A stretch of DNA of 64,000 bases from Escherichia coli (GTDB taxonomy: Bacteria > Pseudomonadota > Gammaproteobacteria > Enterobacterales > Enterobacteriaceae). How positions within the stretch are numbered: position 1 is the stretch's first letter; each line of letters starts with the position of its first letter. The stretch lies in assembly GCF_044324875.1 (NCBI RefSeq), contig NZ_CP172185.1, one strand, 5' to 3'. Shown here piece by piece: positions 1-64,000 of this stretch. The translations under genes and the position numbers were made by a program. The notes below the pieces were generated by a model. It was not told where the DNA came from. It did not search any database and saw only the letters and a list, made by a program, of their open reading frames with translations.

Positions 1-894
<894 letters not shown>

Positions 895-1100
895 TTAACA
901 TATGTTGTTATTTTGCACGGTTTTTGTCGGGTATGGATTTGGCGATTGCTTCACAAATGCACACTTTCAGGGCAACAACTGCCTGATTTTTGGGCAAGAT
1001 AATTAACGTTTTCGTATAGTAACAGAGTGAAAGTATTTTAAATCAAGGGATTAGATTTATGCTTTAATCGCAAATTGCGATCTAAATCAAATTAATCAGT

Positions 1101-1127
1101 TAAAGATAACCGCAGCGGGGCCGACAT
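1101..1127 (+). promoter_or_regulatory. Sigma-28 (FliA)-type promoter upstream of aer: TAAAGATA-N11-GCCGACAT
   Basis: Close match to the FliA consensus TAAAGTTT-N11-GCCGATAA about 50 bp upstream of the aer ATG; aer is a known flagellar class III gene. Confidence 0.6.
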
Positions 1128-1176
1128 AAACTCTGACAAGAAGTTAACAACCATATAACCTGCACAGGACGCGAAC

Positions 1177-2697
1177 ATGTCTTCTCATCCGTATGTCACC
1201 CAGCAAAATACCCCGCTGGCGGACGATACCACTCTGATGTCCACTACCGATCTGCAAAGCTATATCACTCATGCTAATGACACTTTTGTGCAGGTGAGCG
1301 GCTTTACCTTGCAAGAGTTACAAGGGCAGCCGCACAACATGGTGCGTCACCCGGATATGCCAAAAGCGGCGTTTGCAGATATGTGGTTCACCCTGAAAAA
1401 AGGGGAGCCCTGGAGCGGCATCGTGAAAAATCGCCGCAAAAATGGCGACCATTATTGGGTGCGGGCCAATGCGGTACCGATGGTGCGCGAGGGAAAAATC
1501 AGTGGCTATATGTCGATTCGTACCCGGGCGACGGATGAAGAGATCGCGGCGGTGGAGCCGCTGTACAAAGCGTTGAACGCCGGACGTACCAGTAAGCGTA
1601 TTCATAAAGGCCTGGTGGTGCGTAAAGGCTGGCTGGGTAAACTGCCTTCATTACCGCTTCGCTGGCGGGCGCGTGGCGTGATGACCCTGATGTTTATCTT
1701 GCTGGCGGTCATGCTTTGGTTTGTTGCTGCCCCGGTGGTGACGTATATCCTCTGTGCGTTAGTGGTATTGTTGGCAAGCGCCTGTTTTGAATGGCAGATT
1801 GTCCGCCCGATAGAAAATGTCGCCCGTCAGGCACTGAAGGTGGCGACCGGAGAGCGTAATAGTGTTGAGCATCTGAATCGCAGCGATGAGCTGGGGCTGA
1901 CATTACGCGCGGTAGGGCAGCTTGGCCTGATGTGCCGTTGGCTAATTAACGATGTCTCAAGCCAGGTGTCCAGTGTCAGAAACGGCAGTGAGACGCTGGC
2001 GAAAGGCACCGATGAACTGAACGAACATACCCAGCAGACAGTTGATAACGTTCAGCAAACGGTGGCGACCATGAACCAAATGGCGGCGTCGGTGAAACAG
2101 AACTCTGCCACGGCGTCGGCTGCCGATAAACTTTCTATCACTGCCAGTAATGCGGCAGTGCAGGGCGGGGAGGCGATGACCACGGTGATCAAGACAATGG
2201 ACGATATCGCCGATAGTACCCAGCGCATTGGCACCATTACTTCGCTGATTAACGATATTGCGTTTCAGACCAATATTCTGGCCCTGAATGCGGCGGTGGA
2301 AGCGGCACGAGCCGGCGAACAAGGCAAAGGTTTTGCAGTGGTGGCAGGGGAAGTGCGTCATTTAGCCAGCCGCAGCGCCAATGCTGCCAACGATATTCGC
2401 AAGCTGATTGATGCCAGTGCTGATAAGGTGCAATCCGGTTCGCAGCAGGTACACGCAGCCGGACGGACGATGGAAGATATTGTGGCACAGGTGAAAAACG
2501 TCACCCAGTTGATCGCCCAGATTAGCCATTCAACGCTGGAACAGGCCGATGGGCTTTCCAGCCTGACCCGTGCAGTGGATGAGCTTAACCTCATCACCCA
2601 GAAAAATGCCGAGCTGGTGGAAGAGAGTGCGCAGGTGTCGGCGATGGTGAAACACCGCGCCAGCCGACTGGAAGACGCGGTGACGGTGCTGCATTAA
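1177..2697 (+). CDS. aer: Aerotaxis receptor Aer (PAS-FAD sensor plus methyl-accepting signalling domain)
   Basis: 506-aa ORF with N-terminal PAS region, membrane hairpin and C-terminal MCP signalling domain; SD AGGA upstream of ATG. Confidence 0.95.
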
Positions 2698-2731
2698 TCG
2701 ATATGCCGGATCCGGTGTTTGATACACGATG

Positions 2732-2793
2732 GCTGATGCGATGCTGGCGCATCTTATCTGGCCTACGGGGGGGTAGGGCACGCCACATCCGGC
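2732..2793. repeat. REP (repetitive extragenic palindromic) elements between the convergent aer and yqjI
   Basis: GCTGATGCGATGCTGGCGCATCTTATCTGGCCTAC matches the REP consensus, followed by a partial second REP-like unit. Confidence 0.55.
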
Positions 2794-2802
2794 AATCGGT
2801 GA

Positions 2803-3426
2803 TTAATCCAGTTGCGTAATATCAAAAGCGGCGCGGTCGATCACCGCAATGATCTTTTTTATCTGCGCATCAGTGATATCGCTCTGGTTGACGCGTAAAT
2901 CCAGCACCGCTTTAAAATTATCCAGTGCCCGCTTCATTTGCGGGTTCTGGCGGAGTGCAGCACCAACGCAACGCGCTTTGATGCGTTCTTCAATCATCTC
3001 TACCTGTTCGCGGTTTTCTTCCAGCCACTGCGCGCCTTGTTCGGTCAGCGCAATCTGCTTCTTACCACCTTCCTCTTCGCGGATGGTAATCAGAGACTGC
3101 TCCTGCAGAAAATCCAGCGTTGGGTAGATGACGCCCGGGCTTGGGGTGTAATTCCCCTGGGTCAGATTTTCAATCGCTTTAATCAACTCGTAACCGTGGC
3201 TGTCATCGCGCGAGAGAATATCCAGAATCACCAGACGCAATTCACCGTGACCAAAGAAACGCTGCCGACGACCGCCGCCGCGACCGTGGCGACCACCGCA
3301 GCATTGACCGTGTTCATGCTGGTGACCGTGTCCGCAGTGCTCATGTTCTGACTTCTCACCTTTGCAGCAGCCTTCATGGCGTGGCTGGCCTTCATGTTTA
3401 CAACACCCTTCGTGATGATGGCTCAT
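2803..3426 (-). CDS. yqjI: PadR-family transcriptional repressor with His/Cys-rich N-terminal metal-binding region
   Basis: 207-aa ORF; N-terminus MSHHHEGCCKHEG...HEHCGHGHQHEHGQCCGG followed by a PadR-like winged-helix region; divergent from yqjH. Confidence 0.9.
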   Translation of the reverse strand: MSHHHEGCCKHEGQPRHEGCCKGEKSEHEHCGHGHQHEHGQCCGGRHGRGGGRRQRFFGHGELRLVILDILSRDDSHGYELIKAIENLTQGNYTPSPGVIYPTLDFLQEQSLITIREEEGGKKQIALTEQGAQWLEENREQVEMIEERIKARCVGAALRQNPQMKRALDNFKAVLDLRVNQSDITDAQIKKIIAVIDRAAFDITQLD

Positions 3427-3444
3427 ATCAGCCTCCTTTTGCTT

Positions 3445-3462
3445 AATTAGATATATCTAATT
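3445..3462. promoter_or_regulatory. 18-bp perfect palindrome AATTAGATATATCTAATT (candidate YqjI operator) abutting the yqjI start
   Basis: Perfect dyad read directly; nested inside a larger 11-bp inverted repeat (GCTCATATCAG at 3421-3431 / CTGATATGAGC at 3468-3478) that spans the yqjI start codon. Confidence 0.6.
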
Positions 3463-3631
3463 TATATCTGATATGAGCGCTCTTGCAAGTATAAAAATGA
3501 TTTTTAAACGTGAATGCACCTCACATCCAGGCCGGATAATACGTTCACGCCGCATCCGCCAGCCTTTCTACGACGTTGAATGTCTTCTCATACCTCAGAT
3601 ATATCAGTTCTACAAATCGCTTGCATTTATC

Positions 3632-3650
3632 ATGATTAACAATCATTATC
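3632..3650 (+). promoter_or_regulatory. Fur-box-like site in the yqjH promoter region
   Basis: ATGATTAACAATCATTATC; the 3' ten bases AATCATTATC match the Fur consensus GATAATGATAATCATTATC exactly. Confidence 0.5.
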
Positions 3651-3663
3651 ATTTACGAAATTT

Positions 3664-3681
3664 ATTTAGATATATCTGATT
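3664..3681. promoter_or_regulatory. Second, imperfect copy of the TTAGATATATCT palindrome, just upstream of yqjH
   Basis: ATTTAGATATATCTGATT about 25 bp upstream of the yqjH ATG; one arm mismatch relative to the 3445-3462 dyad. Confidence 0.5.
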
Positions 3682-3702
3682 AATATCACGAAGGCGATAA
3701 CA

Positions 3703-4467
3703 ATGAATAACTCCCCCCGCTACCCGCAGCGCGTTCGCAATGATCTGCGCTTCCGTGAATTGACTGTGCTACGCGTTGAGCGTATTAGCGTCGGTTTTCA
3801 GCGCATTGTCCTTGGCGGCGAGGCGCTGGACGGTTTTACATCGCGCGGCTTTGACGATCACAGCAAACTCTTCTTTCCTCAATCTGATGCTCACTTTGTG
3901 CCGCCAACGGTAACGGAAGAGGGCATCGTCTGGCCGGAAGGACCACGCCCACCGTCGCGTGACTATACGCCGCTGTATGACGAACTACGCCATGAACTGG
4001 CGATTGATTTCTTTATTCACGAAGGTGGCGTCGCCAGCAGCTGGGCAATGCAGGCGCAACCGGGCGATAAACTCACGGTGGCAGGTCCGCGCGGTTCGCT
4101 GGTGGTGCCAGAGGATTACGCGTATCAGCTGTATGTCTGCGATGAATCCGGAATGCCCGCACTGCGCCGCCGCCTGGAAACGTTGAGCAAACTTGCCGTT
4201 AAACCGCAAGTTAGCGCGCTGGTTAGCGTGCGGGATAACGCCTGTCAGGATTATCTCGCGCACCTTGATGGTTTTAATATCGAATGGCTGGCACATGATG
4301 AGCAGGCAGTAGATGCGCGTCTGGCGCAGATGCAAATCCCTGCCGATGATTACTTCATCTGGATAACCGGCGAAGGCAAAGTCGTTAAGAATTTAAGCCG
4401 CCGCTTTGAAGCGGAACAGTATGACCCACAGCGGGTACGTGCAGCGGCTTACTGGCACGCAAAGTAA
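3703..4467 (+). CDS. yqjH: Siderophore-interacting ferric reductase (FAD-binding, NAD(P)H-dependent)
   Basis: 254-aa ORF with SD GAAGG; siderophore-interacting protein family features; divergent from yqjI with Fur-like and palindromic sites between them. Confidence 0.9.
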   Translation: MNNSPRYPQRVRNDLRFRELTVLRVERISVGFQRIVLGGEALDGFTSRGFDDHSKLFFPQSDAHFVPPTVTEEGIVWPEGPRPPSRDYTPLYDELRHELAIDFFIHEGGVASSWAMQAQPGDKLTVAGPRGSLVVPEDYAYQLYVCDESGMPALRRRLETLSKLAVKPQVSALVSVRDNACQDYLAHLDGFNIEWLAHDEQAVDARLAQMQIPADDYFIWITGEGKVVKNLSRRFEAEQYDPQRVRAAAYWHAK

Positions 4468-4480
4468 CTGATATATATAA

Positions 4481-4516
4481 AGAAAAAGGCTGACGATTTC
4501 TCGTCAGCCTTTGCTA
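4481..4516. terminator. Bidirectional rho-independent terminator between yqjH and ileX
   Basis: Perfect 10-bp stem AGGCTGACGA / TCGTCAGCCT with 4-nt loop, flanked by an A-run upstream and T-rich sequence downstream. Confidence 0.7.
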
Positions 4517-4520
4517 TATC

Positions 4521-4596
4521 TGGTGGCCCCTGCTGGACTTGAACCAGCGACCAAGCGATTATGAGTCGCCTGCTCTAACCACTGAGCTAAGGGGCC
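4521..4596 (-). tRNA. ileX: tRNA with anticodon CAT of the Ile2 (lysidine-modified) type
   Basis: Reverse complement GGCCCCTTAGCTCAGTGGTTAGAGCAGGCGACTCATAATCGCTTGGTCGCTGGTTCAAGTCCAGCAGGGGCCACCA: 76 nt, cloverleaf-compatible, anticodon loop CUCAUAA, encoded CCA end. Confidence 0.9.
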
Positions 4597-4720
4597 ATGG
4601 TAGCGGATTATAAAGTAACTCCGTGTCGCAATCCAGCCATTACCGCGCGCCTGCTGTTTTTATAAACAATGTATTTTCAATCCGTTATACTTTTCCTGGT
4701 GATGTTAGAAAGGAGTAAAT

Positions 4721-5227
4721 ATGGTTGAGGATATTTTGGCTCCAGGGTTACGGGTCGTGTTTTGCGGTATCAACCCTGGGCTTTCATCCGCCGGGACTGG
4801 TTTTCCCTTTGCTCATCCGGCAAATCGCTTCTGGAAGGTGATATATCAGGCCGGGTTTACCGACCGTCAGTTGAAGCCGCAGGAGGCACAGCATCTGCTG
4901 GATTATCGTTGTGGCGTCACCAAACTGGTAGACCGTCCAACGGTGCAAGCCAATGAAGTTTCAAAGCAGGAGCTACACGCAGGCGGGCGTAAGCTGATTG
5001 AAAAAATTGAAGATTATCAGCCGCAGGCGTTGGCGATTCTGGGCAAACAAGCATATGAACAGGGATTCAGCCAGCGCGGTGCACAGTGGGGGAAACAAAC
5101 GCTCACCATTGGTTCGACGCAGATTTGGGTGCTGCCAAATCCCAGCGGTTTAAGTCGCGTTTCACTGGAGAAACTGGTTGAAGCGTATCGCGAGCTGGAC
5201 CAGGCGCTGGTAGTGCGTGGGCGATAA
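4721..5227 (+). CDS. mug: G/U mismatch-specific DNA glycosylase
   Basis: 168-aa ORF with the N-terminal GINPGL motif typical of Mug/TDG; strong SD AAAGGAG. Confidence 0.93.
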
Positions 5228-5255
5228 AAAACGCCACCGAAAAGGTGGCGTTTGT
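5226..5255. terminator. Bidirectional rho-independent terminator between the convergent mug and rpoD
   Basis: Stem ACGCCACC / GGTGGCGT with GAAAA loop, A-run upstream and T-run downstream. Confidence 0.75.
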
Positions 5256-5305
5256 GCGGAGGGACTAGTGCCGGGTGCGGCGTAACACCTGATCCGGCCT
5301 ACCGA

Positions 5306-7147
5306 TTAATCGTCCAGGAAGCTACGCAGTACTTCAGAACGGCTCGGGTGACGCAGTTTGCGCAGCGCCTTCGCTTCGATCTGACGGATACGTTCGCGGG
5401 TAACGTCGAACTGTTTACCCACTTCTTCCAGCGTGTGGTCGGTGTTCATATCGATACCGAAGCGCATACGCAGAACTTTCGCTTCACGCGCGGTCAGGCC
5501 AGCCAGCACGTCGTGCGTTGCCGCACGCAGGCTTTCGGTGGTCGCAGAATCCAGCGGCAGCTCGAGGGTGGTATCCTCGATGAAATCCCCCAGATGCGAA
5601 TCTTCATCATCACCGATCGGCGTTTCCATGGAGATTGGCTCTTTGGCGATCTTCAGCACTTTGCGGATCTTATCTTCCGGCATAAGCATACGTTCAGCCA
5701 GTTCTTCCGGCGTCGGCTCGCGGCCCATCTCTTGCAGCATCTGGCGAGAAATACGGTTGAGTTTGTTGATAGTCTCAATCATATGCACCGGAATACGGAT
5801 GGTGCGCGCCTGATCCGCGATAGAACGGGTGATCGCCTGACGGATCCACCAGGTTGCGTAGGTGGAGAACTTGTAACCACGGCGGTATTCGAATTTATCA
5901 ACCGCTTTCATCAGGCCGATGTTACCTTCCTGAATCAGGTCAAGGAACTGCAAGCCACGGTTGGTGTATTTCTTGGCGATAGAAATAACCAGACGTAAGT
6001 TTGCTTCAACCATCTCTTTCTTCGCACGGCGGGCTTTCGCTTCACCGATGGACATACGACGGTTGATATCTTTAACCTGCTCGATGGTCAGGCCGGTTTC
6101 TTCTTCAATCTGCTGCAGTTTCTGCAGGGCGCGATGCACTTCTTCAGAGACATCGTGCAGTTTTTCCGACCACGGCTTGTTCATTGCAATTGCCGCGTTG
6201 AACCAGGTATCGCTGGTTTCGTTGCCGGTAAACAGGGTAATGAAGTTTTTCTTCGGCATTTTGCACTGCTCAACGCAGAGCTTCATGATCAGACGTTCTT
6301 GCGTACGAACGCGGTCCATCATGACGCGCATGCTGTTGACCAGGTAGTCAAACTGCTTCGGCACCAGGCGGAACTGTTTGAATACTTCAGACAGTTTCAG
6401 GATCTCTTCCTGAGCGGCAGCGTGACTGCGACCTTTCGCTTTGATGGTGTCACGCGTTACAACGTACTGAGCGCGCAGTTCCGCAAATTTTTCGCGAGCC
6501 AGTTCCGGGTCGATGCTGTTGTCATCATCGGCGCTGTCGTCATCGCCATCTTCTTCGTCTTCATCTTCGTCATCGTCCAGATCTTCCTGGGAAAGCTCAG
6601 AACCGACGTGAGTGGCGGTAGGTGCCAGATCTTCTTCTGCGTTCGGGTCAACAAAGCCGGTGATCAGATCGGACAGACGCGCTTCTTCTGCTTCAACACG
6701 ATCGTACTGTTCCAGCAGATAGGTGATCGCTTCCGGATATTCAGCAACGGAGCATTGAACCTGGTTGATCCCGTCTTCAATACGCTTAGCGATGTCAATT
6801 TCGCCTTCGCGGGTCAACAGTTCAACGGTGCCCATTTCACGCATGTACATGCGTACCGGGTCAGTCGTGCGCCCGATTTCAGATTCCACGCTGGAAAGCA
6901 CCTGCGCGGCGGCTTCGGCAGCATCTTCGTCCGCGGTGTTTTCAGCCAGCATCAGATCATCGGCATCCGGTGCTTCTTCCATCACCTGAATGCCCATGTC
7001 GTTGATCATTTGGATGATGTCTTCGATCTGATCTGAATCGACGATATCTTCCGGCAGATGGTCATTGACCTCGGCATAGGTCAGATAGCCTTGCTCCTTA
7101 CCACGGGTGACAAGAAGTTTCAGCTGTGACTGCGGGTTTTGCTCCAT
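5306..7147 (-). CDS. rpoD: RNA polymerase sigma-70 factor
   Basis: 613-aa ORF with sigma-70 regions 1.1-4.2 and the acidic non-conserved insertion ([17 protein letters not shown]). Confidence 0.98.
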
Positions 7148-7341
7148 AAGACGGTATCCACACTTATTTCATGAGGTTGGTGTTGGGCGATTGACCCGAT
7201 GTCCTTCAGCCGTTAACGCTGAAATCCAACGGTTGTTTACCGCCAACGATAATTACGAGGGCGTACTTATATATTTGCCGCTGCCTCTCAGTGCGGCTGT
7301 CGGGGGCTTCCCGATCGCTCTTCGGCACTTAAGCCGTTAAA

Positions 7342-9087
7342 TCACTTTTTCGCCAGCTCCTGGTTTAATGTCCAGAGCTCCAGGCGTTCTTCGTTGCTTA
7401 AACCATGCGTGCGCTCACGAGCGATTAACTCTTCCTGGCGCAGTTCAAGCAGCGAATCAAACATATGGTTGAGTGAGTCGGTGAAGGTTTGCTCAGCAAT
7501 ATTCTTATCTGCTATATCGTCCCACATCGACAGTTTTTCAAGGGTGGCAGCATTATTTGTACCACGATAGTGCTCTAAAAGTTGCCCGGTGGTCAGACCT
7601 GGCTGAGAGAGACAAGTGTTGACCAGTTCTCTGAATAAGCCAAGTCCAGGGAGCTTATTTTCATCCAGATTCTCAAGCGGCGGGACCAACGTCGCTAATT
7701 CTGGATTTTGCACCAGCAACCCTATAAGTATACGCATGGTCGTGCGTTTTAGCTGCGGAACAGGGCGAGAAACGCCGCTCTCTGCCGCTTTTGGCATTAA
7801 TCGTTCAAGCTGGCTGTCATCAAGTATGCCTAATTTGTTGCCTAATTCCTGACGAAGATATATTCGCAGCGTTTCGCCCGGCACTTGCGATATCAATGGC
7901 AGTGCCAGCGTACTCAAACGTGCGCGCCCGTCAGGGGTACTCAGATCAACTTGCGGTATCAGACTGTTAAACAGAAATGCGGAGAGTGGCATCGCCTGCT
8001 CCATCCGCGCTTCAAACGCTTCTTTACCTTCTTTTCGTACCAGCGTGTCAGGGTCTTCGCCATCCGGCAAAAACATAAAGCGTAGCTGACGACCGTCTGT
8101 CATGTAAGGCAGCGCCGTTTCCAGCGCTCGCCAGGCGGCATCGCGGCCTGCACGGTCGCCGTCATAACAGCAAATGACATTGTTGGTCGCGCGGAACAAC
8201 AGTTGTATGTGATCGGCGGTGGTTGACGTACCTAACGACGCAACGGCGTAATTAATGCCGTATTGCGCCAGCGCCACCACGTCCATATAGCCTTCGACCA
8301 CAAGCAGACGATTGGGTTCAGCGTTATCCTGCTGCGCTTCATAAAGACCGTAAAGCTGGCGGCCTTTATGGAAAATGTCCGTTTCCGGCGAGTTCAGGTA
8401 TTTGGGGGTATCGTTGCCCAGCACACGCCCGCCAAAACCAATCACCCGACCGCGTTTATCGCGAATGGGGAACATCACCCGCTCGCGGAAACGATCGTAA
8501 CTGCGTCCCTGATCGTTAGTGACCAACATCCCCGCATCAATCAATGACTGGCGATTTTCTGGATTGCCGCCAAACCGCTTCAGGACGTTGTCCCAGCCAG
8601 GGGGGGCAAAACCAATCGCAAAGCGGGCGATAACCTCGTGGCTTAATCCGCGTTTTTCCAGATACTGGCGCGCAGACGTGGCAACAGGTTGCTGTAAAGA
8701 TTGTTGGTAAAACGTATTCAGACCGTCCATCAACTGATAAAGCGTTTGTCGTTGATGGCGCTCGATCTGGCTGGGGCCGCTACCTGCTTCAAATGGCACT
8801 TCAAGATTGTGCATTGCTGCCAGCTCTTCGACCGTTTCGACGAACTCAAGCTTGTCGTAGTTCATCAGGAAGTCGATCGCGTTGCCGTGCGCGCCACATC
8901 CAAAGCAGTGGTAAAACTGTTTCTCACCGTTAACGGTGAATGACGGGGTTTTCTCGTTGTGGAATGGACAACACGCGTGGAAATTCTTGCCCTGCTTTTT
9001 CAGCTTCACACGGGCATCGATCAGATCGACGATGTCAGTGCGTGCCAGCAGATCATTAATGAATACGCGTGGGATTCGTCCAGCCAT
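7342..9087 (-). CDS. dnaG: DNA primase
   Basis: 581-aa ORF with zinc-ribbon (CHNEKTPSF...HCFGC), TOPRIM and C-terminal helicase-binding regions; sits between rpsU and rpoD. Confidence 0.97.
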   Translation of the reverse strand: MAGRIPRVFINDLLARTDIVDLIDARVKLKKQGKNFHACCPFHNEKTPSFTVNGEKQFYHCFGCGAHGNAIDFLMNYDKLEFVETVEELAAMHNLEVPFEAGSGPSQIERHQRQTLYQLMDGLNTFYQQSLQQPVATSARQYLEKRGLSHEVIARFAIGFAPPGWDNVLKRFGGNPENRQSLIDAGMLVTNDQGRSYDRFRERVMFPIRDKRGRVIGFGGRVLGNDTPKYLNSPETDIFHKGRQLYGLYEAQQDNAEPNRLLVVEGYMDVVALAQYGINYAVASLGTSTTADHIQLLFRATNNVICCYDGDRAGRDAAWRALETALPYMTDGRQLRFMFLPDGEDPDTLVRKEGKEAFEARMEQAMPLSAFLFNSLIPQVDLSTPDGRARLSTLALPLISQVPGETLRIYLRQELGNKLGILDDSQLERLMPKAAESGVSRPVPQLKRTTMRILIGLLVQNPELATLVPPLENLDENKLPGLGLFRELVNTCLSQPGLTTGQLLEHYRGTNNAATLEKLSMWDDIADKNIAEQTFTDSLNHMFDSLLELRQEELIARERTHGLSNEERLELWTLNQELAKK

Positions 9088-9109
9088 AGGCCCCGATTTT
9101 TAGCAATTC

Positions 9110-9150
9110 ATAAACGAAAATAAGCCGCGCATTCCTTTCGGAAGCACGGC
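9110..9150 (-). terminator. Internal partial terminator between rpsU and dnaG (T1-like)
   Basis: On the minus strand a bulged hairpin GCCGUGCUUCC-GAAA-GGAAUGCGCGGC is followed by a U-rich tract. Confidence 0.5.
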
Positions 9151-9197
9151 CTTACAACTACAACTCGGTCTGATCGGAGAGCAACGCTCTCGGGGAA

Positions 9198-9452
<255 letters not shown>

Positions 9453-9650
9453 TCAACGCCAGCTTATTTCAAAATGGTGCGGAATTTTACTGCAATTGCT
9501 GCTGCTTTGTAAAGCACCGCGGCCTTTTTTGAAAGGGACTTTTATAAGGGTGAGGAGTATACACGAGGCTTTCTCCAGGGGCGAACAAAGTTTTACATCA
9601 ACCCGCATTGGTCCTACACTGCGCGGTAATAAAGCGAGGTAAAACAAGTC

Positions 9651-10664
9651 ATGCGTGTACTGGGTATTGAAACTTCCTGCGATGAAACCGGCATCGCCAT
9701 TTACGACGATGAAAAAGGTTTGTTAGCCAACCAATTGTATAGTCAGGTGAAATTGCACGCTGACTACGGCGGCGTCGTGCCTGAACTGGCCTCCCGCGAT
9801 CACGTGCGTAAAACCGTACCGTTGATCCAGGCGGCGCTAAAGGAGTCTGGTTTAACGGCAAAAGACATTGATGCTGTGGCCTATACCGCAGGCCCTGGAT
9901 TAGTCGGCGCGCTGCTGGTTGGCGCGACCGTGGGGCGTTCTCTGGCGTTTGCCTGGGACGTTCCGGCGATCCCGGTACACCATATGGAAGGGCATCTGTT
10001 AGCGCCGATGCTGGAAGATAACCCACCGGAATTTCCGTTTGTGGCGCTACTGGTTTCCGGCGGTCATACGCAGTTAATCAGCGTCACTGGCATTGGTCAG
10101 TATGAGCTGCTCGGCGAGTCTATTGATGATGCCGCCGGGGAAGCGTTTGACAAAACCGCGAAGCTGCTGGGGCTGGATTATCCTGGCGGGCCATTACTGT
10201 CGAAAATGGCGGCTCAGGGTACTGCCGGGCGCTTTGTCTTCCCGCGCCCGATGACCGACCGTCCGGGGCTGGATTTCAGCTTTTCTGGTCTGAAAACCTT
10301 CGCGGCAAATACCATTCGTGATAACGGCACCGACGACCAGACGCGTGCTGATATCGCCCGCGCCTTTGAAGATGCGGTGGTCGATACGTTGATGATTAAG
10401 TGTAAGCGAGCGCTGGATCAGACGGGCTTTAAGCGACTGGTAATGGCAGGTGGCGTGAGTGCTAACCGCACGTTACGGGCGAAGCTGGCTGAAATGATGA
10501 AAAAACGCCGTGGCGAAGTGTTCTACGCGCGTCCGGAATTTTGTACTGATAACGGCGCGATGATCGCCTATGCCGGAATGGTGCGGTTTAAAGCAGGCGC
10601 GACGGCGGATCTTGGCGTTAGCGTGCGTCCGCGCTGGCCGCTGGCAGAGTTACCGGCCGCGTAA
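9651..10664 (+). CDS. tsaD: tRNA N6-adenosine threonylcarbamoyltransferase (Kae1/TsaD family)
   Basis: 337-aa ORF with the HMEGH metal-binding motif; divergent from rpsU. Confidence 0.95.
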
Positions 10665-10672
10665 AACTCTTA

Positions 10673-10698
10673 GGTGCCGGAGAGTCACTTCCGGCACC
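10673..10698. terminator. Hairpin between the convergent tsaD and ttdT
   Basis: GGTGCCGG / CCGGCACC 8-bp stem with 10-nt loop; flanking U-tracts are weak. Confidence 0.4.
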
Positions 10699-10706
10699 GT
10701 CCTCAC

Positions 10707-12170
10707 TTAAAGCAACACCACGGGCATCCACAGTAAGCCGGTAATCACCAGCAACACGAGGAATATCAGCCCAAAAATTGCCCCCAGTCGCCAGTAATCC
10801 ACCGTTGGCAGATAACCACTACCGTAGTAAATCGGACTGGGTCCGGTGGCGTATGGCGTAAGAATGCTCCCCAGACCAATTGCCGCGCCAACCATCAGGC
10901 AGAACACCGGCAGCGGGATTTCCGGCATCGCCAGCGCGGCGGCAATCATCATCGGCGCGAGAGCGGAGGTATACGCCGTGGCGCTGGCAAAGAAGTAGCG
11001 CAGCAGATAAAAGACCACAATCAACGCCACCATCACCATCGTCGGCGAATAACCGCTTAAGCTGCCTGCTAACAGTTTGCCAAACCAGCTAATAAAACCG
11101 GTGTTGTTGAGTCCGGTAGCGAGGGTGATAAGCGAGGCCAGCCAGAAGAAAACGTTCCACGCGGCTTTATTACTGACAATGTCGTCCCAACTGATAATGC
11201 GCAGAAGCAGCATCAGCGCCACCACGCTGTAACCGACCATCGCGGCATCGATATAATCACCGCCGAAAATCCACAGCACCAGCGCGCCTACCATCAGCCC
11301 CAGCATCCGTTTTTCACGCGAACAGAGCGGGCCCATTGCCTGCAGTTCCGTCTCTGCCCAGCGCGGCACTTGATCACCAGACTTCAGTACCGGCGGGTAC
11401 AGCACGTAAGCCAGCCAGGGAACCAGCAGAACCAGTAAAATGCTGAGCGGCAACATCCCGAGGAACCAGTCGCCCCAGCTCAGCGTGGCGTGAGATGCGC
11501 TTTTCATCAGGCCAATTAACAGCAAGTTAGGTGCCATCGCCGTCAGGAAAATGGCGCTGGTCACGCAGTCGGCAACAATCCCCATCCACATGATGTACGA
11601 GCCAATGCTGCGCGAACTGCTGTCGTTTGGTTGTGATTGATAGAGCGGTGGCAGGTTACGGATGATGGGATAGATAATCCCCGCACCACGCGCCGAGTTG
11701 GACGGTGTTACAGGCGCAAGTATCAGCTCGGAGAACATCACTGCATAGCCGAGAAACAGCGTACGATGCCCCATCTTTTTCACCAGAATCAGCGCGATGC
11801 GACGTCCAAGCCCGGTTTTTTCATAGCCCGTACCAAACATAAAGGCGGCGAAAATCAGCCAGATAACCGAATTAGAAAAACCAGAAACCGCCCAGGAGAG
11901 GGATTTGGCGGTGAACTTAAAACCTGGCTGGGCAAGCTGCTCCGGGCTAAACAGTAGCCACGGCGAGAGAATGGCGATAATGGAGATACCCACCATCGCC
12001 ACCACGGCACCCGGCACGGGTTCGAGGATCAGTCCAACGATCACGCCAGTAAAAACGGCAAAGTAGAGCCAGGTATGACTCTCCAGCCCTGCGGGAAGCG
12101 GAAGTAGAGCAATAATGGCGATGACCGCCAGCGGCGCAAGGTATCGCCACCATTCAGTGGAAGGTTTCAT
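10707..12170 (-). CDS. ttdT: L-tartrate/succinate antiporter (DASS family)
   Basis: 487-aa polytopic membrane ORF downstream of ttdAB on the same strand. Confidence 0.9.
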   Translation of the reverse strand: MKPSTEWWRYLAPLAVIAIIALLPLPAGLESHTWLYFAVFTGVIVGLILEPVPGAVVAMVGISIIAILSPWLLFSPEQLAQPGFKFTAKSLSWAVSGFSNSVIWLIFAAFMFGTGYEKTGLGRRIALILVKKMGHRTLFLGYAVMFSELILAPVTPSNSARGAGIIYPIIRNLPPLYQSQPNDSSSRSIGSYIMWMGIVADCVTSAIFLTAMAPNLLLIGLMKSASHATLSWGDWFLGMLPLSILLVLLVPWLAYVLYPPVLKSGDQVPRWAETELQAMGPLCSREKRMLGLMVGALVLWIFGGDYIDAAMVGYSVVALMLLLRIISWDDIVSNKAAWNVFFWLASLITLATGLNNTGFISWFGKLLAGSLSGYSPTMVMVALIVVFYLLRYFFASATAYTSALAPMMIAAALAMPEIPLPVFCLMVGAAIGLGSILTPYATGPSPIYYGSGYLPTVDYWRLGAIFGLIFLVLLVITGLLWMPVVLL

Positions 12171-12218
12171 CGTGTTATGCCTGCGAAAAAGGAGAGGGGG
12201 CGAGCCTCTCCATGAAGG

Positions 12219-12824
12219 TTATTTGATGTAGTGGACGTGCTCGCAGATCTCTTCCACGATGGGCTCGCGGCGTTCGGCGAACAGCTTTCTGTTTTCGGCT
12301 ATCAGGTTGTTGCCGTGGGTATCAATAGAGACAATCAGCGGGCCGAACTCTTTGACCCGGCAGACCCACAGCGACTCCGGCATCCCGAGCTCTGTCCAGT
12401 GCACTTCTTCAATCTCTTCCACCTGGGTTGCCGCCAGCACCGCGCAGCCAGCCGGGAAAATCACATGTAGCGCCTTGAATTTCTGGCAGCCTTCTTCGGT
12501 CAGCGGCCCCATTCCGCCTTTGCCGACCACCAGTTTCACGCCGGTCTGCTCGATAAATTCACGTTCAAAACTTTCCATACGCATACTGGTTGTCGGGCCG
12601 ACGGATACCATCTCCCATTTGTCGCCGTTTTTGCGCACGATGGGGCCAGCGTGGAAAATCGCTTTGCCGTTGAGATCGTAAGGGATCGGACGTTTGAGTT
12701 CGATCAAGCGACGGTGACAAACGTCACGGCAGGTCACCAGCGTACCGGTCAGGTAGATCACATCGCCGACGCGAATATCTTGCAGATCTTCAGCTTTGAT
12801 CGGGGTTGTCAGGATCTTTTTCAT
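12219..12824 (-). CDS. ttdB: L(+)-tartrate dehydratase beta subunit
   Basis: 201-aa ORF of the class I fumarate hydratase C-terminal-domain family; start overlaps the ttdA stop (ATGA at 12821-12824). Confidence 0.93.
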
Positions 12825-13732
12825 AACGCGCTCCGGGTGTGAGACAGATTTTCAAAGGTGAGATCGGCATGAACCAGCAGCGTGCCGCGACGATGCGCCC
12901 AGCAGCCTGTAGAAACAGCAACGCCGATGGTTGACGGATGGCGGGCGGCAGATTCGATATGTACGCCCATCACTGAACTGTTGCCAGTCAGCCCTTGTGG
13001 ACCAATCCCCAGACGGTTGAGTCCTTCTTCCAGGCGTAGCTCCAGCTCTGCCGCTTTCGGATTGGGGTGGCGGCTGCCAATTGGGCGCAAAATGGCTTTA
13101 CGTGAGAGCACAGCGGCGGTTTCCACCGAGGTGGCGATGCCCACGCCTACCAGTACCGGTGGACAGGCGTTTACGGCGAGGGTGGAGATATTTTCGAAGA
13201 CGAATTTCACTACGCCTTCGTAGCCTTCCGACGGCATTAACACTTTCGAACGACCAGGTAGTGTGCAGCCGCCGCCTGCCATGTAAACTTCGATTTCCGC
13301 ATCGTCACCGTCGGGGATGATATCCCAAGTGACCCACGGTACGCCGCTGCCGGTATTTTTGCCGGTATTTACTTCGTCAAAAATTTCCACCGCGTTGTGG
13401 CGCAGTGGCGCTTTGACGGTTGCCTCTTCCACGGCTTGCTTAAGAATGCTTTGCAGCTCGCCAAGCAGTGGGAAGCGGGAACCGACTTTAACGAAGAACA
13501 TAATCTCCCCGGTGTCCTGACAGGCAGGACGATTCAGGTCAATCGCTTTTTGCATGTTGTCGAACATCGTATGGTAGATAATTTTCCCCATCGACGACGT
13601 TTCGGCATTCTTTAGCTGTTTTAGTTTATCCACCACGTCATCAGGCATTCGGGTAGAAATCATGGCGGTAAAGTTAGCGACAATCTCTGTCAACTTATTC
13701 ACTGCCTGTTGCTTATTACTTTCGCTCATCAT
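12821..13732 (-). CDS. ttdA: L(+)-tartrate dehydratase alpha subunit (Fe-S hydro-lyase)
   Basis: 303-aa ORF of the class I fumarate hydratase N-terminal-domain family with conserved Cys residues. Confidence 0.93.
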
Positions 13733-13938
13733 GGCAACTCCAGTTTCTGTATTTGTCTGGAAAAATTAACCGTCACAAACTACCACTAAAAATGTGGTTT
13801 TATATTTTTTGCCACCGTGAATATGTAATTAACAGTTCGTGAATCAACGCGAAAATAAGAATGAATATTGCGCCAGAGCAGGGAATGGCAATGTTTTGCG
13901 AAATACACTGCGCTTATCACAACTGCGGATAATTAACG

Positions 13939-14871
13939 ATGCTGAATAGCTGGCCTTTAGCCAAAGACTTGCAGGTACTGGTAGAAATCGTCCACAGCGG
14001 GAGTTTTAGTGCTGCAGCGGCGACGCTTGGGCAAACGCCTGCATTTGTCACCAAGCGGATCCAAATCCTTGAAAATACGCTGGCAACAACGCTGCTGAAC
14101 CGCTCCGCCCGCGGCGTGGCGCTGACTGAAAGTGGCCAACGTTGTTACGAGCATGCGCTGGAAATCCTCACCCAATATCAGCGACTGGTCGATGACGTCA
14201 CGCAAATCAAAACGCGCCCGGAGGGGATGATTCGTATTGGCTGTAGTTTTGGTTTTGGGCGCAGCCATATTGCGCCAGCTATTACCGAACTGATGCGCAA
14301 TTATCCTGAGTTACAGGTGCATTTTGAATTGTTCGATCGGCAAATTGATTTAGTGCAGGATAATATTGATCTGGATATTCGGATTAATGACGAAATTCCT
14401 GATTATTATATTGCGCATCTTTTGACAAAAAATAAACGAATATTATGTGCAGCACCTGAGTATCTGCAAAAATATCCGCAGCCACAATCCTTGCAGGAAT
14501 TAAGTCGTCATGACTGTCTGGTGACCAAAGAGCGCGATATGACCCACGGAATATGGGAGTTGGGGAACGGTCAGGAGAAAAAATCGGTGAAGGTAAGCGG
14601 GCACCTTTCCTCCAATAGCGGTGAGATTGTGCTGCAATGGGCGCTGGAAGGAAAAGGAATTATGCTGCGTTCTGAGTGGGATGTTTTACCGTTTCTGGAG
14701 AGTGGCAAACTGGTGCGAGTATTGCCGGAGTATGCACAAAGCGCCAATATCTGGGCTGTTTACCGGGAGCCGCTCTATCGCAGCATGAAATTACGTGTCT
14801 GCGTGGAATTTCTGGCGGCATGGTGCCAGCAACGGCTGGGCAAGCCCGACGAAGGCTATCAGGTTATGTAG
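13939..14871 (+). CDS. ttdR: LysR-type transcriptional regulator of the ttd operon
   Basis: 310-aa ORF with N-terminal LysR HTH ([27 protein letters not shown]); divergent from ttdA. Confidence 0.9.
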
Positions 14872-14883
14872 ACTCGCGAAAAA

Positions 14884-15501
14884 TCACTCAGGATCCTTTT
14901 CGCGCTTTCTTTTGAATTTCGTCCAGATTTTTGTCTCTTGACGACGCCACAGACGCTGGATGTTGTCATGATGACGCAGCAGGATCAGGCATGAGAGCAT
15001 CGAAACCGGGAAGGTGAATTGTGGCTTAAACCACCAGACGTAAAATGGAGCAATCAGTGCGCTGACAATCGCTCCCAGCGACGAGTATCCGCTCAATAGC
15101 ACGGTCAGTAACCAGGTTCCCGCCATTACTCCGGTGAGATCCCAGCCAATTGGTGCGATGGCACCAAAAGCGGTAGCAACGCCTTTTCCTCCTTTAAAAC
15201 CGAAGAAAACGGGCCAGATGTGTCCAAGACAGGCGGCGATGGCAATTAAGCCTAGCCAGAAGGGGCTGACACCTAATTCATACGCGCCCCAGACAGGCAA
15301 CATTCCTTTCAGAACGTCGAAAATCAGTACTGCTACGGCTGCTCCCTTGCCACCGATACGTAACACATTGGTTGCGCCTGGATTGCCGGAGCCGCTGGTT
15401 CGCGGATCGGGCAGCCCACACAAGCGGCAAACCAGAATGGCACTGGAAATGGAGCCGCAGAGGTACGCGATGAGGATCATTCCAGGCGCGATTGCACTCA
15501 T
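14884..15501 (-). CDS. plsY: Glycerol-3-phosphate acyltransferase PlsY (acyl-phosphate dependent)
   Basis: 205-aa membrane ORF with the SGNPGATN motif. Confidence 0.93.
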
Positions 15502-15605
15502 AAGCTGTTCCGTTTTGAAAATTCGTGTTCAACGATGAATCTGTGGATAATACGCACATTTCGCCGGAAGTGGTATCCGGTTAGCCAAAAAGCAGGCAGG
15601 ACGTG

Positions 15606-15974
15606 ATGGATATTGTATTTATAGAGCAACTTTCGGTAATCACCACTATTGGTGTTTACGACTGGGAACAGACCATTGAACAGAAGTTAGTGTTCGATAT
15701 CGAAATGGCGTGGGATAACCGTAAAGCGGCGAAAAGTGATGATGTGGCGGATTGCCTCAGTTACGCTGACATTGCAGAAACGGTAGTCAGCCACGTCGAG
15801 GGGGCGCGTTTTGCGCTGGTGGAACGTGTGGCGGAAGAGGTGGCGGAGCTGCTGTTAGCACGCTTCAACTCGCCGTGGGTGCGTATCAAACTCAGCAAGC
15901 CAGGCGCAGTGGCGCGGGCGGCGAATGTTGGCGTCATCATTGAGCGTGGCAATAATCTGAAAGAAAATAATTAA
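15606..15974 (+). CDS. folB: Dihydroneopterin aldolase
   Basis: 122-aa protein from the ATG at 15606 (the track ORF begins at GTG 15603); MDIVFIEQLSVITTIGVYDWEQ... Confidence 0.9.
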   Translation: MDIVFIEQLSVITTIGVYDWEQTIEQKLVFDIEMAWDNRKAAKSDDVADCLSYADIAETVVSHVEGARFALVERVAEEVAELLLARFNSPWVRIKLSKPGAVARAANVGVIIERGNNLKENN

Positions 15975-16064
15975 TTTTACAGCTGTTAAACCAAACGGTT
16001 ATAACCTGGTCATACAGCAGTAGTTCGGACAAGCGTTACATTTTTATAATTTAGGGGTTTATTG

Positions 16065-16886
16065 ATGAGCGATATGCACTCGCTGCTGATAGCGGCAATA
16101 TTGGGTGTGGTCGAAGGATTGACAGAATTTCTGCCGGTATCCAGCACGGGCCATATGATTATTGTCGGTCACTTGTTGGGATTTGAGGGCGACACGGCGA
16201 AAACCTTTGAAGTGGTGATCCAGTTAGGATCAATTCTGGCGGTAGTAGTGATGTTCTGGCGGCGTCTGTTTGGCCTGATTGGCATCCACTTTGGCCGCCC
16301 GTTGCAGCACGAAGGAGAAAGCAAAGGCCGTTTAACGCTGATCCACATTTTGCTGGGGATGATTCCGGCGGTGGTACTGGGGCTGTTGTTCCACGACACG
16401 ATTAAGTCGTTGTTTAATCCAATAAATGTGATGTATGCGCTGGTCGTTGGCGGTCTGTTGCTGATTGCCGCTGAATGCCTGAAACCAAAAGAACCGCGTG
16501 CGCCGGGTCTCGATGATATGACCTATCGTCAGGCGTTTATGATTGGCTGCTTCCAGTGTCTGGCGCTGTGGCCGGGTTTCTCTCGCTCCGGGGCGACCAT
16601 TTCAGGTGGGATGCTGATGGGGGTGAGCCGTTACGCTGCTTCCGAGTTTTCGTTCCTGCTGGCGGTGCCGATGATGATGGGCGCAACGGCGCTCGATCTC
16701 TACAAAAGCTGGGGCTTCCTGACAACCGGCGATATCCCGATGTTTGCCGTTGGGTTTATCACCGCTTTTGTGGTGGCGCTGATAGCGATTAAAACCTTCC
16801 TGCAATTGATTAAGCGCATTTCGTTTATACCGTTCGCCATTTATCGCTTTATTGTGGCGGCTGCGGTGTATGTCGTGTTCTTTTGA
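16065..16886 (+). CDS. uppP: Undecaprenyl-diphosphatase (BacA/UppP)
   Basis: 273-aa membrane ORF from the ATG at 16065 (track ORF starts 3 nt upstream at TTG). Confidence 0.92.
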
Positions 16887-16904
16887 GGTAAAGAACAGTG
16901 TCGG

Positions 16905-17060
16905 ATGCGTGGAATTGTCAACGATTGCGTAGGCCGGATAAGGCGTTCACGCCGCATCCGGCAATCAACGCCTGATGCGACGCTCGCGCGTCTTATCAGG
17001 CCTACAACTGTCGTTGACATGTAGCCGGATAAGGCGTTTACGCCGCATCCGGCAAAATAT
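16905..17060. repeat. BIME: cluster of three REP palindromes between uppP and cca
   Basis: GCCGGATAAGGCGTTCACGCCGCATCCGGC (16934-16963), GCCTGATGCGACGCTCGCGCGTCTTATCAGGCCTAC (16971-17006) and a second GCCGGATAAGGCGTTTACGCCGCATCCGGC (17025-17054). Confidence 0.75.
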
Positions 17061-17067
17061 CCAACAC

Positions 17068-18306
17068 TCACTCAGGTTTTGGGCAACGCTGTTCCTTCCA
17101 GCTGGCTACCGCCGCAATCCGCCGTCGGGTCAGCTCCTCGCGAATCTCCACACCTTTAAATCCCGCTTCAACGACGGCTTTTGTCGGCACTGACTGTGCC
17201 ACTTCCCAGGCTTCGCGCAACCAGCGGCCTTGCGGGTAGTCCGCTGATTCAAAACCGGTTCTGCCGCGCACATCAGCCTCACTGGTCAGCGCCAGTTGCT
17301 CGACACGCTGCGGTTTACGCCAGGCGTCAATGGAATCAAACAATTTGACGATGGTTTTTGGGTTCAGCATTGGGAAGGTGTGGATGAGATCGTGAAACTC
17401 AGCCACCAGTCTGGCTAAATCGCGAATTTCATTTGGCACGCGCAGACGCTGACAGAGTTGTTCCACTAACTTAACACCCGCCGGGCCATGACCATGATGA
17501 CGCGGCCAAAGTTCTGGTGGCGTCAGTCCTTTACCGAGATCGTGGCATAACGTCGCAAAACGGACATCGACCTGCGGACTTAGCATCGCCGCCATGGAGA
17601 GCGTCATTAAGGTATGAATACCGGTGTCGATTTCCGGATGCCACCTGGCAGGGGCCGGAACGCCAAACAGGGCGTCAATTTCCGGGAATAAAACGCGCAG
17701 TGCGCCGCAATCGCGCAGTACCTGGAAGAACACCTGGGGATTGCGGGTAGTGAGGGCGCTTTCCGTCTCTTTCCACACCCGTTCAGGCGTCAGGTGTTCC
17801 AGTTCACCCGCGTGGGTCATCTCGCGCATCAGCGCCAGAGTTTCATCGGCAATACGAAAACCGAGGTGGGCATAACGCGCAGCAAAACGCGCCACGCGCA
17901 GTACGCGTAACGGATCTTCGCCAAAAGCGGGGGATACATGGCGCAACAGACGATTTTGCAGATCGCCCAGACCGTTGTACGGGTCGATAATCTCGCCGTT
18001 ATCGTCCTGGGCCAGCGCATTAATGGTCAGATCACGACGCTGAAGATCATCTTCCAGCGTGACATCCGGTGCGGCATAGCAGGTAAAACCGGTGTAACCG
18101 GAACCGGATTTCCGTTCGGTACGTGCCAGCGCATACTCTTCATGCGTTTGCGGATGCAGAAAAACAGGAAAATCGCGGCCTACCTGCTGGTAGCCCGCGT
18201 CGAGCATCTCCTGTGGCGTACTGCCGACCACCACCCAATCTCTGTCTTTGACCGGTAGCCCTAACAATGCATCCCGAACAGCACCACCGACCAGATAAAT
18301 CTTCAC
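17068..18306 (-). CDS. cca: CCA-adding tRNA nucleotidyltransferase with HD phosphohydrolase domain
   Basis: 412-aa ORF with the GGAVRD head motif and an HD domain. Confidence 0.95.
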
Positions 18307-18369
18307 GCCATCATCCCTTCGTCAAATACACAATTCCTAATAATAAGACAGTGCAACGAAGAAGGCGAT

Positions 18370-18990
18370 TTAGTTCATCCAGCGATCTTTGCGTTTGCGG
18401 CTTGGGATCAGGTGCGGCAGTACCAGACCGAGCAGCAAGCCAAGCCCCAGCACGCCACCGCCATACATAAACCATTGCATGATGATGGTGCGCTGTTTGT
18501 CATCCAGCTGTACGCTGGCGGCATCGACCTTTTTCTGTGCGACAATCAGCTCGTTTTTCAGTTTCTGATTTTCTTCTTTTAACCCGTTGATCACGCTGTC
18601 GCTCTGCGCCACTTTTTGCTGCATTTCTGCGGTGCGCTGATTCCAGGTGTTATCGATATTGGTGAGTTTATCGGTCAGGGTTTTGACCTGATTTTCCAGA
18701 TCTGGCACACGGGAGCGCAGGCTTGGCTCTGTGCTAAGTTGTTTCAACGGGATCCAGGCGGTACGGCCAGAGCTGTCTTTCACCTGGGCATAATTGGTGT
18801 TGGCGTCAGTTTGTAATAAGGTCACTTCCTCGCCGGCGTTAACCGTGCCCACGAGGCGATAATGGTCTCCCGGACCGCTACGGACCCAGGTATTCAGTTC
18901 GTCGGAAACATAGCGCGTTTCTTCAGCGTGTGAGACGGCAGTGGCGCTAAGTGCGAGTAAAGTTAATCCGATCAGGCGTAATTTTGGCAT
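18370..18990 (-). CDS. ygiM: SH3-domain protein with signal peptide and C-terminal membrane anchor
   Basis: 206-aa ORF: N-terminal signal peptide, SH3b-like region, coiled coil, C-terminal hydrophobic helix. Confidence 0.85.
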   Translation of the reverse strand: MPKLRLIGLTLLALSATAVSHAEETRYVSDELNTWVRSGPGDHYRLVGTVNAGEEVTLLQTDANTNYAQVKDSSGRTAWIPLKQLSTEPSLRSRVPDLENQVKTLTDKLTNIDNTWNQRTAEMQQKVAQSDSVINGLKEENQKLKNELIVAQKKVDAASVQLDDKQRTIIMQWFMYGGGVLGLGLLLGLVLPHLIPSRKRKDRWMN

Positions 18991-19231
18991 CAGGCTGTCG
19001 TTATTGTCATGGAAAGTGGAACGATAGTAGTGGCATCAGTGTCGCTACGCAAAGCATTCGACATCAATCGGAATCCTCTGTGTCAGGTCTTGCCACTGCT
19101 TCAAACTTTTACGCCCGTCAAATTGCCCGTTGCATGGCAATTTGGCGCAAAATACTATCTACTGACAAAAAAGATCGCATTAAGTTCGCCGTTCATCGTC
19201 ACTTATGTGACATAACCGATAAGTAAAGGCC

Positions 19232-20533
19232 ATGGCTCAGGAAATCGAATTAAAGTTTATTGTTAATCACAGTGCCGTTGAGGCGTTGCGTGACCATCTC
19301 AATACGCTGGGCGGCGAGCACCATGACCCCGTGCAGTTGTTGAATATTTACTACGAAACGCCGGATAACTGGCTGCGTGGGCACGACATGGGCTTGCGTA
19401 TTCGTGGCGAAAACGGTCGCTATGAGATGACCATGAAAGTTGCAGGAAGAGTGACAGGCGGCTTACACCAGCGCCCGGAATATAACGTGGCGTTGAGCGA
19501 ACCGACGCTCGACCTGGCGCAGTTACCGACGGAAGTCTGGCCGAACGGCGAATTGCCTGCCGATCTCGCTTCCCGCGTACAACCGCTGTTCAGCACCGAT
19601 TTTTATCGCGAAAAGTGGCTGGTAGAGGTTGATGGTAGCCAAATTGAAATCGCCCTCGACCAGGGGGAAGTGAAAGCAGGTGAATTTGCTGAACCTATCT
19701 GCGAGCTGGAACTGGAACTGCTTAGCGGCGACACGCGCGCGGTGCTGAAACTGGCGAACCAACTGGTATCGCAAACCGGATTACGCCAGGGCAGCCTGAG
19801 CAAAGCGGCGCGTGGCTATCATCTGGCGCAGGGCAATCCGGCGCGTGAAATCAAACCGACCACCATTTTGCATGTTGCGGCAAAAGCCGATGTGGAACAG
19901 GGGCTGGAAGCGGCGTTCGAGCTGGCGTTAGCGCAATGGCAGTATCATGAAGAACTGTGGGTACGCGGCAACGATGCGGCGAAAGAACAGGTGCTGGCAG
20001 CCATTAGCCTGGTCCGTCATACGCTGATGCTGTTCGGTGGTATTGTGCCGCGTAAAGCGAGCACTCACTTACGTGATTTGCTGACCCAATGCGAAGCGAC
20101 CATTGCTTCTGCGGTTTCTGCCGTGACGGCGGTCTACTCTACCGAAACGGCAATGGCGAAGCTGGCGTTGACCGAATGGTTGGTAAGCAAAGCATGGCAG
20201 CCATTTTTAGATGCCAAAGCGCAGGGCAAAATCAGCGATTCCTTCAAACGCTTTGCCGATATCCATCTTTCCCGCCATGCCGCGGAACTGAAAAGCGTTT
20301 TCTGCCAGCCGTTAGGCGATCGCTACCATGACCAGTTGCCACGCCTGACGCGTGATATTGATTCGATATTGTTGCTGGCGGGTTACTACGATCCTGTCGT
20401 GGCGCAAGCCTGGCTGGAGAACTGGCAGGGGCTGCGTCACGCTATTACGACTGGGCAACGCATTGAAATTGAACATTTCCGTAATGAGGCAAACAATCAG
20501 GAACCGTTCTGGTTGCACAGCGGAAAACGTTAA
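19232..20533 (+). CDS. ygiF: Inorganic triphosphatase (CYTH domain fused to CHAD domain)
   Basis: 433-aa ORF; N-terminal EIELKF CYTH signature. Confidence 0.9.
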
Positions 20534-20555
20534 TCAGGCAAGGATAAAATCGCTT

Positions 20556-23396
20556 ATGAAGCCGCTCTCTTCACCGTTACAGCAGTACTGGCAGACCGTT
20601 GTTGAGCGGCTGCCAGAGCCTTTAGCCGAGGAATCACTTAGCGCACAGGCGAAGTCAGTACTTACTTTCAGTGATTTTGTGCAGGACAGCGTGATTGCGC
20701 ATCCAGAGTGGCTGACGGAACTGGAAAGCCAACCGCCGCAGGCCGACGAATGGCAGCATTACTCTGCATGGTGGCAGGAGGCGCTCAGTAATGTGAGTGA
20801 CGAAGCCGGGTTAATGCGCGAGCTGCGGCTATTCCGGCGGCGCATTATGGTGCGCATCGCCTGGGCGCAAACGCTGGCATTGGTTACTGAAGAGAGCATT
20901 TTGCAGCAGCTCAGCCATCTGGCGGAGACGCTGATTGTTGCGGCGCGTGACTGGCTGTATGACGCCTGCTGCCGCGAATGGGGAACGCCGTGCAATGCGC
21001 AGGGCGAAGCGCAACCGCTGCTGATTTTAGGCATGGGTAAGCTGGGCGGAGGGGAACTGAATTTCTCCTCAGATATCGATCTGATTTTTGCCTGGCCGGA
21101 ACATGGTTGTACGCAGGGTGGACGCCGGGAACTGGATAACGCCCAGTTTTTTACCCGCATGGGGCAGCGGCTGATTAAAGTGCTGGATCAACCAACGCAG
21201 GATGGCTTCGTCTATCGCGTGGATATGCGACTGCGTCCGTTTGGCGAAAGTGGCCCGCTGGTGCTGAGCTTTGCGGCACTGGAAGATTATTACCAGGAGC
21301 AGGGGCGCGACTGGGAGCGTTACGCGATGGTCAAGGCGCGGATTATGGGCGATAGCGAAGGCGTCTATGCTAACGAGTTGCGTGCGATGCTGCGCCCGTT
21401 TGTTTTCCGTCGTTACATCGATTTCAGCGTGATTCAGTCGCTGCGCAACATGAAAGGGATGATTGCCCGTGAAGTGCGTCGGCGCGGTTTGACCGACAAT
21501 ATCAAACTTGGCGCGGGTGGCATTCGTGAAATTGAATTTATTGTCCAGGTATTCCAGCTCATTCGCGGCGGGCGCGAACCATCGCTGCAATCGCGCTCTT
21601 TACTGCCAACGCTCAGCGCCATTGCCGCGCTGCATCTGCTTTCTGAAAACGATGCTGAACAATTGCGAGTGGCGTATCTGTTCCTGCGGCGTCTGGAAAA
21701 CCTGCTGCAAAGTATTAACGACGAACAAACCCAGACGCTTCCTTCTGATGAGCTTAACTGTGCGCGGTTGGCGTGGGCGATGGACTTTGCTGACTGGCAG
21801 CAACTGACTGGGGCGCTGACCGGACATATGACCAATGTGCGCCGGGTGTTTAATGAATTGATTGGCGACGACGAAAGTGAAACTCAGGAAGAGTCGCTGT
21901 CGGAACAGTGGCGTGAGCTGTGGCAGGACGCGTTGCAGGAAGATGACACTACACCAGTGCTGGCGCATCTTAGCGAGGACGATCGCAAACAGGTGCTGAC
22001 GCTGATTGCCGATTTTCGCAAAGAGCTGGATAAGCGTACCATCGGGCCGCGCGGGCGTCAGGTGCTCGACCATCTGATGCCGCATCTGCTAAGTGATGTC
22101 TGTGCGCGTGAAGACGCTGCTGTCACGCTGTCGCGCATTACCGCCTTGCTGGTGGGGATTGTTACTCGCACCACTTATCTTGAGCTGCTTAGTGAATTCC
22201 CTGCGGCGCTTAAACATTTGATTTCTCTGTGTGCTGCATCGCCGATGATTGCCAGCCAGCTAGCGCGTTATCCATTATTGCTGGACGAACTGCTCGATCC
22301 AAATACCCTTTACCAACCAACGGCGACGGATGCCTACCGTGATGAACTGCGCCAGTATTTGCTGCGTGTGCCGGAAGATGACGAAGAACAACAGCTTGAG
22401 GCGCTGCGTCAGTTCAAACAGGCGCAACTGTTACGTATTGCGGCAGCGGATATCGCCGGTACGCTACCGGTAATGAAAGTGAGCGATCACTTAACCTGGC
22501 TGGCGGAGGCTATGATAGATGCCGTCGTTCAGCAGGCGTGGGTTCAAATGGTTGTCCGCTACGGTAAGCCAAATCACCTGAACGAACGCGAAGGGCGTGG
22601 TTTTGCGGTGGTCGGCTACGGCAAGCTGGGCGGCTGGGAGTTAGGCTACAGTTCCGATCTTGACCTGATCTTCCTCCATGATTGCCCAATGGATGCGATG
22701 ACTGACGGCGAGCGGGAAATCGACGGGCGACAGTTTTATCTGCGTCTGGCGCAACGCATTATGCATCTGTTCAGTACGCGAACCTCTTCCGGCATTTTGT
22801 ATGAAGTGGATGCTAGACTGCGTCCGTCCGGGGCGGCGGGAATGCTGGTTACCTCCGCAGAAGCGTTTGCCGATTATCAGAAAAACGAGGCCTGGACGTG
22901 GGAACATCAGGCGCTGGTGCGTGCGCGTGTAGTGTACGGCGATCCGCAGCTCACCGCGCACTTTGACGCAGTACGCCGGGAGATTATGACGCTGCCGCGC
23001 GAAGGCAAAACCCTGCAAACAGAAGTGCGGGAAATGCGCGAGAAAATGCGTGCCCATCTCGGCAATAAACATCGCGATCGCTTTGATATCAAAGCCGATG
23101 AAGGCGGAATTACCGATATCGAATTTATTACTCAATATCTGGTGTTGCGCTACGCTCATGAAAAACCGAAGTTAACGCGCTGGTCAGACAACGTGCGCAT
23201 TCTGGAACTACTGGCGCAAAACGACATTATGGAAGAGCAGGAAGCGATGGCGCTGACCCGTGCTTACACGACGCTGCGCGATGAACTTCATCATCTGGCA
23301 TTACAGGAATTGCCGGGCCATGTGTCGGAGGATTGCTTCACCGCAGAGCGTGAACTGGTGCGGGCAAGCTGGCAGAAGTGGCTGGTGGAAGAATGA
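20556..23396 (+). CDS. glnE: Glutamine synthetase adenylyltransferase / deadenylylase
   Basis: 946-aa protein from the ATG at 20556 ([12 protein letters not shown]...); two nucleotidyltransferase domains. The track ORF from 20352 is an upstream extension that overlaps ygiF. Confidence 0.95.
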
Positions 23397-23443
23397 AGTA
23401 TGGTATTATCGCGCGCAAATTTTGAATCTCTCAGGAGACAGGA

Positions 23444-24877
23444 ATGAAAGTAACGCTGCCAGAGTTTGAACGTGCAGGAGTGATGGTGGTTGGTGATGTG
23501 ATGCTGGATCGTTACTGGTACGGCCCCACCAGTCGTATCTCGCCGGAAGCGCCGGTGCCCGTGGTTAAAGTGAATACCATCGAAGAACGTCCGGGCGGCG
23601 CGGCTAACGTGGCGATGAATATCGCTTCTCTCGGTGCTAATGCACGCCTGGTCGGGTTGACGGGCATTGACGATGCAGCGCGCGCGCTGAGTAAATCTCT
23701 GGCCGACGTCAACGTCAAATGCGACTTCGTTTCTGTACCGACGCATCCGACCATCACCAAATTACGGGTACTTTCCCGCAACCAACAGCTGATCCGTCTG
23801 GATTTTGAAGAAGGTTTCGAAGGGGTTGATCCGCAGCCGCTGCACGAGCGGATTAATCAGGCGCTGAGTTCGATTGGCGCGCTGGTGCTCTCTGACTACG
23901 CGAAAGGTGCGCTGGCAAGCGTGCAGCAGATGATCCAACTGGCGCGTAAAGCGGGCGTTCCGGTGCTGATTGATCCAAAAGGCACCGATTTTGAGCGCTA
24001 CCGCGGCGCTACGCTGTTAACGCCGAATCTCTCGGAATTTGAAGCTGTTGTCGGTAAATGTAAGACCGAAGAAGAGATTGTTGAACGCGGCATGAAACTG
24101 ATTGCCGATTACGAACTCTCGGCTCTGTTAGTGACCCGTTCCGAACAGGGTATGTCGCTGCTGCAACCGGGCAAAACGCCGCTGCATATGCCAACTCAGG
24201 CGCAGGAAGTGTATGACGTTACCGGTGCGGGCGACACGGTGATTGGTGTCCTGGCGGCAACGCTGGCGGCGGGTAATTCGCTGGAAGAAGCCTGCTTCTT
24301 TGCTAATGCGGCGGCAGGCGTAGTGGTCGGCAAACTGGGGACATCCACGGTTTCGCCGATCGAGCTGGAAAACGCAGTACGTGGACGTGCAGATACCGGC
24401 TTTGGTGTGATGACCGAAGAGGAACTGAAGCTTGCTGTGGCGGCGGCGCGTAAACGCGGCGAAAAGGTGGTAATGACCAATGGCGTCTTTGACATCCTGC
24501 ACGCCGGGCACGTCTCTTATCTGGCAAATGCCCGTAAACTGGGTGACCGTTTGATTGTCGCCGTCAACAGCGATGCTTCCACCAAACGGCTGAAAGGGGA
24601 TTCCCGCCCCGTTAACCCTCTCGAGCAGCGTATGATTGTGCTGGGTGCACTGGAAGCGGTCGACTGGGTGGTGTCGTTTGAAGAAGACACGCCGCAGCGC
24701 CTGATCGCCGGGATCTTGCCAGACCTGCTGGTGAAAGGCGGCGACTATAAACCAGAAGAGATTGCCGGGAGTAAAGAAGTCTGGGCCAACGGTGGCGAAG
24801 TGTTGGTGCTCAACTTTGAAGACGGTTGCTCGACGACCAACATCATCAAGAAGATCCAACAGGATAAAAAAGGCTAA
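23444..24877 (+). CDS. hldE: Bifunctional D-glycero-beta-D-manno-heptose-7-phosphate kinase / heptose-1-phosphate adenylyltransferase
   Basis: 477-aa ORF with N-terminal ribokinase-like and C-terminal cytidylyltransferase-like domains; SD AGGAGA. Confidence 0.95.
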
Positions 24878-24921
24878 CCGGAAAGCGGTTCACAGATCTC
24901 GCTTCGAACCTGGCAGGCCTA

Positions 24922-24949
24922 TTGACGCTGTTTTTTTTCAACCTAAAGT
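24922..24949 (+). promoter_or_regulatory. Sigma-70-type promoter of the repeat-1 antisense RNA: TTGACG-N16-TAAAGT
   Basis: -35 TTGACG (24922-24927), 16-bp spacer, -10 TAAAGT (24944-24949); duplicated in repeat 2. Confidence 0.5.
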
Positions 24950-24956
24950 AAAGGAA

Positions 24957-25104
24957 CAAGGGTGAGGGAGGATTTCTCCCCCCTCTGATTGGCTGTTAAT
25001 AAGCTGCGAAACTTACGAGTAACAACACAATCAGTATGATGACCAGCTTCATCATAACCCTTTCCTTATACAAGGCCCCTTCTTCGGGAGGGGCTTTCCC
25101 GTTT
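24957..25104 (+). ncRNA. sibE: Sib-family antisense sRNA (antitoxin), repeat 1; ends are approximate
   Basis: Inferred transcript from the promoter to an intrinsic terminator (8-bp stem GCCCCUUC / GGAGGGGC with UUCG tetraloop at 25075-25094, then a U-rich tract); fully complementary to the 19-codon ORF on the opposite strand. The D versus E label rests on recalled K-12 gene order. Confidence 0.55.
24996..25055 (-). CDS. ibsE: Ibs-family type I toxin, 19-aa hydrophobic peptide MMKLVIILIVLLLVSFAAY
   Basis: Minus-strand ATG ATG AAG CTG GTC ATC ATA CTG ATT GTG TTG TTA CTC GTA AGT TTC GCA GCT TAT TAA, preceded by SD AAGGAAAGGG. Below the 60-aa cutoff of the ORF track. Confidence 0.7.
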   Translation of the reverse strand: MMKLVIILIVLLLVSFAAY

Positions 25105-25242
25105 CAGCCCCTTGCTGACTCCCCGATTGTTGATGAGCGCCAGACCCCGCGCAATGCTTTCCCTGATGCAGTTTTGCCTTCCCCGAGCCGTCACGCAAAA
25201 TGCTGCAACAGCCTGATCATTTGCACCTTTTAGCGGAACGCA

Positions 25243-25277
25243 GATATAAAAAATCCCCGGCTTTTTGGGCCAGGGAT
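25243..25277 (-). terminator. Minus-strand intrinsic terminator at the end of repeat unit 1
   Basis: On the minus strand CCCUGGC-CCAAAAA-GCCGGGG followed by a U-tract; duplicate of the 25621-25654 element. Confidence 0.55.
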
Positions 25278-25296
25278 GTGGGATAGAGAAACCTTC

Positions 25297-25325
25297 TTGA
25301 CGCTGATTTTTTTTCAACCTAAAGT
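25297..25325 (+). promoter_or_regulatory. Sigma-70-type promoter of the repeat-2 antisense RNA: TTGACG-N17-TAAAGT
   Basis: Same hexamers as repeat 1 with one extra base in the spacer. Confidence 0.5.
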
Positions 25326-25332
25326 AAAGGAA

Positions 25333-25481
25333 CAAGGGTAAGGGAGGATTTCTCCCCCCTCTGAATTGGTTGTTAATAAGCCTGGAAACTTACTAGTAAC
25401 AACACAATCAGTATGATGACGAGCTTCATCATAACCCTTTCCTTCTATAAGGCCCCTTCTTCGGGAGGGGCTTTCCCGTTT
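25333..25481 (+). ncRNA. sibD: Sib-family antisense sRNA (antitoxin), repeat 2; ends are approximate
   Basis: Promoter-to-terminator inference as for repeat 1 (hairpin at 25452-25471 with UUCG loop); complementary to the second 19-codon ORF. Confidence 0.55.
25373..25432 (-). CDS. ibsD: Ibs-family type I toxin, 19-aa hydrophobic peptide MMKLVIILIVLLLVSFQAY
   Basis: Minus-strand ATG ATG AAG CTC GTC ATC ATA CTG ATT GTG TTG TTA CTA GTA AGT TTC CAG GCT TAT TAA with the same SD as repeat 1. Confidence 0.7.
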   Translation of the reverse strand: MMKLVIILIVLLLVSFQAY

Positions 25482-25620
25482 CAGCCCCCTGCTGACTCCC
25501 CGATTGTTGATGAGCGCCAGACCCCGCGCAACGCTTTCCCAGAGGCAGTTTTCCCTTCCCCGAGCGGTCACGCAAAATGCTGCAACAGCCTGATCATTTG
25601 CACCTTTTAGCGGAACGCAG

Positions 25621-25654
25621 ATATAAAAAATCCCCGGCTTTTTGGGCCAGGGAT
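25621..25654 (-). terminator. Intrinsic terminator immediately downstream of yqiK
   Basis: Minus-strand hairpin CCCUGGC / GCCGGGG followed by UUUUUUAU, 18 bp after the yqiK stop. Confidence 0.6.
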
Positions 25655-25671
25655 TATTCATAGAAGAGGGT

Positions 25672-27333
25672 TTACTCTGTTTTTTCTTCGACGGGAGTTG
25701 TTGAGGTTAAGGGTGAAGTCAATGCCGCCAGCGAGCCGCCAGAAACACCGATTTCATTGAGCAAGGAGTCAATCAGTGGTGCCTGTGTGCGGTAAGAAAG
25801 GGCGGCAGACAATGCCTGTTCTGCCAGGTTTCCGCCACTAACGCTGCCTGATGCCGCATTCCCCGCAGCGCCACCTCGGTTTAATCCATCGACCTGAATA
25901 ATCTTGATGCCGTCAATGGACTTCATCGGCTCAACGGATTTCTCTATTACCGCAGGTAATGATTGTAATAGCGCCAGTTTGAATTTAAGGCTGGTTTGCT
26001 CGTCAGAAAGTACGTTGATAGCGTCGTTCAGCGCACGTTGCGCTTCTGCTTCCGCCAGACCCTTTTTACGCGTAGCTTCGGCTAACTCAACGATTGCCGC
26101 CGCCTGCATCTCTGCGGCTTCTTTTTCAGCTTTCGCCCGGACGGTCAGTTCGACTGCTTTGGTTTCCGCGTCCTGCGCGGCAGCGATTAGGGCAACTTGT
26201 TTAGCACGATCGGCTTCTGCGGTCTGGCGAGTGGTTTCAACGTTTTGCTGGGCGCTTACCGCTTCTGCAAGTGCAAGGTTGGCACGCGCTTCCGCTTGTG
26301 ACTGCTGTTCCGATTTGGCGGCAATAGCGATCGATTTCGTCTGGTTGGCGATTTCGGTGACCTGCTGCTGTTCGATCTCTTTAATGCGAACTTCACGTTC
26401 AGCTTCAACTTTTCTGGAACGGACGGCCTGTTCGCGGTCGATTTCCGTTTCCTGAATCTGTCGTTCAGCCAGAATTCGCGTCTGCTCTGCTTCCCGACGA
26501 CGCTCGGCCTCAAAAGCCGCAATTTTCGCATTCTGCTCAGCGGTACGGGTTTTAACCTGCTGCTCCTGCTCAAGCGTCATAAACGCTTCTTGTTGTTCAA
26601 TCTCCAGCTTGCGCGAAAGCGCATCACGGTTTTTCTCACGCACCGCAACTTCTACATCCTGTTCAACTTCGTTACGTTCGCGACGACGGCGCTCCGTCTC
26701 CTGCGTCAGCTTGGTTAAACCTTCGGCGTCAAAGGCGTTGTTAGGATTGAAATGTTCTTTCGACGTCTGGTTAAAGTTGGTAAGTGAAACGCTTTCCAGT
26801 TCCAGGCCGTTTTTCGACAGATCTTCAGCTACGGTATTTTGTACTCCCTGCACGAAGTTCTCGCGGGTATCCTGTAACTCATGCATGGTCATTTGTGCAG
26901 CTGTTGCACGGAGGGCATCGACAAATTTATCTTCAACCAACATACGTAAGTCTTCAGGCGACAGGGTGCGTTGTCCCAGCGTCTGGGCGGCGGTGGCAAT
27001 CCCTTCAACTGAAGGTTTTACCCGCACAAAGAAAGCGACCACGACATCGACGCGCATACGATCTTTCGTAATCAGGCTATCAATGGTTGAGCGGCTGACT
27101 TCCAGCTTCAGGGTATTCATATTGATGGGGATTATTTCATGAAAGATCGGCATCACGATTGCGCCACCGCTCATTACCACTTTTTGCCCACCTAAACCAG
27201 TACGAACAAAAGCTTGCTCTGCCGAAGCGCGACGATAGAGCCTGGCGAAAATAATTCCAATAATAAACAGAATGCATACGGCAATAATTGCGGTAAACAT
27301 CCAGGAGGGCACAGAATTAACAATATCATCCAT
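25672..27333 (-). CDS. yqiK: Flotillin-like SPFH (band 7) domain membrane protein
   Basis: 553-aa ORF: N-terminal TM helix, SPFH domain, long Glu/Ala/Arg/Gln-rich coiled coil. Confidence 0.9.
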   Translation of the reverse strand: MDDIVNSVPSWMFTAIIAVCILFIIGIIFARLYRRASAEQAFVRTGLGGQKVVMSGGAIVMPIFHEIIPINMNTLKLEVSRSTIDSLITKDRMRVDVVVAFFVRVKPSVEGIATAAQTLGQRTLSPEDLRMLVEDKFVDALRATAAQMTMHELQDTRENFVQGVQNTVAEDLSKNGLELESVSLTNFNQTSKEHFNPNNAFDAEGLTKLTQETERRRRERNEVEQDVEVAVREKNRDALSRKLEIEQQEAFMTLEQEQQVKTRTAEQNAKIAAFEAERRREAEQTRILAERQIQETEIDREQAVRSRKVEAEREVRIKEIEQQQVTEIANQTKSIAIAAKSEQQSQAEARANLALAEAVSAQQNVETTRQTAEADRAKQVALIAAAQDAETKAVELTVRAKAEKEAAEMQAAAIVELAEATRKKGLAEAEAQRALNDAINVLSDEQTSLKFKLALLQSLPAVIEKSVEPMKSIDGIKIIQVDGLNRGGAAGNAASGSVSGGNLAEQALSAALSYRTQAPLIDSLLNEIGVSGGSLAALTSPLTSTTPVEEKTE

Positions 27334-27359
27334 TATTAAATTTCCTTTTGATTAATAAA

Positions 27360-27989
27360 TTACAATATTTGGGGCCAGGGATTGTTATCCGCCAAATATC
27401 GCGTTGCAGAAAGTCGGCAAATAATTAACACTTTGTCTCCTTTAGTGAAAATTTTTCCTTCTTCAGGCTCCAGTAGTAAATAATGTATTTGGCCAAATTG
27501 ATCGGTGAGTTTTCCTTCGCAGGGATTACCTGAAGTCGCTTGATGTCCGGTAATTAACGCCATGCTACCAATATATTCTTCTTCTGTAATAGCTGAACTA
27601 TGGTCGCGTGGAATCCAGGGCGCAACTATTTTACCGGTATAATGCACCGCAATAATCGTAAACAGTAAACTGACAGGAACCACGAACAGGTTCGAGAGTG
27701 GTGATTGCCAGACCATGATGCAGGTATGCTGCAACAGGATGCCAATAAGACCAAAAAAACCAGCCAGTAAGCAGAGAACGACGAGAGCTGGCAATCTTCC
27801 GATATTGAGATAATGAAGTGCCTGGCTAATATGACCTGTGGTTATGGAATCATAATGGTCAAGATGTGCATCAAGAGCACCGGAGAGCATATGACCGCAG
27901 ATAAGCGCAAAAATTTCTAAAAGGCCGATCAACAGTACAAAGGAAATAGCGAAAAGATAAGGGGTGTTATAGTCGGCGAATAAAATCAT
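27360..27989 (-). CDS. yqiJ: Inner-membrane protein partner of YqiK (NfeD-like)
   Basis: 209-aa ORF with several TM helices and a C-terminal soluble region; 26 bp upstream of yqiK on the same strand. Confidence 0.85.
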
Positions 27990-28257
27990 ATGTCACTCCA
28001 ATGTCCATTTAGTGACGCAATATTTACTTTAGGATAGTTTCCTTGCTTACATTTATCTTTGTTAATAATAACACATGTTAGAGAAGTTCTGGAAGAGAAA
28101 GTCTTTTAATATGGTTTTTTATTTTTCACTAAAAAGTGTGATCGGGGACAATATATTTACGCACGTTATGTTTAAAGGCACTACACTGATTGGGGAATAC
28201 TGAAATCAGAAAAAGCATATGGCCTTAAAAGGTATGCGATAACCGGAGGATGTGCTT

Positions 28258-28458
28258 ATGGATCATAGTCTTAATTCTTTAAATAATTTCGATTTCCTGG
28301 CGCGTAGTTTTGCCAGAATGCACGCAGAAGGTCGCCCGGTCGATATTCTGGCCGTTACTGGTAACATGGATGAAGAACATAGAACCTGGTTTTGCGCACG
28401 TTATGCCTGGTATTGCCAACAGATGATGCAAACCAGAGAACTTGAATTAGAACACTGA
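28258..28458 (+). CDS. glgS: Small surface-composition regulator GlgS
   Basis: 66-aa protein [66 protein letters not shown]; SD GGAGGA 8 nt upstream of the ATG. Confidence 0.9.
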
Positions 28459-28461
28459 TAT

Positions 28462-28486
28462 TACGGGCCGTCTGGCCCGTTTTTGT
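28462..28486. terminator. Rho-independent terminator after glgS, shared with the convergent ubiK
   Basis: ACGGGCC-GTCT-GGCCCGT followed by TTTTTG. Confidence 0.7.
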
Positions 28487-28492
28487 GTTGCT

Positions 28493-28792
28493 TTATTCTG
28501 CTTTATCAATAGGCGGGATAGCCGGAGGAGATTGAAGATCTGCTACCGAATTATTGCGCGCTTCCAGTTCACTGATGCGCTGCTCCAGTAATGCCAGTTT
28601 CTCACGAGTCCGTAACAGGACTTGCGTCTGTACGTCGAATTCTTCGCGGCTCACCAGATCGAGACGCGTCAGCTGCGCTTGTAGGGTTTGGCGGATTTTT
28701 TTCTCCACATCTTCCCCGAACTCCCTGATTCCTTTAGGCATTGATTCGTGAACCTGGCGAGCGATTTGCTCAATTTTTTTCGGGTCAATCAT
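28493..28792 (-). CDS. ubiK: Ubiquinone biosynthesis accessory factor (BMFP coiled-coil family)
   Basis: 99-aa protein [28 protein letters not shown]... from the ATG at 28792, which has SD AGGGAA; the track ORF extends 20 codons further upstream without an SD. Confidence 0.85.
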
Positions 28793-28878
28793 TGTAGTTT
28801 CCCTGTACTGATAGGTGTTGAATGCCATTGTAGTGCGATAAGGGTAAGTCATAAACCAGAATTATGTGAAGCTATGCG

Positions 28879-28907
28879 TTGCTGCCGCTAATCATTAGCG
28901 TTATAGT
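28879..28907 (+). promoter_or_regulatory. ribB promoter: TTGCTG-N17-TATAGT
   Basis: -35 at 28879-28884 and -10 at 28902-28907, immediately upstream of the riboswitch aptamer. Confidence 0.55.
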
Positions 28908-28913
28908 GAACCC

Positions 28914-29160
28914 GCTTATTCTCAGGGCGGGGCGAAATTCCCCACCGGCGGTAAATCAACTCAGTTGAAAGCCCGCGAGCGCTTTGGGTGCGAACTCAAA
29001 GGACAGCAGATCCGGTGTAATTCCGGGGCCGACGGTTAGAGTCCGGATGGGAGAGAGTAACGATTCTGTCGGGCATGGACCCGCTCACGTTATTTTGGCT
29101 ATATGCCGCCACTCCTAAGACTGCCCTGATTCTGGTAACCATAATTTTAGTGAGGTTTTT
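28914..29160 (+). promoter_or_regulatory. sroG: FMN riboswitch (RFN element) in the ribB leader
   Basis: Conserved FMN-aptamer blocks present: CAGGGCGGGGCGAAAUUCCCCACCGGCGGUA, GCCCGCGAGCG, GCCGACGGUUAGAGUCCGGAUGGGAGA, followed by the expression platform and SD GAGG. Confidence 0.85.
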
Positions 29161-29165
29161 TTACC

Positions 29166-29819
29166 ATGAATCAGACGCTACTTTCCTCTTTTGGTACGCC
29201 TTTCGAACGTGTTGAAAATGCACTGGCTGCGCTGCGTGAAGGACGCGGTGTAATGGTGCTTGATGATGAAGACCGTGAAAACGAAGGCGATATGATCTTC
29301 CCGGCAGAAACCATGACCGTTGAGCAGATGGCGCTGACCATTCGCCACGGTAGCGGTATTGTTTGCCTGTGCATTACTGAAGATCGCCGTAAACAACTCG
29401 ATCTGCCAATGATGGTAGAAAATAACACCAGCGCCTATGGCACCGGTTTTACCGTGACCATTGAAGCGGCTGAAGGTGTGACTACCGGTGTTTCTGCCGC
29501 TGACCGTATTACGACCGTTCGCGCAGCGATTGCCGATGGCGCAAAACCTTCTGATCTGAATCGCCCGGGCCACGTTTTCCCACTTCGCGCGCAGGCAGGT
29601 GGAGTACTGACGCGTGGCGGTCATACTGAAGCAACTATTGATCTAATGACGCTGGCAGGCTTTAAACCGGCTGGTGTGCTGTGTGAGCTGACTAATGACG
29701 ATGGCACGATGGCGCGTGCACCAGAGTGCATTGAGTTTGCCAATAAACACAATATGGCGCTCGTGACTATTGAAGATCTGGTGGCATACCGTCAGGCACA
29801 TGAGCGTAAAGCCAGCTGA
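29166..29819 (+). CDS. ribB: 3,4-dihydroxy-2-butanone 4-phosphate synthase
   Basis: 217-aa ORF with the [10 protein letters not shown] motif. Confidence 0.95.
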
Positions 29820-29851
29820 AAACCGCTGCTTAATTTACTGCCTTAATCAAG

Positions 29852-29888
29852 AAACCGAAGTTGTAGCAGGCTTCGGTTTTTATTTTTC
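29852..29888 (+). terminator. Rho-independent terminator of ribB
   Basis: AAACCGAAG / CTTCGGTTT stem followed by TTTTATTTTT. Confidence 0.75.
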
Positions 29889-30080
29889 CCTGCTATGCAA
29901 GATGTTAATTCCGCTTCTCTTTCTATGAGAAAATTTCATTAATATCAGGCATTCTTTTTCATTATGATCAAAATCATATAATTGTTCCGTTATTATGCGA
30001 CCATATGAATATATCCGAAAAAGGATATGTGAAATTTATGCGCTAAATGTTTAGTATTGTTAAATATTAAGGGTAAAAGG

Positions 30081-30251
30081 ATGTTTATCGCCTGGTACTG
30101 GATTGTATTGATTGCTCTGGTTGTGGTGGGTTATTTCCTGCATTTAAAACGTTATTGTCGGGCGTTTCGCCAGGATAGAGACGCACTGCTTGAAGCGCGG
30201 AACAAATACTTAAACAGTACGAGAGAAGAGACAGCCGAAAAGGTAGAATAA
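30081..30251 (+). CDS. Small single-TM protein, 56 aa (MFIAWYWIVLIALVVVGYFLHLKRYCRAFRQDRDALLEARNKYLNSTREETAEKVE)
   Basis: ORF with SD AAAAGG 5 nt upstream of the ATG, one hydrophobic helix and a charged tail. I have a vague recollection of a small annotated gene at this position in E. coli but cannot confirm it. Confidence 0.45.
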   Translation: MFIAWYWIVLIALVVVGYFLHLKRYCRAFRQDRDALLEARNKYLNSTREETAEKVE

Positions 30252-30268
30252 GACTTTAGTGAAGCTGA

Positions 30269-30299
30269 CAGAAGTTGTCCATGCGCTGGACAACTTCTG
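30269..30299. terminator. Hairpin between the small ORF and the 3' end of zupT
   Basis: 13-bp perfect stem CAGAAGTTGTCCA / TGGACAACTTCTG with TGCGC loop. Confidence 0.6.
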
Positions 30300-30308
30300 A
30301 TGTTGCTT

Positions 30309-31082
30309 TTAACCAATTCCCGCCGTTTGTAGCAGCACTAAACTGAATCCCATCACTGACATTCCACATAGTACGCCATAGCTGGGGTTATTATTAGGGT
30401 CAATCTCTTTGGCGAGCGGCATTAATTCATCAACCGAGAGCGCCACCATAATTCCTGCAACCGCCGCCATGATTGCCGCCATGACCACCGGGGAAATCAT
30501 GCTACCGAGGATTAACCACGCCAGCACACCACCAAGAATTTCTGCCAGTCCAGAAATCCCCGCCCACAGAATCGCGGTACGTTTCGATCCTGTTGCAGCG
30601 TAAACCGGCCCTGCAACGGCCAGACCTTCAGGAATATTGTGCAACGCTACGGCCAGGGCGATACCAAATCCCAGCTCCAGGTTGCTGCTCGCCGTGACAA
30701 AGGTGGCAATCCCTTCCGGGAAGTTATGCAGACTGATACCGAGAGTGAGCAGAATGGCTGTGCGCTTGATCGATTTTGGCAACGGCTGCACCGATTTTTG
30801 CATTAAATCCTGCGGATGCGCATGTGGCAACATGCGGTCCAGGCCAAAATAGCCAAGCAGACCGAAGATAAACATTCCATAACCCAACACAGGCGACATT
30901 CCTTCAGCTGCTAGTGCGGCAGGAAGCATTTCCATTAATGAGATGAGCAACATGATCCCCGCCGCAAATCCTAGCGAAAACGCCAGTAAGCGGTTCGAGG
31001 GTTTTTGCCCGAGAACGCCGAGAAACGCGCCAATAAACGTGGCTGCCCCCGCCAGTATGGTCAGAATGAGAGGTACTGACAT
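30309..31082 (-). CDS. zupT: ZIP-family zinc transporter
   Basis: 257-aa protein [20 protein letters not shown]... from the ATG at 31082 (SD AAGGAG); conserved HNFPEG / HNIPEG motifs. Confidence 0.92.
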
Positions 31083-31197
31083 CGACAACTCCTTATAAAT
31101 CTTCACCTTCAGGCAGATCGTCAAAATAACTGATGATCATCATCATTGTTATCCGGGTTCTTACTCCGCCGAACAAGCGTATTGTGAGGATATCAAA

Positions 31198-32013
31198 ATG
31201 ACACCTTTAGTTAAGGATATCATCATGTCTTCAACACGTATGCCAGCATTGTTTTTAGGTCACGGTAGTCCGATGAACGTGCTGGAAGATAATTTGTATA
31301 CCCGCAGCTGGCAGAAGTTGGGGATGACATTGCCACGCCCGCAAGCGATTGTGGTGGTTTCGGCTCACTGGTTTACCCGTGGAACAGGAGTGACCGCGAT
31401 GGAGACGCCGCCCACGATTCATGACTTTGGTGGCTTCCCGCAGGCGCTGTACGACACGCATTATCCTGCTCCGGGTTCGCCTGCGCTGGCACAGCATCTG
31501 GTTGAGCTGTTAGCGCCGGTCCCGGTGACGCTGGATAAAGAAGCCTGGGGCTTTGACCACGGCTCGTGGGGCGTGCTGATTAAGATGTATCCTGACGCCG
31601 ATATCCCGATGGTGCAGTTGAGTATCGACAGTAGCAAACCTGCTGCCTGGCATTTCGAAATGGGGCGCAAACTGGCAGCGCTGCGAGATGAAGGAATAAT
31701 GTTGGTCGCCAGCGGTAACGTGGTGCATAACCTGCGCACAGTGAAGTGGCACGGTGATAGTTCACCGTATCCGTGGGCGACGTCGTTTAATGAGTATGTG
31801 AAAGCGAATCTGACGTGGCAAGGGCCGGTAGAGCAGCATCCTCTGGTGAATTATCTCGACCATGAAGGTGGCGCGTTATCGAACCCAACGCCAGAGCACT
31901 ATCTGCCGTTGTTGTATGTCTTAGGTGCGTGGGATGGGCAGGAGCCAATTACCATTCCGGTCGATGGTATAGAAATGGGCAGTTTAAGTATGTTGTCGGT
32001 GCAGATAGGCTAA
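31198..32013 (+). CDS. ygiD: 4,5-DOPA dioxygenase extradiol-like protein
   Basis: 271-aa ORF of the extradiol ring-cleavage dioxygenase class III family; an alternative in-frame ATG 9 codons downstream also has an SD. Confidence 0.85.
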   Translation: MTPLVKDIIMSSTRMPALFLGHGSPMNVLEDNLYTRSWQKLGMTLPRPQAIVVVSAHWFTRGTGVTAMETPPTIHDFGGFPQALYDTHYPAPGSPALAQHLVELLAPVPVTLDKEAWGFDHGSWGVLIKMYPDADIPMVQLSIDSSKPAAWHFEMGRKLAALRDEGIMLVASGNVVHNLRTVKWHGDSSPYPWATSFNEYVKANLTWQGPVEQHPLVNYLDHEGGALSNPTPEHYLPLLYVLGAWDGQEPITIPVDGIEMGSLSMLSVQIG

Positions 32014-32021
32014 TAAAAGAA

Positions 32022-32048
32022 CCCGAAGCCAGAACGACTGGCTTCGGG
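32022..32048. terminator. Bidirectional terminator between ygiD and dsbI
   Basis: 11-bp perfect stem CCCGAAGCCAG / CTGGCTTCGGG with AACGA loop; A/T-rich flank on the dsbI side. Confidence 0.65.
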
Positions 32049-32058
32049 TGTTGCTGAG

Positions 32059-32730
32059 TTAGCCTCTGACGATTTTAAGCGCCCATGCGCCACTCATAAT
32101 GACCAGCAGCACCAGACACATACCAAAAGCCAGCATACAAGCCTGAGCCATATTCATAAAATGCCATGGTGGTAGCAGATACCAGCCTTCAGATTGCTGA
32201 TACATTTCCACAAACCACTGTTGCGTGCTGCTCAGTGTGACGCCATCAGGAACGATTGGGGCGTCATAGCCGCAATCCCCGGTAGGCTTGAACCAATTTG
32301 GTGCCCACTGTGCCAGTGGCAGGTTAAAGGGAAAAGTTGGATCGGTAGAGCAACCCTGTACGCCAAACAGTGAATCGGGATCCGGATTATGTACTGCATG
32401 GTGGATATCGTTCAGTTTGAGCGAAAACTTCAGTCCCAAAATGCTGCCGTAAAATGCCATCACGCAGCCAATTAGCTTTAGGATGATGTTCTTTGGGTTG
32501 ATCGCTGCAACCAATCCTCCAATAACCATCACAAACATGGCGTAGCGAATGTATACACATTGCTCACAGGGTGCCATGTAGAGATAGATCTGGAAGAAAG
32601 AGTGCGCCAGGATAATTAACGCGCCCATCGCAATGGCCATTAACAACCACAAAAAACGTTGTTCTTGCCATCTTACCAGCGTATCCACCGGTGAAGTGCG
32701 AAGGTCTTTCCACATTCCCTTAATACCCAT
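32059..32730 (-). CDS. dsbI: DsbB-family membrane disulfide oxidoreductase, DsbL partner
   Basis: 223-aa membrane ORF with the CEQC motif; immediately downstream of dsbL. Confidence 0.85.
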
Positions 32731-32744
32731 AGCCTGTTTCCCTG

Positions 32745-33413
32745 TTATTTGCTTGCTAACTCGCGGATAAGGTCTGCCATTGAGTCAATAGATTTAATAC
32801 TCTTGGTGTAGATCAGGTATTTACCATTGACGACATACGCCGGAACGCCCTGGATTTTTGCAACTTCATAAGAGGCTTTCCATTTTTCCAGTGTTTCTTG
32901 AACCGCTGGTTCTTTCAGTGCCGCTTCAAAATCCGCCTGACTCATACCTGCGGCATCCAGACCGGTTTTGATAAAAGCAGCCGGATCTTTACCATCAGAC
33001 CAGCGTTCTTTTTTGTCATGATAAGCCGCGTAATAAGCAAACTTGGCTTTCTTAAACTGAGAGTTAGCATCAAATAAGGAAATGCCTGCTGCTTTATCTT
33101 TATTGATCAAGACCGCAAAGACTTCGCTTGCTTGTTTGCCGTATTCACCTTTTGTTTCCAGATGGAATGGAGTAAAAGCAACGATATCTTTCACTTTTTC
33201 CGATACCGGACCGGTAACCGCTTTGTCGTACTTGTAACAGAACGGGCAGGCGTAGCTAAATACCTTAATCAGCGTTTTGTCGGCATTCGGAATAGGTTTT
33301 TCCAGAACCATGTAATCCGTGCCTTCGGTAAATGCAGAAGCGGTAAATGAAACAGCCAAAGCTGCGGTAAGCAGTATGGTTTTAAATAGTGATGAGATCC
33401 CTAATTTCGACAT
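32745..33413 (-). CDS. dsbL: Periplasmic thiol:disulfide oxidoreductase, DsbA paralogue
   Basis: 222-aa ORF with signal peptide and the thioredoxin-fold active site CPFC. Confidence 0.85.
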
Positions 33414-33430
33414 TTTTATTCCCTTCTTAA

Positions 33431-35227
33431 TTATTTGAACATCTGTTGTGGACGGACTAACAGTGCACGATAGTGAGTCTGATTGGGTTTATCTGACAGC
33501 ACGTCGATTTCCACTTTCACTTCTTTGGTTTTGTAATCGATTTCGTTCAACTTACCGACGGTTGGCTGCCCGACATCGAACAAATGAATAGAACCACCGA
33601 AGCCAAACATGGTGTTACGGTCGGCTTGATATTCAATGATGGAGGTAATCGGGCTATAGAAATCGTAGCCACGTTCTTTACCGTATTCCCACACTTGCTG
33701 AACGGTGCCTTTCTTCTCATCAATCTTATATTCCACAAAGCGGGAGTATTTCATGGTTGGTAAGGCAGGTTGTTCCAGATGACGCCCATCGCCATTATCA
33801 AAAATGGTGAGCGTTCCTTTGCTGGAAATCCAGGCGGTATGCTGGGTGTAGGTAAAGTCGAAGTCTGAGTTTTCGCACAGGCCATTTTCGTTACAGGTAA
33901 TTGGCTTCCCGTTAGCATCAACCGGTTTCAGCAGCTTGCTGGCCAGCGGTTTTTCCCAACCTTTAGAGGGCGCAAGGATCCATTTCACTTGCTTATCACG
34001 ACCAATTTTCACAACACCCTGGTGGCGAGAGGAGAGGATGATTGAGTCATCTTTTGCGTCATAGGCGATTGAGTTAACGTGCGCCCAGTTACGACCTGGC
34101 CCTACACCCAGCGCGTCGCCGAACGGTGTATCTGGTTCCAGTTTTGCCTGTTGTCCTGCATGGGCAAGGTCAACGTTAACGCAAACTGCACCTGCATCCA
34201 GCGCGCCGAGCAGTGCATCGCGTTTCGGATCGAGGATCTTGGTCAGATCCCATACATCGACAACGCGACCAGATTTATCGACTTCGAGGATATGGTCACG
34301 AATGGTGGTGACGTGTACGCCGTCATCGCGACGGTAATTGCTCTTACCTACGCGCAACAATACTGTGCCATTAGGCGTCTCAATGGACTCATGAGTGGCG
34401 TCAGCAAATCCGCGCGGTAGTTTGTGATCTTCGAGCACCTGCCCCATCATGTCGAACTCGTACCAGTGCTGACCTTGTACAGCGGTAAAGGTGCCGCGTG
34501 GTGTTTCGCGGATACCCATCAGATAACCACGCTTGTTGATATCGCGGTCACGACCATCGTAGAAGGTGTTTTGATCCAACCACCAGCGGTATTCGCCTTC
34601 GGTATCGACGATAAAGGTGAATGGCGCGATATCAAAAGGGAGTGCGCCAGTTGCCGGACCCGCATCAAGGATACCGGCATTTTTATCTTTCTCACCATGC
34701 CAGTGGAGATCGGAACCTTGGGCGGTAAAGGTGTGGGTATTAACCAGATAGAGGCGATCTTCAAAACCCGGTGCGACTTTAATAACTTTGGTCTGTTGTA
34801 AATCGGAGATAGAGCGGTTATCCATGTAATTATTGACGATGGCCGAAGTGTGCACCACATAATCATCTTTCATGACCTTGCCGTTTTCTTTCCACTCAAC
34901 GGTCACTTTGTTAGCAAATTTCTGATAAAGACCAAAAATCGGTACACCATCATAAGTTTTTAGTGATTCCTGACCCACGGGATAGCTGATTTCTACGCCT
35001 TTTTCGCCCTTCCCATGGACGGTAACTTTGACATCAGAAATGACATGGCTATCTAAGTCAACCAAAGCGGTCAGTGGTGCATTGCCGTAGGGATCGACAA
35101 TGACCGCACCCAGTTGCCCGGCAGGTGGTGCGGGTTTAAAACCTGCTGCCATCACCCCCGGTGCTGACAAACCCAGAGTTATCGCCACAGCTCCGGCTAC
35201 CAGAGTTTTTCTATATTTATCAAACAT
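33431..35227 (-). CDS. assT: Periplasmic arylsulfate sulfotransferase
   Basis: 598-aa ORF with signal peptide and beta-propeller-like arylsulfotransferase sequence; first gene of the assT-dsbL-dsbI block. Confidence 0.88.
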   Translation of the reverse strand: MFDKYRKTLVAGAVAITLGLSAPGVMAAGFKPAPPAGQLGAVIVDPYGNAPLTALVDLDSHVISDVKVTVHGKGEKGVEISYPVGQESLKTYDGVPIFGLYQKFANKVTVEWKENGKVMKDDYVVHTSAIVNNYMDNRSISDLQQTKVIKVAPGFEDRLYLVNTHTFTAQGSDLHWHGEKDKNAGILDAGPATGALPFDIAPFTFIVDTEGEYRWWLDQNTFYDGRDRDINKRGYLMGIRETPRGTFTAVQGQHWYEFDMMGQVLEDHKLPRGFADATHESIETPNGTVLLRVGKSNYRRDDGVHVTTIRDHILEVDKSGRVVDVWDLTKILDPKRDALLGALDAGAVCVNVDLAHAGQQAKLEPDTPFGDALGVGPGRNWAHVNSIAYDAKDDSIILSSRHQGVVKIGRDKQVKWILAPSKGWEKPLASKLLKPVDANGKPITCNENGLCENSDFDFTYTQHTAWISSKGTLTIFDNGDGRHLEQPALPTMKYSRFVEYKIDEKKGTVQQVWEYGKERGYDFYSPITSIIEYQADRNTMFGFGGSIHLFDVGQPTVGKLNEIDYKTKEVKVEIDVLSDKPNQTHYRALLVRPQQMFK

Positions 35228-35677
35228 GGATATATCTCCTTATATAACGCAAATATATAATAATGATGAATATCGACTGTTGAGGTGGTGCTAATAAATT
35301 TGTTTTGTGAATTAAAATGTATTAATAATAATCGTTATGAATATTTTTACTGGTTTTAGATTTTTTGTATTTCTCTGTAACAAATATTTTCTTTTGGTCG
35401 ATACTAGGTGGGCAATATATCAATAACAATATTCAATATTGTGTAGTGTGATCCCAGCGACATTGTTTTTTAATTATTAAATCTATTTTTGATGCGGTGT
35501 TTGATATAAATAAACTTATAAAACAATAGGTTACAAAGTGATTTTATTGATTAATTTAATTACAGTATCGCTTACATATGACGATTTAATATTAAATTAG
35601 GAATTAATGTTAAATAAAAGTGATGGATGTGATTGATTATATATAGATGGGGGTGATGATTTGCGAAGTATAATAAA

Positions 35678-35698
35678 TTGCCCCGGTAAACGGGGCAA
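35678..35698 (-). terminator. Rho-independent terminator after ygiC
   Basis: TTGCCCCG-GTAAA-CGGGGCAA hairpin with a U-rich tract on the minus strand. Confidence 0.6.
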
Positions 35699-35710
35699 TA
35701 TTGAACAGTA

Positions 35711-36871
35711 TTACTCAACAAAAATATGCGGATAAAACCGAGACATATCCTGGGTGATCAACGCACGGTCTTCACGAATGCCAATTCCGGCAGGTTGATC
35801 GTTCACCAGCCAGCTACCAATCAGCATATAGCTGTCGCCGAATTTCGGTAACGGGTGGAATTGCTGAACAATCATCCCTTCTTCGCCATACGGACCTTCC
35901 GCTGCTTCAATGGTTTTGCCGTTCTCAATGATCGACACGTTTGCGCCTTCACGGGAGAAGAGCGGTTTAACCACATATTTTTCCATTTGCGGATGATCAT
36001 CTTCCGCAAAATAAGCGGGCAGCAGGTTCGGGTGATTCGGGAACATCTCCCACAACAGCGGTAGAAGCGCTTTGTTGGAGATAATGCTCTTCCACGCCGG
36101 TTCCAGCCAGCGTACGCCTGCATCCTCCAGCTTGGTGGAGAACATCTCACGCAGCATAAATTCCCACGGATACAGCTTGAACAGGTTAGAAATCACCTGA
36201 TCTTGTAAATCCGTGAACTGACCTTTTTCGCCTAAACCGATATCGTCGATGTAGAGGAATTCAGTAGCGATTTCAGCTTCTGTCGCGCAGTCCTGCAAAT
36301 ACTGGATGGTTCCGCGATCTTCCACCGTGTCGCGACAGCAGGTGAGATGCAGCAACTGGAAGCCATACTGTTCACGCAACTCGACAAAGCGATCGATTAG
36401 CTTTTCTTGCAGACTGTTAAACTGGTCGCTGCCTTCCGGCAGGTTACCGGCGTTAAGCTGATCTTCCAGCCAGATCCACTGAAAGAATGCGGCTTCATAC
36501 AGTGACGTTGGCGTATCGGCGTTATTTTCCAGAAGTTTAGGTTCGCCAGTACCATCCCACGCCAGATCAAGACGCGAATAAAGCGATGGCTGGTGAGTCA
36601 GCCATGACTGGCGCACAAAACTCCAGGTGTGTTTTGGAATGCGGAATTTGGTCATCAGCTCATCGCTGGCGATCACTTTTTCAACCACTTTCAGGCACAT
36701 CTGGTGCAGTTCGGCGGTGACTTCTTCCAGCTTTTCAACCTGGGCGAGGGTCAACTTGTAGTAAGCATCTTCACACCAGTACGGTTCGCCGTACATGGTG
36801 TGAAAATTGAAACCGTATTCGTGGGCTTTTTCGCGCCAGTCCGGGCGCTCGGTAATACTGACTCTTTCCAT
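35711..36871 (-). CDS. ygiC: ATP-grasp enzyme related to glutathionylspermidine synthetase
   Basis: 386-aa ORF with GspS-like synthetase-domain similarity; last gene of the tolC-ygiB-ygiC string. Confidence 0.9.
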
Positions 36872-36876
36872 CGGTA

Positions 36877-37548
36877 TCAGCCACCCATTGAACGAGAAGA
36901 GGTGCCGGTTGCGCTACGCTGCATAGTGCTTTGTTTGGCAACAGATTCACCAAAACCGCCACGAGTAACGGTGGTGGTGGTTGCCGGTTTTGGTGCCATT
37001 GCCGTCTTCGGTACGGTCATGGTGCGGCCTGGCTGGGCTGCGCCATAGTTTTTACCGGTCGCGTCGGTATATTTACCGTAAGCCGGGCTGGCCGGGTTTT
37101 TCGAGGAGAACAGCGGCTGCTGTGCAAATCCCGCGCCGCCGCCCATCAGACGACCCATCATGTAACCGGCCATCAGCGGCATCCAGAAACTCCCGCTGGA
37201 TTGCTGGGCCTGCGCCTGGTTTTCTGGTGCCATGCCAGCCTGGGCTGGTGCCTGCTGGCACTGACCTTCACCAAATTCAGCAACACAGTCTTCACGGGTG
37301 GCGTATTTCGGCGCAGTACGTTCGGCTTCTTTCAGCGCATTGTTGTACGCGGTGGTACATTCGGCGCTTTTGCCTGGGTTTGCAGCTGAACAGTCGTCAG
37401 CATTTTGATAGAGAGACACTGTTTCATCACTCTTTTCACAGCCAGCCAGCATAAAAACAGTGGCAACCGCGAGAGCGACTGGTGTCAGATGGCGTGCGCT
37501 CCAGTTTTTGCGGAACGATGCGTGGCGTATGGATTTTGTCCGTTTCAT
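36877..37548 (-). CDS. ygiB: DUF1190 lipoprotein
   Basis: 223-aa protein from the ATG at 37548 ([12 protein letters not shown]...) with a lipobox-like LAGC; the track ORF extends 11 codons further upstream. Confidence 0.85.
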
Positions 37549-37669
37549 TTTTGTCTTCCGGGACCAGTGGTAAATACCCATCAGAATAGAGGATGGCTGG
37601 TCGAAATTGAAGCGAGAAGGGGGAAGAATGCGGCAGATAACCCGTATCTTTACGTTGCCTTACGTTTAG

Positions 37670-37689
37670 ACGGGGCCGAAGCCCCGTCG
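37670..37689 (-). terminator. Hairpin between tolC and ygiB (probable partial terminator)
   Basis: GACGGGGC-TTCG-GCCCCGTC perfect stem immediately after the tolC stop. Confidence 0.45.
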
Positions 37690-37695
37690 TAGTCA

Positions 37696-39177
37696 TCAGT
37701 TACGGAAAGGGTTATGACCGTTACTGGTGGTAGTGCGTGCGGATGTTTGCTGAACGACGGGTGCCGGGCTATCAGGCGCATAACCATCAGCAATAGCATT
37801 CTGTTCCGGCGTTTGCGGGGCAACGTTTTCCGGATTAGTGGAAACCGGTTTGCTCAGCGCATTGTTCAGTGCCAGCAGATCCTGCTCGTTCAACGTACCC
37901 AGGGCTGACTTAATATTCAGCTGATTAATCAGGTAGTTATAACGCGCATTCGCCAGCTCTTGCTTGGCGTTGTACAGCGTGGTGGTCGCATCCAACACAT
38001 CAACAATGGTACGCGTACCGACCGAGTAGCCCGCTTCCATCGCATCTAATGAGCTTTGAGCGGAAACTACGGCTTGTTTGTAGGCGTTAATGCTACTGAT
38101 AGAAGCATTAATGTTGTTGAAGGAGGAACGTACGGTTTGCACGACGCTACGATGGGCGCTTTCCAGTTGCTCACTGGCACCAACAAAGTTGTACTGGGCC
38201 TGTTTCACCTGCGAGTTAACCATTCCGCCCTGATAAATCGGCAGCGAGAAGCTCAGGCCAACTTTGTTCTGGCCCATATTGCTATCGTCATACTGGGTAC
38301 CAGCGGCACCTCGGGTTTTCGAACCGCTATATGAGGTGTCAGAAATCCCGGTAGAAGCCGTTAAATCCAGAGTCGGTAAGTGACCATCCTGCGCCTGGCG
38401 AATTTGCTCGCGCGCCAGGTCCTGGCTCAAGCGCGCCTGTAACAACGACAGGTTGCGTTTTTCGGCTTCTTTCAGCAGCGCGTTAACCGGCTGTGGTTTG
38501 TCGGTTTTAAAGTTTTCGACATTCAGCGCCGCCAGTTCCGGATAGTAGTTACCGGTGATCTGGCGCAGCTGCTCTACCGCGTTATCAAGGTTATTACGTG
38601 CGGTCACTTCGTTCGCCAGCACGGTATCGTACTGTGCGCGGGCGTTCTGCACGTCAGTGATCGCTACCAGGCCCACGTTAAAACGTTGGGTGGTTTGATC
38701 TAATTGACGGTAGATCGCTTCTTTTTGCGCCTGTGTATAGGAAAGAACGTCAATAGCATTCAACACGTTGAAATAAGCGGTCGCGGTGTTGAGGATCAAG
38801 GTTTGTTGATCGGTCTGATACGTGACGTCCTGAATCCCAGCTGCTTTTTCCTGCAGCGTTAACGCACGCCATTTCGACATATCAAAAATGGATTGAGTTA
38901 ACTGCAGGGACGCACTGGTCGCGTTAGAGTTGATGCCGTTCGCGTCGCGGTAGCCGTTGCTATAGGTGTAATCTGCACCTAAACCTAGCTGTGGCAGTAA
39001 TGGACTGCGCGCTTCATTAATTTTTTCAAAGGCAGCATCACGATCGGCGGCAGACTTACGCAATTCCGGGTTACTAAGGCGTGCTTGCTGATAAACTTGC
39101 ATCAGGTTCTCGGCCTGGCTCAACGAACTGAACCCAGAGAGGCTCAGGCCGATAAGAATGGGGAGCAATTTCTTCAT
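37696..39177 (-). CDS. tolC: Outer-membrane efflux channel TolC
   Basis: 493-aa protein from the ATG at 39177 (MKKLLPILIGLSLSGFSSLSQA signal peptide); the track ORF has 13 extra upstream codons. Confidence 0.97.
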   Translation of the reverse strand: MKKLLPILIGLSLSGFSSLSQAENLMQVYQQARLSNPELRKSAADRDAAFEKINEARSPLLPQLGLGADYTYSNGYRDANGINSNATSASLQLTQSIFDMSKWRALTLQEKAAGIQDVTYQTDQQTLILNTATAYFNVLNAIDVLSYTQAQKEAIYRQLDQTTQRFNVGLVAITDVQNARAQYDTVLANEVTARNNLDNAVEQLRQITGNYYPELAALNVENFKTDKPQPVNALLKEAEKRNLSLLQARLSQDLAREQIRQAQDGHLPTLDLTASTGISDTSYSGSKTRGAAGTQYDDSNMGQNKVGLSFSLPIYQGGMVNSQVKQAQYNFVGASEQLESAHRSVVQTVRSSFNNINASISSINAYKQAVVSAQSSLDAMEAGYSVGTRTIVDVLDATTTLYNAKQELANARYNYLINQLNIKSALGTLNEQDLLALNNALSKPVSTNPENVAPQTPEQNAIADGYAPDSPAPVVQQTSARTTTSNGHNPFRN

Positions 39178-39249
39178 TTGCATTCCTTGTGGTGAAGCAG
39201 TATTTAGCGCGATCAAACTGTAAAATTATTGCGGATTCTAGCAGAAGCC

Positions 39250-39282
39250 GCTACCGCAAAAGGTTGGCGTTACGTGCCATAG
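39250..39282 (-). promoter_or_regulatory. mar/sox/rob box in the tolC promoter
   Basis: Minus-strand ATGGCACGTAACGCCAACCTTTTGCGGTAGCGG matches the tolC marbox as I recall it, about 80-110 bp upstream of the tolC ATG. Confidence 0.6.
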
Positions 39283-39381
39283 GGCGTTAATGTGCCTCAA
39301 TTTAACACATGACTGCTCAAACGGCAGTCAAACGTCGCTGAAATTCACATTTAATTCACTATTAGTGCCAGGACATTAACA

Positions 39382-40011
39382 ATGCTTAAGCCAGACAACC
39401 TGCCCGTTACATTTGGCAAAAACGATGTAGAAATTATTGCACGAGAAACACTTTATCGCGGCTTTTTTTCATTAGATCTTTATAGATTTCGTCATCGTCT
39501 ATTCAACGGGCAAATGAGTCATGAGGTACGGCGGGAAATTTTTGAGCGCGGTCACGCCGCAGTCTTGCTACCCTTTGACCCAGTGCGTGATGAAGTTGTG
39601 CTGATTGAGCAGATTCGGATTGCCGCGTACGACACCAGCGAAACCCCCTGGCTACTGGAGATGGTTGCCGGGATGATTGAAGAGGGTGAAAGTGTGGAAG
39701 ATGTTGCCCGTCGCGAAGCGATTGAAGAGGCGGGACTGATAGTCAAACGGACCAAACCGGTGTTAAGTTTCCTGGCAAGCCCGGGGGGCACCAGTGAGCG
39801 TTCGTCAATTATGGTGGGCGAAGTGGACGCCACGACCGCAAGCGGTATTCACGGTCTGGCTGATGAAAACGAAGATATTCGCGTTCATGTGGTAAGCCGG
39901 GAACAGGCATACCAGTGGGTAGAAGAGGGGAAAATCGACAACGCAGCGTCGGTCATCGCTTTGCAATGGCTGCAGCTGCATCATCAAGCGTTAAAAAATG
40001 AGTGGGCATAA
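39382..40011 (+). CDS. nudF: ADP-ribose pyrophosphatase (Nudix)
   Basis: 209-aa ORF with the Nudix box [22 protein letters not shown]. Confidence 0.93.
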
Positions 40012-40434
40012 ATGAAGCGTTACACACCTGACTTTCCTGAAATGATGCGCCTGTGCGAGATGAACTTTTCGCAATTGCGCCGTTTGTTGCCGCGCAATGA
40101 CGCACCCGGCGAAACTGTAAGCTATCAGGTGGCAAACGCACAATATCGGCTAACGATTGTGGAATCGACCCGATACACTACCCTGGTGACAATAGAACAG
40201 ACTGCGCCCGCGATCAGTTACTGGAGCCTTCCGTCAATGACGGTGCGTCTGTATCATGACGCGATGGTGGCTGAAGTGTGTTCAAGCCAGCAGATTTTTC
40301 GCTTCAAAGCGCGGTATGATTATCCTAATAAAAAGTTGCATCAACGCGACGAAAAGCATCAAATTAATCAGTTTCTAGCGGACTGGTTGCGATACTGTTT
40401 AGCACATGGAGCGATGGCGATTCCGGTTTACTAG
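40012..40434 (+). CDS. yqiB: DUF1249 protein
   Basis: 140-aa ORF starting one base after the nudF stop (TAAATG). Confidence 0.85.
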
Positions 40435-40458
40435 CGTCGTGAAACCTAAGGACACCAT

Positions 40459-41286
40459 TTGGAAAGCCTGTTAACCCTTCCTCTGGCTGGTGAGGCCAGA
40501 GTCAGGATTTTACAAATTACCGACACTCACCTGTTTGCGCAAAAGCACGAAGCCCTGTTAGGGGTAAACACCTGGGAAAGCTACCAGGCGGTGCTGGAGG
40601 CGATTCGGCCACACCAGCACGAATTCGACCTGATTGTCGCGACAGGTGATTTAGCGCAGGATCAATCCTCTGCGGCCTATCAGCATTTCGCTGAAGGCAT
40701 CGCAAGTTTTCGTGCGCCCTGCGTCTGGCTGCCGGGCAACCACGATTTCCAGCCCGCGATGTACAGCGCGTTACAGGATGCGGGTATCTCCCCGGCGAAG
40801 CGGGTGTTTATTGGTGAGCAATGGCAAATCCTGTTGCTGGATAGCCAGGTGTTTGGCGTGCCGCACGGTGAGCTGAGCGAGTTTCAGCTTGAGTGGCTGG
40901 AACGTAAACTGGCCGATGCGCCAGAACGCCATACGTTGCTGCTGCTGCATCATCATCCGCTACCTGCGGGTTGTAGTTGGCTTGATCAACACAGCCTGCG
41001 TAACGCGGGCGAACTGGATACCGTGCTGGCGAAGTTTCCGCACGTCAAATACTTGCTGTGCGGTCATATTCATCAGGAGCTGGATCTCGACTGGAACGGT
41101 CGCCGCCTGCTGGCAACGCCGTCGACCTGTGTGCAGTTTAAGCCGCACTGTTCCAACTTTACGCTGGACACCATCGCGCCCGGCTGGCGTACTCTCGAGT
41201 TACATGCTGATGGCACGCTGACCACCGAGGTGCATCGCCTGGCGGACACACGTTTCCAACCTGATACCGCTTCAGAAGGCTACTGA
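40459..41286 (+). CDS. cpdA: 3',5'-cyclic AMP phosphodiesterase (class III metallophosphoesterase)
   Basis: 275-aa ORF with GDLAQD and GNHD metallophosphatase motifs; start codon is TTG with SD AAGGA. Confidence 0.92.
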
Positions 41287-41867
41287 TGTCTACGCTTCTT
41301 TATTTACACGGTTTCAACAGCTCGCCGCGCTCTGCAAAAGCGAGCTTGTTAAAAAACTGGTTGGCGGAACATCACCCTGACGTAGAGATGATCATTCCGC
41401 AGTTGCCGCCGTATCCTTCCGATGCGGCAGAACTGCTGGAATCCATTGTCCTGGAACATGGCGGCGATTCGCTGGGTATTGTCGGTTCGTCACTGGGGGG
41501 ATATTACGCCACCTGGTTGTCGCAATGTTTTATGCTGCCCGCAGTGGTGGTCAACCCGGCGGTGCGCCCGTTTGAACTGCTGACGGACTATCTCGGTCAG
41601 AACGAGAACCCCTACACCGGGCAGCAATATGTGCTAGAGTCACGCCATATTTACGATCTCAAAGTCATGCAGATTGACCCGCTGGAAGCGCCGGATTTGA
41701 TCTGGCTGCTGCAACAGACGGGAGATGAAGTGCTGGATTACCGCCAGGCGGTGGCGTACTACGCTTCCTGCCGCCAGACTGTCATAGAAGGCGGCAACCA
41801 CGCATTCACGGGCTTCGAAGATTATTTCAACCCGATCGTCGATTTTCTTGGTCTGCACCATCTCTGA
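41286..41867 (+). CDS. yqiA: Esterase YqiA (alpha/beta hydrolase)
   Basis: 193-aa ORF with the GSSLGG nucleophile elbow; start overlaps the cpdA stop (TGATG). Confidence 0.9.
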
Positions 41868-41892
41868 CGATCAACTCGAATTGCTAACTTAA

Positions 41893-43788
<1,896 letters not shown>

Positions 43789-43816
43789 TAATCCTCCCGC
43801 CAGAAGAATAAAACAT

Positions 43817-43850
43817 AGCCCGGTATACAAGTGTATACCGGGCTTTTTTG
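43817..43850. terminator. Bidirectional rho-independent terminator between parE and the TonB-dependent receptor gene
   Basis: 12-bp perfect stem AGCCCGGTATAC / GTATACCGGGCT with 4-nt loop, then TTTTTT. Confidence 0.8.
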
Positions 43851-43851
43851 A

Positions 43852-45993
43852 TCAAAATTCCATTTTCACCGTGAATTGCACTTCACGCGGATCGCCAATC
43901 TGATTCCCCAGATTATTTGTGGCGATGGAAGAGGTGTAATACGTTTTATCAAACAGTTTTTTGACGTTTAATTGCAGTGTGACCGGATACTGCAATTTCA
44001 TTTTGTATGCGGCGAAGGCATCGGCAACGAAATAGCCTGGCAGATAATAGTCAGCCCCATTGGTTGCCGAACGACGGCTTACGCCATGTCCACCACCGCC
44101 AAACGTCAGTGTGTTATTGCCTGGCATGTTATGAATGTCATAGGTCAGGAATAGCGAACCGGTATGACGAGGAACATTCGGCAATGGTTTCCCTGCATAA
44201 TCAGGATCTTCCAGAACCTTAGCATCGGTATAGCCGTAGCTGGCAATGATATTAATGTTTTCAGTTAATGCTCCCGCAAGGTCGACTTCTACCCCTCTTG
44301 AACGAACGCGGCCTGCCGTTTTGGCGATGGTTTCATCACCAATACTTTCGGTATACAACACGTTACGTTTATGGATATCAAACAGCGCAATATCTGCGGT
44401 TATACCATCGAACAGCTCGAATTTTGCCCCGACTTCGTAAGCATTAGATGATTCCGGTGGAAGATCTCCGATGTAGCTGGCAATTGACGATTGCGGCATA
44501 AATGTTTGCGAATAATTAGCAAATAAGGATACCGATGGCGTCAGTTTGTAGACTAACCCCAGTTTGGGCGTCCATTGTTCATCGCGGCTGTCAGTATTGA
44601 CATTAAAAGGACGGCCTTTACCCGCATACTGCGTGTAATACTGATAGCGGATCCCGGCGACGGCAATCCAGTTATCGGTCAGATAGAGCGCGTCCTGTGC
44701 ATACGCTGAGTAGCTCTCCTGTTTGATCGTCTGATCGCTGTCCGACGCCGAGACAGTTGTGCATTTGCTGGTATTGCCGTAAACAGGGTTGTAGATATTG
44801 AAATCTTTAGCGTTTTTACAGCGAATCATATCTGTGCGCAGAAGATCATAATATTCATATGACACCCCACCCAGAATCTCATTATAGAACCCAGCAATAT
44901 CAACATTCCCTTGCAGATCCGCACGAGTAGCATGCATACGCTGGGTAGATCCCTGAGTTGCATCAACACGCCGTGTCAGCGTTCCTGTCGTTGCATCATA
45001 CGCGGTAACACGAGCCTGATTATCGCCGTATTTATCCTGGCTGTAGCTGTAATCAAAGCGCGCTGTCCACTGGCTATTGAGATGATATTCTGCGTTGAGT
45101 TGCGCCAGATCGGACTGACCATCTGTAATATTAAACGGTTCGTCAAAACGTATTTTTCGATCAACGTTTACGGGCTGTTTCGTCGTAAGGTCGAAAATCG
45201 TTCCACGATCGAACGGAGTTTTATAATCCCGATGGGAATAGAGCATGGTTACTGTTGCATTATCACCAAACCAGGTGAGTGATGGGGCAATAAATGTACT
45301 GCGCTCTTTACCAAAGTTTCGCCAGTAATCTTCATCCTGCACTTCCCCGGTAAGGCGATACGCCAGTTGAGTGCCTTCAATGGGGCCAGTGATATCAAGT
45401 TGCCCGGTGCCACCACCGAAACTGGAGGACGTGGCTGAGACAGAACCATGGAATGTTTTTTCCGGGCGTTTGGTCACGACGTTAATCAATCCACCAGGAT
45501 CGAGAATGCCATACAGCGTGGAGGCCGGGCCTTTTAGCACTTCCACACGTTCTGTGGCGGCGTTGAAACTGCGAGGAAGTACAGTTCGCAGGCCGTTGGT
45601 CATGATGGAGCCATCCCGGTTAGCACCAAACCCACGACGTACAAAGGCGTCCTGAGTTCCGCCTAATGTATTGGTCTGTACCACGTTACTGACGTTATAA
45701 AGCGCTTCATCCAGCGTCGTTGCATTCTGATTTTCCAGAACCTGATCGCTAACCGTATTGACCACCTGCGGGATATCCAGCATCGGCATATCGGTTAATG
45801 TCGCCGTGGAGGTGCTCAGAGGTTGATAACCATCGGTTGCTTCAGTTGCGGTATTTGCATCTGCTGTAACAGTGATTGTTTCGCCATCTTTGGTCGTTAC
45901 AGAGTCTGTTGCATGAATCATCGGTGCCGCAAAAAGCAGTGAAAAGAGCGCCCGACCTTTGAGTCCTGAGAATGAAGGTGTGAACATAGCCAT
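43852..45993 (-). CDS. TonB-dependent outer-membrane receptor (siderophore-type)
   Basis: 713-aa ORF with signal peptide, plug region and a beta-barrel ending in the aromatic C-terminal residue (...FTVKMEF). Confidence 0.85.
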   Translation of the reverse strand: MAMFTPSFSGLKGRALFSLLFAAPMIHATDSVTTKDGETITVTADANTATEATDGYQPLSTSTATLTDMPMLDIPQVVNTVSDQVLENQNATTLDEALYNVSNVVQTNTLGGTQDAFVRRGFGANRDGSIMTNGLRTVLPRSFNAATERVEVLKGPASTLYGILDPGGLINVVTKRPEKTFHGSVSATSSSFGGGTGQLDITGPIEGTQLAYRLTGEVQDEDYWRNFGKERSTFIAPSLTWFGDNATVTMLYSHRDYKTPFDRGTIFDLTTKQPVNVDRKIRFDEPFNITDGQSDLAQLNAEYHLNSQWTARFDYSYSQDKYGDNQARVTAYDATTGTLTRRVDATQGSTQRMHATRADLQGNVDIAGFYNEILGGVSYEYYDLLRTDMIRCKNAKDFNIYNPVYGNTSKCTTVSASDSDQTIKQESYSAYAQDALYLTDNWIAVAGIRYQYYTQYAGKGRPFNVNTDSRDEQWTPKLGLVYKLTPSVSLFANYSQTFMPQSSIASYIGDLPPESSNAYEVGAKFELFDGITADIALFDIHKRNVLYTESIGDETIAKTAGRVRSRGVEVDLAGALTENINIIASYGYTDAKVLEDPDYAGKPLPNVPRHTGSLFLTYDIHNMPGNNTLTFGGGGHGVSRRSATNGADYYLPGYFVADAFAAYKMKLQYPVTLQLNVKKLFDKTYYTSSIATNNLGNQIGDPREVQFTVKMEF

Positions 45994-46366
45994 TTAGTCT
46001 GTTATCCCAAAAACTCGCGGATTGTCGCGAGTGAAAATTGTTTCTTATTGCTCACTAAGCACTATCCGTTTGTTATTTCGCCATCGGATATGTAATTGAG
46101 AATCATTCAATCATGCGGTAATGTAGTAGTAAATGAGAAATAACAAAAAATTGCTACATGTGTTTTTATGAGAGGTTAATGCAATTCAATTGATGGTAAT
46201 TTATTAATATTTAATGATTTTATTTTTATCTTTAAAAAAATTTCACCTGTTATTTACCTTGTTTTTGTATGGCTTTTAACTTCTTGACTACTACATTTTG
46301 TGGCGTCAAACTCTCAAAGGAGAATGAGTTTTATTTTTGTTTGTCTTTGATTAAGTTGGCGTACAC

Positions 46367-47176
46367 GTGGCACATAACGCAAAAGGGCAGGGGCTGATCC
46401 TCGACAATGTTTCTGCCGGGTATCACAAGAAAATCATTGTTGATGGTGTTTCTTTCTCCGTTCCCACAGAAAAAATGACCGTTCTGGTTGGGGCAAACGG
46501 CTGTGGAAAGTCGACGTTGCTCAGCACCATTGCACGTATCTTGCAACCTATGGGCGGCTCGATATTGCTGGATGGTAAAGCGATTCACGAGCAACCAACG
46601 AAAGCGTTATCCCGTAGACTTGGGATCTTGCCGCAGTCGCCATTATTGCCGGAGGGCTTAACCGTTTATGAACTGGTGTCGCGTGGGCGTTTTCCCTGGC
46701 AGAATTTCATTCGTCAATGGAGCGACGCCGACGAGCAGGCGGTAGAAGAGGCCCTGAAATTAACCGGTACGCAGGAGTTTGCACATTTACCTGTTGAAAA
46801 ACTTTCTGGTGGGCAGCGCCAGCGTTGCTGGATTGCGATGGTGTTGGCGCAAAAGACGCCTTATATCCTACTGGATGAACCCACAACCTGGCTTGATTTA
46901 CGTTATCAGGTTGAAATTCTTGAGTTATTACATGATTTAACGCGTCATCACGGGCGTACAGTCGTCGTGGTGTTGCATGATCTGAATTTTGCCGTCAATT
47001 ATGGTGATACGTTGATATTTTTACGCCAGGGGAAAGTGGTGCGTGTGTTGAATGAGGGGGAGCATTGCACGCCTGAGCTGGTAAAAGCTGTCTTTGACGT
47101 TGATGTTCACGCATCAATAAATCCTCTGACGGGAAAGCCGTTCTTCATGCCGTTTCGTGGTGTAGAAAAAGTATGA
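46367..47176 (+). CDS. ABC transporter ATP-binding protein (iron-siderophore / FepC-FecE type)
   Basis: 269-aa ORF with Walker A GANGCGKST, signature LSGGQRQR and Walker B ILLDEPT; the start codon is GTG in the track and is uncertain. Confidence 0.85.
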   Translation: MAHNAKGQGLILDNVSAGYHKKIIVDGVSFSVPTEKMTVLVGANGCGKSTLLSTIARILQPMGGSILLDGKAIHEQPTKALSRRLGILPQSPLLPEGLTVYELVSRGRFPWQNFIRQWSDADEQAVEEALKLTGTQEFAHLPVEKLSGGQRQRCWIAMVLAQKTPYILLDEPTTWLDLRYQVEILELLHDLTRHHGRTVVVVLHDLNFAVNYGDTLIFLRQGKVVRVLNEGEHCTPELVKAVFDVDVHASINPLTGKPFFMPFRGVEKV

Positions 47177-48156
47177 TGCGCACAGGGCTGGTTACTGTAA
47201 TTTTCCTCGCCTTACTGCTGGTGGGATGCGTGGTATATCCAGGGATTGGTGCCCGATTTATTGCACCACAAACGGTGTTGCAGGCATTTCTTCATTTTGA
47301 TCCGCAAAACTTCGATCACAACGTAATTGTAAGACTCCGTTTGCCGCGTTTAGCGGCAGCATTGCTTACCGGTGCTTCTCTTGGAGTTGCTGGTGCTTTG
47401 TTGCAGGCTGTCATTCGTAACCCATTGGGGGAGCCACATATTTTAGGCTTAAATGCCGGAGCCGCTCTTGCTGTCGTTGCTGCCAGTGCGCTTGGGCTGG
47501 CCTTTCCGGTTGGACGCCCACTGCTGGCATCTACGGGCGGCGCGTTATTGTTCCTGTTGATATTGCTGCTTTCCTCCGCAGGGCGTTCAGGGTTAACGCC
47601 AATGAAAGTTACTTTATGCGGCGTGGCGCTATCGGCGTTCGTGTCCTCAATAACGGCTGCAATCCTGATTCTTGACGAACAAACACTGCTGGCGATGCGG
47701 ACATGGCTAGCAGGTGATTTAGCGGGGCAGGATTGGGCGACGCTGGGTACGTCCGCCTGGTTTTCTCTGGGGGGATTTGTGTTAGCCCTTTACCTTGCAC
47801 CCTCCCTTAACATGTTGGCACTGGGCGATCGCATGGCGCAGGGGCTGGGCGTCTCTGTACTCCGCACGCGAACATTCACCCTGCTTGCGATCGCGTTGCT
47901 CTGTGGCGCAGCCGTATCGATTGCTGGCCCCATTGGTTTTGTCGGCCTGCTAGTACCGCAGATTGTCCGGCGTCTGGTATCAGCGGATCTGCGCGTTCTG
48001 CTCCCTCTTTCAGCTTGTGTCGGCGCGCTTTTGTTATTACTGGCAGATATTATTGCCCGGACGCTTTTCACGCCCCATGAGTTAGCGACCGGTGTCATGA
48101 CGGCGTTAGTTGGTGCGCCTGTTTTTGTCATTATGGCGACGAGGATGTTCAAATGA
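47173..48156 (+). CDS. ABC transporter permease, FecCD family
   Basis: 327-aa polytopic membrane ORF with the FecCD-family signature; ATGA overlap with the upstream ATPase stop. Confidence 0.85.
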   Translation: MMRTGLVTVIFLALLLVGCVVYPGIGARFIAPQTVLQAFLHFDPQNFDHNVIVRLRLPRLAAALLTGASLGVAGALLQAVIRNPLGEPHILGLNAGAALAVVAASALGLAFPVGRPLLASTGGALLFLLILLLSSAGRSGLTPMKVTLCGVALSAFVSSITAAILILDEQTLLAMRTWLAGDLAGQDWATLGTSAWFSLGGFVLALYLAPSLNMLALGDRMAQGLGVSVLRTRTFTLLAIALLCGAAVSIAGPIGFVGLLVPQIVRRLVSADLRVLLPLSACVGALLLLLADIIARTLFTPHELATGVMTALVGAPVFVIMATRMFK

Positions 48157-49202
48157 GTCGGATAATGAACGTCGGGCTACGCCCACTACGTGTTGGTAAG
48201 TTTTCGACACTGGTACGCCCTAAAAATCTGGTGTTGCTTGGTGGGTTGTTTCTGTTTGCGGTTGGAATACTGATATTCGGTCTGATGCAGGGTTCTTTCT
48301 CCGTCCCGGCATCGGAAGTAGGACGAGCATTGTTCTCTCCAGAAAACGTAAGCACAGACGCACGTTATATTGTGCAGGATATTCGCTTGCCGAGAGTCAT
48401 CATGGCATTGCTATGCGGGGCCATGTTAGGTATGGCGGGGGCCGCGATGCAATCCATTGCGCGTAACGGCCTTGCCGATCCTGGTTTAATCGGCGTCAAA
48501 GAAGGATGTAGCGTGGCGGTGCTGTGGCTGATTTTCCAGTTTCCAATGCTGGGAATGTTCTGGCGTCCAGTGGCTGGTCTTGCTGGTGGCTTGTTGGTGG
48601 CTTTAATCGTGATTTTTTGTGCGCGCGATATTTCCCGCCCGCGATTTGTTCTGATTGGTATTGGTGTTTCCTGGTTTTTCGCCGCCGGTATCGGTGTATT
48701 TATGACCACTGCAGATGTTCGAGATGTACAAACTGCATTGATGTGGTTATCGGGAAGCCTGCATGCAGCTAACTGGATGTTAGTCGGTATTTCAGCCTGT
48801 TGGATGTTGCCAGCCGCTCTTTTATTGCTGTTCACCGCCAGGGCGGCGGATATCGCTCTGCTTGGTCATCAGGTTGCAACCGGGTTAGGGGTGAATAGTT
48901 CTCGTCTGGCGTTGTTACGTGTCGCCGCACCCATAATCCTGACAGCCGTCTGCGTTTCGTGTGTTGGTAACATCGGTTTTGTCGGATTGATAGCACCCCA
49001 TATATCACGTTTTATTCTACGTGGCGGGCAGACGACATTACTGCTGGGGAGCGCCGTATCGGGGGCGTTGTTAGTCATCCTGGCGGATAGCATTGGTCGT
49101 TTGGCTTTTTTGCCTTTGCAACTGCCTGCCGGAATCATTATTTCATTGATTGGTGGACCATTCTTTTTGCTACTGCTCTGGCAGCGCAGGAACAGTTTTT
49201 AA
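48153..49202 (+). CDS. ABC transporter permease, FecCD family (second copy)
   Basis: 349-aa polytopic membrane ORF; ATGA overlap with the first permease. Confidence 0.85.
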   Translation: MSRIMNVGLRPLRVGKFSTLVRPKNLVLLGGLFLFAVGILIFGLMQGSFSVPASEVGRALFSPENVSTDARYIVQDIRLPRVIMALLCGAMLGMAGAAMQSIARNGLADPGLIGVKEGCSVAVLWLIFQFPMLGMFWRPVAGLAGGLLVALIVIFCARDISRPRFVLIGIGVSWFFAAGIGVFMTTADVRDVQTALMWLSGSLHAANWMLVGISACWMLPAALLLLFTARAADIALLGHQVATGLGVNSSRLALLRVAAPIILTAVCVSCVGNIGFVGLIAPHISRFILRGGQTTLLLGSAVSGALLVILADSIGRLAFLPLQLPAGIIISLIGGPFFLLLLWQRRNSF

Positions 49203-49212
49203 TGGGAGTTAT

Positions 49213-50160
49213 ATGCGTTTATTTTTTTCTCTGCTGATACTGTTGTCATTCTTTGCCCGCGCGACAGAACCTGTTCAGGTCTTTACTGATGATTTAGGGC
49301 GCAAAGTCACTGTTCCTGCTCATCCAAAGAGAATTGTCTCTTTACACGATCTTGATATCACTATTCCTCTGATTGAGCTCGGTGTACCTCCTGTCGCCAG
49401 CCACGGGCGAACCCGGCCTGACGGTAGCCATTTCATTCGATCAGGCGCGTTATTGACAGGTGTCGACTTTGATAATTCATCGATCGCTTTTATTGGCACC
49501 GCTGATATTGATATTGAAGCGATTGTGGCGGCAAAACCTGACCTGATCATCACAGAACCGACCCGTAATACGCCCATTGAACAACTGGAAAAAATTGCGC
49601 CCACGGTGAGCATTGATCATCTCAAAGGAGGCGCGCCAGAAATCTACCGCAAGCTGGCAGAACTTACAGGAACGCAGTCGCAGCTGGCGATACTTGAACG
49701 CCGCTATCAGGCACAAATCAATGCGCTGAAGGCGACGCTGGACAGCCAAAAAATAACGGTATCGGTGATTCAGGCAAATCAGGGAAAAATTAATGTGATG
49801 CATAGCTATCATTCGCTGGGGCGGGTATTACGCGATGCTGGTTTTCGCTTTCCGCCGCTGATTGAGAGCATTCCTGAAGGTGGGCGAATGGATGTGAGCG
49901 CAGAGCGTTTACCTGAACTGGATGCCGATTTTGTTTTTGCAACCTGGCGCGGTGACACCGGTGGTAAACCTCAGGATGAGCTGGCAGCAATGGAAAAAGT
50001 CATGCCGGGATGGTGTCAGTTTCTGACGGCCTGTCGTTCCGGGCGCTATGTGCTGATTTCTCGTGAAGAGGCGATTTCTAACTCCTTTGCATCTCTGGGG
50101 CTGATGGCTGCGCAGATACAATCACAAATTGCGGGACGACCTCTACCGGAGGCTAAATGA
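49213..50160 (+). CDS. Periplasmic substrate-binding protein (FhuD/FecB-like)
   Basis: 315-aa protein from the ATG at 49213 with SD GGGAG and signal peptide MRLFFSLLILLSFFARA; the track ORF start at 49150 overlaps the permease. Confidence 0.8.
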   Translation: MRLFFSLLILLSFFARATEPVQVFTDDLGRKVTVPAHPKRIVSLHDLDITIPLIELGVPPVASHGRTRPDGSHFIRSGALLTGVDFDNSSIAFIGTADIDIEAIVAAKPDLIITEPTRNTPIEQLEKIAPTVSIDHLKGGAPEIYRKLAELTGTQSQLAILERRYQAQINALKATLDSQKITVSVIQANQGKINVMHSYHSLGRVLRDAGFRFPPLIESIPEGGRMDVSAERLPELDADFVFATWRGDTGGKPQDELAAMEKVMPGWCQFLTACRSGRYVLISREEAISNSFASLGLMAAQIQSQIAGRPLPEAK

Positions 50161-51044
50161 TCCAGAAAGACAAAACGCGGGTTGATATTTATGGTGAGCG
50201 TTTTCGCACTCGCGCGAGTCAGTTAACGCCTGGGTTAAGAACTGTCGCAAGCTACATTAATGAGCATCGTGAAGTGGTACTCGAGCAAACGGCGATGGAA
50301 ATTGCGGCCACGTTGAACACTTCCGATGCCACAGTTATCAGGGCTATACAGGCTCTGGGGTTTGCCGGGCTGCGTGATCTGAAACGCACTCTGGAACAGT
50401 GGCTTGGTCCAGCCCTTAGTTCCAGCGAAAAGATGTCTACGACGGTGAGTAACTTGACGAGCGATGTTAACACCGCAATCGACTTTGTTCTTGAAGGGCA
50501 TTTGTATACTTGTAATGTCCTGTCAGAGCCTGAAAACCGCCACGCGCTTGCGCAAGCTGTAGCGTTGTTGGTGCAGGCACGGCAAGTCGCTATTTTTGGC
50601 ATTGGCGCTTCGGGTATCCTGGCGGACTATACCGCACGACTATTCAACCGCATAGGTTTGCCTGCCACGGCACTAAACCGTACGGGTATTGGCCTTGCCG
50701 AGCAACTGATCGCGCTTCAACGTGGCGATGTTCTGATCATGATGGCGCAAAAATCTGCGCACCGGGAAGGGCTGACAACGCTTCGTGAGGCGAGGCGGCT
50801 GGGGATCCCTGTTATTTTGCTGACAAACGCGCTGGATTCACGTTTTAGCAAAGACGCCAGTATCGTGATTCATGTTCCGCGCGGGGATGAAAAGGGGAAA
50901 ACGCCACTACATGGTACGGTATTGTTGTGCCTGGAAATGATTGTTTGGTCGGTGGCTTCCGCGATGCCGCAGCGTGCGGTTAAAACCATTAAGCGAATTA
51001 ACGATTTCCATCGGGGTTTGAAAACGGGAAGAAAGAATGGCTAA
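50157..51044 (+). CDS. RpiR/MurR-family transcriptional regulator (HTH_6 plus SIS domain)
   Basis: 295-aa ORF with N-terminal RpiR-type HTH and a SIS sugar-phosphate-binding fold; ATGA overlap with the binding-protein stop. Confidence 0.8.
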   Translation: MIQKDKTRVDIYGERFRTRASQLTPGLRTVASYINEHREVVLEQTAMEIAATLNTSDATVIRAIQALGFAGLRDLKRTLEQWLGPALSSSEKMSTTVSNLTSDVNTAIDFVLEGHLYTCNVLSEPENRHALAQAVALLVQARQVAIFGIGASGILADYTARLFNRIGLPATALNRTGIGLAEQLIALQRGDVLIMMAQKSAHREGLTTLREARRLGIPVILLTNALDSRFSKDASIVIHVPRGDEKGKTPLHGTVLLCLEMIVWSVASAMPQRAVKTIKRINDFHRGLKTGRKNG

Positions 51045-51052
51045 TCTGACCT

Positions 51053-51080
51053 GAGGCCGGTAGCAACACCGGCCTCTTTT
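51053..51080. terminator. Bidirectional terminator between the RpiR-family gene and ygiN
   Basis: 9-bp stem GAGGCCGGT / ACCGGCCTC then TTTT. Confidence 0.7.
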
Positions 51081-51088
51081 CAGGAATG

Positions 51089-51403
51089 TTAAATCCCCGG
51101 TTGCAGAATACGGATATTCATCTCCAGCACGTCGCCTTTTACGGCTTCGCTGTACGCCTTCATGTGCGGGGTTTGCAGATGCGCTTCAAGATGCGCGATG
51201 CTTTCCCACTGCTCAATCATCACGATAGAATCCGGTGCCATAGACTGGAAACTCACGCCAGCAGCGCAATCCACCATTGGCGCATAGCCGTGGCAACCTT
51301 CTTCTTTCAGTACGGTTGGAACGATTTTAGCAAACTGATCCAATACCGCCTGACGGTGATGTTGACCAGGACGAGTACGGATTTCTGCGATTACGGTAAG
51401 CAT
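51089..51403 (-). CDS. ygiN: Quinol monooxygenase (ABM domain)
   Basis: 104-aa ORF 30 bp downstream of mdaB on the same strand. Confidence 0.9.
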   Translation of the reverse strand: MLTVIAEIRTRPGQHHRQAVLDQFAKIVPTVLKEEGCHGYAPMVDCAAGVSFQSMAPDSIVMIEQWESIAHLEAHLQTPHMKAYSEAVKGDVLEMNIRILQPGI

Positions 51404-51433
51404 GGTTAACTCCTTCTAAAGCCTAAGCTCTAG

Positions 51434-52015
51434 TTAACCAAAAATTTCCACAAGATGCTTGCGATATTCTTCAGTATAGCGGGGAACATCAGGCATTTTT
51501 ATCACGTCATTAGCGATAAATGTCGGCAGCGGTTCCATGCCAAGGAATTGGTTTGCTTTATGGAACGGCAGATACACACCGTCAACGCCAACGCCGTGGA
51601 AGAACTGATCTTTTTCGGTGAAGGCTTCCATTGGTGCGTTCCAGGTCAGAGAAAGCATATATTTTTTGCCCTGTACCAGGCCGCCGGAACCGTATTTTTT
51701 CGACGGATCTTTGCGGGTACGACCATCGCTGGCATACAGCGTCCCGTGACCTTCGGTGAATACATCATCAATGTATTTTTTCACTGTCCACGGCGCGCCC
51801 ATCCACCAGCCTGGCATCTGCCAAATCACCACATCAGCCCAGAGAAAGTTTTGTACTTCCGCTTTGACATCGTAGTCGCTGTCGGCGCGAACGATGCGGA
51901 CATCATGCCCGAGGTCGCGCAGTGTGCCATCCGCGACTTCGGTCAGGGTGTCGTTCAGTTGACCATTGGAGTGGGCGAATTTTTTCGCGCCGTTGATAAT
52001 TAGGATGTTGCTCAT
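51434..52015 (-). CDS. mdaB: NADPH:quinone oxidoreductase MdaB
   Basis: 193-aa flavodoxin-like ORF MSNILIINGAKKFAHSNGQLN... Confidence 0.93.
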   Translation of the reverse strand: MSNILIINGAKKFAHSNGQLNDTLTEVADGTLRDLGHDVRIVRADSDYDVKAEVQNFLWADVVIWQMPGWWMGAPWTVKKYIDDVFTEGHGTLYASDGRTRKDPSKKYGSGGLVQGKKYMLSLTWNAPMEAFTEKDQFFHGVGVDGVYLPFHKANQFLGMEPLPTFIANDVIKMPDVPRYTEEYRKHLVEIFG

Positions 52016-52074
52016 TTTTTAACCTCAAGGTGAGACGTTTGTCGACTATAGTACGTCACAGAGCGGTACGGTGA

Positions 52075-52118
52075 AATTAGCAAAATGTGCAAAGTCTTTT
52101 GCTAATTTAGCAAAAGTC
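52075..52118. repeat. Palindrome array built from the 9-mer TTAGCAAAA in the qseC-mdaB spacer
   Basis: AATTAGCAAAA (52075-52085), its exact complement TTTTGCTAATT (52097-52107), and a 19-bp perfect palindrome TTTTGCTAATTTAGCAAAA (52097-52115). Confidence 0.6.
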
Positions 52119-52124
52119 TTACCC

Positions 52125-53474
52125 TTACCAGCTCACCTTCGCCTCAAATCCACGTTGTTCCGCATTCCCAAACTCAACATTCATGCCATGCAATTTGGCG
52201 ATTCGCTGGACAATCGATAGCCCAAGTCCACTGCCGGTAGCGGTTTGTCCGGGTGGGCGATAGAAGCGTTCGCCAATTCTCGCCAGTGCCTCTGGCGTCA
52301 CACCGGGGCCGTTATCCCTCACGATGAAACTATCGGCATTCAGCGTGACGTCCACCACGCTGCCCTGTGGACTGTAGCGCACGGCGTTATCCAGAAGGTT
52401 TCGTACCAACAAACTTAGCAACAGCGGTTGTCCGGTGCGTTTGATGCCGTGGGCATTGAGTGTCAGTCGCACGTCAATTTTCGCCTGCTGCGCCGTGTGG
52501 TAAATATCCATCACCGATGATTGCAGGAGATCTTCAAGCGGGATCTCCGCGACGTCCTGAAGGTTATCCAGTGAGTCCAGCCGCGATAGCGTGAGCAGTT
52601 GATCAACCAGACGAGTAGCACGATCGATTCCGGAATGTAATTGAAGCAGCGCTTTTTTCCGCGCCTGCGGATCATCGTCAGAGAGCTGCGCAACTTCGGT
52701 TTGCACTTTCAGCGCCGTTAACGGGCTACGAAGTTCGTGAGCTGCGTCGGAGGTAAAGCGTCGTTCTCGAACCATCATCGCATGTGTGCGGGCGAACAGT
52801 TGATTCAACGACTCAACCAGTGGACGCACTTCGCTGGGTACGCCCGTCGCGTTTAGTGGTTTTTCCGAGTCAGGGTCACGCATACGTAGTGCCAGCGCCA
52901 GTTTGTTCAGCGGCGCGAGTTCACGACCCAGTAGTACCATCATGATGATTAACATAATCGGCAGTGCGACAAGCCACGGGATCAATTGCCCTGCAACAAT
53001 CGCCAGCGCCATGTCTTCGCGGTATTCCCATTCCTGACCAACAACGATGCGATATTTGCCATCAGGTGAGGTCATCCAGACAAAACGCCAGGGATCGTCT
53101 TCACCGACCAGTTGCCCGTCAGCAAAACCTTCCCGTTGATAGCTATAGGGAATATCTTCTCCGTTATCGCCATCGTTAAGGACCATTCTGCCGTCGTGGG
53201 TAAAGATGGCAAAGGTTAGCGCATCGTCATCAACATGACCGTGTTTTAATTTATTTGGCGTCTGTGCCATGCGATCTGCCGCGTTGATTTCGTTGAGATC
53301 GAGCGTACTTAACCGCTTGGCAAACAGCATCAGTTGGGTGTCGAACAACTCATCGACGTTATCCGTTGTTTGTTTCCAGGCGACAAAGCTGGAAAGCAGC
53401 CAGGTCACTGAGGCCAGAATTAAAAAGATTAGCGTCAGCCTGACTCGCAGACTAAGACGTTGGGTAAATTTCAT
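52125..53474 (-). CDS. qseC: Two-component sensor histidine kinase QseC
   Basis: 449-aa ORF with two TM helices, HAMP, HisKA (HELRSPL) and HATPase_c domains; start overlaps the qseB stop. Confidence 0.93.
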
Positions 53475-54130
53475 TTCTCACCTAATGTGTAGCCAATACC
53501 ATGAACGGTACGAATAAAATCACTGCCGAGTTTGCGTCGCAGATGATGCACATGCACTTCAACGGCATTACTGGTGACCTCTTCGTCCCAGGTATACAGT
53601 TTCTCTTCAATCAGTTTGCGCGGCAGTACCCGACCAGCGTTACGCATCAGTAATTCCAGCAGGGCAAATTCTTTTGGTTTCAGAGTTAAGGGTTCGCCAG
53701 CCAGCGTGGCGATACGTTTGCCGGGGTCGAGCATGACGTTACCGTGGCGCAGTTCGTTGCTGGCCTGGCCGTTGGTTCGGCGCATCAGAGCTTCCAGCCT
53801 GGCGGCGACTTCTATCAACGCAAAAGGTTTACACAGATAATCGTCAGCTCCCAGACGCAGCCCCTCTACACGTTCCGCTAACGCATCGCGCGCGGTCAGG
53901 ATCAGTACCGGCTCACGCTGACCTTTTTCTCGCCATTCGCGCAAAATATCGCGACCATCCATGCCTGGTAAGGTTAAATCCAGGATCACCGCATCATAAG
54001 GCGCACTATATAGCGCCTCTTTTCCCTGACGACCTTGTGTAAACCAGTCGACGCTAAAACCCATTTTACTAAGGCCCGTTTTGATGCCGTCGCCAATCAG
54101 CATGTCATCTTCTATCAGTAAAATTCGCAT
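53471..54130 (-). CDS. qseB: Two-component response regulator QseB (OmpR/PmrA family)
   Basis: 219-aa ORF with a receiver domain and winged-helix DNA-binding domain. Confidence 0.93.
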
Positions 54131-54215
54131 TTTTTCATCCCTGCGATAACCGTATTTGCTGCCAGTAAACCGTGTTGTAACGAGCTCTGTACAGCATTAA
54201 ATTTTATTTTTTTCC

Positions 54216-54247
54216 CTTAAGAAGTTGTTAAGGACTATCTTGTTAAA
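54216..54247 (+). promoter_or_regulatory. Direct repeats CTTAAG-N5-GTTAAG, plus a third GTTAA half-site, upstream of ygiW (PmrA/QseB-box-like)
   Basis: Hexamers at 54216 and 54227 are spaced one helical turn apart and resemble the PmrA-family box CTTAAT-N5-CTTAAT; they lie 35-65 bp upstream of the ygiW ATG in the qseB-ygiW divergent region. Confidence 0.45.
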
Positions 54248-54281
54248 TGCTCGGAAACAGACATTAAAGGGAGTAATAAAC

Positions 54282-54674
54282 ATGAAAAAATTCGCAGCAG
54301 TAATCGCAGTAATGGCCCTGTGCAGCGCACCGGTGATGGCAGCAGAGCAGGGCGGTTTTTCTGGCCCATCGGCAACGCAAAGTCAGGCCGGAGGATTCCA
54401 GGGGCCGAACGGCAGCGTAACGACCGTAGAAAGCGCAAAATCCCTGCGTGACGACACCTGGGTAACCCTGCGCGGCAATATCGTTGAACGCATCTCTGAC
54501 GATCTCTACGTGTTCAAAGATGCCAGCGGTACTATCAATGTTGATATCGACCACAAACGCTGGAACGGCGTGACGGTGACGCCGAAAGATACGGTTGAGA
54601 TTCAGGGTGAAGTCGATAAAGACTGGAATTCTGTTGAAATTGACGTCAAACAGATCCGCAAAGTAAATCCGTAA
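54282..54674 (+). CDS. ygiW: Periplasmic OB-fold (BOF family) stress protein
   Basis: 130-aa protein from the ATG at 54282 (SD AAAGGGAG) with signal peptide MKKFAAVIAVMALCSAPVMA. Confidence 0.88.
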   Translation: MKKFAAVIAVMALCSAPVMAAEQGGFSGPSATQSQAGGFQGPNGSVTTVESAKSLRDDTWVTLRGNIVERISDDLYVFKDASGTINVDIDHKRWNGVTVTPKDTVEIQGEVDKDWNSVEIDVKQIRKVNP

Positions 54675-54726
54675 TTGTTACCGCTCCCGGGACACATTCC
54701 CGGGAATAATTTCGCAGGGAGGCAAA

Positions 54727-55209
54727 ATGACAAACCTGACACTGGATGTAAATATTATCGATTTCCCATCAATCCCTGTGGCGATGTTGCCGCACCGCTG
54801 TAGCCCTGAGTTGCTCAACTACAGCGTGGCGAAATTTATCATGTGGCGTAAAGAGACGGGGCTTTCTCCTGTTAACCAAAGCCAGACTTTTGGCGTCGCC
54901 TGGGATGACCCTGCCACCACCGCACCGGAAGCGTTTCGCTTTGATATCTGCGGCAGCGTTAGCGAACCGATCCCCGATAATCGTTATGGTGTGAGTAATG
55001 GTGAACTTACCGGTGGACGTTATGCTGTGGCCCGCCATGTTGGCGAGCTGGACGATATTTCACACACGATATGGGGCATCATTCGCCACTGGCTACCTGC
55101 AAGCGGCGAGAAAATGCGTAAAGCACCGATTCTGTTTCACTACACCAATCTTGCCGAAGGGATGACAGAGCAGCGACTGGAAACAGATGTTTATGTGCCG
55201 TTGGCGTGA
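54727..55209 (+). CDS. ygiV: GyrI-like small-molecule-binding domain protein (AraC effector-domain type)
   Basis: 160-aa ORF with SD GGGAGG. Confidence 0.85.
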   Translation: MTNLTLDVNIIDFPSIPVAMLPHRCSPELLNYSVAKFIMWRKETGLSPVNQSQTFGVAWDDPATTAPEAFRFDICGSVSEPIPDNRYGVSNGELTGGRYAVARHVGELDDISHTIWGIIRHWLPASGEKMRKAPILFHYTNLAEGMTEQRLETDVYVPLA

Positions 55210-55754
55210 TGAAGAATCTTTACCGGAGTGTGAGCCAAATCACTCGCGATAAGTTTGAGCGAATAATGCCACAGGCGTATTGTTGTTGGGCTTATAATTT
55301 CTCCGGTAAGGAATACCATGTATACGCGAAATTTATTATCCGGTGCGCCGTAAGCCGTCTCGAGGGTACCCATGAGCAGGCCGCACTTATGGCAGGAGGC
55401 GCGGGGCACAGGTGGAGACACTGCTAAGCTGGGCTGAACCGTATACTTACAGACGACTACTTTGATGCTTTAGGCTTCCCTGGACTCGCATAACCTCAAC
55501 TTCTCGAATCGCCCGGTGCGGACCCGCATGCCGAGTGGTGTGGCATGGGCGCAACCTTGTGTTGCCCCCTATGCCGATCAAGTCTACAGCAAAGAGTTGT
55601 ATATCAAGACACATTGATGTCTTTATCGCCGTCGGAGCACGTCCGGCGGCGCTATTCACGCTGATCTCCTGTGACTCGACGCGGCAGATAATGTAGTATC
55701 TCCGGCAATATTGCCCCTTTGAAGGCTGGCGAATAAGTTGAGGAATCAGAATTA

Positions 55755-58013
55755 ATGAGCGATATGGCAGAGCGCCTTGCGCTACATGAATTTACGGAAA
55801 ACGCCTACTTAAACTACTCCATGTACGTGATCATGGACCGCGCGTTGCCGTTTATTGGTGATGGTCTGAAACCTGTTCAGCGCCGCATTGTGTATGCGAT
55901 GTCTGAGCTGGGCCTGAATGCCAGCGCCAAATTTAAAAAATCGGCCCGTACCGTCGGTGACGTACTGGGTAAATACCATCCGCACGGCGATAGCGCTTGT
56001 TATGAAGCGATGGTCCTGATGGCGCAGCCGTTCTCTTACCGTTATCCGCTGGTTGATGGTCAGGGGAACTGGGGCGCGCCGGACGATCCGAAATCGTTCG
56101 CAGCAATGCGTTACACCGAATCCCGGTTGTCGAAATATTCCGAGCTGCTATTGAGCGAGCTGGGGCAGGGGACGGCTGACTGGGTGCCAAACTTCGACGG
56201 CACTTTGCAGGAGCCGAAAATGCTACCTGCCCGTCTGCCAAACATTTTGCTTAACGGCACCACCGGTATTGCCGTCGGCATGGCGACCGATATTCCACCG
56301 CATAACCTGCGTGAAGTGGCTCAGGCGGCAATCGCATTAATCGACCAGCCGAAAACCACGCTCGACCAGCTGCTGGATATCGTGCAGGGGCCGGATTATC
56401 CGACTGAAGCGGAAATTATCACTTCGCGCGCCGAGATCCGTAAAATCTACGAGAACGGACGTGGTTCAGTGCGTATGCGCGCGGTTTGGAAGAAAGAAGA
56501 TGGCGCGGTGGTTATCAGCGCATTGCCGCATCAGGTTTCAGGTGCGCGCGTACTGGAGCAAATTGCTGCGCAAATGCGCAACAAAAAGCTGCCGATGGTT
56601 GACGATCTGCGCGATGAATCTGACCACGAGAACCCGACCCGTCTGGTGATTGTGCCGCGTTCCAACCGCGTGGATATGGATCAGGTGATGAACCACCTCT
56701 TCGCAACCACCGATCTGGAAAAGAGCTATCGTATTAACCTCAATATGATCGGTCTGGATGGTCGTCCGGCGGTGAAAAACCTGCTGGAAATCCTCTCCGA
56801 ATGGCTGGTGTTCCGCCGCGATACCGTGCGCCGCCGACTGAACTATCGTCTGGAGAAAGTCCTCAAGCGCCTGCATATCCTCGAAGGTTTGCTGGTGGCG
56901 TTTCTCAATATCGACGAAGTGATTGAGATCATTCGTAATGAAGATGAACCGAAACCGGCGCTGATGTCGCGGTTTGGCCTTACGGAAACCCAGGCGGAAG
57001 CGATCCTCGAACTGAAACTGCGTCATCTTGCCAAACTGGAAGAGATGAAGATTCGCGGTGAGCAGAGTGAGCTGGAAAAAGAGCGCGACCAGTTGCAGGG
57101 CATTTTGGCTTCCGAGCGTAAAATGAATAACCTGCTGAAGAAAGAACTGCAGGCAGACGCGCAAGCCTACGGTGACGAACGTCGTTCGCCGTTGCAGGAA
57201 CGCGAAGAAGCGAAAGCGATGAGCGAGCACGACATGCTGCCGTCTGAACCTGTCACCATTGTGCTGTCGCAGATGGGCTGGGTACGCAGCGCTAAAGGCC
57301 ATGATATCGACGCGCCGGGCCTGAATTATAAAGCGGGCGATAGCTTCAAAGCGGCGGTGAAAGGTAAGAGCAACCAACCGGTAGTGTTTGTTGATTCCAC
57401 CGGTCGTAGCTATGCCATCGACCCGATTACGCTGCCGTCGGCGCGTGGTCAGGGCGAGCCGCTCACCGGCAAATTAACGTTGCCGCCTGGAGCGACCGTT
57501 GACCATATGCTGATGGAAAGCGACGATCAGAAACTGCTGATGGCTTCCGATGCGGGTTACGGTTTCGTCTGCACCTTTAACGATCTGGTAGCGCGTAACC
57601 GTGCAGGTAAGGCTTTGATCACCTTACCGGAAAATGCCCATGTTATGCCGCCGGTGGTGATTGAAGATGCTTCCGATATGCTGCTGGCAATCACTCAGGT
57701 AGGCCGTATGTTGATGTTCCCGGTAAGCGATCTGCCGCAGCTGTCGAAGGGCAAAGGCAACAAGATTATCAACATTCCATCGGCAGAAGCCGCGCGTGGA
57801 GAAGATGGTCTGGCGCAACTGTACGTTCTGCCGCCGCAAAGCACGCTGACCATTCATGTTGGGAAACGCAAAATTAAACTGCGTCCGGAAGAGCTACAGA
57901 AAGTCACTGGCGAACGTGGACGCCGCGGTACGTTGATGCGCGGTTTGCAGCGTATCGATCGTGTTGAGATCGACTCTCCTCGCCGTGCCAGCAGCGGTGA
58001 TAGCGAAGAGTAA
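55755..58013 (+). CDS. parC: DNA topoisomerase IV subunit A
   Basis: 752-aa ORF with the active-site region ...AAMRYTE... Confidence 0.97.
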
Positions 58014-58246
58014 TATGCCGGGGAGGGCGCTGTTTCCTCCCGCTTGCAAGGAACGCCGGATGAAACGTTAAGTCGTCATCCGGCAGCGTATTCAACCCCC
58101 GGAAACGATAAAAATTCCCTTGAAACCGTTGTTTATTCATGCGTTGCGATTAACAATACGCTTTTCCAGAGAGCGGCTTTTAACAATGCCCTAACCTGAT
58201 TTCAGGTGACGTACAATGCCAGTCTCTCAGACCTTCAGAGGGTGTT

Positions 58247-58984
58247 ATGCTATATATCTTTCGTCTTATTATTACCGTGATTTACAGCATCTTAGTCTGT
58301 GTATTCGGCTCCATTTACTGCCTTTTCAGCCCGCGTAACCCGAAACATGTGGCCACCTTTGGGCATATGTTTGGCCGTCTTGCGCCGCTTTTCGGCCTGA
58401 AAGTGGAGTGCCGCAAACCTGCAGACGCTGAAAGCTACGGCAATGCTATCTATATCGCTAACCACCAGAACAACTATGACATGGTGACAGCATCGAACAT
58501 TGTGCAACCGCCGACGGTGACGGTGGGGAAAAAGAGCTTGCTGTGGATCCCCTTCTTCGGGCAGTTGTACTGGTTAACCGGCAACCTATTGATCGACAGA
58601 AACAATCGCACTAAAGCTCACGGCACTATTGCGGAAGTCGTGAATCACTTCAAAAAACGCCGTATTTCCATCTGGATGTTCCCGGAAGGTACCCGCAGCC
58701 GTGGTCGCGGCCTGCTACCGTTCAAGACCGGGGCATTTCACGCGGCAATTGCGGCGGGCGTCCCGATTATTCCCGTGTGCGTCTCTACAACTTCGAATAA
58801 GATTAATCTTAATCGACTGCACAACGGTCTGGTGATTGTCGAAATGTTGCCGCCAATTGACGTCAGTCAGTATGGCAAAGATCAGGTTCGCGAGTTGGCT
58901 GCCCATTGTCGTTCGATAATGGAACAAAAAATCGCTGAGCTCGATAAAGAAGTCGCAGAGCGCGAAGCCGCCGGAAAAGTTTAA
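58247..58984 (+). CDS. plsC: 1-acyl-sn-glycerol-3-phosphate acyltransferase
   Basis: 245-aa ORF with the NHQN acyltransferase motif (HX4D type) and FPEGTR. Confidence 0.93.
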   Translation: MLYIFRLIITVIYSILVCVFGSIYCLFSPRNPKHVATFGHMFGRLAPLFGLKVECRKPADAESYGNAIYIANHQNNYDMVTASNIVQPPTVTVGKKSLLWIPFFGQLYWLTGNLLIDRNNRTKAHGTIAEVVNHFKKRRISIWMFPEGTRSRGRGLLPFKTGAFHAAIAAGVPIIPVCVSTTSNKINLNRLHNGLVIVEMLPPIDVSQYGKDQVRELAAHCRSIMEQKIAELDKEVAEREAAGKV

Positions 58985-59058
58985 GTCGGCAATCTGTATT
59001 TTTGCGGGGAACACTTTCCTGCACGGTATTACTTTAGCCAGTTTTACATGGAGCAAAT

Positions 59059-60471
59059 ATGTCACTCAGTCGGCGTCAGTTCATTCAGGCATCGGGGATT
59101 GCACTTTGTGCAGGCGCTGTTCCCCTGAAGGCCAGCGCAGCCGGGCAACAGCAACCGCTACCCGTTCCGCCGCTGCTTGAATCTCGCCGTGGGCAACCGC
59201 TGTTTATGACTGTACAACGTGCGCACTGGTCATTTACGCCAGGGACACGCGCGTCGGTTTGGGGAATCAATGGTCGTTACCTGGGGCCGACTATCCGCGT
59301 CTGGAAGGGCGACGATGTTAAGCTTATTTACAGCAACCGCCTGACAGAAAATGTCTCAATGACGGTGGCCGGGCTACAGGTACCTGGCCCGCTGATGGGC
59401 GGTCCGGCACGGATGATGTCGCCAAACGCTGACTGGGCACCCGTACTGCCTATTCGCCAGAACGCAGCTACTCTGTGGTATCACGCCAATACTCCCAACC
59501 GCACGGCTCAGCAGGTCTATAACGGCCTTGCCGGAATGTGGCTGGTGGAAGATGAAGTCAGCAAGTCGCTGCCTATCCCCAACCATTATGGTGTGGATGA
59601 TTTTCCGGTCATTATTCAGGATAAACGGCTGGATAACTTTGGTACGCCAGAATACAACGAACCGGGAAGCGGCGGCTTTGTTGGTGATACGCTGCTGGTT
59701 AACGGTGTACAAAGCCCGTACGTTGAAGTCTCGCGTGGCTGGGTGCGCTTGCGTCTGTTGAACGCGTCGAACTCTCGTCGCTATCAACTACAGATGAGCG
59801 ATGGTCGCCCGTTACATGTGATTTCTGGCGATCAGGGATTCCTGCCCGCTCCTGTATCGGTGAAGCAACTTTCGCTGGCACCGGGCGAGCGTCGTGAGAT
59901 TCTGGTGGATATGAGCAACGGTGATGAAGTGTCGATCACCTGTGGCGAAGCGGCGAGCATTGTTGATCGTATTCGTGGCTTCTTTGAGCCATCCAGCATT
60001 CTGGTTTCTACGCTGGTGCTAACGCTGCGCCCAACCGGCCTTCTGCCGCTGGTCACAGACAGTCTTCCGATGCGCTTGCTGCCAACTGAAATCATGGCTG
60101 GTTCGCCGATTCGCAGTCGTGATATCAGTCTGGGTGATGACCCGGGTATTAATGGACAACTGTGGGACGTTAACCGTATTGATGTCACCGCGCAGCAAGG
60201 AACGTGGGAACGCTGGACGGTACGCGCGGACGAGCCGCAAGCGTTCCATATTGAAGGTGTGATGTTCCAGATCCGTAACGTGAATGGCGCGATGCCGTTC
60301 CCGGAAGACAGAGGCTGGAAAGATACCGTTTGGGTTGACGGACAAGTGGAGCTGCTTGTTTATTTCGGTCAGCCTTCCTGGGCGCACTTCCCGTTCTACT
60401 TCAACAGTCAGACGCTGGAAATGGCGGACCGTGGCTCGATAGGGCAACTGTTGGTCAATCCGGTACCGTAA
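59059..60471 (+). CDS. ftsP: Tat-exported cell-division protein FtsP (multicopper-oxidase fold)
   Basis: 470-aa ORF with twin-arginine signal MSLSRRQFIQASGIALCAGAVPLKASA. Confidence 0.93.
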   Translation: MSLSRRQFIQASGIALCAGAVPLKASAAGQQQPLPVPPLLESRRGQPLFMTVQRAHWSFTPGTRASVWGINGRYLGPTIRVWKGDDVKLIYSNRLTENVSMTVAGLQVPGPLMGGPARMMSPNADWAPVLPIRQNAATLWYHANTPNRTAQQVYNGLAGMWLVEDEVSKSLPIPNHYGVDDFPVIIQDKRLDNFGTPEYNEPGSGGFVGDTLLVNGVQSPYVEVSRGWVRLRLLNASNSRRYQLQMSDGRPLHVISGDQGFLPAPVSVKQLSLAPGERREILVDMSNGDEVSITCGEAASIVDRIRGFFEPSSILVSTLVLTLRPTGLLPLVTDSLPMRLLPTEIMAGSPIRSRDISLGDDPGINGQLWDVNRIDVTAQQGTWERWTVRADEPQAFHIEGVMFQIRNVNGAMPFPEDRGWKDTVWVDGQVELLVYFGQPSWAHFPFYFNSQTLEMADRGSIGQLLVNPVP

Positions 60472-60581
60472 TCTTCATACTCGCCCGAGGAGGGCGAGTA
60501 TGGAATACCTTTCGATTTCTCTTTCGTTCCGGCTTATAATCCCCGGCCTTTGATTATTTTTTTATCATTTCTGGAAGCAAA

Positions 60582-62801
60582 ATGAGCTCTATCTCCCTGA
60601 TCCAACCGGATCGCGACCTGTTCTCCTGGCCGCAGTACTGGGCCGCCTGTTTTGGACCGGCACCGTTTTTGCCGATGTCTCGTGAAGAGATGGATCAACT
60701 TGGCTGGGATAGCTGCGACATCATTTTGGTTACTGGCGACGCGTATGTCGATCACCCAAGCTTCGGGATGGCGATTTGCGGTCGTATGCTGGAAGCGCAG
60801 GGCTTTCGTGTCGGGATCATTGCCCAACCGGACTGGAGCAGCAAAGACGACTTTATGCGTCTGGGTAAACCGAATCTGTTTTTCGGTGTTACTGCTGGCA
60901 ACATGGACTCGATGATCAACCGCTATACCGCCGATCGCCGTTTACGTCATGACGATGCCTACACACCGGATAACGTCGCGGGTAAGCGCCCGGATCGCGC
61001 CACGCTAGTTTATACCCAGCGTTGTAAAGAGGCGTGGAAAGATGTGCCGGTGATCCTCGGCGGTATTGAGGCTAGTCTGCGCCGTACCGCGCATTATGAT
61101 TACTGGTCCGATACCGTGCGCCGTTCCGTGCTGGTGGATTCGAAAGCCGACATGCTGATGTTCGGTAACGGTGAGCGTCCGCTGGTGGAAGTGGCGCATC
61201 GTCTGGCGATGGGCGAGCCGATTAGTGAAATCCGCGATGTGCGTAATACCGCGATTATCGTAAAAGAGGCGTTGCCAGGCTGGAGCGGTGTGGATTCCAC
61301 CCGTCTTGATACCCCAGGGAAAATCGACCCAATCCCGCATCCGTATGGCGAAGATTTGCCCTGTGCGGATAACAAACCGGTGGCCCCGAAAAAGCAGGAA
61401 GCCAAAGCCGTAACCGTGCAGCCGCCGCGCCCGAAACCGTGGGAAAAAACCTACGTATTGCTGCCTTCTTTCGAGAAAGTGAAGGGCGATAAAGTGCTGT
61501 ACGCCCATGCTTCGCGTATTCTGCACCACGAAACCAACCCTGGCTGCGCCCGCGCATTGATGCAAAAACACGGCGACCGCTATGTGTGGATCAACCCGCC
61601 TGCTATCCCGCTTTCTACCGAAGAGATGGACAGCGTTTTTGCGCTGCCGTACAAGCGCGTGCCGCATCCGGCCTATGGCAATGCTCGTATTCCGGCTTAC
61701 GAAATGATCCGTTTCTCGGTCAACATTATGCGTGGCTGCTTTGGTGGCTGTTCTTTCTGTTCTATTACCGAGCATGAAGGGCGCATTATTCAGAGCCGTT
61801 CGGAAGATTCGATCATCAATGAGATCGAAGCGATCCGCGACACCGTTCCAGGTTTTACGGGCGTAATTTCCGATCTCGGTGGGCCAACTGCCAACATGTA
61901 TATGTTGCGCTGCAAATCGCCACGCGCTGAGCAAACCTGCCGTCGTTTGTCGTGCGTTTATCCGGATATTTGTCCGCACATGGACACGAACCACGAACCA
62001 ACGATCAACCTCTATCGCCGTGCGCGTGATCTGAAAGGCATTAAAAAGATCCTGATTGCCTCTGGTGTGCGTTATGACATCGCCGTGGAAGATCCGCGCT
62101 ATATCAAAGAACTGGCGACCCATCACGTCGGCGGTTATCTGAAGATTGCCCCGGAACATACCGAAGAAGGGCCGTTATCGAAGATGATGAAGCCGGGCAT
62201 GGGCAGCTATGATCGCTTTAAAGAGCTGTTCGATACCTACTCGAAACAGGCAGGTAAAGAGCAGTATTTGATCCCGTATTTCATCTCGGCACACCCCGGT
62301 ACGCGCGATGAAGATATGGTGAATCTGGCGCTGTGGCTGAAAAAGCACCGCTTCCGCCTCGACCAGGTACAGAACTTCTACCCGTCGCCGCTGGCTAACT
62401 CGACCACTATGTATTACACCGGCAAAAACCCGCTGGCGAAGATTGGTTATAAAAGTGAAGACGTCTTTGTACCGAAGGGCGACAAGCAGCGTCGCCTGCA
62501 TAAAGCGTTGTTGCGTTACCACGATCCGGCAAACTGGCCGTTAATCCGCCAGGCGCTAGAAGCGATGGGCAAAAAGCATCTGATTGGCAGCCGTCGCGAT
62601 TGCTTAGTGCCTGCGCCAACCATTGAAGAGATGCGTGAGGCTCGTCGCCAGAACCGCAATACCCGTCCGGCGTTGACTAAACATACGCCGATGGCGACCC
62701 AGCGTCAGACGCCTGCTACGGCAAAAAAAGCGTCGTCTACGCAATCTCGTCCGGTGAATGCTGGTGTGAAGAAACGCCCTAAAGCGGCGGTTGGACGTTA
62801 A
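60582..62801 (+). CDS. ygiQ: Radical SAM superfamily protein (UPF0313)
   Basis: 739-aa ORF with the Cys-rich radical SAM region CFGGCSFCS and a basic C-terminal tail. Confidence 0.9.
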
Positions 62802-62804
62802 AAA

Positions 62805-62842
62805 ATATCCCCGGTAACAGAATGCTACCGGGAATTTTTTTA
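62805..62842. terminator. Bidirectional rho-independent terminator between ygiQ and yqhH
   Basis: CCCGGTA / TACCGGG stem then AATTTTTTT. Confidence 0.8.
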
Positions 62843-63100
62843 TCATTCTGCGTACATACGCAAGCAGCGCAGGCAATCAAAATAGTCCTGAGCATCAAGA
62901 CGCGTATTGGCTCTGTTAGCGTCGGATTTGGCAGCATAGATTTGTGGGCGTAATGCTTTCATATCCTGCTCAAGCCGGGCGATTTTGGCATTTAATGTTT
63001 GCACATTGCTCGCCAGCTGATTGACCTTTTGCTCATTGACGCAGCCACTGAGCAAGCAGGTTGCCAGAACAACAGCTCCCACGGTGAAAATCGTTTTCAT
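62843..63100 (-). CDS. yqhH: Lpp-paralogue lipoprotein
   Basis: 85-aa ORF with signal peptide and lipobox LSGC followed by a coiled coil ([24 protein letters not shown]...). Confidence 0.85.
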
Positions 63101-63150
63101 ATAGTGTTCCCTTTTATTTATTGTTCCGGCTAATTGTTATTTAATTCAGC

Positions 63151-64000
63151 TCATTGCTTTAATCTGGCGGCGGTTTTTGCCTCAATTTGCTTAAGTAGGC
63201 TGCCGCTGTTCGGGCGGATAAAATCAGCGATTTCCCACTTACCTTCGCGCCGCTGTAAAATCAGTTCTTGCTCTTCGTTGTTGCCATTGGTCAGCGTAAA
63301 ACGAACATGAATGCGGGCGGAATCGGCGGTTTTCTCCAGGACACGGATTTCATCAACGCGTGAAAATAGCGACTCTTCGCCAAAACAGATCGGATTGTCG
63401 TAAATAAATTGCCGTTCTATTTGCATATCTTCATCGGGATTGTTGGCAGTCTTGAAGGTGGTTTTATAGAAGGCATTGACCGCCTGGCGGTAAGAGTCGG
63501 AAACCACCCACGTCCACGGCCAGCTATAATCAGCAATATGTTCAAAGAGTTCGGCAACAAAGGCTTCCGGCTGTTCTTTTTGCAACGAAGCTATAGCGGC
63601 CAGCGTTTTTTCATTCTCGCTATTAACTGCTTGTAAGACGCTGCCATGATTGCTGACAATATCGTCAATGACCCAACGACCATTTTCCGCCACCATTTTC
63701 AGTGTCTGTGTGGTCTTTTCTTTATCGTCTTTAAAGATACGAAAGCGCACAACGGCATCGGCATGATCGGCGTCAGGTTGGGTTATCGCTACGCTTTCTA
63801 ACACCAGATCGCCAAAATCCTGACAATCACAAACCGGATCATAATCCAGCCAGCCAATATTGCCCGGTAGTGTAAGATTATCGTTCAGGGTAAGCGCCTG
63901 TTGAATACGCGCTGAAGTTATCGCCCGCTCTCCGGTTTCACCGAAATAAGGCGTACTGGCATCTGATTTATAGTTCTGATAAATCTGCCGGACTGTTTGT
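63151..64000 (-). CDS. yqhG: DUF3828 protein, 5' end outside the window
   Basis: Minus-strand frame is open from the stop at 63151 to the window edge; the track ORF (63151-63804) starts at an internal GTG. Gene symbol from recalled synteny, upstream of yqhH. Confidence 0.7.
   Translation of the reverse strand, partial: QTVRQIYQNYKSDASTPYFGETGERAITSARIQQALTLNDNLTLPGNIGWLDYDPVCDCQDFGDLVLESVAITQPDADHADAVVRFRIFKDDKEKTTQTLKMVAENGRWVIDDIVSNHGSVLQAVNSENEKTLAAIASLQKEQPEAFVAELFEHIADYSWPWTWVVSDSYRQAVNAFYKTTFKTANNPDEDMQIERQFIYDNPICFGEESLFSRVDEIRVLEKTADSARIHVRFTLTNGNNEEQELILQRREGKWEIADFIRPNSGSLLKQIEAKTAARLKQ

Follow-up and report, generated by a model that had tools for sequence, protein, structure and literature searches.

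The interval 1066–1127 of the window, the 64,000-nucleotide stretch of E. coli DNA analysed here, is the core of the already characterized E. coli aer promoter, whose σ28 (FliA) elements and cAMP receptor protein (CRP) site are known anatomy. The best explanation of the interval, to which we assign a probability of roughly 0.88, is that it holds this known promoter, with σ28 elements and CRP at −49.5, and that the conspicuous 15-bp dyad within it, ATCGCAAATTGCGAT, is not a separate operator. The original prediction had proposed a near-consensus FliA promoter in front of aer and, upstream of it, a 15-bp dyad that could be a site for an additional regulator. The promoter had been placed exactly, at 1101–1127, and the same 27-nt string has been mapped and mutationally validated (PMC2859248) and is a FliA ChIP-seq site. 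An additional regulator does act upstream, namely CRP at TGCGA-N6-TCAAA with its centre at 1083.5; the dyad, centred at 1074, is not the site that it uses. The aer promoter was dissected between 2007 and 2010 and is the founding case of σ28 promoter activation by CRP from the unusual position −49.5.

The dyad and the σ28 motif lie in a 416-bp divergent control region between patA (ygjG), which runs leftward from approximately position 760 of the window, and aer. Window positions 700–1300 were matched in 5,421 of 5,426 complete E. coli genomes, in which the annotated genes are ygjG (putrescine aminotransferase, patA) and aer. Over this 601-bp query the window strain and K-12 MG1655 share 97.3% identity, and only 151 of the 5,421 genomes reach at least 99% identity to the window. 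Among seven aligned E. coli strains, the differences in the intergenic region are concentrated at 860–1062; the σ54 element, the CRP box, the σ28 elements and the aer 5′ untranslated region (UTR; 44 nt, counted from the inferred start) are without variation. Within the promoter, the window differs from K-12 at −70, −67 and −34, all of which are non-element positions, and the octamers, the 11-nt spacer length, the CRP 22-mer and the dyad are identical at the same locus in K-12 (PMC2859248). The start site and the activity in the window strain are assumed by transfer from K-12, given the identity of the core-element sequences, and no functional difference between the two strains is expected at this promoter. 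Published K-12 coordinates were converted to window coordinates, the mapping being cross-checked by the FliA motif and by the coordinate of a predicted site in another paper (Table 1).

Table 1 Features of the patA–aer control region and of aer, in window coordinates, with positions relative to the aer transcription start in parentheses.
Feature	Position	Strand	Basis
NtrC ChIP-seq peak for ygjG	~775–855		
ArcA peaks	~903–928		Near TGTTAACATATGTTGTTA (893–910)
FNR ChIP-seq summit	~1016		
GCTTTAA in the window, GGTTTA in most orthologues	1061–1067		FeBABE cuts at −72 and −64; αCTD site 18.5 bp upstream of the CRP centre (PMC2859248)
Perfect dyad ATCGCAA-A-TTGCGAT (ATCGCAAATTGCGAT)	1067–1081 (−66 to −52)		7+7 pairs around a single central base; centre 1074 (−59)
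CRP (cAMP receptor protein) 22-bp site AATTGCGATCTAAATCAAATTA	1073–1094		Match to consensus AAATGTGATCTAGATCACATTT 17/22, core 8/10
σ28 (FliA) −35 octamer TAAAGATA	1101–1108 (−32 to −25)	+	Point mutations at −32, −30 and −28 severely cut activity (PMC2859248); 1.76 bits per column
σ28 −10 octamer GCCGACAT, CGA core at −11 to −9	1120–1127 (−13 to −6)	+	CGA to GCT gives the no-FliA activity level (PMC2859248); 1.83 bits per column
aer transcription start (+1)	1133	+	K-12 primer extension transferred to identical sequence; size approximate, ±1 nt
aer coding sequence (506 aa; aerotaxis sensor receptor with PAS and MCP-signal domains)	1177–2697	+	ORF list; RefSeq annotation of homologous E. coli loci; Pfam domains of near-identical proteins

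In K-12, the promoter elements, the start, the dependence on FliA and on CRP, the −49.5 position and the positions of the α-subunit C-terminal domains (αCTD) have all been established by experiment. Hollands, Lee, Lloyd & Busby (2010, Mol Microbiol 75:1098; PMC2859248) described one promoter at K-12 aer, of the form TAAAGATA-n11-GCCGACAT, with a single primer-extension start 6 bp downstream of the −10 octamer and with activity that is lost in a fliA deletion. Their numbering, in which CGA occupies −11 to −9 and the T of TAAAG is −32, places +1 at window position 1133. Primer extension combined with a fliA mutant, which the original prediction had proposed as a check on the aer start, had therefore been published in that study, and the start lies downstream of the motif. 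Point mutations at −32, −30 and −28 and at −11 to −9 left activity severely reduced or abolished it, σ28 polymerase transcribed aer in vitro and σ70 polymerase did not, and KMnO4 detected melting from −10 to +4 (PMC2859248). FliA ChIP-seq provides a peak upstream of aer with the motif TAAAGATAACCGCAGCGGGGCCGACATA, and loss of fliA lowers aer RNA from 225 to 12 (Fitzgerald et al. 2014).

Compared with the σ28 consensus TAAAGTTT-N11-GCCGATAA, the two octamers each match at 6 of 8 positions (12/16 in all), with the TAAAG and GCCGA cores intact on either side of the 11-nt spacer (1109–1119). The window has one copy of the string TAAAG-N14-GCCGA where 0.14 would be expected, and one or more copies arise in 14 of 100 shuffles. 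By itself this count is only mildly unusual; the string is found upstream of aer, at a fixed distance, in 21 of 21 orthologues. These orthologues comprise 18 Enterobacteriaceae aer loci from a genome scan (L007–L024; Aer identity 73–95%), to which E. fergusonii, C. amalonaticus and C. sedlakii were added; Salmonella is not among them, as it occurred neither in the 80 loci retained by the scan nor in the best 120 protein hits. Information content is given throughout as bits per column for the window plus the first 18 orthologues, aligned without gaps and anchored on the −35 element; on this scale the σ28 spacer reaches 0.74.

CRP is needed directly at aer, apart from its effect on FliA levels, and acts at one site centred at −49.5, its role having been demonstrated by gel shift, by crp deletion with fliA supplied in trans and by in vitro transcription (PMC2859248). 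With the numbering of that study this centre falls at window position 1083.5. Activation by CRP was abolished when the site was shifted to −41.5, −44.5 or −54.5, and a site at −61.5 left only σ28-independent activity; gel shifts of aer gave a single CRP complex (PMC2859248). Mutagenesis of the CRP site is cited there to Hollands et al. 2007. The aer200 fragment of PMC2859248 starts at approximately window position 1042 (primer D53041) and includes the whole dyad. FeBABE cleavage at −72/−64 and at −38/−30 located αCTD approximately 18.5 bp to either side of the CRP centre (PMC2859248). The downstream contact, at approximately −31, overlaps the −35 octamer, and the upstream one agrees with the conserved GGTTTA at −72 to −67, which carries 1.23 bits per column.

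The same CRP site was derived from conservation independently of the paper, and its centre agrees with the published −49.5 (PMC2859248). Its half-sites are TGCGA (1076–1080) and TCAAA (1087–1091), centred between 1083 and 1084. A CRP-like 22-mer with at least 17/22 matches overall and at least 8/10 in the core occurs once in the 64-kb window and in none of 40 shuffles. TG(C/T)GA-N6-TC(A/G)nn stands exactly 25 nt upstream of TAAAG, counted from T to T, in 21 of 21 orthologues, and in Cedecea-type genomes the half-site is the canonical TGTGA. The left half-site, TGCGA, carries 1.87 bits per column. It belongs to another conserved stretch immediately upstream of the −35 element, TTGCGATCTAAATCAAATTTAAC, which includes only the right arm of the dyad. 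The arrangement of CRP at −49.5 and σ28 elements is thus kept at constant spacing in at least 21 Enterobacteriaceae lineages, which supports the odd spacing being functional.

Taken as the known promoter, the interval would work as follows. One CRP–cAMP dimer would occupy 1073–1094, and its activating region 1 would contact the α C-terminal domains, seated on A/T-rich DNA approximately 18.5 bp to each side of the CRP centre, and thereby recruit polymerase; aer would consequently be made only with the flagellar cascade on and glucose scarce. The right arm of the dyad, TTGCGAT, would be the CRP half-site TGCGA with one flanking base on each side, and the left arm, ATCGCAA, would be the DNA between the upstream αCTD contact and the CRP box, a mirror image of the right arm by chance. 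The relevant symmetry would then be TGCGA-N6-TCAAA and not the more conspicuous perfect dyad, and the earlier reading of the dyad would be plausible but wrong.

A second σ28 promoter directly activated by CRP, that of trg, shares the organization of aer and its dependence on FliA and CRP (PMC2859248). When trg is aligned on its −10 GCCGA using the genome sequence (the text copy of the PMC2859248 supplement has two extra bases in trg), TGTGA occupies −57 to −53, where aer has TGCGA, and the distance from the CRP half-site to GCCGA is identical in the two promoters. The trg CRP box is weaker, at 13/22, and the position equivalent to the dyad pairs at only 2 of 7 positions, so the dyad is not part of the CRP/σ28 architecture. 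Recruitment through activating region 1 and αCTD is common to aer and to the Class I (−61.5) and Class II (−41.5) CRP-dependent σ70 promoters, of the lac and galP1 types; at aer the downstream αCTD has the Class I placement relative to CRP and the upstream αCTD that of Class II (PMC2859248), whereas a CRP centre at −49.5 is nearly inactive at σ70 promoters. The class 3 flagellar σ28 promoters (fliC, tar, motA and flgM) have TAAAG-N14-GCCGA, FliA dependence and ChIP-seq occupancy in common with aer; they neither bind CRP nor need an activator (PMC2859248), whereas aer matches the consensus less well and is CRP-dependent when polymerase is limiting.

The dyad does have perfect 7-bp arms, as had been claimed, but it lies at 1067–1081 and not at 1066–1080, a shift of one base. 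It cannot be extended, the A at 1066 being opposite the C at 1082, and it starts 34 bp upstream of the −35 element. The left arm occupies 1067–1073 and the right arm 1075–1081, the latter overlapping the CRP left half-site, and the CRP centre is 9.5 bp downstream of that of the dyad. The window contains 23 perfect dyads with 7-bp arms and a spacer of 0–3, where dinucleotide shuffles give 17.2 ± 4.2, and 7 with a spacer of 1, where they give 4.2 ± 1.9; when the 416-bp intergenic region alone is shuffled, 14% of the shuffles contain one or more such dyads. Near-copies of the dyad, with at most three mismatches, number 6 within the window against 5.2 expected.

The two arms differ in conservation. 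The right arm holds 1.65 bits per column, and the part of the left arm outside the CRP 22-mer (−66 to −61) 0.53 bits, against 0.51 for the background at −90 to −73. All seven pairs are present only in E. coli and Citrobacter, and six of seven in Pluralibacter, in RIT691 and in one divergent Escherichia; 13 of the 21 orthologues retain one to five. In E. fergusonii the left arm reads GGAAGAA, with one pair of seven, and the CRP box and the σ28 motif are kept. The left arm shows two natural substitutions, A to G at 1067 (strains NC101 and SCPM) and T to A (Pluralibacter), and each breaks the symmetry with no compensating change. From this conservation and from the dyad statistics, the dyad is most likely incidental.

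Several specific identities for the dyad were rejected. A hairpin or terminator is impossible, since 7-bp arms with a 1-nt loop cannot fold. The dyad fits none of the consensus sequences usually given for PurR and other LacI-type repressors, NtrC, FNR, CRP in an alternative register, ArcA and Lrp, and it fits T-N11-A, the generic LysR consensus, in a trivial sense only. A second CRP site, with TCGCA of the left arm as its right half-site, would have TTATG as its partner (TTGTG in K-12), a match of 1/5 in register, and is also disfavoured by the single CRP complex in the published gel shift (PMC2859248).

The dyad could instead be the operator of a second, unidentified dimeric helix-turn-helix regulator, specific to E. 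coli and Citrobacter, that antagonizes CRP-dependent recruitment of σ28 polymerase, a proposal that we regard as improbable. Its site would share DNA with the upstream αCTD contact and with the CRP site in its upstream half, and −66 to −52 would be an effective place for such anti-activation; the 7+7 symmetry is perfect, and six of the seven pairs survive in Pluralibacter and RIT691. Further in its favour, TCGCA at −65 to −61 is without variation in E. coli and five Citrobacter species. Across these genomes only 1 of 6 left-arm columns is variable, against 23 of 32 non-element columns nearby, namely the σ28 spacer, −38 to −33 and −5 to +10 (hypergeometric, one-sided p ~0.018). Dyads of this size nevertheless occur at chance frequency, the window has no extra copies beyond chance, and the left arm stands at background information across the 18 orthologues. 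E. fergusonii, the nearest to E. coli of the other Escherichia species sampled, has an unrelated left arm in an otherwise intact promoter; both natural left-arm changes destroy the symmetry uncompensated, and trg is without the dyad.

The published record also argues against such an operator, as no transcription factor is reported at the position of the dyad in the ChIP/SELEX literature searched. No cognate protein was found in that literature, a search that lay outside the supplementary tables of most high-throughput studies, and the literature searched contained no mutation confined to the left arm. The publications searched on aer and patA, including ChIP-exo, SELEX and IHF work, name no further factor at the dyad; they mention binding by σ70 holoenzyme and H-NS. 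Were an operator nevertheless present, the left arm would have been recruited to it in E. coli and Citrobacter, and a regulator of ATCGCAAATTGCGAT competing with CRP and the upstream αCTD would be a third input to aer, beyond the flagellar cascade and cAMP.

If the dyad is incidental to the known promoter, as we favour, a small puzzle is left over in the constant flank at −65 to −61. Judged from the aligned sequences, this stretch is under some constraint in the E. coli/Citrobacter lineage. We infer that the constraint comes from the CRP–αCTD–DNA complex, because FeBABE cuts at −72 and −64 place the stretch within that complex, adjoining the CRP box.

A very improbable reading assigns the dyad, or a box overlapping it, to FNR, the oxygen-sensing paralogue of CRP, which would make the CRP site a CRP/FNR hybrid coupling aer or patA to anaerobiosis. 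The box at 1077–1090, GCGATCTAAATCAA, does resemble a hybrid site, matching TTGAT-N4-ATCAA at 8 of 10 positions with a perfect ATCAA as its right half and sharing its centre with the CRP site, and an FNR ChIP-seq peak in the intergenic region is assigned to ygjG. The summit of that peak (K-12 3,217,259, approximately window 1016) lies, however, ~67 bp away from the centre of the CRP site and ~58 bp away from that of the dyad, and FNR therefore probably does not use the box. An FNR-like motif with 7/10 matches lies nearer to the summit, at 1033–1046. The left half-site of the box, GCGAT, is without the TT favoured by FNR, and the half-sites of the dyad are in the wrong order and at the wrong spacing for FNR or CRP.

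That the dyad serves the divergent patA/ygjG gene and not aer, for instance as a repressor site or a distal site of enhancer type, is scarcely credible: the 416-bp control region is shared and patA is under NtrC/σ54, ArcA and FNR regulation, but the dyad lies ~250 bp upstream of the σ54-type −24/−12 element (821 to 806, minus strand), was placed more than 140 bp from every mapped peak assigned to patA and is unlike the NtrC, ArcA or FNR consensus, and the right arm and CRP box are still kept in three orthologues without patA upstream (Cedecea, Ent_Ag1 and Ent_R1). None of the published NtrC, ArcA and FNR binding events falls at the dyad centre, and binding of NtrC or ArcA to the dyad on behalf of patA was rejected, since these two proteins have their peaks elsewhere (Table 1).

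The intergenic region contains other elements besides those of the aer promoter. The σ54-type element upstream of patA/ygjG, TGGCGC-N5-CTGCA at 806–821 on the minus strand, is constant in the seven E. coli strains, and together with the NtrC peak at ~775–855 it agrees with the known control of ygjG by nitrogen. A conserved block, GTGAAAGTATTTTAAATCAAGGGATTAGA, spans 1028–1056 (core 1041–1053) and contains a perfect IHF core, WATCAANNNNTTR (AATCAAGGGATTA), at −92 to −80 relative to the aer start; 11 of 21 orthologues retain the specified bases of this core, and its N4 varies freely. The block is dispensable for control by CRP and FliA, since the published aer200 fragment cuts through it. It is overlapped by the FNR-like motif at 1033–1046, with the FNR summit ~25 bp away. 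A FITBAR scan (PMC3098098) had predicted a weak site, apparently for NagC, gttaattatcttgcccaaaaatc, at 985–1007 between aer and patA. A σ70-like TGGGCA-18-TATAGT (991–1020) and a terminator-like hairpin (970–984) are both of a kind found at chance frequency.

Downstream of the start, the aer 5′ UTR carries three ArcA-type direct repeats with 11-bp phasing, GGTTA-N6-TGTTA-N6-TGTCA, on the minus strand at 1134–1160 (+2 to +28), and its TTAACA-N5-ATAACC is kept in most orthologues. The published ArcA peaks map elsewhere, at ~903–928. Possible roles for this conserved element are ArcA binding, an effect on translation or targeting by a small RNA.

The promoter of E. fergusonii is a mosaic when its aer locus (L087, approximately 500–700) is compared with window positions 1040–1133. 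From −60 to +1 it is Citrobacter/Enterobacter-like, with an A/T-rich spacer and GCCGAAAT, and upstream of −60 it is unrelated. E. coli has −72 to −39 in common with Citrobacter, combined with a G+C-rich spacer of its own, ACCGCAGCGGG, and GCCGACAT. This pattern suggests past recombination or segment replacement, with putative breakpoints at the edges of the CRP box.

Follow-up and report, generated by a model that had tools for sequence, protein, structure and literature searches.

The locus between uppP and cca in Escherichia coli raises the question of what occupies the space in which these two convergent genes end, and whether it does anything for either of them. The window that we analyzed is a stretch of 64,000 nucleotides, and the 581 bases around the gap in question are 100% identical to the chromosome of E. 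coli 042 (NC_017626.1). The genes on either side are as follows.

16065..16886, plus strand: uppP (bacA), undecaprenyl-diphosphate phosphatase (NCBIfam NF001388, E = 3e-161; an 822-bp bacA in the RefSeq annotation of 042)
17068..18306, minus strand: cca, multifunctional CCA-adding/repair enzyme (NCBIfam NF008137, E = 1e-222; also in the RefSeq annotation)

The TGA stop codon of uppP is located at 16884-16886 and the stop codon of cca, on the minus strand, at 17068-17070. The convergent gap therefore spans 16887-17067 and is 181 bp long, and an earlier note on this DNA had placed it correctly. The program-made list of open reading frames starts uppP at a TTG at 16062-16064, one codon before the annotated ATG (274 vs. 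273 amino acids), which is an artefact of the open-reading-frame rule. The earlier note had further described the gap as filled by a BIME of three REP palindromes in alternating orientation. REPs are non-autonomous, high-copy palindromic repeats, which are thought to be made and rearranged by a REP-associated tyrosine transposase (TnpA-REP/RAYT) that acts on single-stranded hairpins with a 5′ GTAG and a mismatch in the stem. Catalogues of REP and BIME elements in E. coli go back to the 1980s; the RefSeq records of K-12 (NC_000913.3) and 042 (NC_017626.1) hold no repeat feature for the BIME at this locus.

We scanned both strands of the full 64-kb window by fuzzy matching to Y, Z1 and Z2 consensus sequences after Gilson and Bachellier. 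Three matches were found in the gap.

16929..16963, plus strand: REP1, Y type with a 5′ GTAG (0 edits to the Y consensus; hairpin of −12.2 kcal/mol as DNA)
16969..17005, minus strand: REP2, Z2 type, inverted (2 edits to the Z2 consensus; hairpin of −11.4 kcal/mol)
17021..17054, plus strand: REP3, Y type, GTAG-CCGG with one G missing (2 edits to the Y consensus; hairpin of −12.3 kcal/mol)

The consensus scan, which the earlier note had proposed as a check, thus recovers all three units, and their order (+ − +) is the alternation that had been described. The REPs lie in the spacer as claimed but do not fill it: together they amount to 106 nt and, from the first to the last, cover 126 nt (70% of the 181 bp), leaving 42 nt on the left and 13 nt on the right. 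The element is entirely extragenic, between the stop codons of uppP and cca. The stem of REP1 (16933-16962) contains an AA/GC internal mismatch, and the stem of REP3 occupies 17024-17053; the two units form a 32-nt direct repeat of 97% identity, 91 bp apart. With GTAG at 16929-16932 and at 17021-17024, and CTAC (as read on the plus strand) at 17002-17005, the tetranucleotide is present at the stem foot of every unit, and an internal stem mismatch is visible in all three REP folds.

It is also evident that these palindromes are not a product of chance. The 17-nt 5′ half of the REP, GTAGGCCKGATAAGNCG, matches the window 4 times with at most two mismatches, whereas 0.06 matches are expected from shuffles. 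Folding of the whole gap against dinucleotide shuffles gives z = −7.9 for the plus strand and −9.3 for the minus strand. As a standard independent of these consensus sequences we used the curated Rfam family RF02564 (naRNA4, a Y+Z2 REP pair), the model of which derives from the Y+Z2 units of REP325. The match covers 16932-17002 with 83.1 bits (gathering score 59.5), and model positions 1-32 align with REP1 and 46-77 with REP2, so that both hairpins are matched almost base for base; a second and a third partial match, of about 40 bits, stay under the gathering threshold. Of 5,426 E. coli genomes, 5,425 contain the segment, at no fewer than 199,036 places in all (median per genome, at least 39), and one plasmid match coincides exactly with REP1. 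Because the REP matches in the scans are far above expectation, chance palindromes are excluded, and the identity of the element as a three-REP BIME is real. Nor does a small protein account for the gap. Two open reading frames, at 16841-17071 (minus strand, 76 amino acids) and 16975-17193 (plus strand, 72 amino acids), exist mechanically, but they have no family match, they run through repeats present in hundreds of copies per genome and both are destroyed in other alleles of the locus. We thus give next to no credence to a reading of the gap as chance palindromes or as a small-protein gene. The rest of the window contains only two more REPs, both isolated and with 4 edits each: one Z2-like at 2730-2766 (minus strand) and one Y-like at 5269-5302 (minus strand), which by coordinate mapping to the annotation would lie near aer/nfeR and mug/rpoD, respectively.

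The sequences around and between the three units are also structured, and the left flank contains the remnant of another unit.

16899..16909, minus strand: vestigial fourth REP, TGTCGGATGCG, the 5′ part of an inverted Z2-type unit, just past the uppP stop
16914..16928, no strand assigned: left linker of the AATTGTCAACGATTGCG type, containing TGTCAACGA and kept in E. albertii, E. whittamii and Escherichia sp. E1V33
16964..16968, no strand assigned: 5-nt linker ATCAA, joining the GGCA ends of REP1 and REP2
17006..17020, no strand assigned: 15-nt linker AACTGTCGTTGACAT, from the CTAC of REP2 to the GTAG of REP3

The sequence TGTCGGATGCG is complementary to CGCATCCGGCA of REP1 and REP3. At its position a complete REP is found in strain M-17, in strain 98222 and in Escherichia sp. 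MOD1-EC7003 (the gap of the last was read by eye; MAFFT set its left Z2 against the central Z2), and TGTCGGATGCG in 042 is therefore a vestigial fourth unit. Its hairpin is no longer there, as 16895-16930 folds no better than shuffles. Where the fourth REP is intact, its stem begins about 13 nt past the uppP stop codon.

The linker between the Y and Z2 units, at 5 nt, is 6 nt shorter than that in the RF02564 model. An inverted repeat of 9-10 nt, TGTCAACGA (16916-16925) and TCGTTGACA (17010-17019), brackets the Y-Z2 pair, and in the minimum-free-energy folds of both strands the left linker pairs with 17010-17019. In these predicted folds REP1 pairs with REP2, and TGTCAACGA/TCGTTGACA lengthen the stem into one long composite hairpin, with the hairpin of REP3 standing separately. 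The two linkers are thus inverted copies of each other, whereas a simple tandem array would give direct repeats. In Pseudomonas, REP doublets that form long hairpins are said to have been described by Bertels and Rainey under the name of REPINs. The composite hairpin predicted here, formed by REP1, REP2 and a flanking inverted repeat, resembles them, but the sequence family of REPINs and their associated RAYT clade differ from those of the Escherichia element. In strain M-17, REP3 (compared with 17032-17045 of the window) carries a paired change in the inner stem, from GGCG...CGCC to GACG...CGTC, which keeps the hairpin; this change could be compensatory or could reflect conversion from another REP copy.

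Two classes of BIME have been distinguished. BIME-1 consists of Y and Z1 with a long L linker, often with an IHF site, and occurs in single copies, whereas BIME-2 consists of Y and Z2 with a short linker and occurs in variable numbers of tandem copies (Ton-Hoang et al., PMC3333891). The Y-Z2-Y order with short linkers of 5 and 15 nt therefore makes the uppP-cca element a BIME-2, arranged as (vestigial Z2)-linker-Y-5 nt-Z2-15 nt-Y. It shares with other BIME-2 elements, namely REP325 in yjdM-yjdN, sucC-sucB and tldD-yhdP, the alternating Y and Z2 units, the GTAG at the stem foot, the stem mismatch and the short linker, together with an extragenic 3′ location and a copy number that varies among strains. 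It differs from REP325 in size (1.5 units and a vestige compared with 6 units) and from the known examples in that these lie within an operon, whereas the uppP-cca element lies between convergent genes. Binding of TnpA-REP needs a GTAG at the stem foot and a mismatch in the stem (Ton-Hoang et al., PMC3333891), and both of these features are present in all three units.

The alternative that the element is of the BIME-1/RIP type and recruits IHF through a linker site is one that we consider highly improbable. BIME-1 (RIP/RIB) is also made of inverted REPs including a Y unit, and the short linker lies within a single near-match to the IHF core, AATCAACGCCTGA at 16963-16975. However, the consensus scan found no Z1 unit in the gap, the linkers of 5 and 15 nt are not the long L linker with an IHF site by which BIME-1 differs, and the exact IHF core consensus WATCAANNNNTTR has 0 matches in the gap. 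The near-match has one mismatch, with its TTR part broken, and such one-mismatch sites occur in the window at a background rate of about 1 per kb. The statement of the earlier note that elements of this kind can bind IHF is therefore inapplicable to the uppP-cca copy, and the gap should be labeled a BIME-2 of the gyrase type rather than an IHF-binding BIME-1. Gyrase cleavage sites are over-represented in BIME-2 and favor Y units (PMC6379681). By class, the gyrase association would apply to the uppP-cca BIME as well, as a candidate site only.

We then consider how the BIME-2 might act. No promoter-like (sigma-70) site is found in the gap; the single one in 16500-17500 is a weak site at 17471, inside cca. 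No intrinsic terminator, scored as a hairpin followed by a T-run, is found in 16500-17500 either. With neither a promoter-like site nor an intrinsic terminator, the gap is likely transcribed as the 3′UTR of uppP on the plus strand and of cca on the minus strand. The sequences that follow the REP hairpins are AAAATAT on the plus strand and TACATGT on the minus strand; an intrinsic bidirectional terminator was considered and rejected, as no U-run follows the hairpins on either strand.

The match to RF02564 invites another reading, that the gap is the gene of an independent small RNA like naRNA4, associated with the nucleoid and acting with HU to condense the chromosome. The segment 16932-17002 does score above the gathering score of the family, and a 2015 mBio paper puts the share of E. 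coli REPs that are transcribed at about 80% (PMC4550694). RF02564 in effect models any Y+Z2 REP pair, however, and a match therefore shows REP identity rather than function. The gap itself has no promoter-like site, as noted above. Moreover, REP325/naRNA4 was without effect on nucleoid volume or on REP-REP contacts, and no stable ternary complex of HU, DNA and naRNA4 was found (Harris et al. 2026, 10.64898/2026.03.23.713779). We consider a naRNA4-type function very improbable at this locus. Annotation based on cmscan would nevertheless tag the BIME as "naRNA4", with the risk that it is misread as a small-RNA gene.

The reading that we favor is instead that of a dispensable BIME-2 which most likely serves both genes as a 3′UTR hairpin block or leaky terminator and is possibly a gyrase site; taken as a whole, it is very probably correct. 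Messages from uppP and from cca would each carry the BIME in their tail, and its stable GC-rich hairpins would hinder 3′-to-5′ exonucleases and, whichever way transcription runs, stop it leakily and with partial dependence on Rho. The upstream messages would thereby be protected and antisense read-through into the opposite gene would be limited. As DNA, the BIME-2 would be favored for cleavage by gyrase, above all in its Y units, and the positive supercoiling that builds up where two genes converge could be relieved there. REPs are tolerated between convergent 3′ ends, which is where this copy lies. RNA stabilization, termination, gyrase binding and dependence on RAYT are plausible here by analogy with other REPs described in the literature. 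REP325 is a partly Rho-dependent terminator and a strong stabilizer of the upstream message (Harris et al. 2026, bioRxiv 10.64898/2026.03.23.713779). A REP is present in about 30% of E. coli convergent gaps, and expression is higher for the gene pairs concerned (Harris et al. 2026, 10.64898/2026.03.23.713779). The same preprint also describes REP effects as dependent on context, with terminal REPs not generally tied to longer half-lives (Harris et al. 2026, 10.64898/2026.03.23.713779). By gene name and K-12 coordinate prefix, the supplements of Sutormin 2019 and Harris 2026 hold no gyrase cleavage, Rho, terminator or RNA data for this locus, and their sole entry on the locus genes is one uninformative differential-expression row for cca.

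The element is far from uniform within E. coli. We compared six E. coli strains at the locus, and five alleles were found.

Allele A (042 and K-12): gap of 181 or 180 bp (3,203,130-3,203,309 in K-12), with the vestige and Y-Z2-Y
Allele B (M-17): gap of 187 bp, with four REPs
Allele C (MEI2B-1023): gap of 89 bp, lacking precisely the 91 bp that separate the direct Y copies
Allele D (98222): gap of 80 bp, with the leftmost REP alone, next to uppP
Allele E (BL21/Rosetta and strain C): gap of 162 bp, with a different GC-rich inverted repeat and no REP

The BIME is contained in alleles A, B and C, to which 2,841 (about 52%) of the 5,426 complete E. coli genomes belong, with an intact fourth REP in 349 of them. 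The single REP of allele D is found in 1,203 genomes (about 22%) and the other repeat of allele E in 1,260 (about 23%); about 120 genomes were left unassigned. The interval therefore bears out the expectation of strain-to-strain length variation, since the strain comparison that the earlier note had proposed shows 4, 3, 1 or no REP units depending on the allele, in gaps of 187, 181/180, 162, 89 and 80 bp. Allele C directly displays the simplest route of such change, recombination or slippage between the two Y copies. By folding, no E. coli allele is without a stable hairpin. The repeat of allele E consists of two inverted GC-rich units, containing CTCCCTCGCTCTGTAGGGAGAGGGCCGGGGTGGGGG and CCCCTCACCCTAACCCTCTCCCCGAAGGGGCGAGGGG, which occur at about 5 places per genome and fold as one long hairpin; it may resemble the E. 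coli repeats known as "Box C" or "RSA".

To place these alleles in the family, we collected 78 Enterobacteriaceae loci, one genome per species, by a degenerate DNA pattern for the UppP C-terminus. In all 78 loci cca converges on uppP. In most species of Enterobacter, Klebsiella, Kluyvera, Leclercia, Lelliottia and their relatives, the gap is 9-14 bp long and holds no palindrome. With the stop codons just 9-14 bp apart, each transcript must therefore end inside or past the opposite gene, and the BIME is an insertion relative to the ground state of the family. Salmonella and Citrobacter have gaps of 42-109 bp with one or two REP-like palindromes of their own, which bear GTAG/CTAC ends. Their gaps contain an inverted Y-like unit adjoining uppP, with or without a Z1-like unit, unlike the Y-Z2-Y of Escherichia, and these palindromes cannot be aligned as orthologues of it; Salmonella and Citrobacter gained REPs at uppP-cca independently. 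In E. albertii, E. whittamii and Escherichia sp. E1V33, by contrast, the gap is 180-182 bp long and holds the same vestige and Y-Z2-Y. The arrangement of allele A is therefore old, or else it has been shared by recombination across species. The BIME is absent from nearly half of the E. coli strains and from most of the related genera; it is therefore dispensable for uppP and cca function, and any function that it has is arguably modest.

The gap of 042 is 91-92% identical to those of E. albertii and E. whittamii, whereas third codon positions of cca are 79-80% identical. This difference hints at constraint on the gap or at homogenization with other REP copies, and conservation above the neutral level could come from gene conversion with other REPs or from recombination between species rather than from selection. 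These considerations bear on a serious rival to our reading, that the BIME is purely selfish or neutral repeat DNA which persists since convergent 3′ ends tolerate insertions; we regard it as a real, if minority, possibility. The polymorphism of the locus agrees with it: there are alleles with just one REP, others with a repeat of a different kind, and one from which recombination between the Y copies has removed Z2-Y. The lack of any repeat in many genera agrees with it as well. The RAYT-driven dynamics of REPs point in the same direction (PMC3333891). On the other side, Y-Z2-Y has been kept in E. albertii, E. whittamii and E1V33 at 91-92% identity against about 80% at cca third positions, and REPs are linked genome-wide to expression at convergent pairs (Harris et al. 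2026); both points are suggestive only.

A different role would follow if REP3 mainly lowered the translation of cca. By analogy with REPs at other genes, its hairpin near the stop codon would stall the terminating ribosome and lead to cleavage of the mRNA and tagging by tmRNA. On the cca transcript 14 nt (17054-17067) separate the end of the REP3 stem from the cca stop, and this spacing is identical in K-12, E. albertii, E. whittamii and E1V33. PMC12306157 quotes Liang, Rudd and Deutscher (2015) for the report that REPs at most 15 nt from a stop codon stall terminating ribosomes and lower translation; our 14 nt runs from the stem end to the stop. However, alleles D and E, which make up about 45% of the strains, and the genera with a 10-bp gap have no hairpin at such a distance, and we find this role for REP3 rather unlikely.

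A stronger version would make Y-Z2-Y, with REP3 at 14 nt from the cca stop, a selected and allele-specific tuner of the output of Cca (and of UppP). On this view, Y-Z2-Y has been retained since before the split of E. coli, E. albertii and E. whittamii and has changed more slowly than nearby synonymous sites, and it is therefore possibly a selected tuner. It would act through ribosome stalling at the cca stop codon together with bidirectional protection of the transcript ends. If this were true, the three common forms of the gap in E. coli (the BIME-2, the lone REP by uppP and the unrelated GC-rich repeat) would give strains heritably different levels of Cca and UppP without any change in coding sequence or promoter. 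We hold such tuning to be quite doubtful, and we retain the reading of a dispensable 3′UTR hairpin block.

So read, the uppP-cca BIME is an ordinary element of an already known kind, a copy of which is also present in K-12. It carries little weight beyond correct annotation, in which the two spurious open reading frames and the Rfam "naRNA4" match should not be taken as genes. The locus does offer a natural allele series, from the 10-bp gap of other genera to the 1, 3 or 4 REPs or the other repeat of E. coli, and this series is a possible test bed for the debate on what REPs do between convergent genes.

Elsewhere in the window, structured RNAs of other kinds were found. Two tandem Sib antitoxin RNAs at 24922-25070 and 25297-25447 on the plus strand (Rfam RF00113, 145 and 142 bits) lie opposite two annotated 19-amino-acid Ibs type I toxin genes. 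An FMN riboswitch at 28914-29062 on the plus strand lies upstream of ribB (RF00050, 121 bits), and a tRNA at 4524-4596 on the minus strand is annotated as tRNA-Ile.

What the first reader, a model, noticed from the sequence alone, without database searches (positions are those of the whole stretch)
24922..25654. Tandem pair of type I toxin-antitoxin modules (Ibs toxin / Sib antisense RNA) between hldE and yqiK
Two ~375-bp near-identical direct repeats each carry a 19-codon ORF with SD on the minus strand (MMKLVIILIVLLLVSFAAY and ...VSFQAY, almost entirely hydrophobic). Each ORF is covered completely by a plus-strand transcript inferred from a TTGACG-N16/17-TAAAGT promoter and a UUCG-tetraloop terminator. 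This is the architecture of the Ibs/Sib family, and I recall the sibD/sibE pair at this position in K-12, so it is a known system type rather than a new one. The residue differences between the copies (A vs Q at position 17) and the single-base indels suggest ongoing divergence after duplication.
Basis: partly seen in the sequence, partly recalled or inferred. Interest (0 to 1): 0.55.

Follow-up and report, generated by a model that had tools for sequence, protein, structure and literature searches.

The report
Known Sib/Ibs toxin-antitoxin tandem pair
This is the well-known E. coli sibE/ibsE–sibD/ibsD locus: two adjacent copies of a tiny membrane-toxin gene, each silenced by an antisense RNA made from the opposite strand. 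It is ordinary, except that this strain carries a minority combination of alleles.

Summary

- **Repeat and family.** Two ~376-bp direct repeats lie between hldE and yqiK. Each scores 142–145 bits against Rfam SIB_RNA (threshold 56). Each holds a 19-codon ORF on the opposite strand that RefSeq calls an Ibs family toxin.
- **K-12 match.** K-12 MG1655 has sibE/ibsE and sibD/ibsD at the same position. This is an already known system.
- **Correction 1: naming.** The names fit only by position. The hldE-side unit sits where K-12 has ibsE, but it encodes a peptide identical to K-12 IbsD. Its RNA combines a SibD-type TRD1 with a SibE-type TRD2. The yqiK-side unit is a third type (…SFQAY), found in 279 of 5,426 complete E. 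coli genomes.
- **Correction 2: divergence.** The A/Q difference is not fresh divergence after duplication. Each unit's TRD1 zone (Sib +31..+70, which contains codon 17) is identical to units in other strains, sometimes in the other slot. Across 18 units there were at least 10 recombination events.
- **Codon 17.** It lies opposite the exact Sib triplet that Han et al. (2010) showed sets antitoxin specificity.

Expression and toxicity were not testable here. Interest is low.

The parts
23444..24877 (+). hldE, the left flanking gene
   Evidence: ORF; RefSeq annotation; K-12 synteny.
24922..24949 (+). Sib promoter of unit 1 (TTGACG-N16-TAAAGT)
   Evidence: It is the homolog of the K-12 sibE promoter position. 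The -10 is TAAAGT as in K-12 sibD, not TAGAGT as in K-12 sibE.
24956..25099 (+). Sib antitoxin RNA of unit 1 (sibE slot): 144 nt, starts with A, SibD-type TRD1 and SibE-type TRD2
   Evidence: Rfam RF00113 at 145.3 bits. Ends transferred from the K-12 sibE annotation. Fold z = -4.35. Block typing.
24996..25055 (-). ibs toxin ORF of unit 1: MMKLVIILIVLLLVSFAAY, 19/19 identical to K-12 IbsD
   Evidence: RefSeq WP_001387081.1 'Ibs family toxin'.
24958..25119 (-). Inferred ibs mRNA of unit 1, about 162 nt
   Evidence: The +1 comes from homology to the ibsD start implied by primer ERI-T7-ibsD in PMC2943612. The 3' end follows that paper's +163 primer and is not mapped in vivo.
25126..25154 (-). Inferred ibs promoter of unit 1 (-35 TTGCGC, N17, -10 AACAAT)
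   Evidence: The spacing to the +1 is canonical. Inferred, and weaker than consensus, so the scan did not flag it.
25253..25277 (-). Minus-strand intrinsic terminator between the units, a duplicate of the yqiK terminator
   Evidence: 9-bp stem followed by TTTTTTAT.
25297..25325 (+). Sib promoter of unit 2 (TTGACG-N17-TAAAGT)
   Evidence: The 35 bp upstream of the +1 are identical to those upstream of the K-12 sibD +1. [quoted passage not shown]
25332..25476 (+). Sib antitoxin RNA of unit 2 (sibD slot): 145 nt, starts with A, 'QAY'-type TRD1
   Evidence: Rfam RF00113 at 142.5 bits. Ends from the K-12 sibD annotation. Fold z = -4.54.
25373..25432 (-). ibs toxin ORF of unit 2: MMKLVIILIVLLLVSFQAY, which is IbsD with A17Q
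   Evidence: RefSeq WP_071528379.1 'Ibs family toxin'.
25334..25496 (-). Inferred ibs mRNA of unit 2, 163 nt
   Evidence: Primer-derived +1 and +163 from PMC2943612, mapped.
25503..25531 (-). Inferred ibs promoter of unit 2 (-35 TTGCGC, N17, -10 AACAAT)
25629..25655 (-). yqiK intrinsic terminator, the last element of repeat unit 2
   Evidence: 10-bp stem followed by a T-run.
25671..25687 (+). Degenerate third copy of the 17-nt box that starts each unit. It is in phase (374 bp after the unit 2 box) and overlaps the yqiK stop codon. It is not a promoter (TTTACT).
   Evidence: 3 mismatches, with 0.33 such matches expected in the whole window.
25672..27333 (-). yqiK (flotillin family), the right flanking gene

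Best explanation
**What it is.** Two adjacent type I toxin-antitoxin modules of the Ibs/Sib family sit at the locus that K-12 annotates as sibE/ibsE (hldE side) and sibD/ibsD (yqiK side).

**Antitoxin.** In each ~376-bp unit, a sigma-70 promoter on the plus strand makes a ~145-nt structured Sib RNA that starts with A.

**Toxin.** A weak promoter on the minus strand makes a ~160-nt ibs mRNA. This mRNA lies almost entirely inside the Sib region and encodes a 19-residue hydrophobic peptide.

**Repression (from K-12 experiments).**
- Sib pairs with its own ibs mRNA through two independent recognition domains. TRD1 pairs inside the ORF around codons 12–19. TRD2 pairs at the ribosome-binding site and start codon.
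- Pairing leads to loss of the ibs mRNA (Han et al. 2010, citing Fozo et al. 2008). RNase III contributes, because ibsD transcripts are more stable in rnc mutants (PMC7373196).

**If the peptide is made (from K-12 IbsC and Salmonella IbsA).**
- It inserts in the inner membrane, depolarises it, lowers ATP and stops growth.

**Shown here.**
- Family membership of both RNAs, peptide identity to IbsD, promoters, fold, synteny, and the distribution of alleles across E. coli.

**Inferred by homology.**
- Transcript ends, repression, toxicity, and likely NAD capping of both Sib RNAs.

**This strain's haplotype.**
- It is a minority haplotype: AAY-type TRD1 with E-type TRD2 in slot 1, and QAY-type TRD1 in slot 2.
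- It was assembled by recombination among pre-existing unit types, not by local divergence.
For: **Family and annotation.**
- Rfam SIB_RNA scores 145.3 and 142.5 bits against a threshold of 56, with full-length model matches on the plus strand.
- RefSeq annotates two 'type I toxin-antitoxin system Ibs family toxin' CDS at exactly these ORFs in a strain 100% identical over 851 bp.
- K-12 MG1655 has yqiK | sibD/ibsD | sibE/ibsE | hldE.
- The intergenic alignment to K-12 is 93.5% identical and colinear. Peptide 1 matches K-12 IbsD at 19/19 residues and peptide 2 at 18/19.

**Structure.**
- The Sib promoters are the only two promoter-like sites in the region.
- The Sib RNAs fold with z = -4.4 and -4.5 and end in a UUCG hairpin.
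- The ibs +1 and promoter were mapped from the primers of Han et al. 2010.

**Mechanism from the literature.**
- PMC2943612, PMC8309996, PMC7373196, bioRxiv 10.1101/2025.05.26.656083 and PMC12956327.

**Population.**
- The locus is present in 5,425 of 5,426 complete E. coli genomes.
- TRD1 types occur in these numbers of genomes: PTY 4,949, AAY 3,946, QAY 279, HAY 33.
- Recombination among 18 units: 219 of 496 informative site pairs are incompatible, Rm is at least 10, and 0 of 2,000 permutations reached the observed clustering of compatible neighbours.
- ibs codon 17 lies opposite Sib +50–52 here and SibC +49–51, the triplet swapped in Han et al..
Against: - No expression or toxicity data exist for this strain.
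- The QAY peptide and its Sib have, as far as I found, never been tested.
- NCBIfam HMMs gave no Ibs hit for the peptides padded to 23–25 residues. Pfam could not be run because the peptides are under 30 residues. Peptide membership therefore rests on identity to K-12 IbsD and on the RefSeq naming.
- The Sib terminator has a poor U-tract and was not flagged by the scan. The 3' ends are transferred from K-12, not observed.
- The ibs promoter hexamers are weak, and the ibs mRNA 3' end is not mapped in vivo even in K-12.
Confidence: 0.95

Rival explanations
1. One reading: the two copies are a recent local duplication now drifting apart, and the A/Q difference and the indels are new mutations.
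For: The copies are 95–98% identical and adjacent. Outside the TRD zones they differ by only about 3–4%.
Against: - Copy 1's TRD1 zone is identical to K-12, O157, CI5 and EC21Z-137 slot-2 units.
- Copy 2's TRD1 zone is identical to CB209 slot 1 and to the single unit of MS1679.
- The QAY type occurs in 279 genomes.
- TRD1 and TRD2 types combine differently across strains, and Rm is at least 10.
- Codon 17 differs at all three bases (GCA vs CAG), so it is not one point mutation.
Confidence: 0.05
2. The units are decayed, non-functional relics of the old 'QUAD' intergenic repeats, with the toxin or the antitoxin inactivated.
For: - K-12 annotates IbsD only as a 'putative toxic peptide'.
- Strains with one unit, or with none (IS903B replacement), exist, so the locus is dispensable.
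Against: - Both ORFs are intact with their ribosome-binding sites.
- Both Sib promoters, +1A starts and folds are intact.
- Covariance-model scores are almost three times the threshold.
- Peptide 1 is identical to the IbsD used as a toxic reporter by Han et al..
- The locus is kept in 5,425 of 5,426 genomes.
Confidence: 0.04
3. The repeat encodes a longer protein: the plus-strand 65-aa ORFs (25036–25233 and 25413–25610) or the minus-strand 115-aa ORF (25314–25661).
For: These ORFs are listed mechanically. The 65-aa ORF is present in both copies.
Against: - The 65-aa ORF starts inside Sib and runs through the Sib terminator.
- The K-12 sibE unit has a 1-nt deletion inside it, and most differences between the copies change the amino acid.
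- The ATG of the 115-aa ORF is absent in K-12, which has CCT where the window has CAT.
- RefSeq annotates neither ORF.
Confidence: 0.01

Closest known systems
E. coli K-12 sibD/ibsD (b4447/b4664)
   Same: - Same family and same intergenic region.
- Window unit 1 has the identical peptide and an identical Sib +1..+88, including all of TRD1.
- Window unit 2 occupies the same slot next to yqiK, and its 35 bp upstream of the +1 are identical.
   Different: - Unit 1 sits in the other slot (hldE side) and carries the SibE-type TRD2 (CCUUAUACAAGG).
- Unit 2 differs in TRD1 (CUG vs UGC at the codon-17 triplet, G to U at about +62, and one inserted base), giving A17Q.
- Unit 2 also differs by one base in TRD2.
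E. coli K-12 sibE/ibsE (b4611/b4666)
   Same: Unit 1 has the same position next to hldE. Its TRD2 and terminator segment is the same, and Sib +90..+144 is identical.
   Different: - The K-12 IbsE peptide is MMKLVIILVVLLLLSFPTY, with 4 residues different from unit 1.
- The TRD1 zone differs at many positions.
- The K-12 sibE -10 is TAGAGT, where the window has TAAAGT.
sibC/ibsC, the mechanistically characterised member (Han et al. 2010; Fozo et al. 2008)
   Same: - Same architecture: Sib spans the whole ibs translation start and ORF.
- Both have TRD1 and TRD2 and a 19-residue hydrophobic toxin.
- The codon-17 triplet equals the TRD1 discriminator.
   Different: - Different locus (fau–serA) and a single copy.
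- Only about 73–74% identical RNA: 106/145 for window unit 2 vs SibC, and 108/146 for K-12 SibC vs SibD.
- The peptide ends …ISFSAY.
Other tandemly duplicated chromosomal type I systems (ldr/rdl, zorO-orzO/zorP-orzP)
   Same: They are small hydrophobic toxins with RNA antitoxins, duplicated in one intergenic region, with strain-to-strain variation in copy number (PMC2887945).
   Different: They are unrelated in sequence, and their antitoxins overlap only part of the toxin mRNA.

Membership tests
Sib antitoxin RNA (Rfam RF00113 SIB_RNA) | Matches the curated covariance model at or above the gathering score | tested here: met
   145.3 and 142.5 bits against a threshold of 56, model positions 1–147 of 147, plus strand. 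The model spans the promoter and stops before the terminator, so its coordinates are not the RNA ends.
Sib antitoxin RNA (Rfam RF00113 SIB_RNA) | Encoded opposite an ibs ORF and spans its entire translation start region and ORF | tested here: met
   Sib 24956–25099 covers the CDS at 24996–25055, and Sib 25332–25476 covers the CDS at 25373–25432. The ibs CDS corresponds to Sib +41..+100.
Sib antitoxin RNA (Rfam RF00113 SIB_RNA) | An independent ~140-nt transcript with its own promoter and terminator hairpin | tested here: met
   Sigma-70-like promoters, a +1A seven nt after the -10, and a 3' 11-bp UUCG hairpin. Lengths of 144 and 145 nt come from K-12 ends. This is sequence evidence only.
Sib antitoxin RNA (Rfam RF00113 SIB_RNA) | Abundant expression, and repression of the cognate ibs only | not testable with these tools
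   This needs a Northern blot or RNA-seq and a co-transformation assay. K-12 data are in PMC2943612.
Ibs type I toxin | An 18–19 residue, highly hydrophobic peptide with an Ibs-like sequence (MMK/R…ILxVLLLxSFxxY) | tested here: met
   19/19 and 18/19 identity to K-12 IbsD. Aligned codon by codon with K-12 IbsC, IbsD and IbsE and with alleles from other E. coli strains.
Ibs type I toxin | Recognised by curated protein-family resources | tested here: inconclusive
   RefSeq names both 'Ibs family toxin' (WP_001387081.1 and WP_071528379.1). NCBIfam HMMs gave no Ibs hit for the padded peptides. Pfam was not runnable because the peptides are under 30 residues.
Ibs type I toxin | Toxic when overproduced (membrane depolarisation, growth arrest) | not testable with these tools
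   Shown for IbsC and used as the assay for IbsD in K-12. The A17Q variant is untested.
K-12 sibE/ibsE orthologue (hldE-side unit) | Same sequence type as K-12 SibE/IbsE, not just the same position | tested here: not met
   The peptide is IbsD, not IbsE. The TRD1 zone has 0 differences from K-12 sibD. Only the flank and the TRD2/terminator segment are E-like.

The most novel reading that the evidence does not exclude
**Proposed reading.**
- The hldE–yqiK array is a population-level cassette system. TRD1/codon-17 types (PTY, AAY, QAY, HAY) and TRD2 types are shuffled among units and slots by recombination.
- Units living together are kept mutually non-cross-reacting.
- Under this reading, the hypervariable Ibs residue 17 is mainly a by-product of selection on RNA–RNA specificity, not on the peptide.
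- The QAY unit would be an uncharacterised specificity class.

**What supports it.**
- The shuffling itself is well supported.
- Codon 17 coincides with the TRD1 discriminator triplet.
- In all 7 two-unit genomes examined, the two units differ at both TRDs.

**What is missing.**
- Selection for non-cross-reaction is not shown, because the genomes are clonally related.
- About 18 genomes have two places matching the same TRD1-type probe; I did not check where those second places lie.
Probability: 0.3. Interest if true: 0.35.

Novelty: already known. Interest (0 to 1): 0.12.

Why it matters
As a finding it adds little. The locus is annotated in K-12, curated in Rfam, and studied experimentally since 2008.

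- **Annotation.** 'sibD' and 'sibE' are slot names in K-12. In other lineages the slots hold other sequence types, so transferring names or specificities by position would mislabel this strain's modules.
- **A natural test set.** The natural chimeras found here (D-type TRD1 with E-type TRD2, and the QAY type) are ready-made tests of the two-domain recognition model of Han et al.
- **NAD capping.** The 35 bp upstream of the unit 2 +1 are identical to those upstream of K-12 sibD, whose 35-bp minimal promoter drives NAD capping. That biology probably extends to this lineage.

Tried and rejected
- **NCBIfam HMM search.** The peptides had to be padded with upstream in-frame residues to reach the 20-residue minimum. 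No Ibs model hit appeared, only sub-threshold noise. Pfam could not be used for a 19-residue peptide.
- **Fozo et al. 2008.** I tried to read PMC2597788, the founding paper. It is not held. Its results are cited only through Han 2010, the 2021 review and the 2020 mBio paper.
- **Longer ORFs.** The 65-aa plus-strand and the 115-aa and 89-aa minus-strand ORFs are rejected. They are frameshifted or lack a start in K-12, cross terminators, and are unannotated.
- **Weak Rfam hits.** The minus-strand SIB_RNA hits (35–38 bits, below threshold) reflect the partial palindromy of the unit, not a second Sib. The Arrc14 and mir-7 hits are noise.
- **Literature on recombination.** Searches for prior descriptions of gene conversion or recombination at ibs-sib found nothing in the held library. 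This does not show it is undescribed; Fozo 2012 in RNA Biology is not held.
- **Slot-resolved typing.** Allele typing by slot for all 5,426 genomes was not possible with these tools. Only overall type counts and 12 fetched genomes carrying units (including K-12), plus one genome lacking the locus, are available.

Full report

Yes. The repeat finder reports two direct copies with a start-to-start spacing of 375–377 bp. They span 24922–25277 and 25297–25654 and are split into three gap-free segments of 94–98% identity by single-base indels.

The minus-strand ORFs at 24996–25055 and 25373–25432 translate to MMKLVIILIVLLLVSFAAY and MMKLVIILIVLLLVSFQAY. Each is preceded by AAGGAAAGGG.

Shuffled sequence gives 0.8 such sites.

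Folding the inferred RNAs gives -53.6 and -53.5 kcal/mol (z = -4.35 and -4.54). Both end in an 11-bp hairpin closed by a UUCG loop. The tail after that hairpin is U-poor, so the simple terminator scan did not list it.

**2. What is it?**

Rfam SIB_RNA (RF00113) matches both copies on the plus strand over the whole model, at 145.3 and 142.5 bits against a gathering score of 56. The Rfam model begins at the -35 box and stops before the terminator, so its coordinates (24922–25070 and 25297–25447) are not the RNA ends.

An 851-bp query matches 5,425 of 5,426 complete E. coli genomes. In the strain that is 100% identical (PK8275), RefSeq annotates both ORFs as 'type I toxin-antitoxin system Ibs family toxin', between hldE and yqiK. 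K-12 MG1655 has yqiK, sibD/ibsD, sibE/ibsE and hldE in the same order.

Aligning the intergenic regions (93.5% identity, colinear) transfers the K-12 RNA ends. Unit 1 Sib is 24956–25099 (144 nt) and unit 2 Sib is 25332–25476 (145 nt). Both start with A, seven nt after the -10.

The primers published by Han et al. (ERI-T7-ibsD and ibsD+163) place the ibs mRNAs at 25119→24958 and 25496→25334 on the minus strand. A TTGCGC-N17-AACAAT promoter lies just upstream of each.

The rest of each unit is the ibs upstream region. It ends in a minus-strand terminator at 25277–25253 or 25655–25629. The second of these is the yqiK terminator and the first is its duplicate.

**3. How it works**

These steps come from K-12 literature and were not tested here.

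- Sib RNAs repress only their cognate ibs mRNA, with ibsA the exception.
- Two independent recognition domains do this. TRD1 is at about +46..+68 and pairs within the ORF. TRD2 is at about +99..+115 and pairs at the translation start.
- Swapping the triplet at SibC +49–51, or the TRD2 stretch, to the SibD sequence redirects SibC to ibsD. Repression leads to ibs mRNA degradation (PMC2943612).
- RNase III contributes: ibsD transcripts are stabilised in rnc mutants (PMC7373196).
- Overproduced IbsC depolarises the membrane within minutes. [quoted passage not shown]
- A preprint reports that Salmonella IbsA binds the Fo a and b subunits and lowers ATP.
- K-12 SibC, SibD and SibE are NAD-capped. 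[quoted passage not shown]
- The 35 bp upstream of the unit 2 +1 are identical to those upstream of the K-12 sibD +1, and both units start with A. NAD capping here is therefore a reasonable inference.

**4.

*(a) The names fit by position only.*

The hldE-side unit is in K-12's ibsE slot. However, its peptide is 19/19 identical to K-12 IbsD, whereas K-12 IbsE is MMKLVIILVVLLLLSFPTY. Its Sib is identical to K-12 SibD over +1..+88 and to K-12 SibE over +90..+144. It is a natural chimera of D-type TRD1 and E-type TRD2. The yqiK-side unit has a TRD1 zone unlike any K-12 Sib and encodes A17Q.

*(b) The differences are not fresh divergence.*

I fetched the locus from 11 further E. coli genomes. In 10 of these plus K-12 it carries units, and in the eleventh it is deleted.

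| Genome | Slot 1 (hldE side) | Slot 2 (yqiK side) |
|---|---|---|
| K-12 and the common arrangement (O157, CI5, EC21Z-137, 2012C-4606) | PTY | AAY |
| This window | AAY | QAY |
| CB209 | QAY | HAY |
| Single-unit strains | PTY (ST131, ST2747), AAY (Z1323HEC0475) or QAY (MS1679) | none |

- One strain has lost the locus to an IS903B-associated deletion.
- The three TRD2 variants (ATACAAGG, CTATAAGG, CTGTAAGG) combine freely with the TRD1 types.
- Each window unit's TRD1 zone has zero-difference twins in other strains.
- Among 32 informative sites, 219 of 496 pairs fail the four-gamete test. The minimum number of recombination events is 10. Compatible sites cluster more than in any of 2,000 permutations.

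Type-specific 50-mers give these counts across the collection:

| TRD1 type | Genomes with a match (of 5,426) |
|---|---|
| PTY | 4,949 |
| AAY | 3,946 |
| QAY | 279 |
| HAY | 33 |

Only 123 genomes are at least 99% identical to the window over the whole locus. The collection is not a random sample of the species.

*(c) The A/Q position is the specificity triplet.*

- The two window units differ at 18 sites. Six fall in the 41-column TRD1 zone (14.6%) and two in the 23-column TRD2 zone. One more lies in the +71..+98 block at Sib +89 (CCAGCU vs CGAGCU); by my reading of the fold this is the P6 hairpin loop, which Han et al. link to TRD2 function. Most other blocks differ by about 3–4%.
- ibs codon 17 lies opposite Sib +50–52 here and SibC +49–51, the triplet Han et al. 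swapped.
- Across the units, codon 17 takes five forms that differ at several bases: GCA, CAG, CCG, CAC and AGC. Codons 15–16 never vary.
- Across the 18 units, nucleotide diversity is 0.14–0.15 over +31..+68 and 0.02–0.065 elsewhere.
- A plausible reading, which is inference, is that residue 17 varies because the RNA specificity element varies.

**5. Predicted cross-talk**

Between the two window units, uninterrupted identity is broken at +50–52, +62, +89, +113 and +116. This resembles K-12 SibD against SibE. Han et al., citing Fozo et al. 2008, report that Sib RNAs repress only cognate ibs mRNAs, ibsA excepted. The two modules are therefore probably independent, but they are closer to each other (135/145) than K-12 D and E are (130/145). 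This is untested.

**6. Comparison and verdict**

This is a member of a known family at a known locus, so it is already known. The only added value is the allele and slot mismatch, the mosaic structure of the units, and the coincidence of codon 17 with the TRD1 discriminator. Interest is low.

Noticed in passing
window 25671-25687: A degenerate third copy of the 17-nt box that begins each repeat unit (TTTACTCTGTTTTTTCT vs TTGACGCTGTTTTTTTT). It sits exactly one period after the unit 2 box and overlaps the yqiK stop codon. The array is therefore box-unit-box-unit-box', the layout expected if unequal crossing-over between short flanking repeats gains and loses units.
   Followed up: partly
L003, L004, L012, L013 (single-unit loci); L014 1627-2595: Copy number at this locus varies. 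About a quarter of a 60-genome spread sample, including ST131, has one unit (~475 bp between hldE and yqiK). One strain (EC0900) has an IS903B-family transposase right after hldE, with yqiK and the units gone.
   Followed up: partly
(E. coli collection): About 18 genomes have two places matching the same TRD1-type probe (15 AAY, 2 PTY, 1 QAY). These could be same-type pairs or three-unit arrays. One PTY-type place is on a plasmid. I examined none of them.
   Followed up: no
window 28914-29062 (+): An FMN riboswitch (RF00050, 120.9 bits). From memory of the K-12 map it is probably the ribB leader; I did not check the downstream gene.
   Followed up: no
window 16932-17002 (+): A match to Rfam naRNA4 (RF02564, 83.1 bits), the nucleoid-associated noncoding RNA family.
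   Followed up: no
window 4521-4596 (-): A single tRNA gene with a CAT anticodon, called tRNA-Met by ARAGORN. From memory, K-12 has ileX (a CAT-anticodon tRNA-Ile2) in this neighbourhood, so the Met call may be the usual mislabel. I did not check.
   Followed up: no
L011 1121-1449: In strain 2012C-4606, RefSeq marks yqiK next to the array as a pseudogene (internal stop). Its slot-2 Ibs has L13I, and its slot-1 Sib has lost one C from the C-run.
   Followed up: no
window 25204-25225 and 25581-25602: Seen by eye only: a short inverted repeat TGCAA-N12-TTGCA in the conserved region upstream of each ibs promoter. Han et al. mention unpublished putative transcription-factor sites upstream of ibsC and ibsD. 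With 5-bp arms it could easily be chance.
   Followed up: no

What the first reader, a model, noticed from the sequence alone, without database searches (positions are those of the whole stretch)
25075..25094. One 8-bp UUCG-tetraloop hairpin may serve as terminator on one strand and 5'-UTR structure on the other
GCCCCTTC-TTCG-GGAGGGGC forms the terminator stem of the plus-strand RNA. Its complement on the minus strand lies 20-40 nt upstream of the toxin SD, where a stable stem could limit ribosome access to the ibs-like message. The same element recurs at 25452-25471 in repeat 2.
Basis: inference. Interest (0 to 1): 0.3.

Follow-up and report, generated by a model that had tools for sequence, protein, structure and literature searches.

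The report
Known Sib antitoxin RNA terminator hairpin
The hairpin is the already-described transcription terminator of two E. coli Sib antitoxin small RNAs; its mirror image does sit in the leader of the Ibs toxin mRNA, but there it is weaker and nothing suggests it blocks ribosomes, so the finding is ordinary.

Summary
The window is the E. coli hldE–yqiK spacer, which carries the tandem sibE/ibsE and sibD/ibsD type I toxin–antitoxin copies. GCCCCTTC-TTCG-GGAGGGGC is present exactly at 25075-25094 and 25452-25471.

On the + strand it folds as an 8-bp C(UUCG)G hairpin (-14.5 kcal/mol). It ends 5 nt before the annotated 3' ends of SibE and SibD, and it matches the "P7 terminator" of Han et al. 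2010. In 37 homologues from several genera it is 99% paired, with compensatory changes.

The ibs start site mapped by Han et al. lies 24 nt beyond the hairpin, so the complement is in the toxin 5' UTR.

The proposed ribosome-limiting role is not supported, for four reasons:
- The mirror image is only 6 bp (-10.1 kcal/mol), because a U·G wobble becomes a C·A mismatch in 36 of 37 homologues.
- It stops 7 nt before the Shine-Dalgarno (SD) sequence.
- It is a minority fold of the full mRNA (probability 0.03-0.41).
- In ibsC the SD guanines are RNase T1-accessible.

One caveat: published Term-seq puts the dominant Sib 3' ends upstream of the hairpin.

Verdict: real, already known, low interest.

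The parts
25075..25094 (+). Terminator stem-loop of the SibE-like antitoxin sRNA (repeat 1): 8 bp plus a C(UUCG)G tetraloop. Its mirror image on the minus strand is +26..+45 of the ibs 5' UTR.
   Evidence: conservation and covariation.
25452..25471 (+). Identical terminator stem-loop of the SibD-like antitoxin sRNA (repeat 2).
24956..25099 (+). SibE-like sRNA (144 nt), ends placed by homology to K-12 sibE. The 3' end is hairpin + UUUCC.
25332..25476 (+). SibD-like sRNA (about 145 nt), ends placed by homology to K-12 sibD.
24922..24949 (+). Sib promoter of repeat 1 (TTGACG-16-TAAAGT).
25297..25325 (+). Sib promoter of repeat 2 (TTGACG-17-TAAAGT).
24996..25055 (-). ibs toxin ORF of repeat 1 (MMKLVIILIVLLLVSFAAY).
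25373..25432 (-). ibs toxin ORF of repeat 2 (MMKLVIILIVLLLVSFQAY).
25058..25067 (-). ibs Shine-Dalgarno region AAGGAAAGGG of repeat 1. It begins 7 nt 3' of the mirrored hairpin and is the target of Sib TRD2. The repeat 2 equivalent is 25435-25444.
   Evidence: Read directly; the TRD2/J2-3 assignment follows Han 2010.
25104..25118 (-). Conserved 5-bp hairpin (UCAGC-N5-GCUGA) just past the Sib 3' end. It is the 5'-terminal stem-loop of the ibs mRNA, whose +1 is 25119 by homology. The repeat 2 equivalent is 25481-25495, with +1 at 25496.
   Evidence: T7 primer sequence for ibsD; 93% paired, CG<->UA covariation.
25253..25277 (-). Minus-strand intrinsic terminator-like hairpin. It is a duplicate of the yqiK terminator at 25629-25655 and lies downstream of ibs repeat 2.

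Best explanation
The hairpin is the Rho-independent terminator and 3' stem-loop of the SibE- and SibD-type antitoxin sRNAs. Transcription from the Sib promoter (+1 at 24956 and 25332) ends at UUUCC just after the C(UUCG)G hairpin. By homology with SibA and SibB, this stem plus its 3' tail is probably also the handle bound by the FinO domain of ProQ (inferred).

The ibs toxin gene is nested antisense inside sib, and its weak promoter fires 24 nt beyond the hairpin. The ibs mRNA therefore necessarily carries the complementary 20 nt at +26..+45 of its 64-nt leader.

That mirror image is a geometric by-product, not a dedicated translational operator:
- It is weaker, because a conserved U·G or G·U wobble becomes a C·A or A·C mismatch and the UUCG loop becomes CGAA.
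- It does not contain the SD.
- In these D/E-type copies it competes with an alternative 7-bp helix.

Repression of ibs comes from Sib pairing at the SD region (TRD2) and within the ORF (TRD1), as published.
For: Shown here:
- Rfam SIB_RNA hits at 145 and 142 bits, and the same hldE-yqiK locus as K-12 sibD/sibE with annotated Ibs CDSs.
- All five K-12 Sib RNAs are annotated to end 4-6 nt after an equivalent hairpin with a UUCG, CUCG or UCCG loop.
- In 37 distinct homologues the stem is 99% paired. Three pairs show both-side compensatory changes, and 0 of 500 shuffles reach the observed covariation score.
- Strand asymmetry: the Sib strand has 255 Watson-Crick pairs, 38 wobbles and 3 mismatches. 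The ibs strand has 255 Watson-Crick pairs, 3 wobbles and 38 mismatches. 31 of 37 loops are YNCG-type on the Sib strand.
- The Sib-strand hairpin is the more stable of the two in 35 of the 38 hairpin-bearing homologues, usually by 3-7 kcal/mol.

From the literature:
- Han 2010 names the SibC P7 terminator stem. Swapping the arms of P6 and P7, which kept their structure, did not abolish repression by a truncated SibC derivative.
- The same paper maps the ibsC and ibsD +1 by primer extension, reports an 18-nt 5' overhang of ibsC over SibC, and finds the SD guanines RNase T1-accessible.
- The ProQ N-terminal domain binds terminators and binds SibA at 2-5 nM.
Against: - The U-tract is poor (UUUCCCGUUU), and the simple terminator scan does not call it.
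- Term-seq (Adams 2021, supplementary file 1) lists the dominant 3' ends of all five Sib RNAs 17-19 nt upstream of the hairpin, in the anti-SD region. It does not list the annotated full-length ends. Either the roughly 110-nt species is the main stable form in vivo, or the paired 3' end ligates poorly.
- Neither termination at this hairpin nor ProQ binding to SibD/E was tested directly here.
- An ibsC 5'-UTR fragment ending 6 nt after the mirrored hairpin exists in vivo. The mirrored stem may therefore have some role in RNA decay or processing.
Confidence: 0.8

Rival explanations
1. One reading: the mirrored hairpin in the ibs 5' UTR is a functional operator that limits 30S access to the toxin SD, so one palindrome serves two regulatory purposes.
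For: The hairpin is inside the mapped ibs leader. It lies at -20..-39 from the AUG, at the upstream edge of the region a 30S subunit contacts (general knowledge). Many type I toxin mRNAs use leader structure to stay inert, for example zorO (PMC5397157, listed).
Against: - The SD starts 7 nt beyond the stem and is not part of it.
- The mirrored stem has only 6 bp at -10.1 kcal/mol.
- A wobble that becomes a mismatch on this strand is kept in 36 of 37 homologues.
- Its probability in the full mRNA ensemble is 0.41 (repeat 1) and 0.03 (repeat 2), and about 0.01 in the 5' 100 nt.
- Strengthening it in silico raises mean SD-region accessibility (0.35 to 0.51 and 0.24 to 0.47).
- The ibsC SD guanines are RNase T1-accessible although P2 is in the model.
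Confidence: 0.08
2. The mirrored hairpin has a different, non-inhibitory role in the ibs mRNA. It could act as an insulator that keeps the C-rich arm away from the SD and holds the SD region single-stranded for Sib TRD2. It could also act as a 3'-exonuclease or processing barrier that yields a stable leader fragment.
For: - Term-seq shows an ibsC leader fragment ending at 3056960(-), 6 nt after the mirrored hairpin. This end exactly abuts the SibC 3' end at 3056959(+).
- In silico, forcing the stem increases SD accessibility, and destroying only its 3' arm decreases it.
- In ibsC, P2 and P3 flank J2/3, the TRD2 target.
Against: - No equivalent leader fragment is listed for ibsD or ibsE.
- The stem is predicted to be a minority fold in the D/E copies present in this window.
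- All the folding evidence is thermodynamic prediction.
Confidence: 0.12
3. The hairpin is a bidirectional intrinsic terminator that also attenuates ibs transcription before the ORF.
For: The ibsC 3' end lies 6 nt after the mirrored stem. A short A-run upstream (AAG) pairs with the UUU on the Sib strand.
Against: On the minus strand the stem is followed by CUUGUAUAAGG or CUUAUAGAAGG, which is not a U-tract. The scan calls no minus-strand terminator there. The stem is weakened on that strand.
Confidence: 0.03

Closest known systems
SibC P7 terminator and ibsC mRNA P2 (Han et al. 2010, NAR 38:5851, PMC2943612)
   Same: It has the same position: immediately 3' of the anti-SD region (TRD2) in Sib and immediately 5' of the SD (J2/3) in ibs. 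It has the same 8-bp architecture, the same UUCG loop, and a wobble at pair 7. The ibs +1 lies about 18-24 nt beyond the Sib 3' end.
   Different: The stem sequence differs (GCCCTCGC/GTGAGGGC in SibC against GCCCCTTC/GGAGGGGC here), with compensatory changes at pairs 5-7. In the D/E copies a G-run in the ibs 5'-terminal hairpin loop offers a competing 7-bp helix that SibC-type copies lack.
K-12 sibE (b4611) and sibD (b4447) with ibsE and ibsD
   Same: This is the orthologous locus between hldE and yqiK. The hairpin is identical to that of K-12 sibE.
   Different: K-12 sibD carries an extra C in the 5' arm, giving a bulge (-14.3 against -18.2 kcal/mol). Over the 851-bp spacer, 5085 of 5425 E. 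coli genomes with a match are only 90-95% identical to this window.
ProQ/FinO-bound intrinsic terminators (SibA, SibB, cspE-3', FinP; Stein et al. 2020, PMC7367173)
   Same: A GC-rich terminator stem with a short 3' tail on a cis-antisense sRNA. SibA and SibB are demonstrated ProQ ligands.
   Different: ProQ binding to SibD or SibE was not tested here. The tail here is UUUCC, not an oligo-U run.
Leader structures of other type I toxin mRNAs (hok fold-back inhibition, zorO and tisB 5' UTRs)
   Same: This is also a toxin mRNA with a structured leader. A long-range pairing between the SD and the mRNA 3' end is predicted for ibs.
   Different: In those systems the inhibitory structure sequesters the SD or a standby site, and this has been shown experimentally. 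Here the hairpin in question does not touch the SD, and no inhibitory effect is known.

Membership tests
Sib antitoxin sRNA / Ibs-Sib type I toxin-antitoxin (Rfam RF00113) | Covariance-model match above the Rfam gathering score | tested here: met
   145.3 and 142.5 bits against a gathering score of 56.
Sib antitoxin sRNA / Ibs-Sib type I toxin-antitoxin (Rfam RF00113) | An 18-19 aa hydrophobic Ibs ORF fully antisense inside the sRNA gene | tested here: met
   MMKLVIILIVLLLVSFAAY and ...SFQAY at 24996-25055 and 25373-25432 (-), annotated as Ibs family toxin in RefSeq.
Sib antitoxin sRNA / Ibs-Sib type I toxin-antitoxin (Rfam RF00113) | Synteny with a characterised copy | tested here: met
   It lies between hldE and yqiK, as K-12 sibD/sibE do.
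Rho-independent (intrinsic) terminator | GC-rich stem-loop | tested here: met
   8 bp including 6 G-C pairs, -14.5 kcal/mol.
Rho-independent (intrinsic) terminator | Contiguous U-tract directly after the stem | tested here: inconclusive
   The tail is UUUCCCGUUU, only three consecutive U. The consensus scan does not call it.
Rho-independent (intrinsic) terminator | RNA 3' end mapped just after the stem | tested here: inconclusive
   K-12 annotation places the SibA-E ends 4-6 nt after the stem, and Han 2010 says the ends are well defined. However, Term-seq lists only upstream ends at 3194756 and 3195129.
C(UUCG)G extra-stable tetraloop | UUCG loop closed by a C-G pair | tested here: met
   Met on the + (Sib) strand only. 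The minus strand reads C(CGAA)G. 31 of 37 homologues have UUCG, CUCG or UCCG on the Sib strand.
SD-sequestering translational operator hairpin in a 5' UTR | SD or start codon lies within, or is directly occluded by, the stem | tested here: not met
   The stem ends at 25075 and the SD spans 25067-25058, with 7 unpaired nt between them.
SD-sequestering translational operator hairpin in a 5' UTR | The stem is a stable, dominant fold of the mRNA | tested here: not met
   Probability 0.41 and 0.03 in the full mRNA and about 0.01 in the 5' 100 nt. It is absent from the MFE of the 70-nt leader in D/E copies.
SD-sequestering translational operator hairpin in a 5' UTR | Mutations in the stem change translation | not testable with these tools
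   This needs reporter fusions or toeprinting.
Bidirectional intrinsic terminator | U-tract after the stem on both strands | tested here: not met
   The minus-strand tail is CUUGUAUAAGG, and no minus-strand call is made there.
ProQ (FinO-domain) terminator ligand | Direct binding of ProQ to the terminator stem and 3' tail | not testable with these tools
   Shown for SibA and SibB in the literature. Only inferred for SibD and SibE.

The most novel reading that the evidence does not exclude
The near-universal wobble at stem pair 7 (U·G in 32 and G·U in 4 of 37 homologues, never C-G) may be maintained by selection. If so, one DNA palindrome would give a strong terminator in the antitoxin but only a weak, facultative stem in the toxin leader, as a deliberate strand-asymmetric design. 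This asymmetry, or the leader fragment ending just after the mirrored stem in ibsC, could tune toxin mRNA decay or Sib access to the SD.
Probability: 0.15. Interest if true: 0.3.

Novelty: already known. Interest (0 to 1): 0.1.

Why it matters
It matters little. The Sib terminator and the overlap of the ibs leader with it were described in 2008-2010. The useful outputs here are corrections and small refinements:
- The mirrored stem is not equivalent on the two strands.
- It does not cover the SD.
- Comparative data point to selection on the antitoxin strand.
- Published Term-seq data suggest that the abundant Sib species may lack this hairpin altogether.

If the strand asymmetry were shown to be selected, it would be a neat but incremental example of how fully overlapping antisense genes decouple the structures of their two transcripts.

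Tried and rejected
- Fozo et al. 2008, the primary description of Sib/Ibs, could not be read; it is not held under either its PubMed id or its PMC id. Statements about mapped Sib ends therefore rest on the K-12 annotation and on Han 2010.
- The simple terminator scan does not call the hairpin. I did not take this as evidence against termination, because the scan requires at least 5 T in 8 bases.
- Chance was considered. Hairpins of this class occur about 4 times per strand in 64 kb, so the hairpin alone is not significant. Chance is rejected because of its position, its duplication and its covariation.
- A bidirectional terminator was rejected because there is no minus-strand U-tract.
- RNase III cleavage of a Sib-ibs duplex was considered for the abutting SibC and ibsC 3' ends (3056959 and 3056960). 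The geometry is blunt rather than the 2-nt 3' overhang expected of RNase III, so this is left open.
- Selection to retain the wobble cannot be demonstrated. Few independent substitutions occur in the stem, and paralogue gene conversion is plausible.
- The genome contigs pattern scan returned many chance matches outside Enterobacteriaceae. These were filtered out by the Ibs peptide and flank pattern.

Full report
**Locus.** The window around the finding is the E. coli hldE–yqiK intergenic region. hldE ends at 24876 on the + strand and yqiK lies on the minus strand from about 25672. Between them sit two tandem 377-bp repeats, each with a Sib antitoxin sRNA gene on the + strand and a 19-codon ibs toxin ORF on the minus strand.
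- Rfam's SIB_RNA model hits both repeats at 145.3 and 142.5 bits, against a gathering score of 56.
- An identical 851-bp stretch in strain PK8275 is annotated with two "type I toxin-antitoxin system Ibs family toxin" CDSs. These map to window 24996-25055 and 25373-25432 on the minus strand.
- In K-12 the orthologous genes are sibE/ibsE and sibD/ibsD, and the alignment confirms the correspondence.

**Observation.** GCCCCTTCTTCGGGAGGGGC occurs exactly at 25075-25094 and 25452-25471.
- As + strand RNA it forms 8 bp with a UUCG loop closed by C-G. The energy is -14.5 kcal/mol and none of 200 shuffles folds as well. With the flanking AAG and UUU it extends to 11 bp (-18.2 kcal/mol).
- A hairpin of this class is not rare by itself: there are 7 on the + strand of the window against about 4.3 expected.
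- Its reality rests on context and conservation, described below.
- Two details in the finding need correcting. The complement lies 20-39 nt upstream of the ibs AUG and only 7 nt upstream of the SD (AAGGAAAGGG, 25067-25058). The minus-strand version is not the same hairpin: pair 7 (U·G) becomes a C·A mismatch and the loop becomes CGAA. That leaves 6 bp at -10.1 kcal/mol, which 12 of 200 shuffles match.

**Role on the + strand.**
- K-12 sibE (144 nt) and sibD (145 nt) are annotated to end 44-45 nt upstream of the ibs start codon. That is hairpin + UUUCC, or 25099 and 25476 in the window.
- All five K-12 Sib RNAs end 4-6 nt after an equivalent stem with a UUCG, CUCG or UCCG loop.
- Han et al. 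2010 (PMC2943612) call the SibC equivalent the "P7 transcription terminator stem" and had to substitute the rrnB terminator when deleting it. Exchanging the arms of P6 and P7, which kept their structure, did not abolish repression by a truncated SibC derivative.
- Sib RNAs are ProQ ligands, and the ProQ FinO domain recognises terminator stems plus 3' tails. SibA binds at 2-5 nM. The hairpin is therefore plausibly also the ProQ handle; this is inferred for SibD and SibE.

**Is it in the toxin mRNA?** Yes.
- Han et al. mapped the ibsC and ibsD +1 by primer extension on CAT fusions. Their T7 primer for ibsD RNA begins GTCAGCAGGGGGCTG.
- That sequence is the minus strand starting at 25496 in repeat 2 and, by homology, at 25119 in repeat 1. 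Both lie 24 nt upstream of the hairpin, giving a 64-nt leader with the mirrored hairpin at +26..+45.
- Rebuilding the ibsC numbering from the E. coli SibC-type copy places the SD guanines at G50, G51 and G53, exactly as the paper reports for "J2/3". The stem that precedes it in their model (P2) is therefore the complement of the SibC terminator.
The two-transcript geometry is, however, already implicit in the published model.

**Does it limit ribosome access?** The evidence points the other way.
1. The SD is outside the stem.
2. Across 37 distinct homologues from E. coli, E. albertii, Citrobacter, Pseudocitrobacter, Kluyvera, Pluralibacter and others, the stem is 99% paired on the Sib strand. 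Three pairs show compensatory changes, and the covariation score exceeds all 500 shuffles.
3. The conservation is asymmetric between strands.
   - Pair 7 is a wobble on the Sib strand in 36 of 37 sequences (U·G in 32, G·U in 4).
   - The Sib strand totals 255 Watson-Crick pairs, 38 wobbles and 3 mismatches. The ibs strand totals 255 Watson-Crick pairs, 3 wobbles and 38 mismatches.
   - 31 of 37 loops are YNCG-type only on the Sib strand.
   - The Sib-strand stem is the more stable of the two in 35 of the 38 hairpin-bearing homologues, usually by 3-7 kcal/mol.
4. In the predicted ensemble of the full 162- and 163-nt ibs mRNAs, the mirrored stem has probability 0.41 (repeat 1) and 0.03 (repeat 2).
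   - Its C-rich arm pairs instead with a G-run at +8..+14 (AGGGGCU with AGCCCCU, 7 Watson-Crick pairs).
   - The AGGG of the SD and the AUG are instead sequestered by pairing with the mRNA 3' end (ACCCUU) and by the AUGAUGA/UCAUCAU stem.
   - Making the stem perfect raises mean SD-region accessibility (0.35 to 0.51 and 0.24 to 0.47).
   - Destroying only the 3' arm lowers it.
5. In vitro, the ibsC SD guanines are cut by RNase T1 until SibC is added.

All folding results are predictions. None of this excludes a modest effect.

**A caveat from Term-seq.** Supplementary file 1 of Adams et al. 2021 (PMC7815308) lists very strong 3' ends for sibD at 3194756 and for sibE at 3195129.
- Checking coordinates against the 61-nt sequence column (-50..+10), these ends fall at ...CCCUUUCC and ...CCCUUUCCUU. 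That is inside the anti-SD, 19 and 17 nt upstream of the hairpin. They correspond to window 25442 and 25067.
- sibA, sibB and sibC behave the same way, and the annotated full-length ends are not listed.
- Either the roughly 110-nt hairpin-less species is the most abundant form in vivo, or the largely paired UUUCC end ligates poorly. I could not resolve this.
- In one condition an ibsC leader fragment ends at 3056960(-), 6 nt after the mirrored stem. It exactly abuts the SibC end at 3056959(+). This confirms in vivo that ibs transcripts traverse the hairpin and hints at coupled processing at the SD/anti-SD duplex. The blunt geometry does not match a simple RNase III cut.

**Other features.**
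- Directly after the Sib 3' end there is a second conserved hairpin at 25104-25118 and 25481-25495. It is 93% paired, with CG<->UA covariation. It begins at +2 of the ibs mRNA, so it is a 5'-terminal stem-loop of the toxin message.
- The ibs promoter inferred upstream of it (TTGCGC-17-AACAAT) is weak and is not called by the scan.

**Verdict.** The hairpin is real and is the known Sib terminator. Its complement is indeed in the ibs leader, but as a weakened by-product of complete antisense overlap, and there is no support for a ribosome-blocking role. This is already known biology and the interest is low. The only mildly new points are the quantified strand asymmetry and the Term-seq discrepancy.

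Noticed in passing
window 24922-25070 and 25297-25447: The Rfam RF00113 (SIB_RNA) model boundaries do not match the RNA. The hit starts at the Sib -35 hexamer, 34 nt upstream of +1, and stops 5 nt before the terminator hairpin. The outer 4 bp of its 'P1' use nucleotides that lie upstream of the mapped +1.
   Followed up: partly
window 25067 and 25442 (+), equivalent to K-12 3195129 and 3194756: Published Term-seq (Adams 2021) puts the dominant 3' end of all five K-12 Sib RNAs inside the anti-SD (...CCCUUUCC(UU)), 17-19 nt upstream of the terminator hairpin. Read counts are in the millions, and the annotated full-length ends are not listed.
   Followed up: partly
K-12 3056959(+) and 3056960(-) (sibC/ibsC; locus L124): A SibC 3' end and an ibsC leader 3' end abut exactly in the Term-seq table. 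The ibsC fragment, about 50 nt, ends 6 nt after the mirrored terminator stem. This suggests coupled processing at the SD/anti-SD duplex, but the geometry is blunt, not RNase III-like.
   Followed up: partly
window 25104-25118 and 25481-25495: A second conserved, covarying 5-8 bp hairpin lies just beyond the Sib 3' end. It starts at +2 of the ibs mRNA, so it is a 5'-terminal stem-loop of the toxin message.
   Followed up: partly
window 25075-25081 and 25107-25113: GCCCCTT occurs twice, 32 nt apart. On the minus strand two AAGGGGC segments compete for one GCCCCU arm, and the predicted alternative 7-bp helix outcompetes the mirrored hairpin. Two Citrobacter copies (L013, L115) lack the hairpin, with a junction consistent with deletion between these repeats.
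   Followed up: partly
window 25253-25277 and 25629-25655 (-): The canonical yqiK intrinsic terminator is duplicated inside the 377-bp tandem unit. A second copy therefore sits downstream of ibs repeat 2, between the two Sib genes.
   Followed up: no
L002 (K-12 sibD) compared with window 25452-25471: K-12 sibD has an extra C in the 5' arm of the terminator, which forms a bulge (-14.3 against -18.2 kcal/mol). The window's two copies and K-12 sibE are identical.
   Followed up: no
window 24958-24963 with 25056-25063 (minus-strand mRNA): The ibs SD/AUG region is predicted to pair with the mRNA 3' end (ACCCUU), the mirror of the Sib P1 helix. This is reminiscent of hok fold-back inhibition. The ibsD 3' end in Term-seq (3194855) would remove this segment.
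   Followed up: partly
window 24850-25700: Only 123 of 5425 complete E. coli genomes are at least 99% identical over this spacer, and 5085 are 90-95% identical. That is unusually divergent for a chromosomal core region.
   Followed up: no
window 28914-29062 (+), 16932-17002 (+), 4524-4596 (-): Other Rfam hits in the window: an FMN riboswitch, naRNA4 (a REP-derived nucleoid-associated RNA) and a tRNA.
   Followed up: no

What the first reader, a model, noticed from the sequence alone, without database searches (positions are those of the whole stretch)
28914..29160. FMN riboswitch in the ribB leader
All conserved FMN-aptamer blocks are present between the predicted ribB promoter and its SD. This is a known element, reported here because it explains the long 5' leader.
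Basis: partly seen in the sequence, partly recalled or inferred. Interest (0 to 1): 0.25.

Follow-up and report, generated by a model that had tools for sequence, protein, structure and literature searches.

The report
Known E. coli ribB FMN riboswitch
This is the well-studied vitamin-B2 (FMN) sensing RNA switch in front of the E. coli riboflavin gene ribB, base-for-base identical to the laboratory K-12 version, so the finding is correct but ordinary.

Summary
Rfam's FMN model (RF00050) matches window 28914-29062 (+) over its full length at 120.9 bits against a gathering score of 66.2, E=1e-27. The gene behind it is ribB (TIGR00506, 287.7 bits vs cut-off 177.45). The window is E. coli chromosome. 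The region is present in 5425 of 5426 complete genomes, and RefSeq annotates the same 149 nt as 'FMN riboswitch'. The 252-nt leader (28914-29165) is identical to K-12 MG1655, so published experiments on this element apply directly. In those, FMN binding (Kswitch about 0.2 uM) stabilises P1 and lets a stem form that sequesters the SD and AUG. FMN binding also triggers Rho-dependent termination. I mapped P1, anti-P1, anti*-P1, the sequester hairpin (which runs to 29174, inside the CDS), the pause sites and the promoter onto the window. In 50 non-redundant Enterobacterales leaders the pairing potential of every helix is kept (89-100% of cells paired). Real covariation is confined to peripheral aptamer stems. 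Nothing here is new. The only addition is a possible extension of anti*-P1 (UGGGAG 29048-53 with the near-invariant CUCCUA 29112-17). Interest is low.

The parts
28879..28907 (+). ribB promoter: -35 TTGCTG (28879-84), 17-nt spacer, -10 TATAGT (28902-07)
   Evidence: Read from the sequence. TTGC, the spacing and GCGTTATAGT are conserved at a fixed distance from P1 in 50 Enterobacterales leaders. Not listed by the consensus scan because the -35 matches only 3/6.
28914..29062 (+). FMN riboswitch aptamer (RFN element), P1-P6; 28914 = transcript position +1 in the literature numbering
   Evidence: Rfam RF00050, 120.9 bits vs GA 66.2, full model. RefSeq feature 'FMN riboswitch' at the same 149 nt. 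Identical to K-12 3184570-3184718(-). Helices 96-100% paired in 50 leaders, with compensatory changes in P3a (4/5 pairs) and the P4 extension (6/8 pairs).
28916..28923 (+). P1 5' strand UUAUUCUC (pairs with 29053-60 in the FMN-bound state; with 29134-38 and 29129 in the free state)
   Evidence: Rfam alignment. P1 99.3% paired in 50 leaders, one-sided U-A/U-G changes only. Alternative pairing.
29053..29060 (+). P1 3' strand GAGAGUAA
29048..29062 (+). 5' side of the ON-state anti-aptamer helix: UGGGAG (29048-53, my proposed extension) plus AGAGUAACG (29054-62, published anti*-P1, nt 141-149)
   Evidence: MFE fold. Paper PMC11571811 defines anti*-P1 as 141-149/175-183. Pair counts 98.7% (extension) and 89.3% (anti*-P1).
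29070..29083 (+). small GC hairpin H1 (CGGG/CCCG) just upstream of the first pause region
   Evidence: Fold. 79% paired, 3 of 4 pairs with double changes in 50 leaders, alignment uncertain here.
29088..29096 (+). anti*-P1 3' strand CGUUAUUUU (nt 175-183); published RNAP pause sites C175 = 29088 and U181 = 29094
29074..29143 (+). C-rich, G-poor stretch of the leader (candidate rut region)
   Evidence: Sliding C-G composition: the only leader stretch with C exceeding G by 12 percentage points or more. The literature places rut and termination sites in the expression platform. The exact rut is not mapped here.
29112..29117 (+). near-invariant CUCCUA box, complementary to aptamer junction UGGGAG 29048-53
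   Evidence: Conserved columns in A2; 98.7% paired, no compensatory change. The pairing is an inference.
29121..29138 (+). 3' strand of anti-P1 (anti-sequester): CUGCCCUGA 29121-29 pairs with J1/2 28922-30; GGUAA 29134-38 pairs with 28916-20
   Evidence: Duplex energy -17.5 kcal/mol. 98.2% paired and 49-50 of 50 for the extension. Enforcing it raises predicted AUG exposure from 0.35 to 0.71. Same box in Vibrio, Hahella and Desulfobulbaceae leaders.
29126..29174 (+). sequestering hairpin (OFF state): outer stem 29126-38/29161-74 (U29167 bulged) contains AUG 29166-68; inner stem 29143-48/29152-57 contains SD GAGG 29152-55; published pause 247 = 29160
   Evidence: Folds. Outer stem 100% paired, 11/13 pairs invariant; inner stem 80.9%. 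RNase H protection of nt 215-227 by FMN in PMC11571811.
29166..29819 (+). ribB CDS (3,4-dihydroxy-2-butanone-4-phosphate synthase), the regulated gene
   Evidence: ORF. TIGR00506 287.7 bits vs 177.45. Protein identical to K-12 RibB. RefSeq annotation.
29850..29891 (+). intrinsic terminator after ribB (13-bp stem plus T-run): ribB is monocistronic
   Evidence: Terminator scan.

Best explanation
Window 28914-29174 (+) is the E. coli ribB FMN riboswitch: a 149-nt FMN aptamer followed by a roughly 110-nt expression platform that reaches three codons into ribB. Without FMN, both ends of the aptamer are captured by platform sequences. The 3' end (29048/54-62) pairs first with 29088-96 (anti*-P1), and possibly also with the CUCCUA box 29112-17. 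The 5' end (P1 5' strand plus J1/2, 28916-30) then pairs with 29121-38 (anti-P1). That occupies the 5' arm of the sequester stem, leaves the SD and AUG free, and allows ribB to be translated. When FMN binds the nascent aptamer during transcription, within a window bounded by pauses at 29088/29094 and about 29160, P1 (28916-23/29053-60) is locked. The platform arm 29126-38 is then free to pair with 29161-74, and 29143-48 with 29152-57, which buries the AUG and the SD. Translation initiation is blocked, and Rho terminates transcription in the platform or early ORF. Riboflavin synthesis is therefore feedback-repressed at both the protein and the mRNA level. Shown here: aptamer membership, gene identity, identity to K-12, pairing potential and its conservation. 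Taken from the literature on this exact sequence: FMN binding, FMN-dependent protection of P1 and the sequester arm, pauses, Rho dependence. Inferred: exact anti-P1 register, the CUCCUA extension, rut location.
For: CM match of 120.9 bits vs 66.2, full length. The downstream gene is ribB. RefSeq annotates an FMN riboswitch at the same 149 nt, and the region is present in 5425/5426 E. coli genomes. The leader 28914-29165 has 0 differences from K-12, while the ribB CDS has 13 synonymous ones. PMC11571811 reports FMN-dependent RNase H protection of P1 (Kswitch 176 nM) and of the sequestering arm 218-227 (206 nM), pauses at 175/181 and 247-249, anti*-P1 at 141-149/175-183, and an ON state with both aptamer extremities in helices. 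PMC5499598 reports that transcriptional control of ribB is lost in a rho R66S mutant, with a Rho termination score of 3.1. The folds reproduce anti*-P1 and the two-tier sequester hairpin. In 50 non-redundant Enterobacterales leaders P1 is 99.3% paired, the outer sequester stem 100%, anti-P1 98.2% (plus 49-50/50 for its extension) and anti*-P1 89.3% with 2 pairs changed on both sides; peripheral aptamer stems show abundant compensatory changes. Constrained folding gives AUG unpaired probability of 0.35 (OFF) vs 0.71 (ON with extended anti-P1), and SD 0.21 vs 0.38. The same GCCCUGAUUCUGG ... ACCAUGAAUCAG architecture occurs in Vibrio, Hahella, Neptunicella and Desulfobulbaceae leaders. No intrinsic terminator-like site lies in the leader on the + strand. 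There is a C>G stretch at 29074-29143.
Against: The platform helices are almost invariant, so there is essentially no covariation proof for anti-P1, the CUCCUA extension or the outer sequester stem. Their conservation could partly reflect coding constraint (3' arm) or protein or Rho binding. The whole-leader fold is not more stable than shuffles (z = -0.48). Nearest-neighbour energies also ignore tertiary and ligand energy. A 9-bp anti-P1 alone barely exposes SD/AUG in the model. The inner SD stem is only 81% paired across species. I could not read the primary Rho paper (Hollands 2012), so termination sites and the rut are second-hand. The authors of PMC11571811 themselves say the structures of nt ~150-210 are not settled.
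Confidence: 0.97

Rival explanations
1. Rho termination is not controlled directly by riboswitch conformation (rut exposure). It is only an indirect consequence of blocked translation, with the untranslated ribB mRNA becoming a Rho substrate, as shown for thiM.
For: The sequester hairpin buries both SD and AUG. PMC5499598 demonstrates exactly this indirect mode for thiM and notes that translational control and Rho termination are intimately linked. The C-rich stretch 29164-29203 at the start of the ORF is also rut-like.
Against: [quoted passage not shown] FMN increases accessibility of nt 184-193, which fits ligand-dependent rut exposure.
Confidence: 0.2
2. The riboswitch acts as a Bacillus ribD-type transcriptional attenuator through an intrinsic terminator: hairpin H1 (29070-83) followed by the U-rich run 29090-96.
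For: A GC hairpin is followed a few nt later by UUAUUUU. Mapped pauses at C175/U181 (29088/29094) sit exactly there. The literature says the switch also operates at the transcriptional level.
Against: The terminator scan finds nothing on the + strand inside the leader. The stem is only 4-5 bp and is separated from the U-run by CUCAC. H1 is only 79% paired across species. The U-run is the anti*-P1 strand. Transcriptional control is lost in a rho mutant.
Confidence: 0.05
3. The long leader encodes a regulatory leader peptide (ORFs 28984-29118 or 29075-29215), and the aptamer-like sequence is incidental.
For: Two small + strand ORFs overlap the leader.
Against: Their start codons are not conserved: ATG at 29075 in 8 of 50 leaders, TTG at 28984 in 4 of 50. 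The full-length CM hit at E=1e-27 cannot be incidental.
Confidence: 0.01

Closest known systems
E. coli K-12 ribB FMN riboswitch (leader RNA also catalogued as SroG; Rfam RF00050)
   Same: It is the same element. Window 28914-29165 is identical at every base to MG1655 3184467-3184718(-), with the same flanking genes ubiK and ribB and the same helices, pauses and sequester stem as described in PMC11571811.
   Different: There are two substitutions upstream of +1 (28822, 28911) and 13 synonymous changes in ribB. The strain lacks the ygiL fimbrial cluster that lies beyond ubiK in K-12. None of these touches the RNA.
Bacillus subtilis ribD (ribDG) FMN riboswitch
   Same: Same aptamer family, same ligand, same OFF-switch logic through P1 stabilisation, and kinetically driven co-transcriptional sensing with pauses.
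   Different: The B. subtilis platform is an intrinsic terminator/antiterminator. The window's platform has no intrinsic terminator and instead sequesters SD/AUG and uses Rho.
E. coli thiM / thiC / tbpA TPP riboswitches
   Same: They are translational OFF switches with an anti-P1 helix, a pause near the start codon that closes the ligand-sensing window, and Rho-dependent reduction of mRNA.
   Different: They have a different aptamer and ligand. For thiM, Rho acts indirectly through loss of translation, whereas ribB is described as exposing a rut directly.

Membership tests
FMN riboswitch / RFN element (Rfam RF00050) | Covariance-model score at or above the curated gathering threshold over the full model | tested here: met
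   120.9 bits vs 66.2, model 1-138/138, E=1.1e-27; repeated on the leader alone.
FMN riboswitch / RFN element (Rfam RF00050) | Six-stem (P1-P6) architecture with conserved junction sequences | tested here: met
   All stems are canonical in the window. They are 96-100% paired in 50 leaders, with compensatory changes in P3a and the P4 extension and invariant junction columns.
FMN riboswitch / RFN element (Rfam RF00050) | Located in the 5' leader of a flavin biosynthesis or transport gene, same strand | tested here: met
   The aptamer ends 103 nt before the ribB AUG. ribB = TIGR00506, 287.7 bits vs 177.45; RefSeq annotation agrees.
FMN riboswitch / RFN element (Rfam RF00050) | Binds FMN with high affinity and specificity | not testable with these tools
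   Published for the identical sequence: Kswitch 176 +/- 19 nM (P1 probe) and 206 +/- 28 nM (sequester probe) in PMC11571811; identity to K-12 shown.
Translational (SD-sequestering) riboswitch expression platform | Mutually exclusive helices: P1 vs anti-P1, and anti-P1 vs a stem covering SD/AUG | tested here: met
   The helices overlap as required. Pairing potential is kept in 98-100% of cells across 50 leaders. Modelled AUG exposure is 0.35 vs 0.71.
Translational (SD-sequestering) riboswitch expression platform | Covariation (compensatory changes) supporting the platform helices | tested here: inconclusive
   The outer sequester stem and anti-P1 show no pair changed on both sides, and anti*-P1 shows 2 of 9. 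The sequences are nearly invariant.
Rho-dependent riboswitch attenuator (ribB / mgtA type) | C-rich, G-poor rut-like stretch in the platform | tested here: met
   29074-29143 is the only leader stretch with C exceeding G by 12 points or more. This is a composition test only.
Rho-dependent riboswitch attenuator (ribB / mgtA type) | Ligand-dependent termination that requires Rho | not testable with these tools
   From the literature: control is lost in rho R66S, Rho termination score 3.1. The primary paper was not retrievable.
Intrinsic-terminator FMN riboswitch (B. subtilis ribD type) | Stable GC hairpin immediately followed by a U-tract between aptamer and start codon | tested here: not met
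   No + strand terminator-like site lies within 28914-29165. H1 is 4-5 bp and is not adjacent to the U-run.

The most novel reading that the evidence does not exclude
The ON state contains a longer anti-aptamer helix than published. The near-invariant box CUCCUA (29112-17) pairs with UGGGAG (29048-53). UGGGAG is the conserved aptamer junction next to P1, which established FMN riboswitch structures suggest lies close to the ligand-binding core (my reading, not tested here). This would extend anti*-P1. Together with the adjacent CUGCCCUGA (29121-29), which pairs with J1/2, the 18-nt box 29112-29129 would then act as a bipartite clamp holding both sides of the P1/junction region apart. A separate, untested possibility is that the stable 149-nt leader fragment (SroG) has a function in trans.
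Probability: 0.3. Interest if true: 0.2.

Novelty: already known. Interest (0 to 1): 0.07.

Why it matters
It matters only as correct annotation. The element explains the 252-nt ribB leader and the feedback control of riboflavin synthesis in E. coli. It is also the RNA that the literature treats as an antibacterial target; roseoflavin binding to the E. coli ribB riboswitch in live cells is shown, and other small-molecule efforts are cited. For a genome scan it serves as a positive control: the first-stage reader recognised a real, full-length riboswitch from raw sequence at the correct start base. It does not open any new question.

Tried and rejected
- The consensus promoter scan did not list the ribB promoter. 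I located it by eye and confirmed it by cross-genus conservation.
- Alignment A1 used a fixed 133-nt upstream slice, which mis-sliced six leaders. These carry a 50-120 nt insertion in the P3 loop, so I rebuilt the alignment as A2.
- A minimal 9-bp anti-P1 did not expose SD/AUG in constrained folding. Extending it with 28916-20/29134-38 did.
- The whole-leader MFE z-score is uninformative (-0.48), as expected for an RNA with competing folds.
- Hollands 2012 (PNAS) could not be retrieved, so the Rho termination sites are second-hand.
- The leader-peptide idea is rejected because the start codons are not conserved.
- The palindrome GCTAAT-C-ATTAGC in the promoter spacer is not conserved as a palindrome.
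- The sub-threshold AdoCbl-II hit on 28992-29060 (22.3 vs 36.5 bits) is chance.
- The repeat finder on the leader gave only one weak, irrelevant inverted pair.
- The CUCCUA box cannot pair with the SD GAGG in antiparallel register (checked by hand), so it is not an anti-SD.

Full report
OBSERVATION. A gathering-threshold scan of the whole window against Rfam 15 gives a full-length FMN riboswitch hit (RF00050). It spans 28914-29062 on the + strand and covers model positions 1-138 of 138, at 120.9 bits against a gathering score of 66.2 and E=1.1e-27. A permissive scan of the leader alone returns the same hit. The only other hit is a sub-threshold AdoCbl-II match (22.3 vs 36.5 bits), which I regard as chance. 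The ORF that follows (29166-29819) is RibB: TIGR00506 scores 287.7 bits against a cut-off of 177.45.

SOURCE AND ANNOTATION. A 551-nt query around the element matches 5425 of 5426 complete E. coli genomes, 5387 of them at 99% identity or more. RefSeq annotates 'riboswitch / FMN riboswitch' at exactly the same 149 nt, between ubiK (divergent) and ribB. Against K-12 MG1655 the leader 28914-29165 has no difference at all. The only nearby differences are at 28822 and 28911, both upstream of +1, plus 13 synonymous changes in ribB. The aptamer corresponds to MG1655 3184570-3184718 on the complement strand. From memory, this is the RNA catalogued as SroG; a plasmid name in PMC9204756 links 'sroG' to the ribB riboswitch. 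Because the RNA is identical, published work on the K-12 element transfers without qualification.

MAPPING THE LITERATURE ONTO THE WINDOW. Eschbach et al. 2024 (PMC11571811) number the transcript so that C175/G176, U181 and anti*-P1 (141-149 with 175-183) fall on window 29088/29089, 29094 and 29054-62/29088-96. Their sequester-arm probe (218-227) is 29131-40, and their second pause region (247-249) is 29160-62. The AUG, at 29166-68, is then nt 253. They report the following:
- FMN-dependent RNase H protection of P1 (Kswitch 176 nM) and of the sequestering arm (206 nM).
- Increased accessibility of nt 184-193 with FMN.
- High FMN affinity for complexes paused at 175 and poor affinity at 247.
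- An ON state in which both the 5' and 3' extremities of the aptamer are held in helices (anti-P1 and anti*-P1).
Bastet et al. 2017 (PMC5499598) show by ChIP that transcriptional control of ribB is lost in a rho R66S mutant (Rho termination score 3.1). They class ribB as a direct, rut-exposing Rho switch, citing Hollands 2012. I could not retrieve that primary paper.

ANATOMY FROM THE SEQUENCE. The helices in window coordinates are:
- P1: 28916-23 with 29053-60.
- Anti*-P1: 29054-62 with 29088-96.
- A possible continuation of anti*-P1: UGGGAG 29048-53 with CUCCUA 29112-17.
- Anti-P1: 28922-30 with 29121-29 (-17.5 kcal/mol as a duplex), plus 28916-20 with 29134-38.
- Two-tier sequester hairpin: the outer stem 29126-38 with 29161-74 (U29167 bulged) contains the AUG; the inner stem 29143-48 with 29152-57 contains the SD GAGG (29152-55).
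The sequester 5' arm (...CUGGUAA) resembles the P1 3' strand (...GAGUAA), which is the usual competition logic. The functional element therefore ends at 29174, three codons into ribB, not at 29160.
The promoter is -35 TTGCTG (28879-84), a 17-nt spacer and -10 TATAGT (28902-07). TTGC, the spacing and GCGTTATAGT are conserved at a fixed distance from P1 across genera. The consensus scanner missed the promoter because its -35 matches only 3 of 6. No intrinsic-terminator-like site lies in the leader on the + strand. A good one follows ribB at 29850-81. The only C-rich, G-poor stretch of the leader is 29074-29143, which fits a rut in the platform.

COMPARATIVE TEST. One DNA-pattern scan of genome contigs (aptamer 3' core, a 190-220 nt gap, then the Rib[10 protein letters not shown] motif) returned 120 loci. 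After removing leaders at 93% identity or more, 49 Enterobacterales leaders (69-92% identical to the window) were aligned with the window as A2. Pair counts:

| Helix | Cells paired | Changes |
|---|---|---|
| Aptamer stems | 96-100% | Compensatory changes in P3a (4/5 pairs) and the P4 extension (6/8 pairs) |
| P1 | 99.3% | One-sided U-A/U-G only |
| Outer sequester stem | 100% | 11 of 13 pairs invariant |
| Inner SD stem | 80.9% | 1 of 6 pairs changed on both sides; 3 vary on one side only |
| Anti-P1 (9-bp core) | 98.2% | One-sided only |
| Anti-P1 extension (5 bp) | 49-50 of 50 leaders | Essentially invariant |
| CUCCUA extension | 98.7% | One-sided only |
| Anti*-P1 | 89.3% | 2 pairs changed on both sides |

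The pairing potential of every platform helix is therefore conserved. Because the sequences barely vary, this is conservation, not covariation proof. Twelve more distant leaders (Vibrio, Hahella, Neptunicella, Desulfobulbaceae and others) keep the same design: a GCCCUGAUUCUGG box, a hairpin closing on ACCAUGAAUCAG, and a pyrimidine box upstream that can pair with GGGAGAG.

SWITCH LOGIC IN A THERMODYNAMIC MODEL. With the aptamer helices enforced, the predicted unpaired probability is 0.21 for the SD and 0.35 for the AUG. With only the 9-bp anti-P1 plus anti*-P1 enforced it hardly changes (0.25 and 0.45). With the extended anti-P1 it rises to 0.38 and 0.71. The aptamer-locked ensemble (-76 kcal/mol, with no ligand or tertiary energy) is less stable than the ON ensembles (-85 to -90). 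This is consistent with a default-ON switch that must capture FMN co-transcriptionally, as the published pause-bounded sensing window implies. These numbers are model output, not measurements.

MECHANISM. I put confidence of about 0.97 on the overall identity and logic. Without FMN, anti*-P1 forms first, as soon as 29088-96 is transcribed. Anti-P1 then forms once 29121-38 emerges. The sequester arm is occupied, SD/AUG are open and ribB is translated. With FMN bound to the nascent aptamer before RNAP passes about 29160, P1 is locked and the sequester hairpin forms. Initiation is blocked and Rho terminates in the platform or early ORF. Shown here: family membership, gene, sequence identity and conserved pairing potential. 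From the literature: ligand binding, protections, pauses and Rho dependence. Inferred: the anti-P1 register, the CUCCUA extension and the rut position.

RIVALS.
- Rho acting only indirectly through loss of translation, as for thiM, remains possible for part of the effect (about 0.2).
- An intrinsic terminator built from H1 plus the U-run is unlikely (about 0.05). The scan finds no terminator, the stem is short, the U-run is the anti*-P1 strand, and control is lost in a rho mutant.
- A leader peptide is excluded for practical purposes, because the start codons are not conserved.

NOVELTY AND SCORE. The element is already known and heavily studied, and the window copy is identical to the model sequence. 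The only thing I can add is the suggestion that anti*-P1 continues into UGGGAG/CUCCUA, which would explain the near-invariant 29112-17 box. This is a minor refinement and unproven. Interest 0.07.

Noticed in passing
window 24922-25070 and 25297-25447 (+): Two tandem SIB RNA genes (Rfam RF00113, 145.3 and 142.5 bits). From memory these are the sibD/sibE antitoxin RNAs of the ibs/sib type I toxin-antitoxin loci.
   Followed up: no
window 16932-17002 (+): naRNA4 / REP-type element, Rfam RF02564, 83.1 bits.
   Followed up: no
window 4521-4596 (-): A single tRNA gene with anticodon CAT, called tRNA-Met by ARAGORN. From its sequence and neighbourhood it may be the lysidine-modified tRNA-Ile2 gene ileX (own knowledge, not tested).
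   Followed up: no
window ~28200-28800 (glgS 28258-28458 next to ubiK 28493-28792): In this strain glgS lies directly beyond ubiK. In K-12 MG1655 the ygiL fimbrial gene follows ubiK, so the window strain lacks that cluster at this position (vs 13).
   Followed up: partly
L016:9644-9991, L032:8150-8562, L033:8290-8632, L052:1372-1720, L079:4292-4639, L096:6437-6839: In six other Enterobacteriaceae (two Kluyvera, Salmonella enterica subsp. arizonae, 'Enterobacter' pulveris, Citrobacter sedlakii and one more) the ribB FMN aptamer carries a 50-120 nt insertion inside the P3 loop. The long versions look like an ERIC-type repeat, and the rest of the aptamer and platform is intact. So the P3 loop tolerates a mobile repeat.
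   Followed up: partly
window 28887-28899: A perfect palindrome, GCTAAT-C-ATTAGC, sits in the spacer of the ribB promoter. The right half is fairly conserved in Enterobacteriaceae but the left arm is not, so it is probably not a regulator site.
   Followed up: yes
window 28914-29165 vs 29166-29819: Relative to K-12 the 252-nt leader has no substitutions, while the 654-nt ribB CDS has 13, all synonymous. The leader RNA is under tighter constraint than synonymous sites.
   Followed up: partly
window 29161-29174 and loci L012, L018, L025, L051, L055, L060, L070, L101, L102, L120: The first ribB codons AUG-AAU-CAG and the upstream GCCCUGAUUCUGG box are kept even in Vibrio, Hahella, Neptunicella and Desulfobulbaceae. 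This points to an RNA-structure constraint reaching into the coding sequence across distant taxa.
   Followed up: partly
E. coli genome collection: One of 5426 complete E. coli genomes has no match to the ribB leader region, and one extra copy lies on a plasmid.
   Followed up: no
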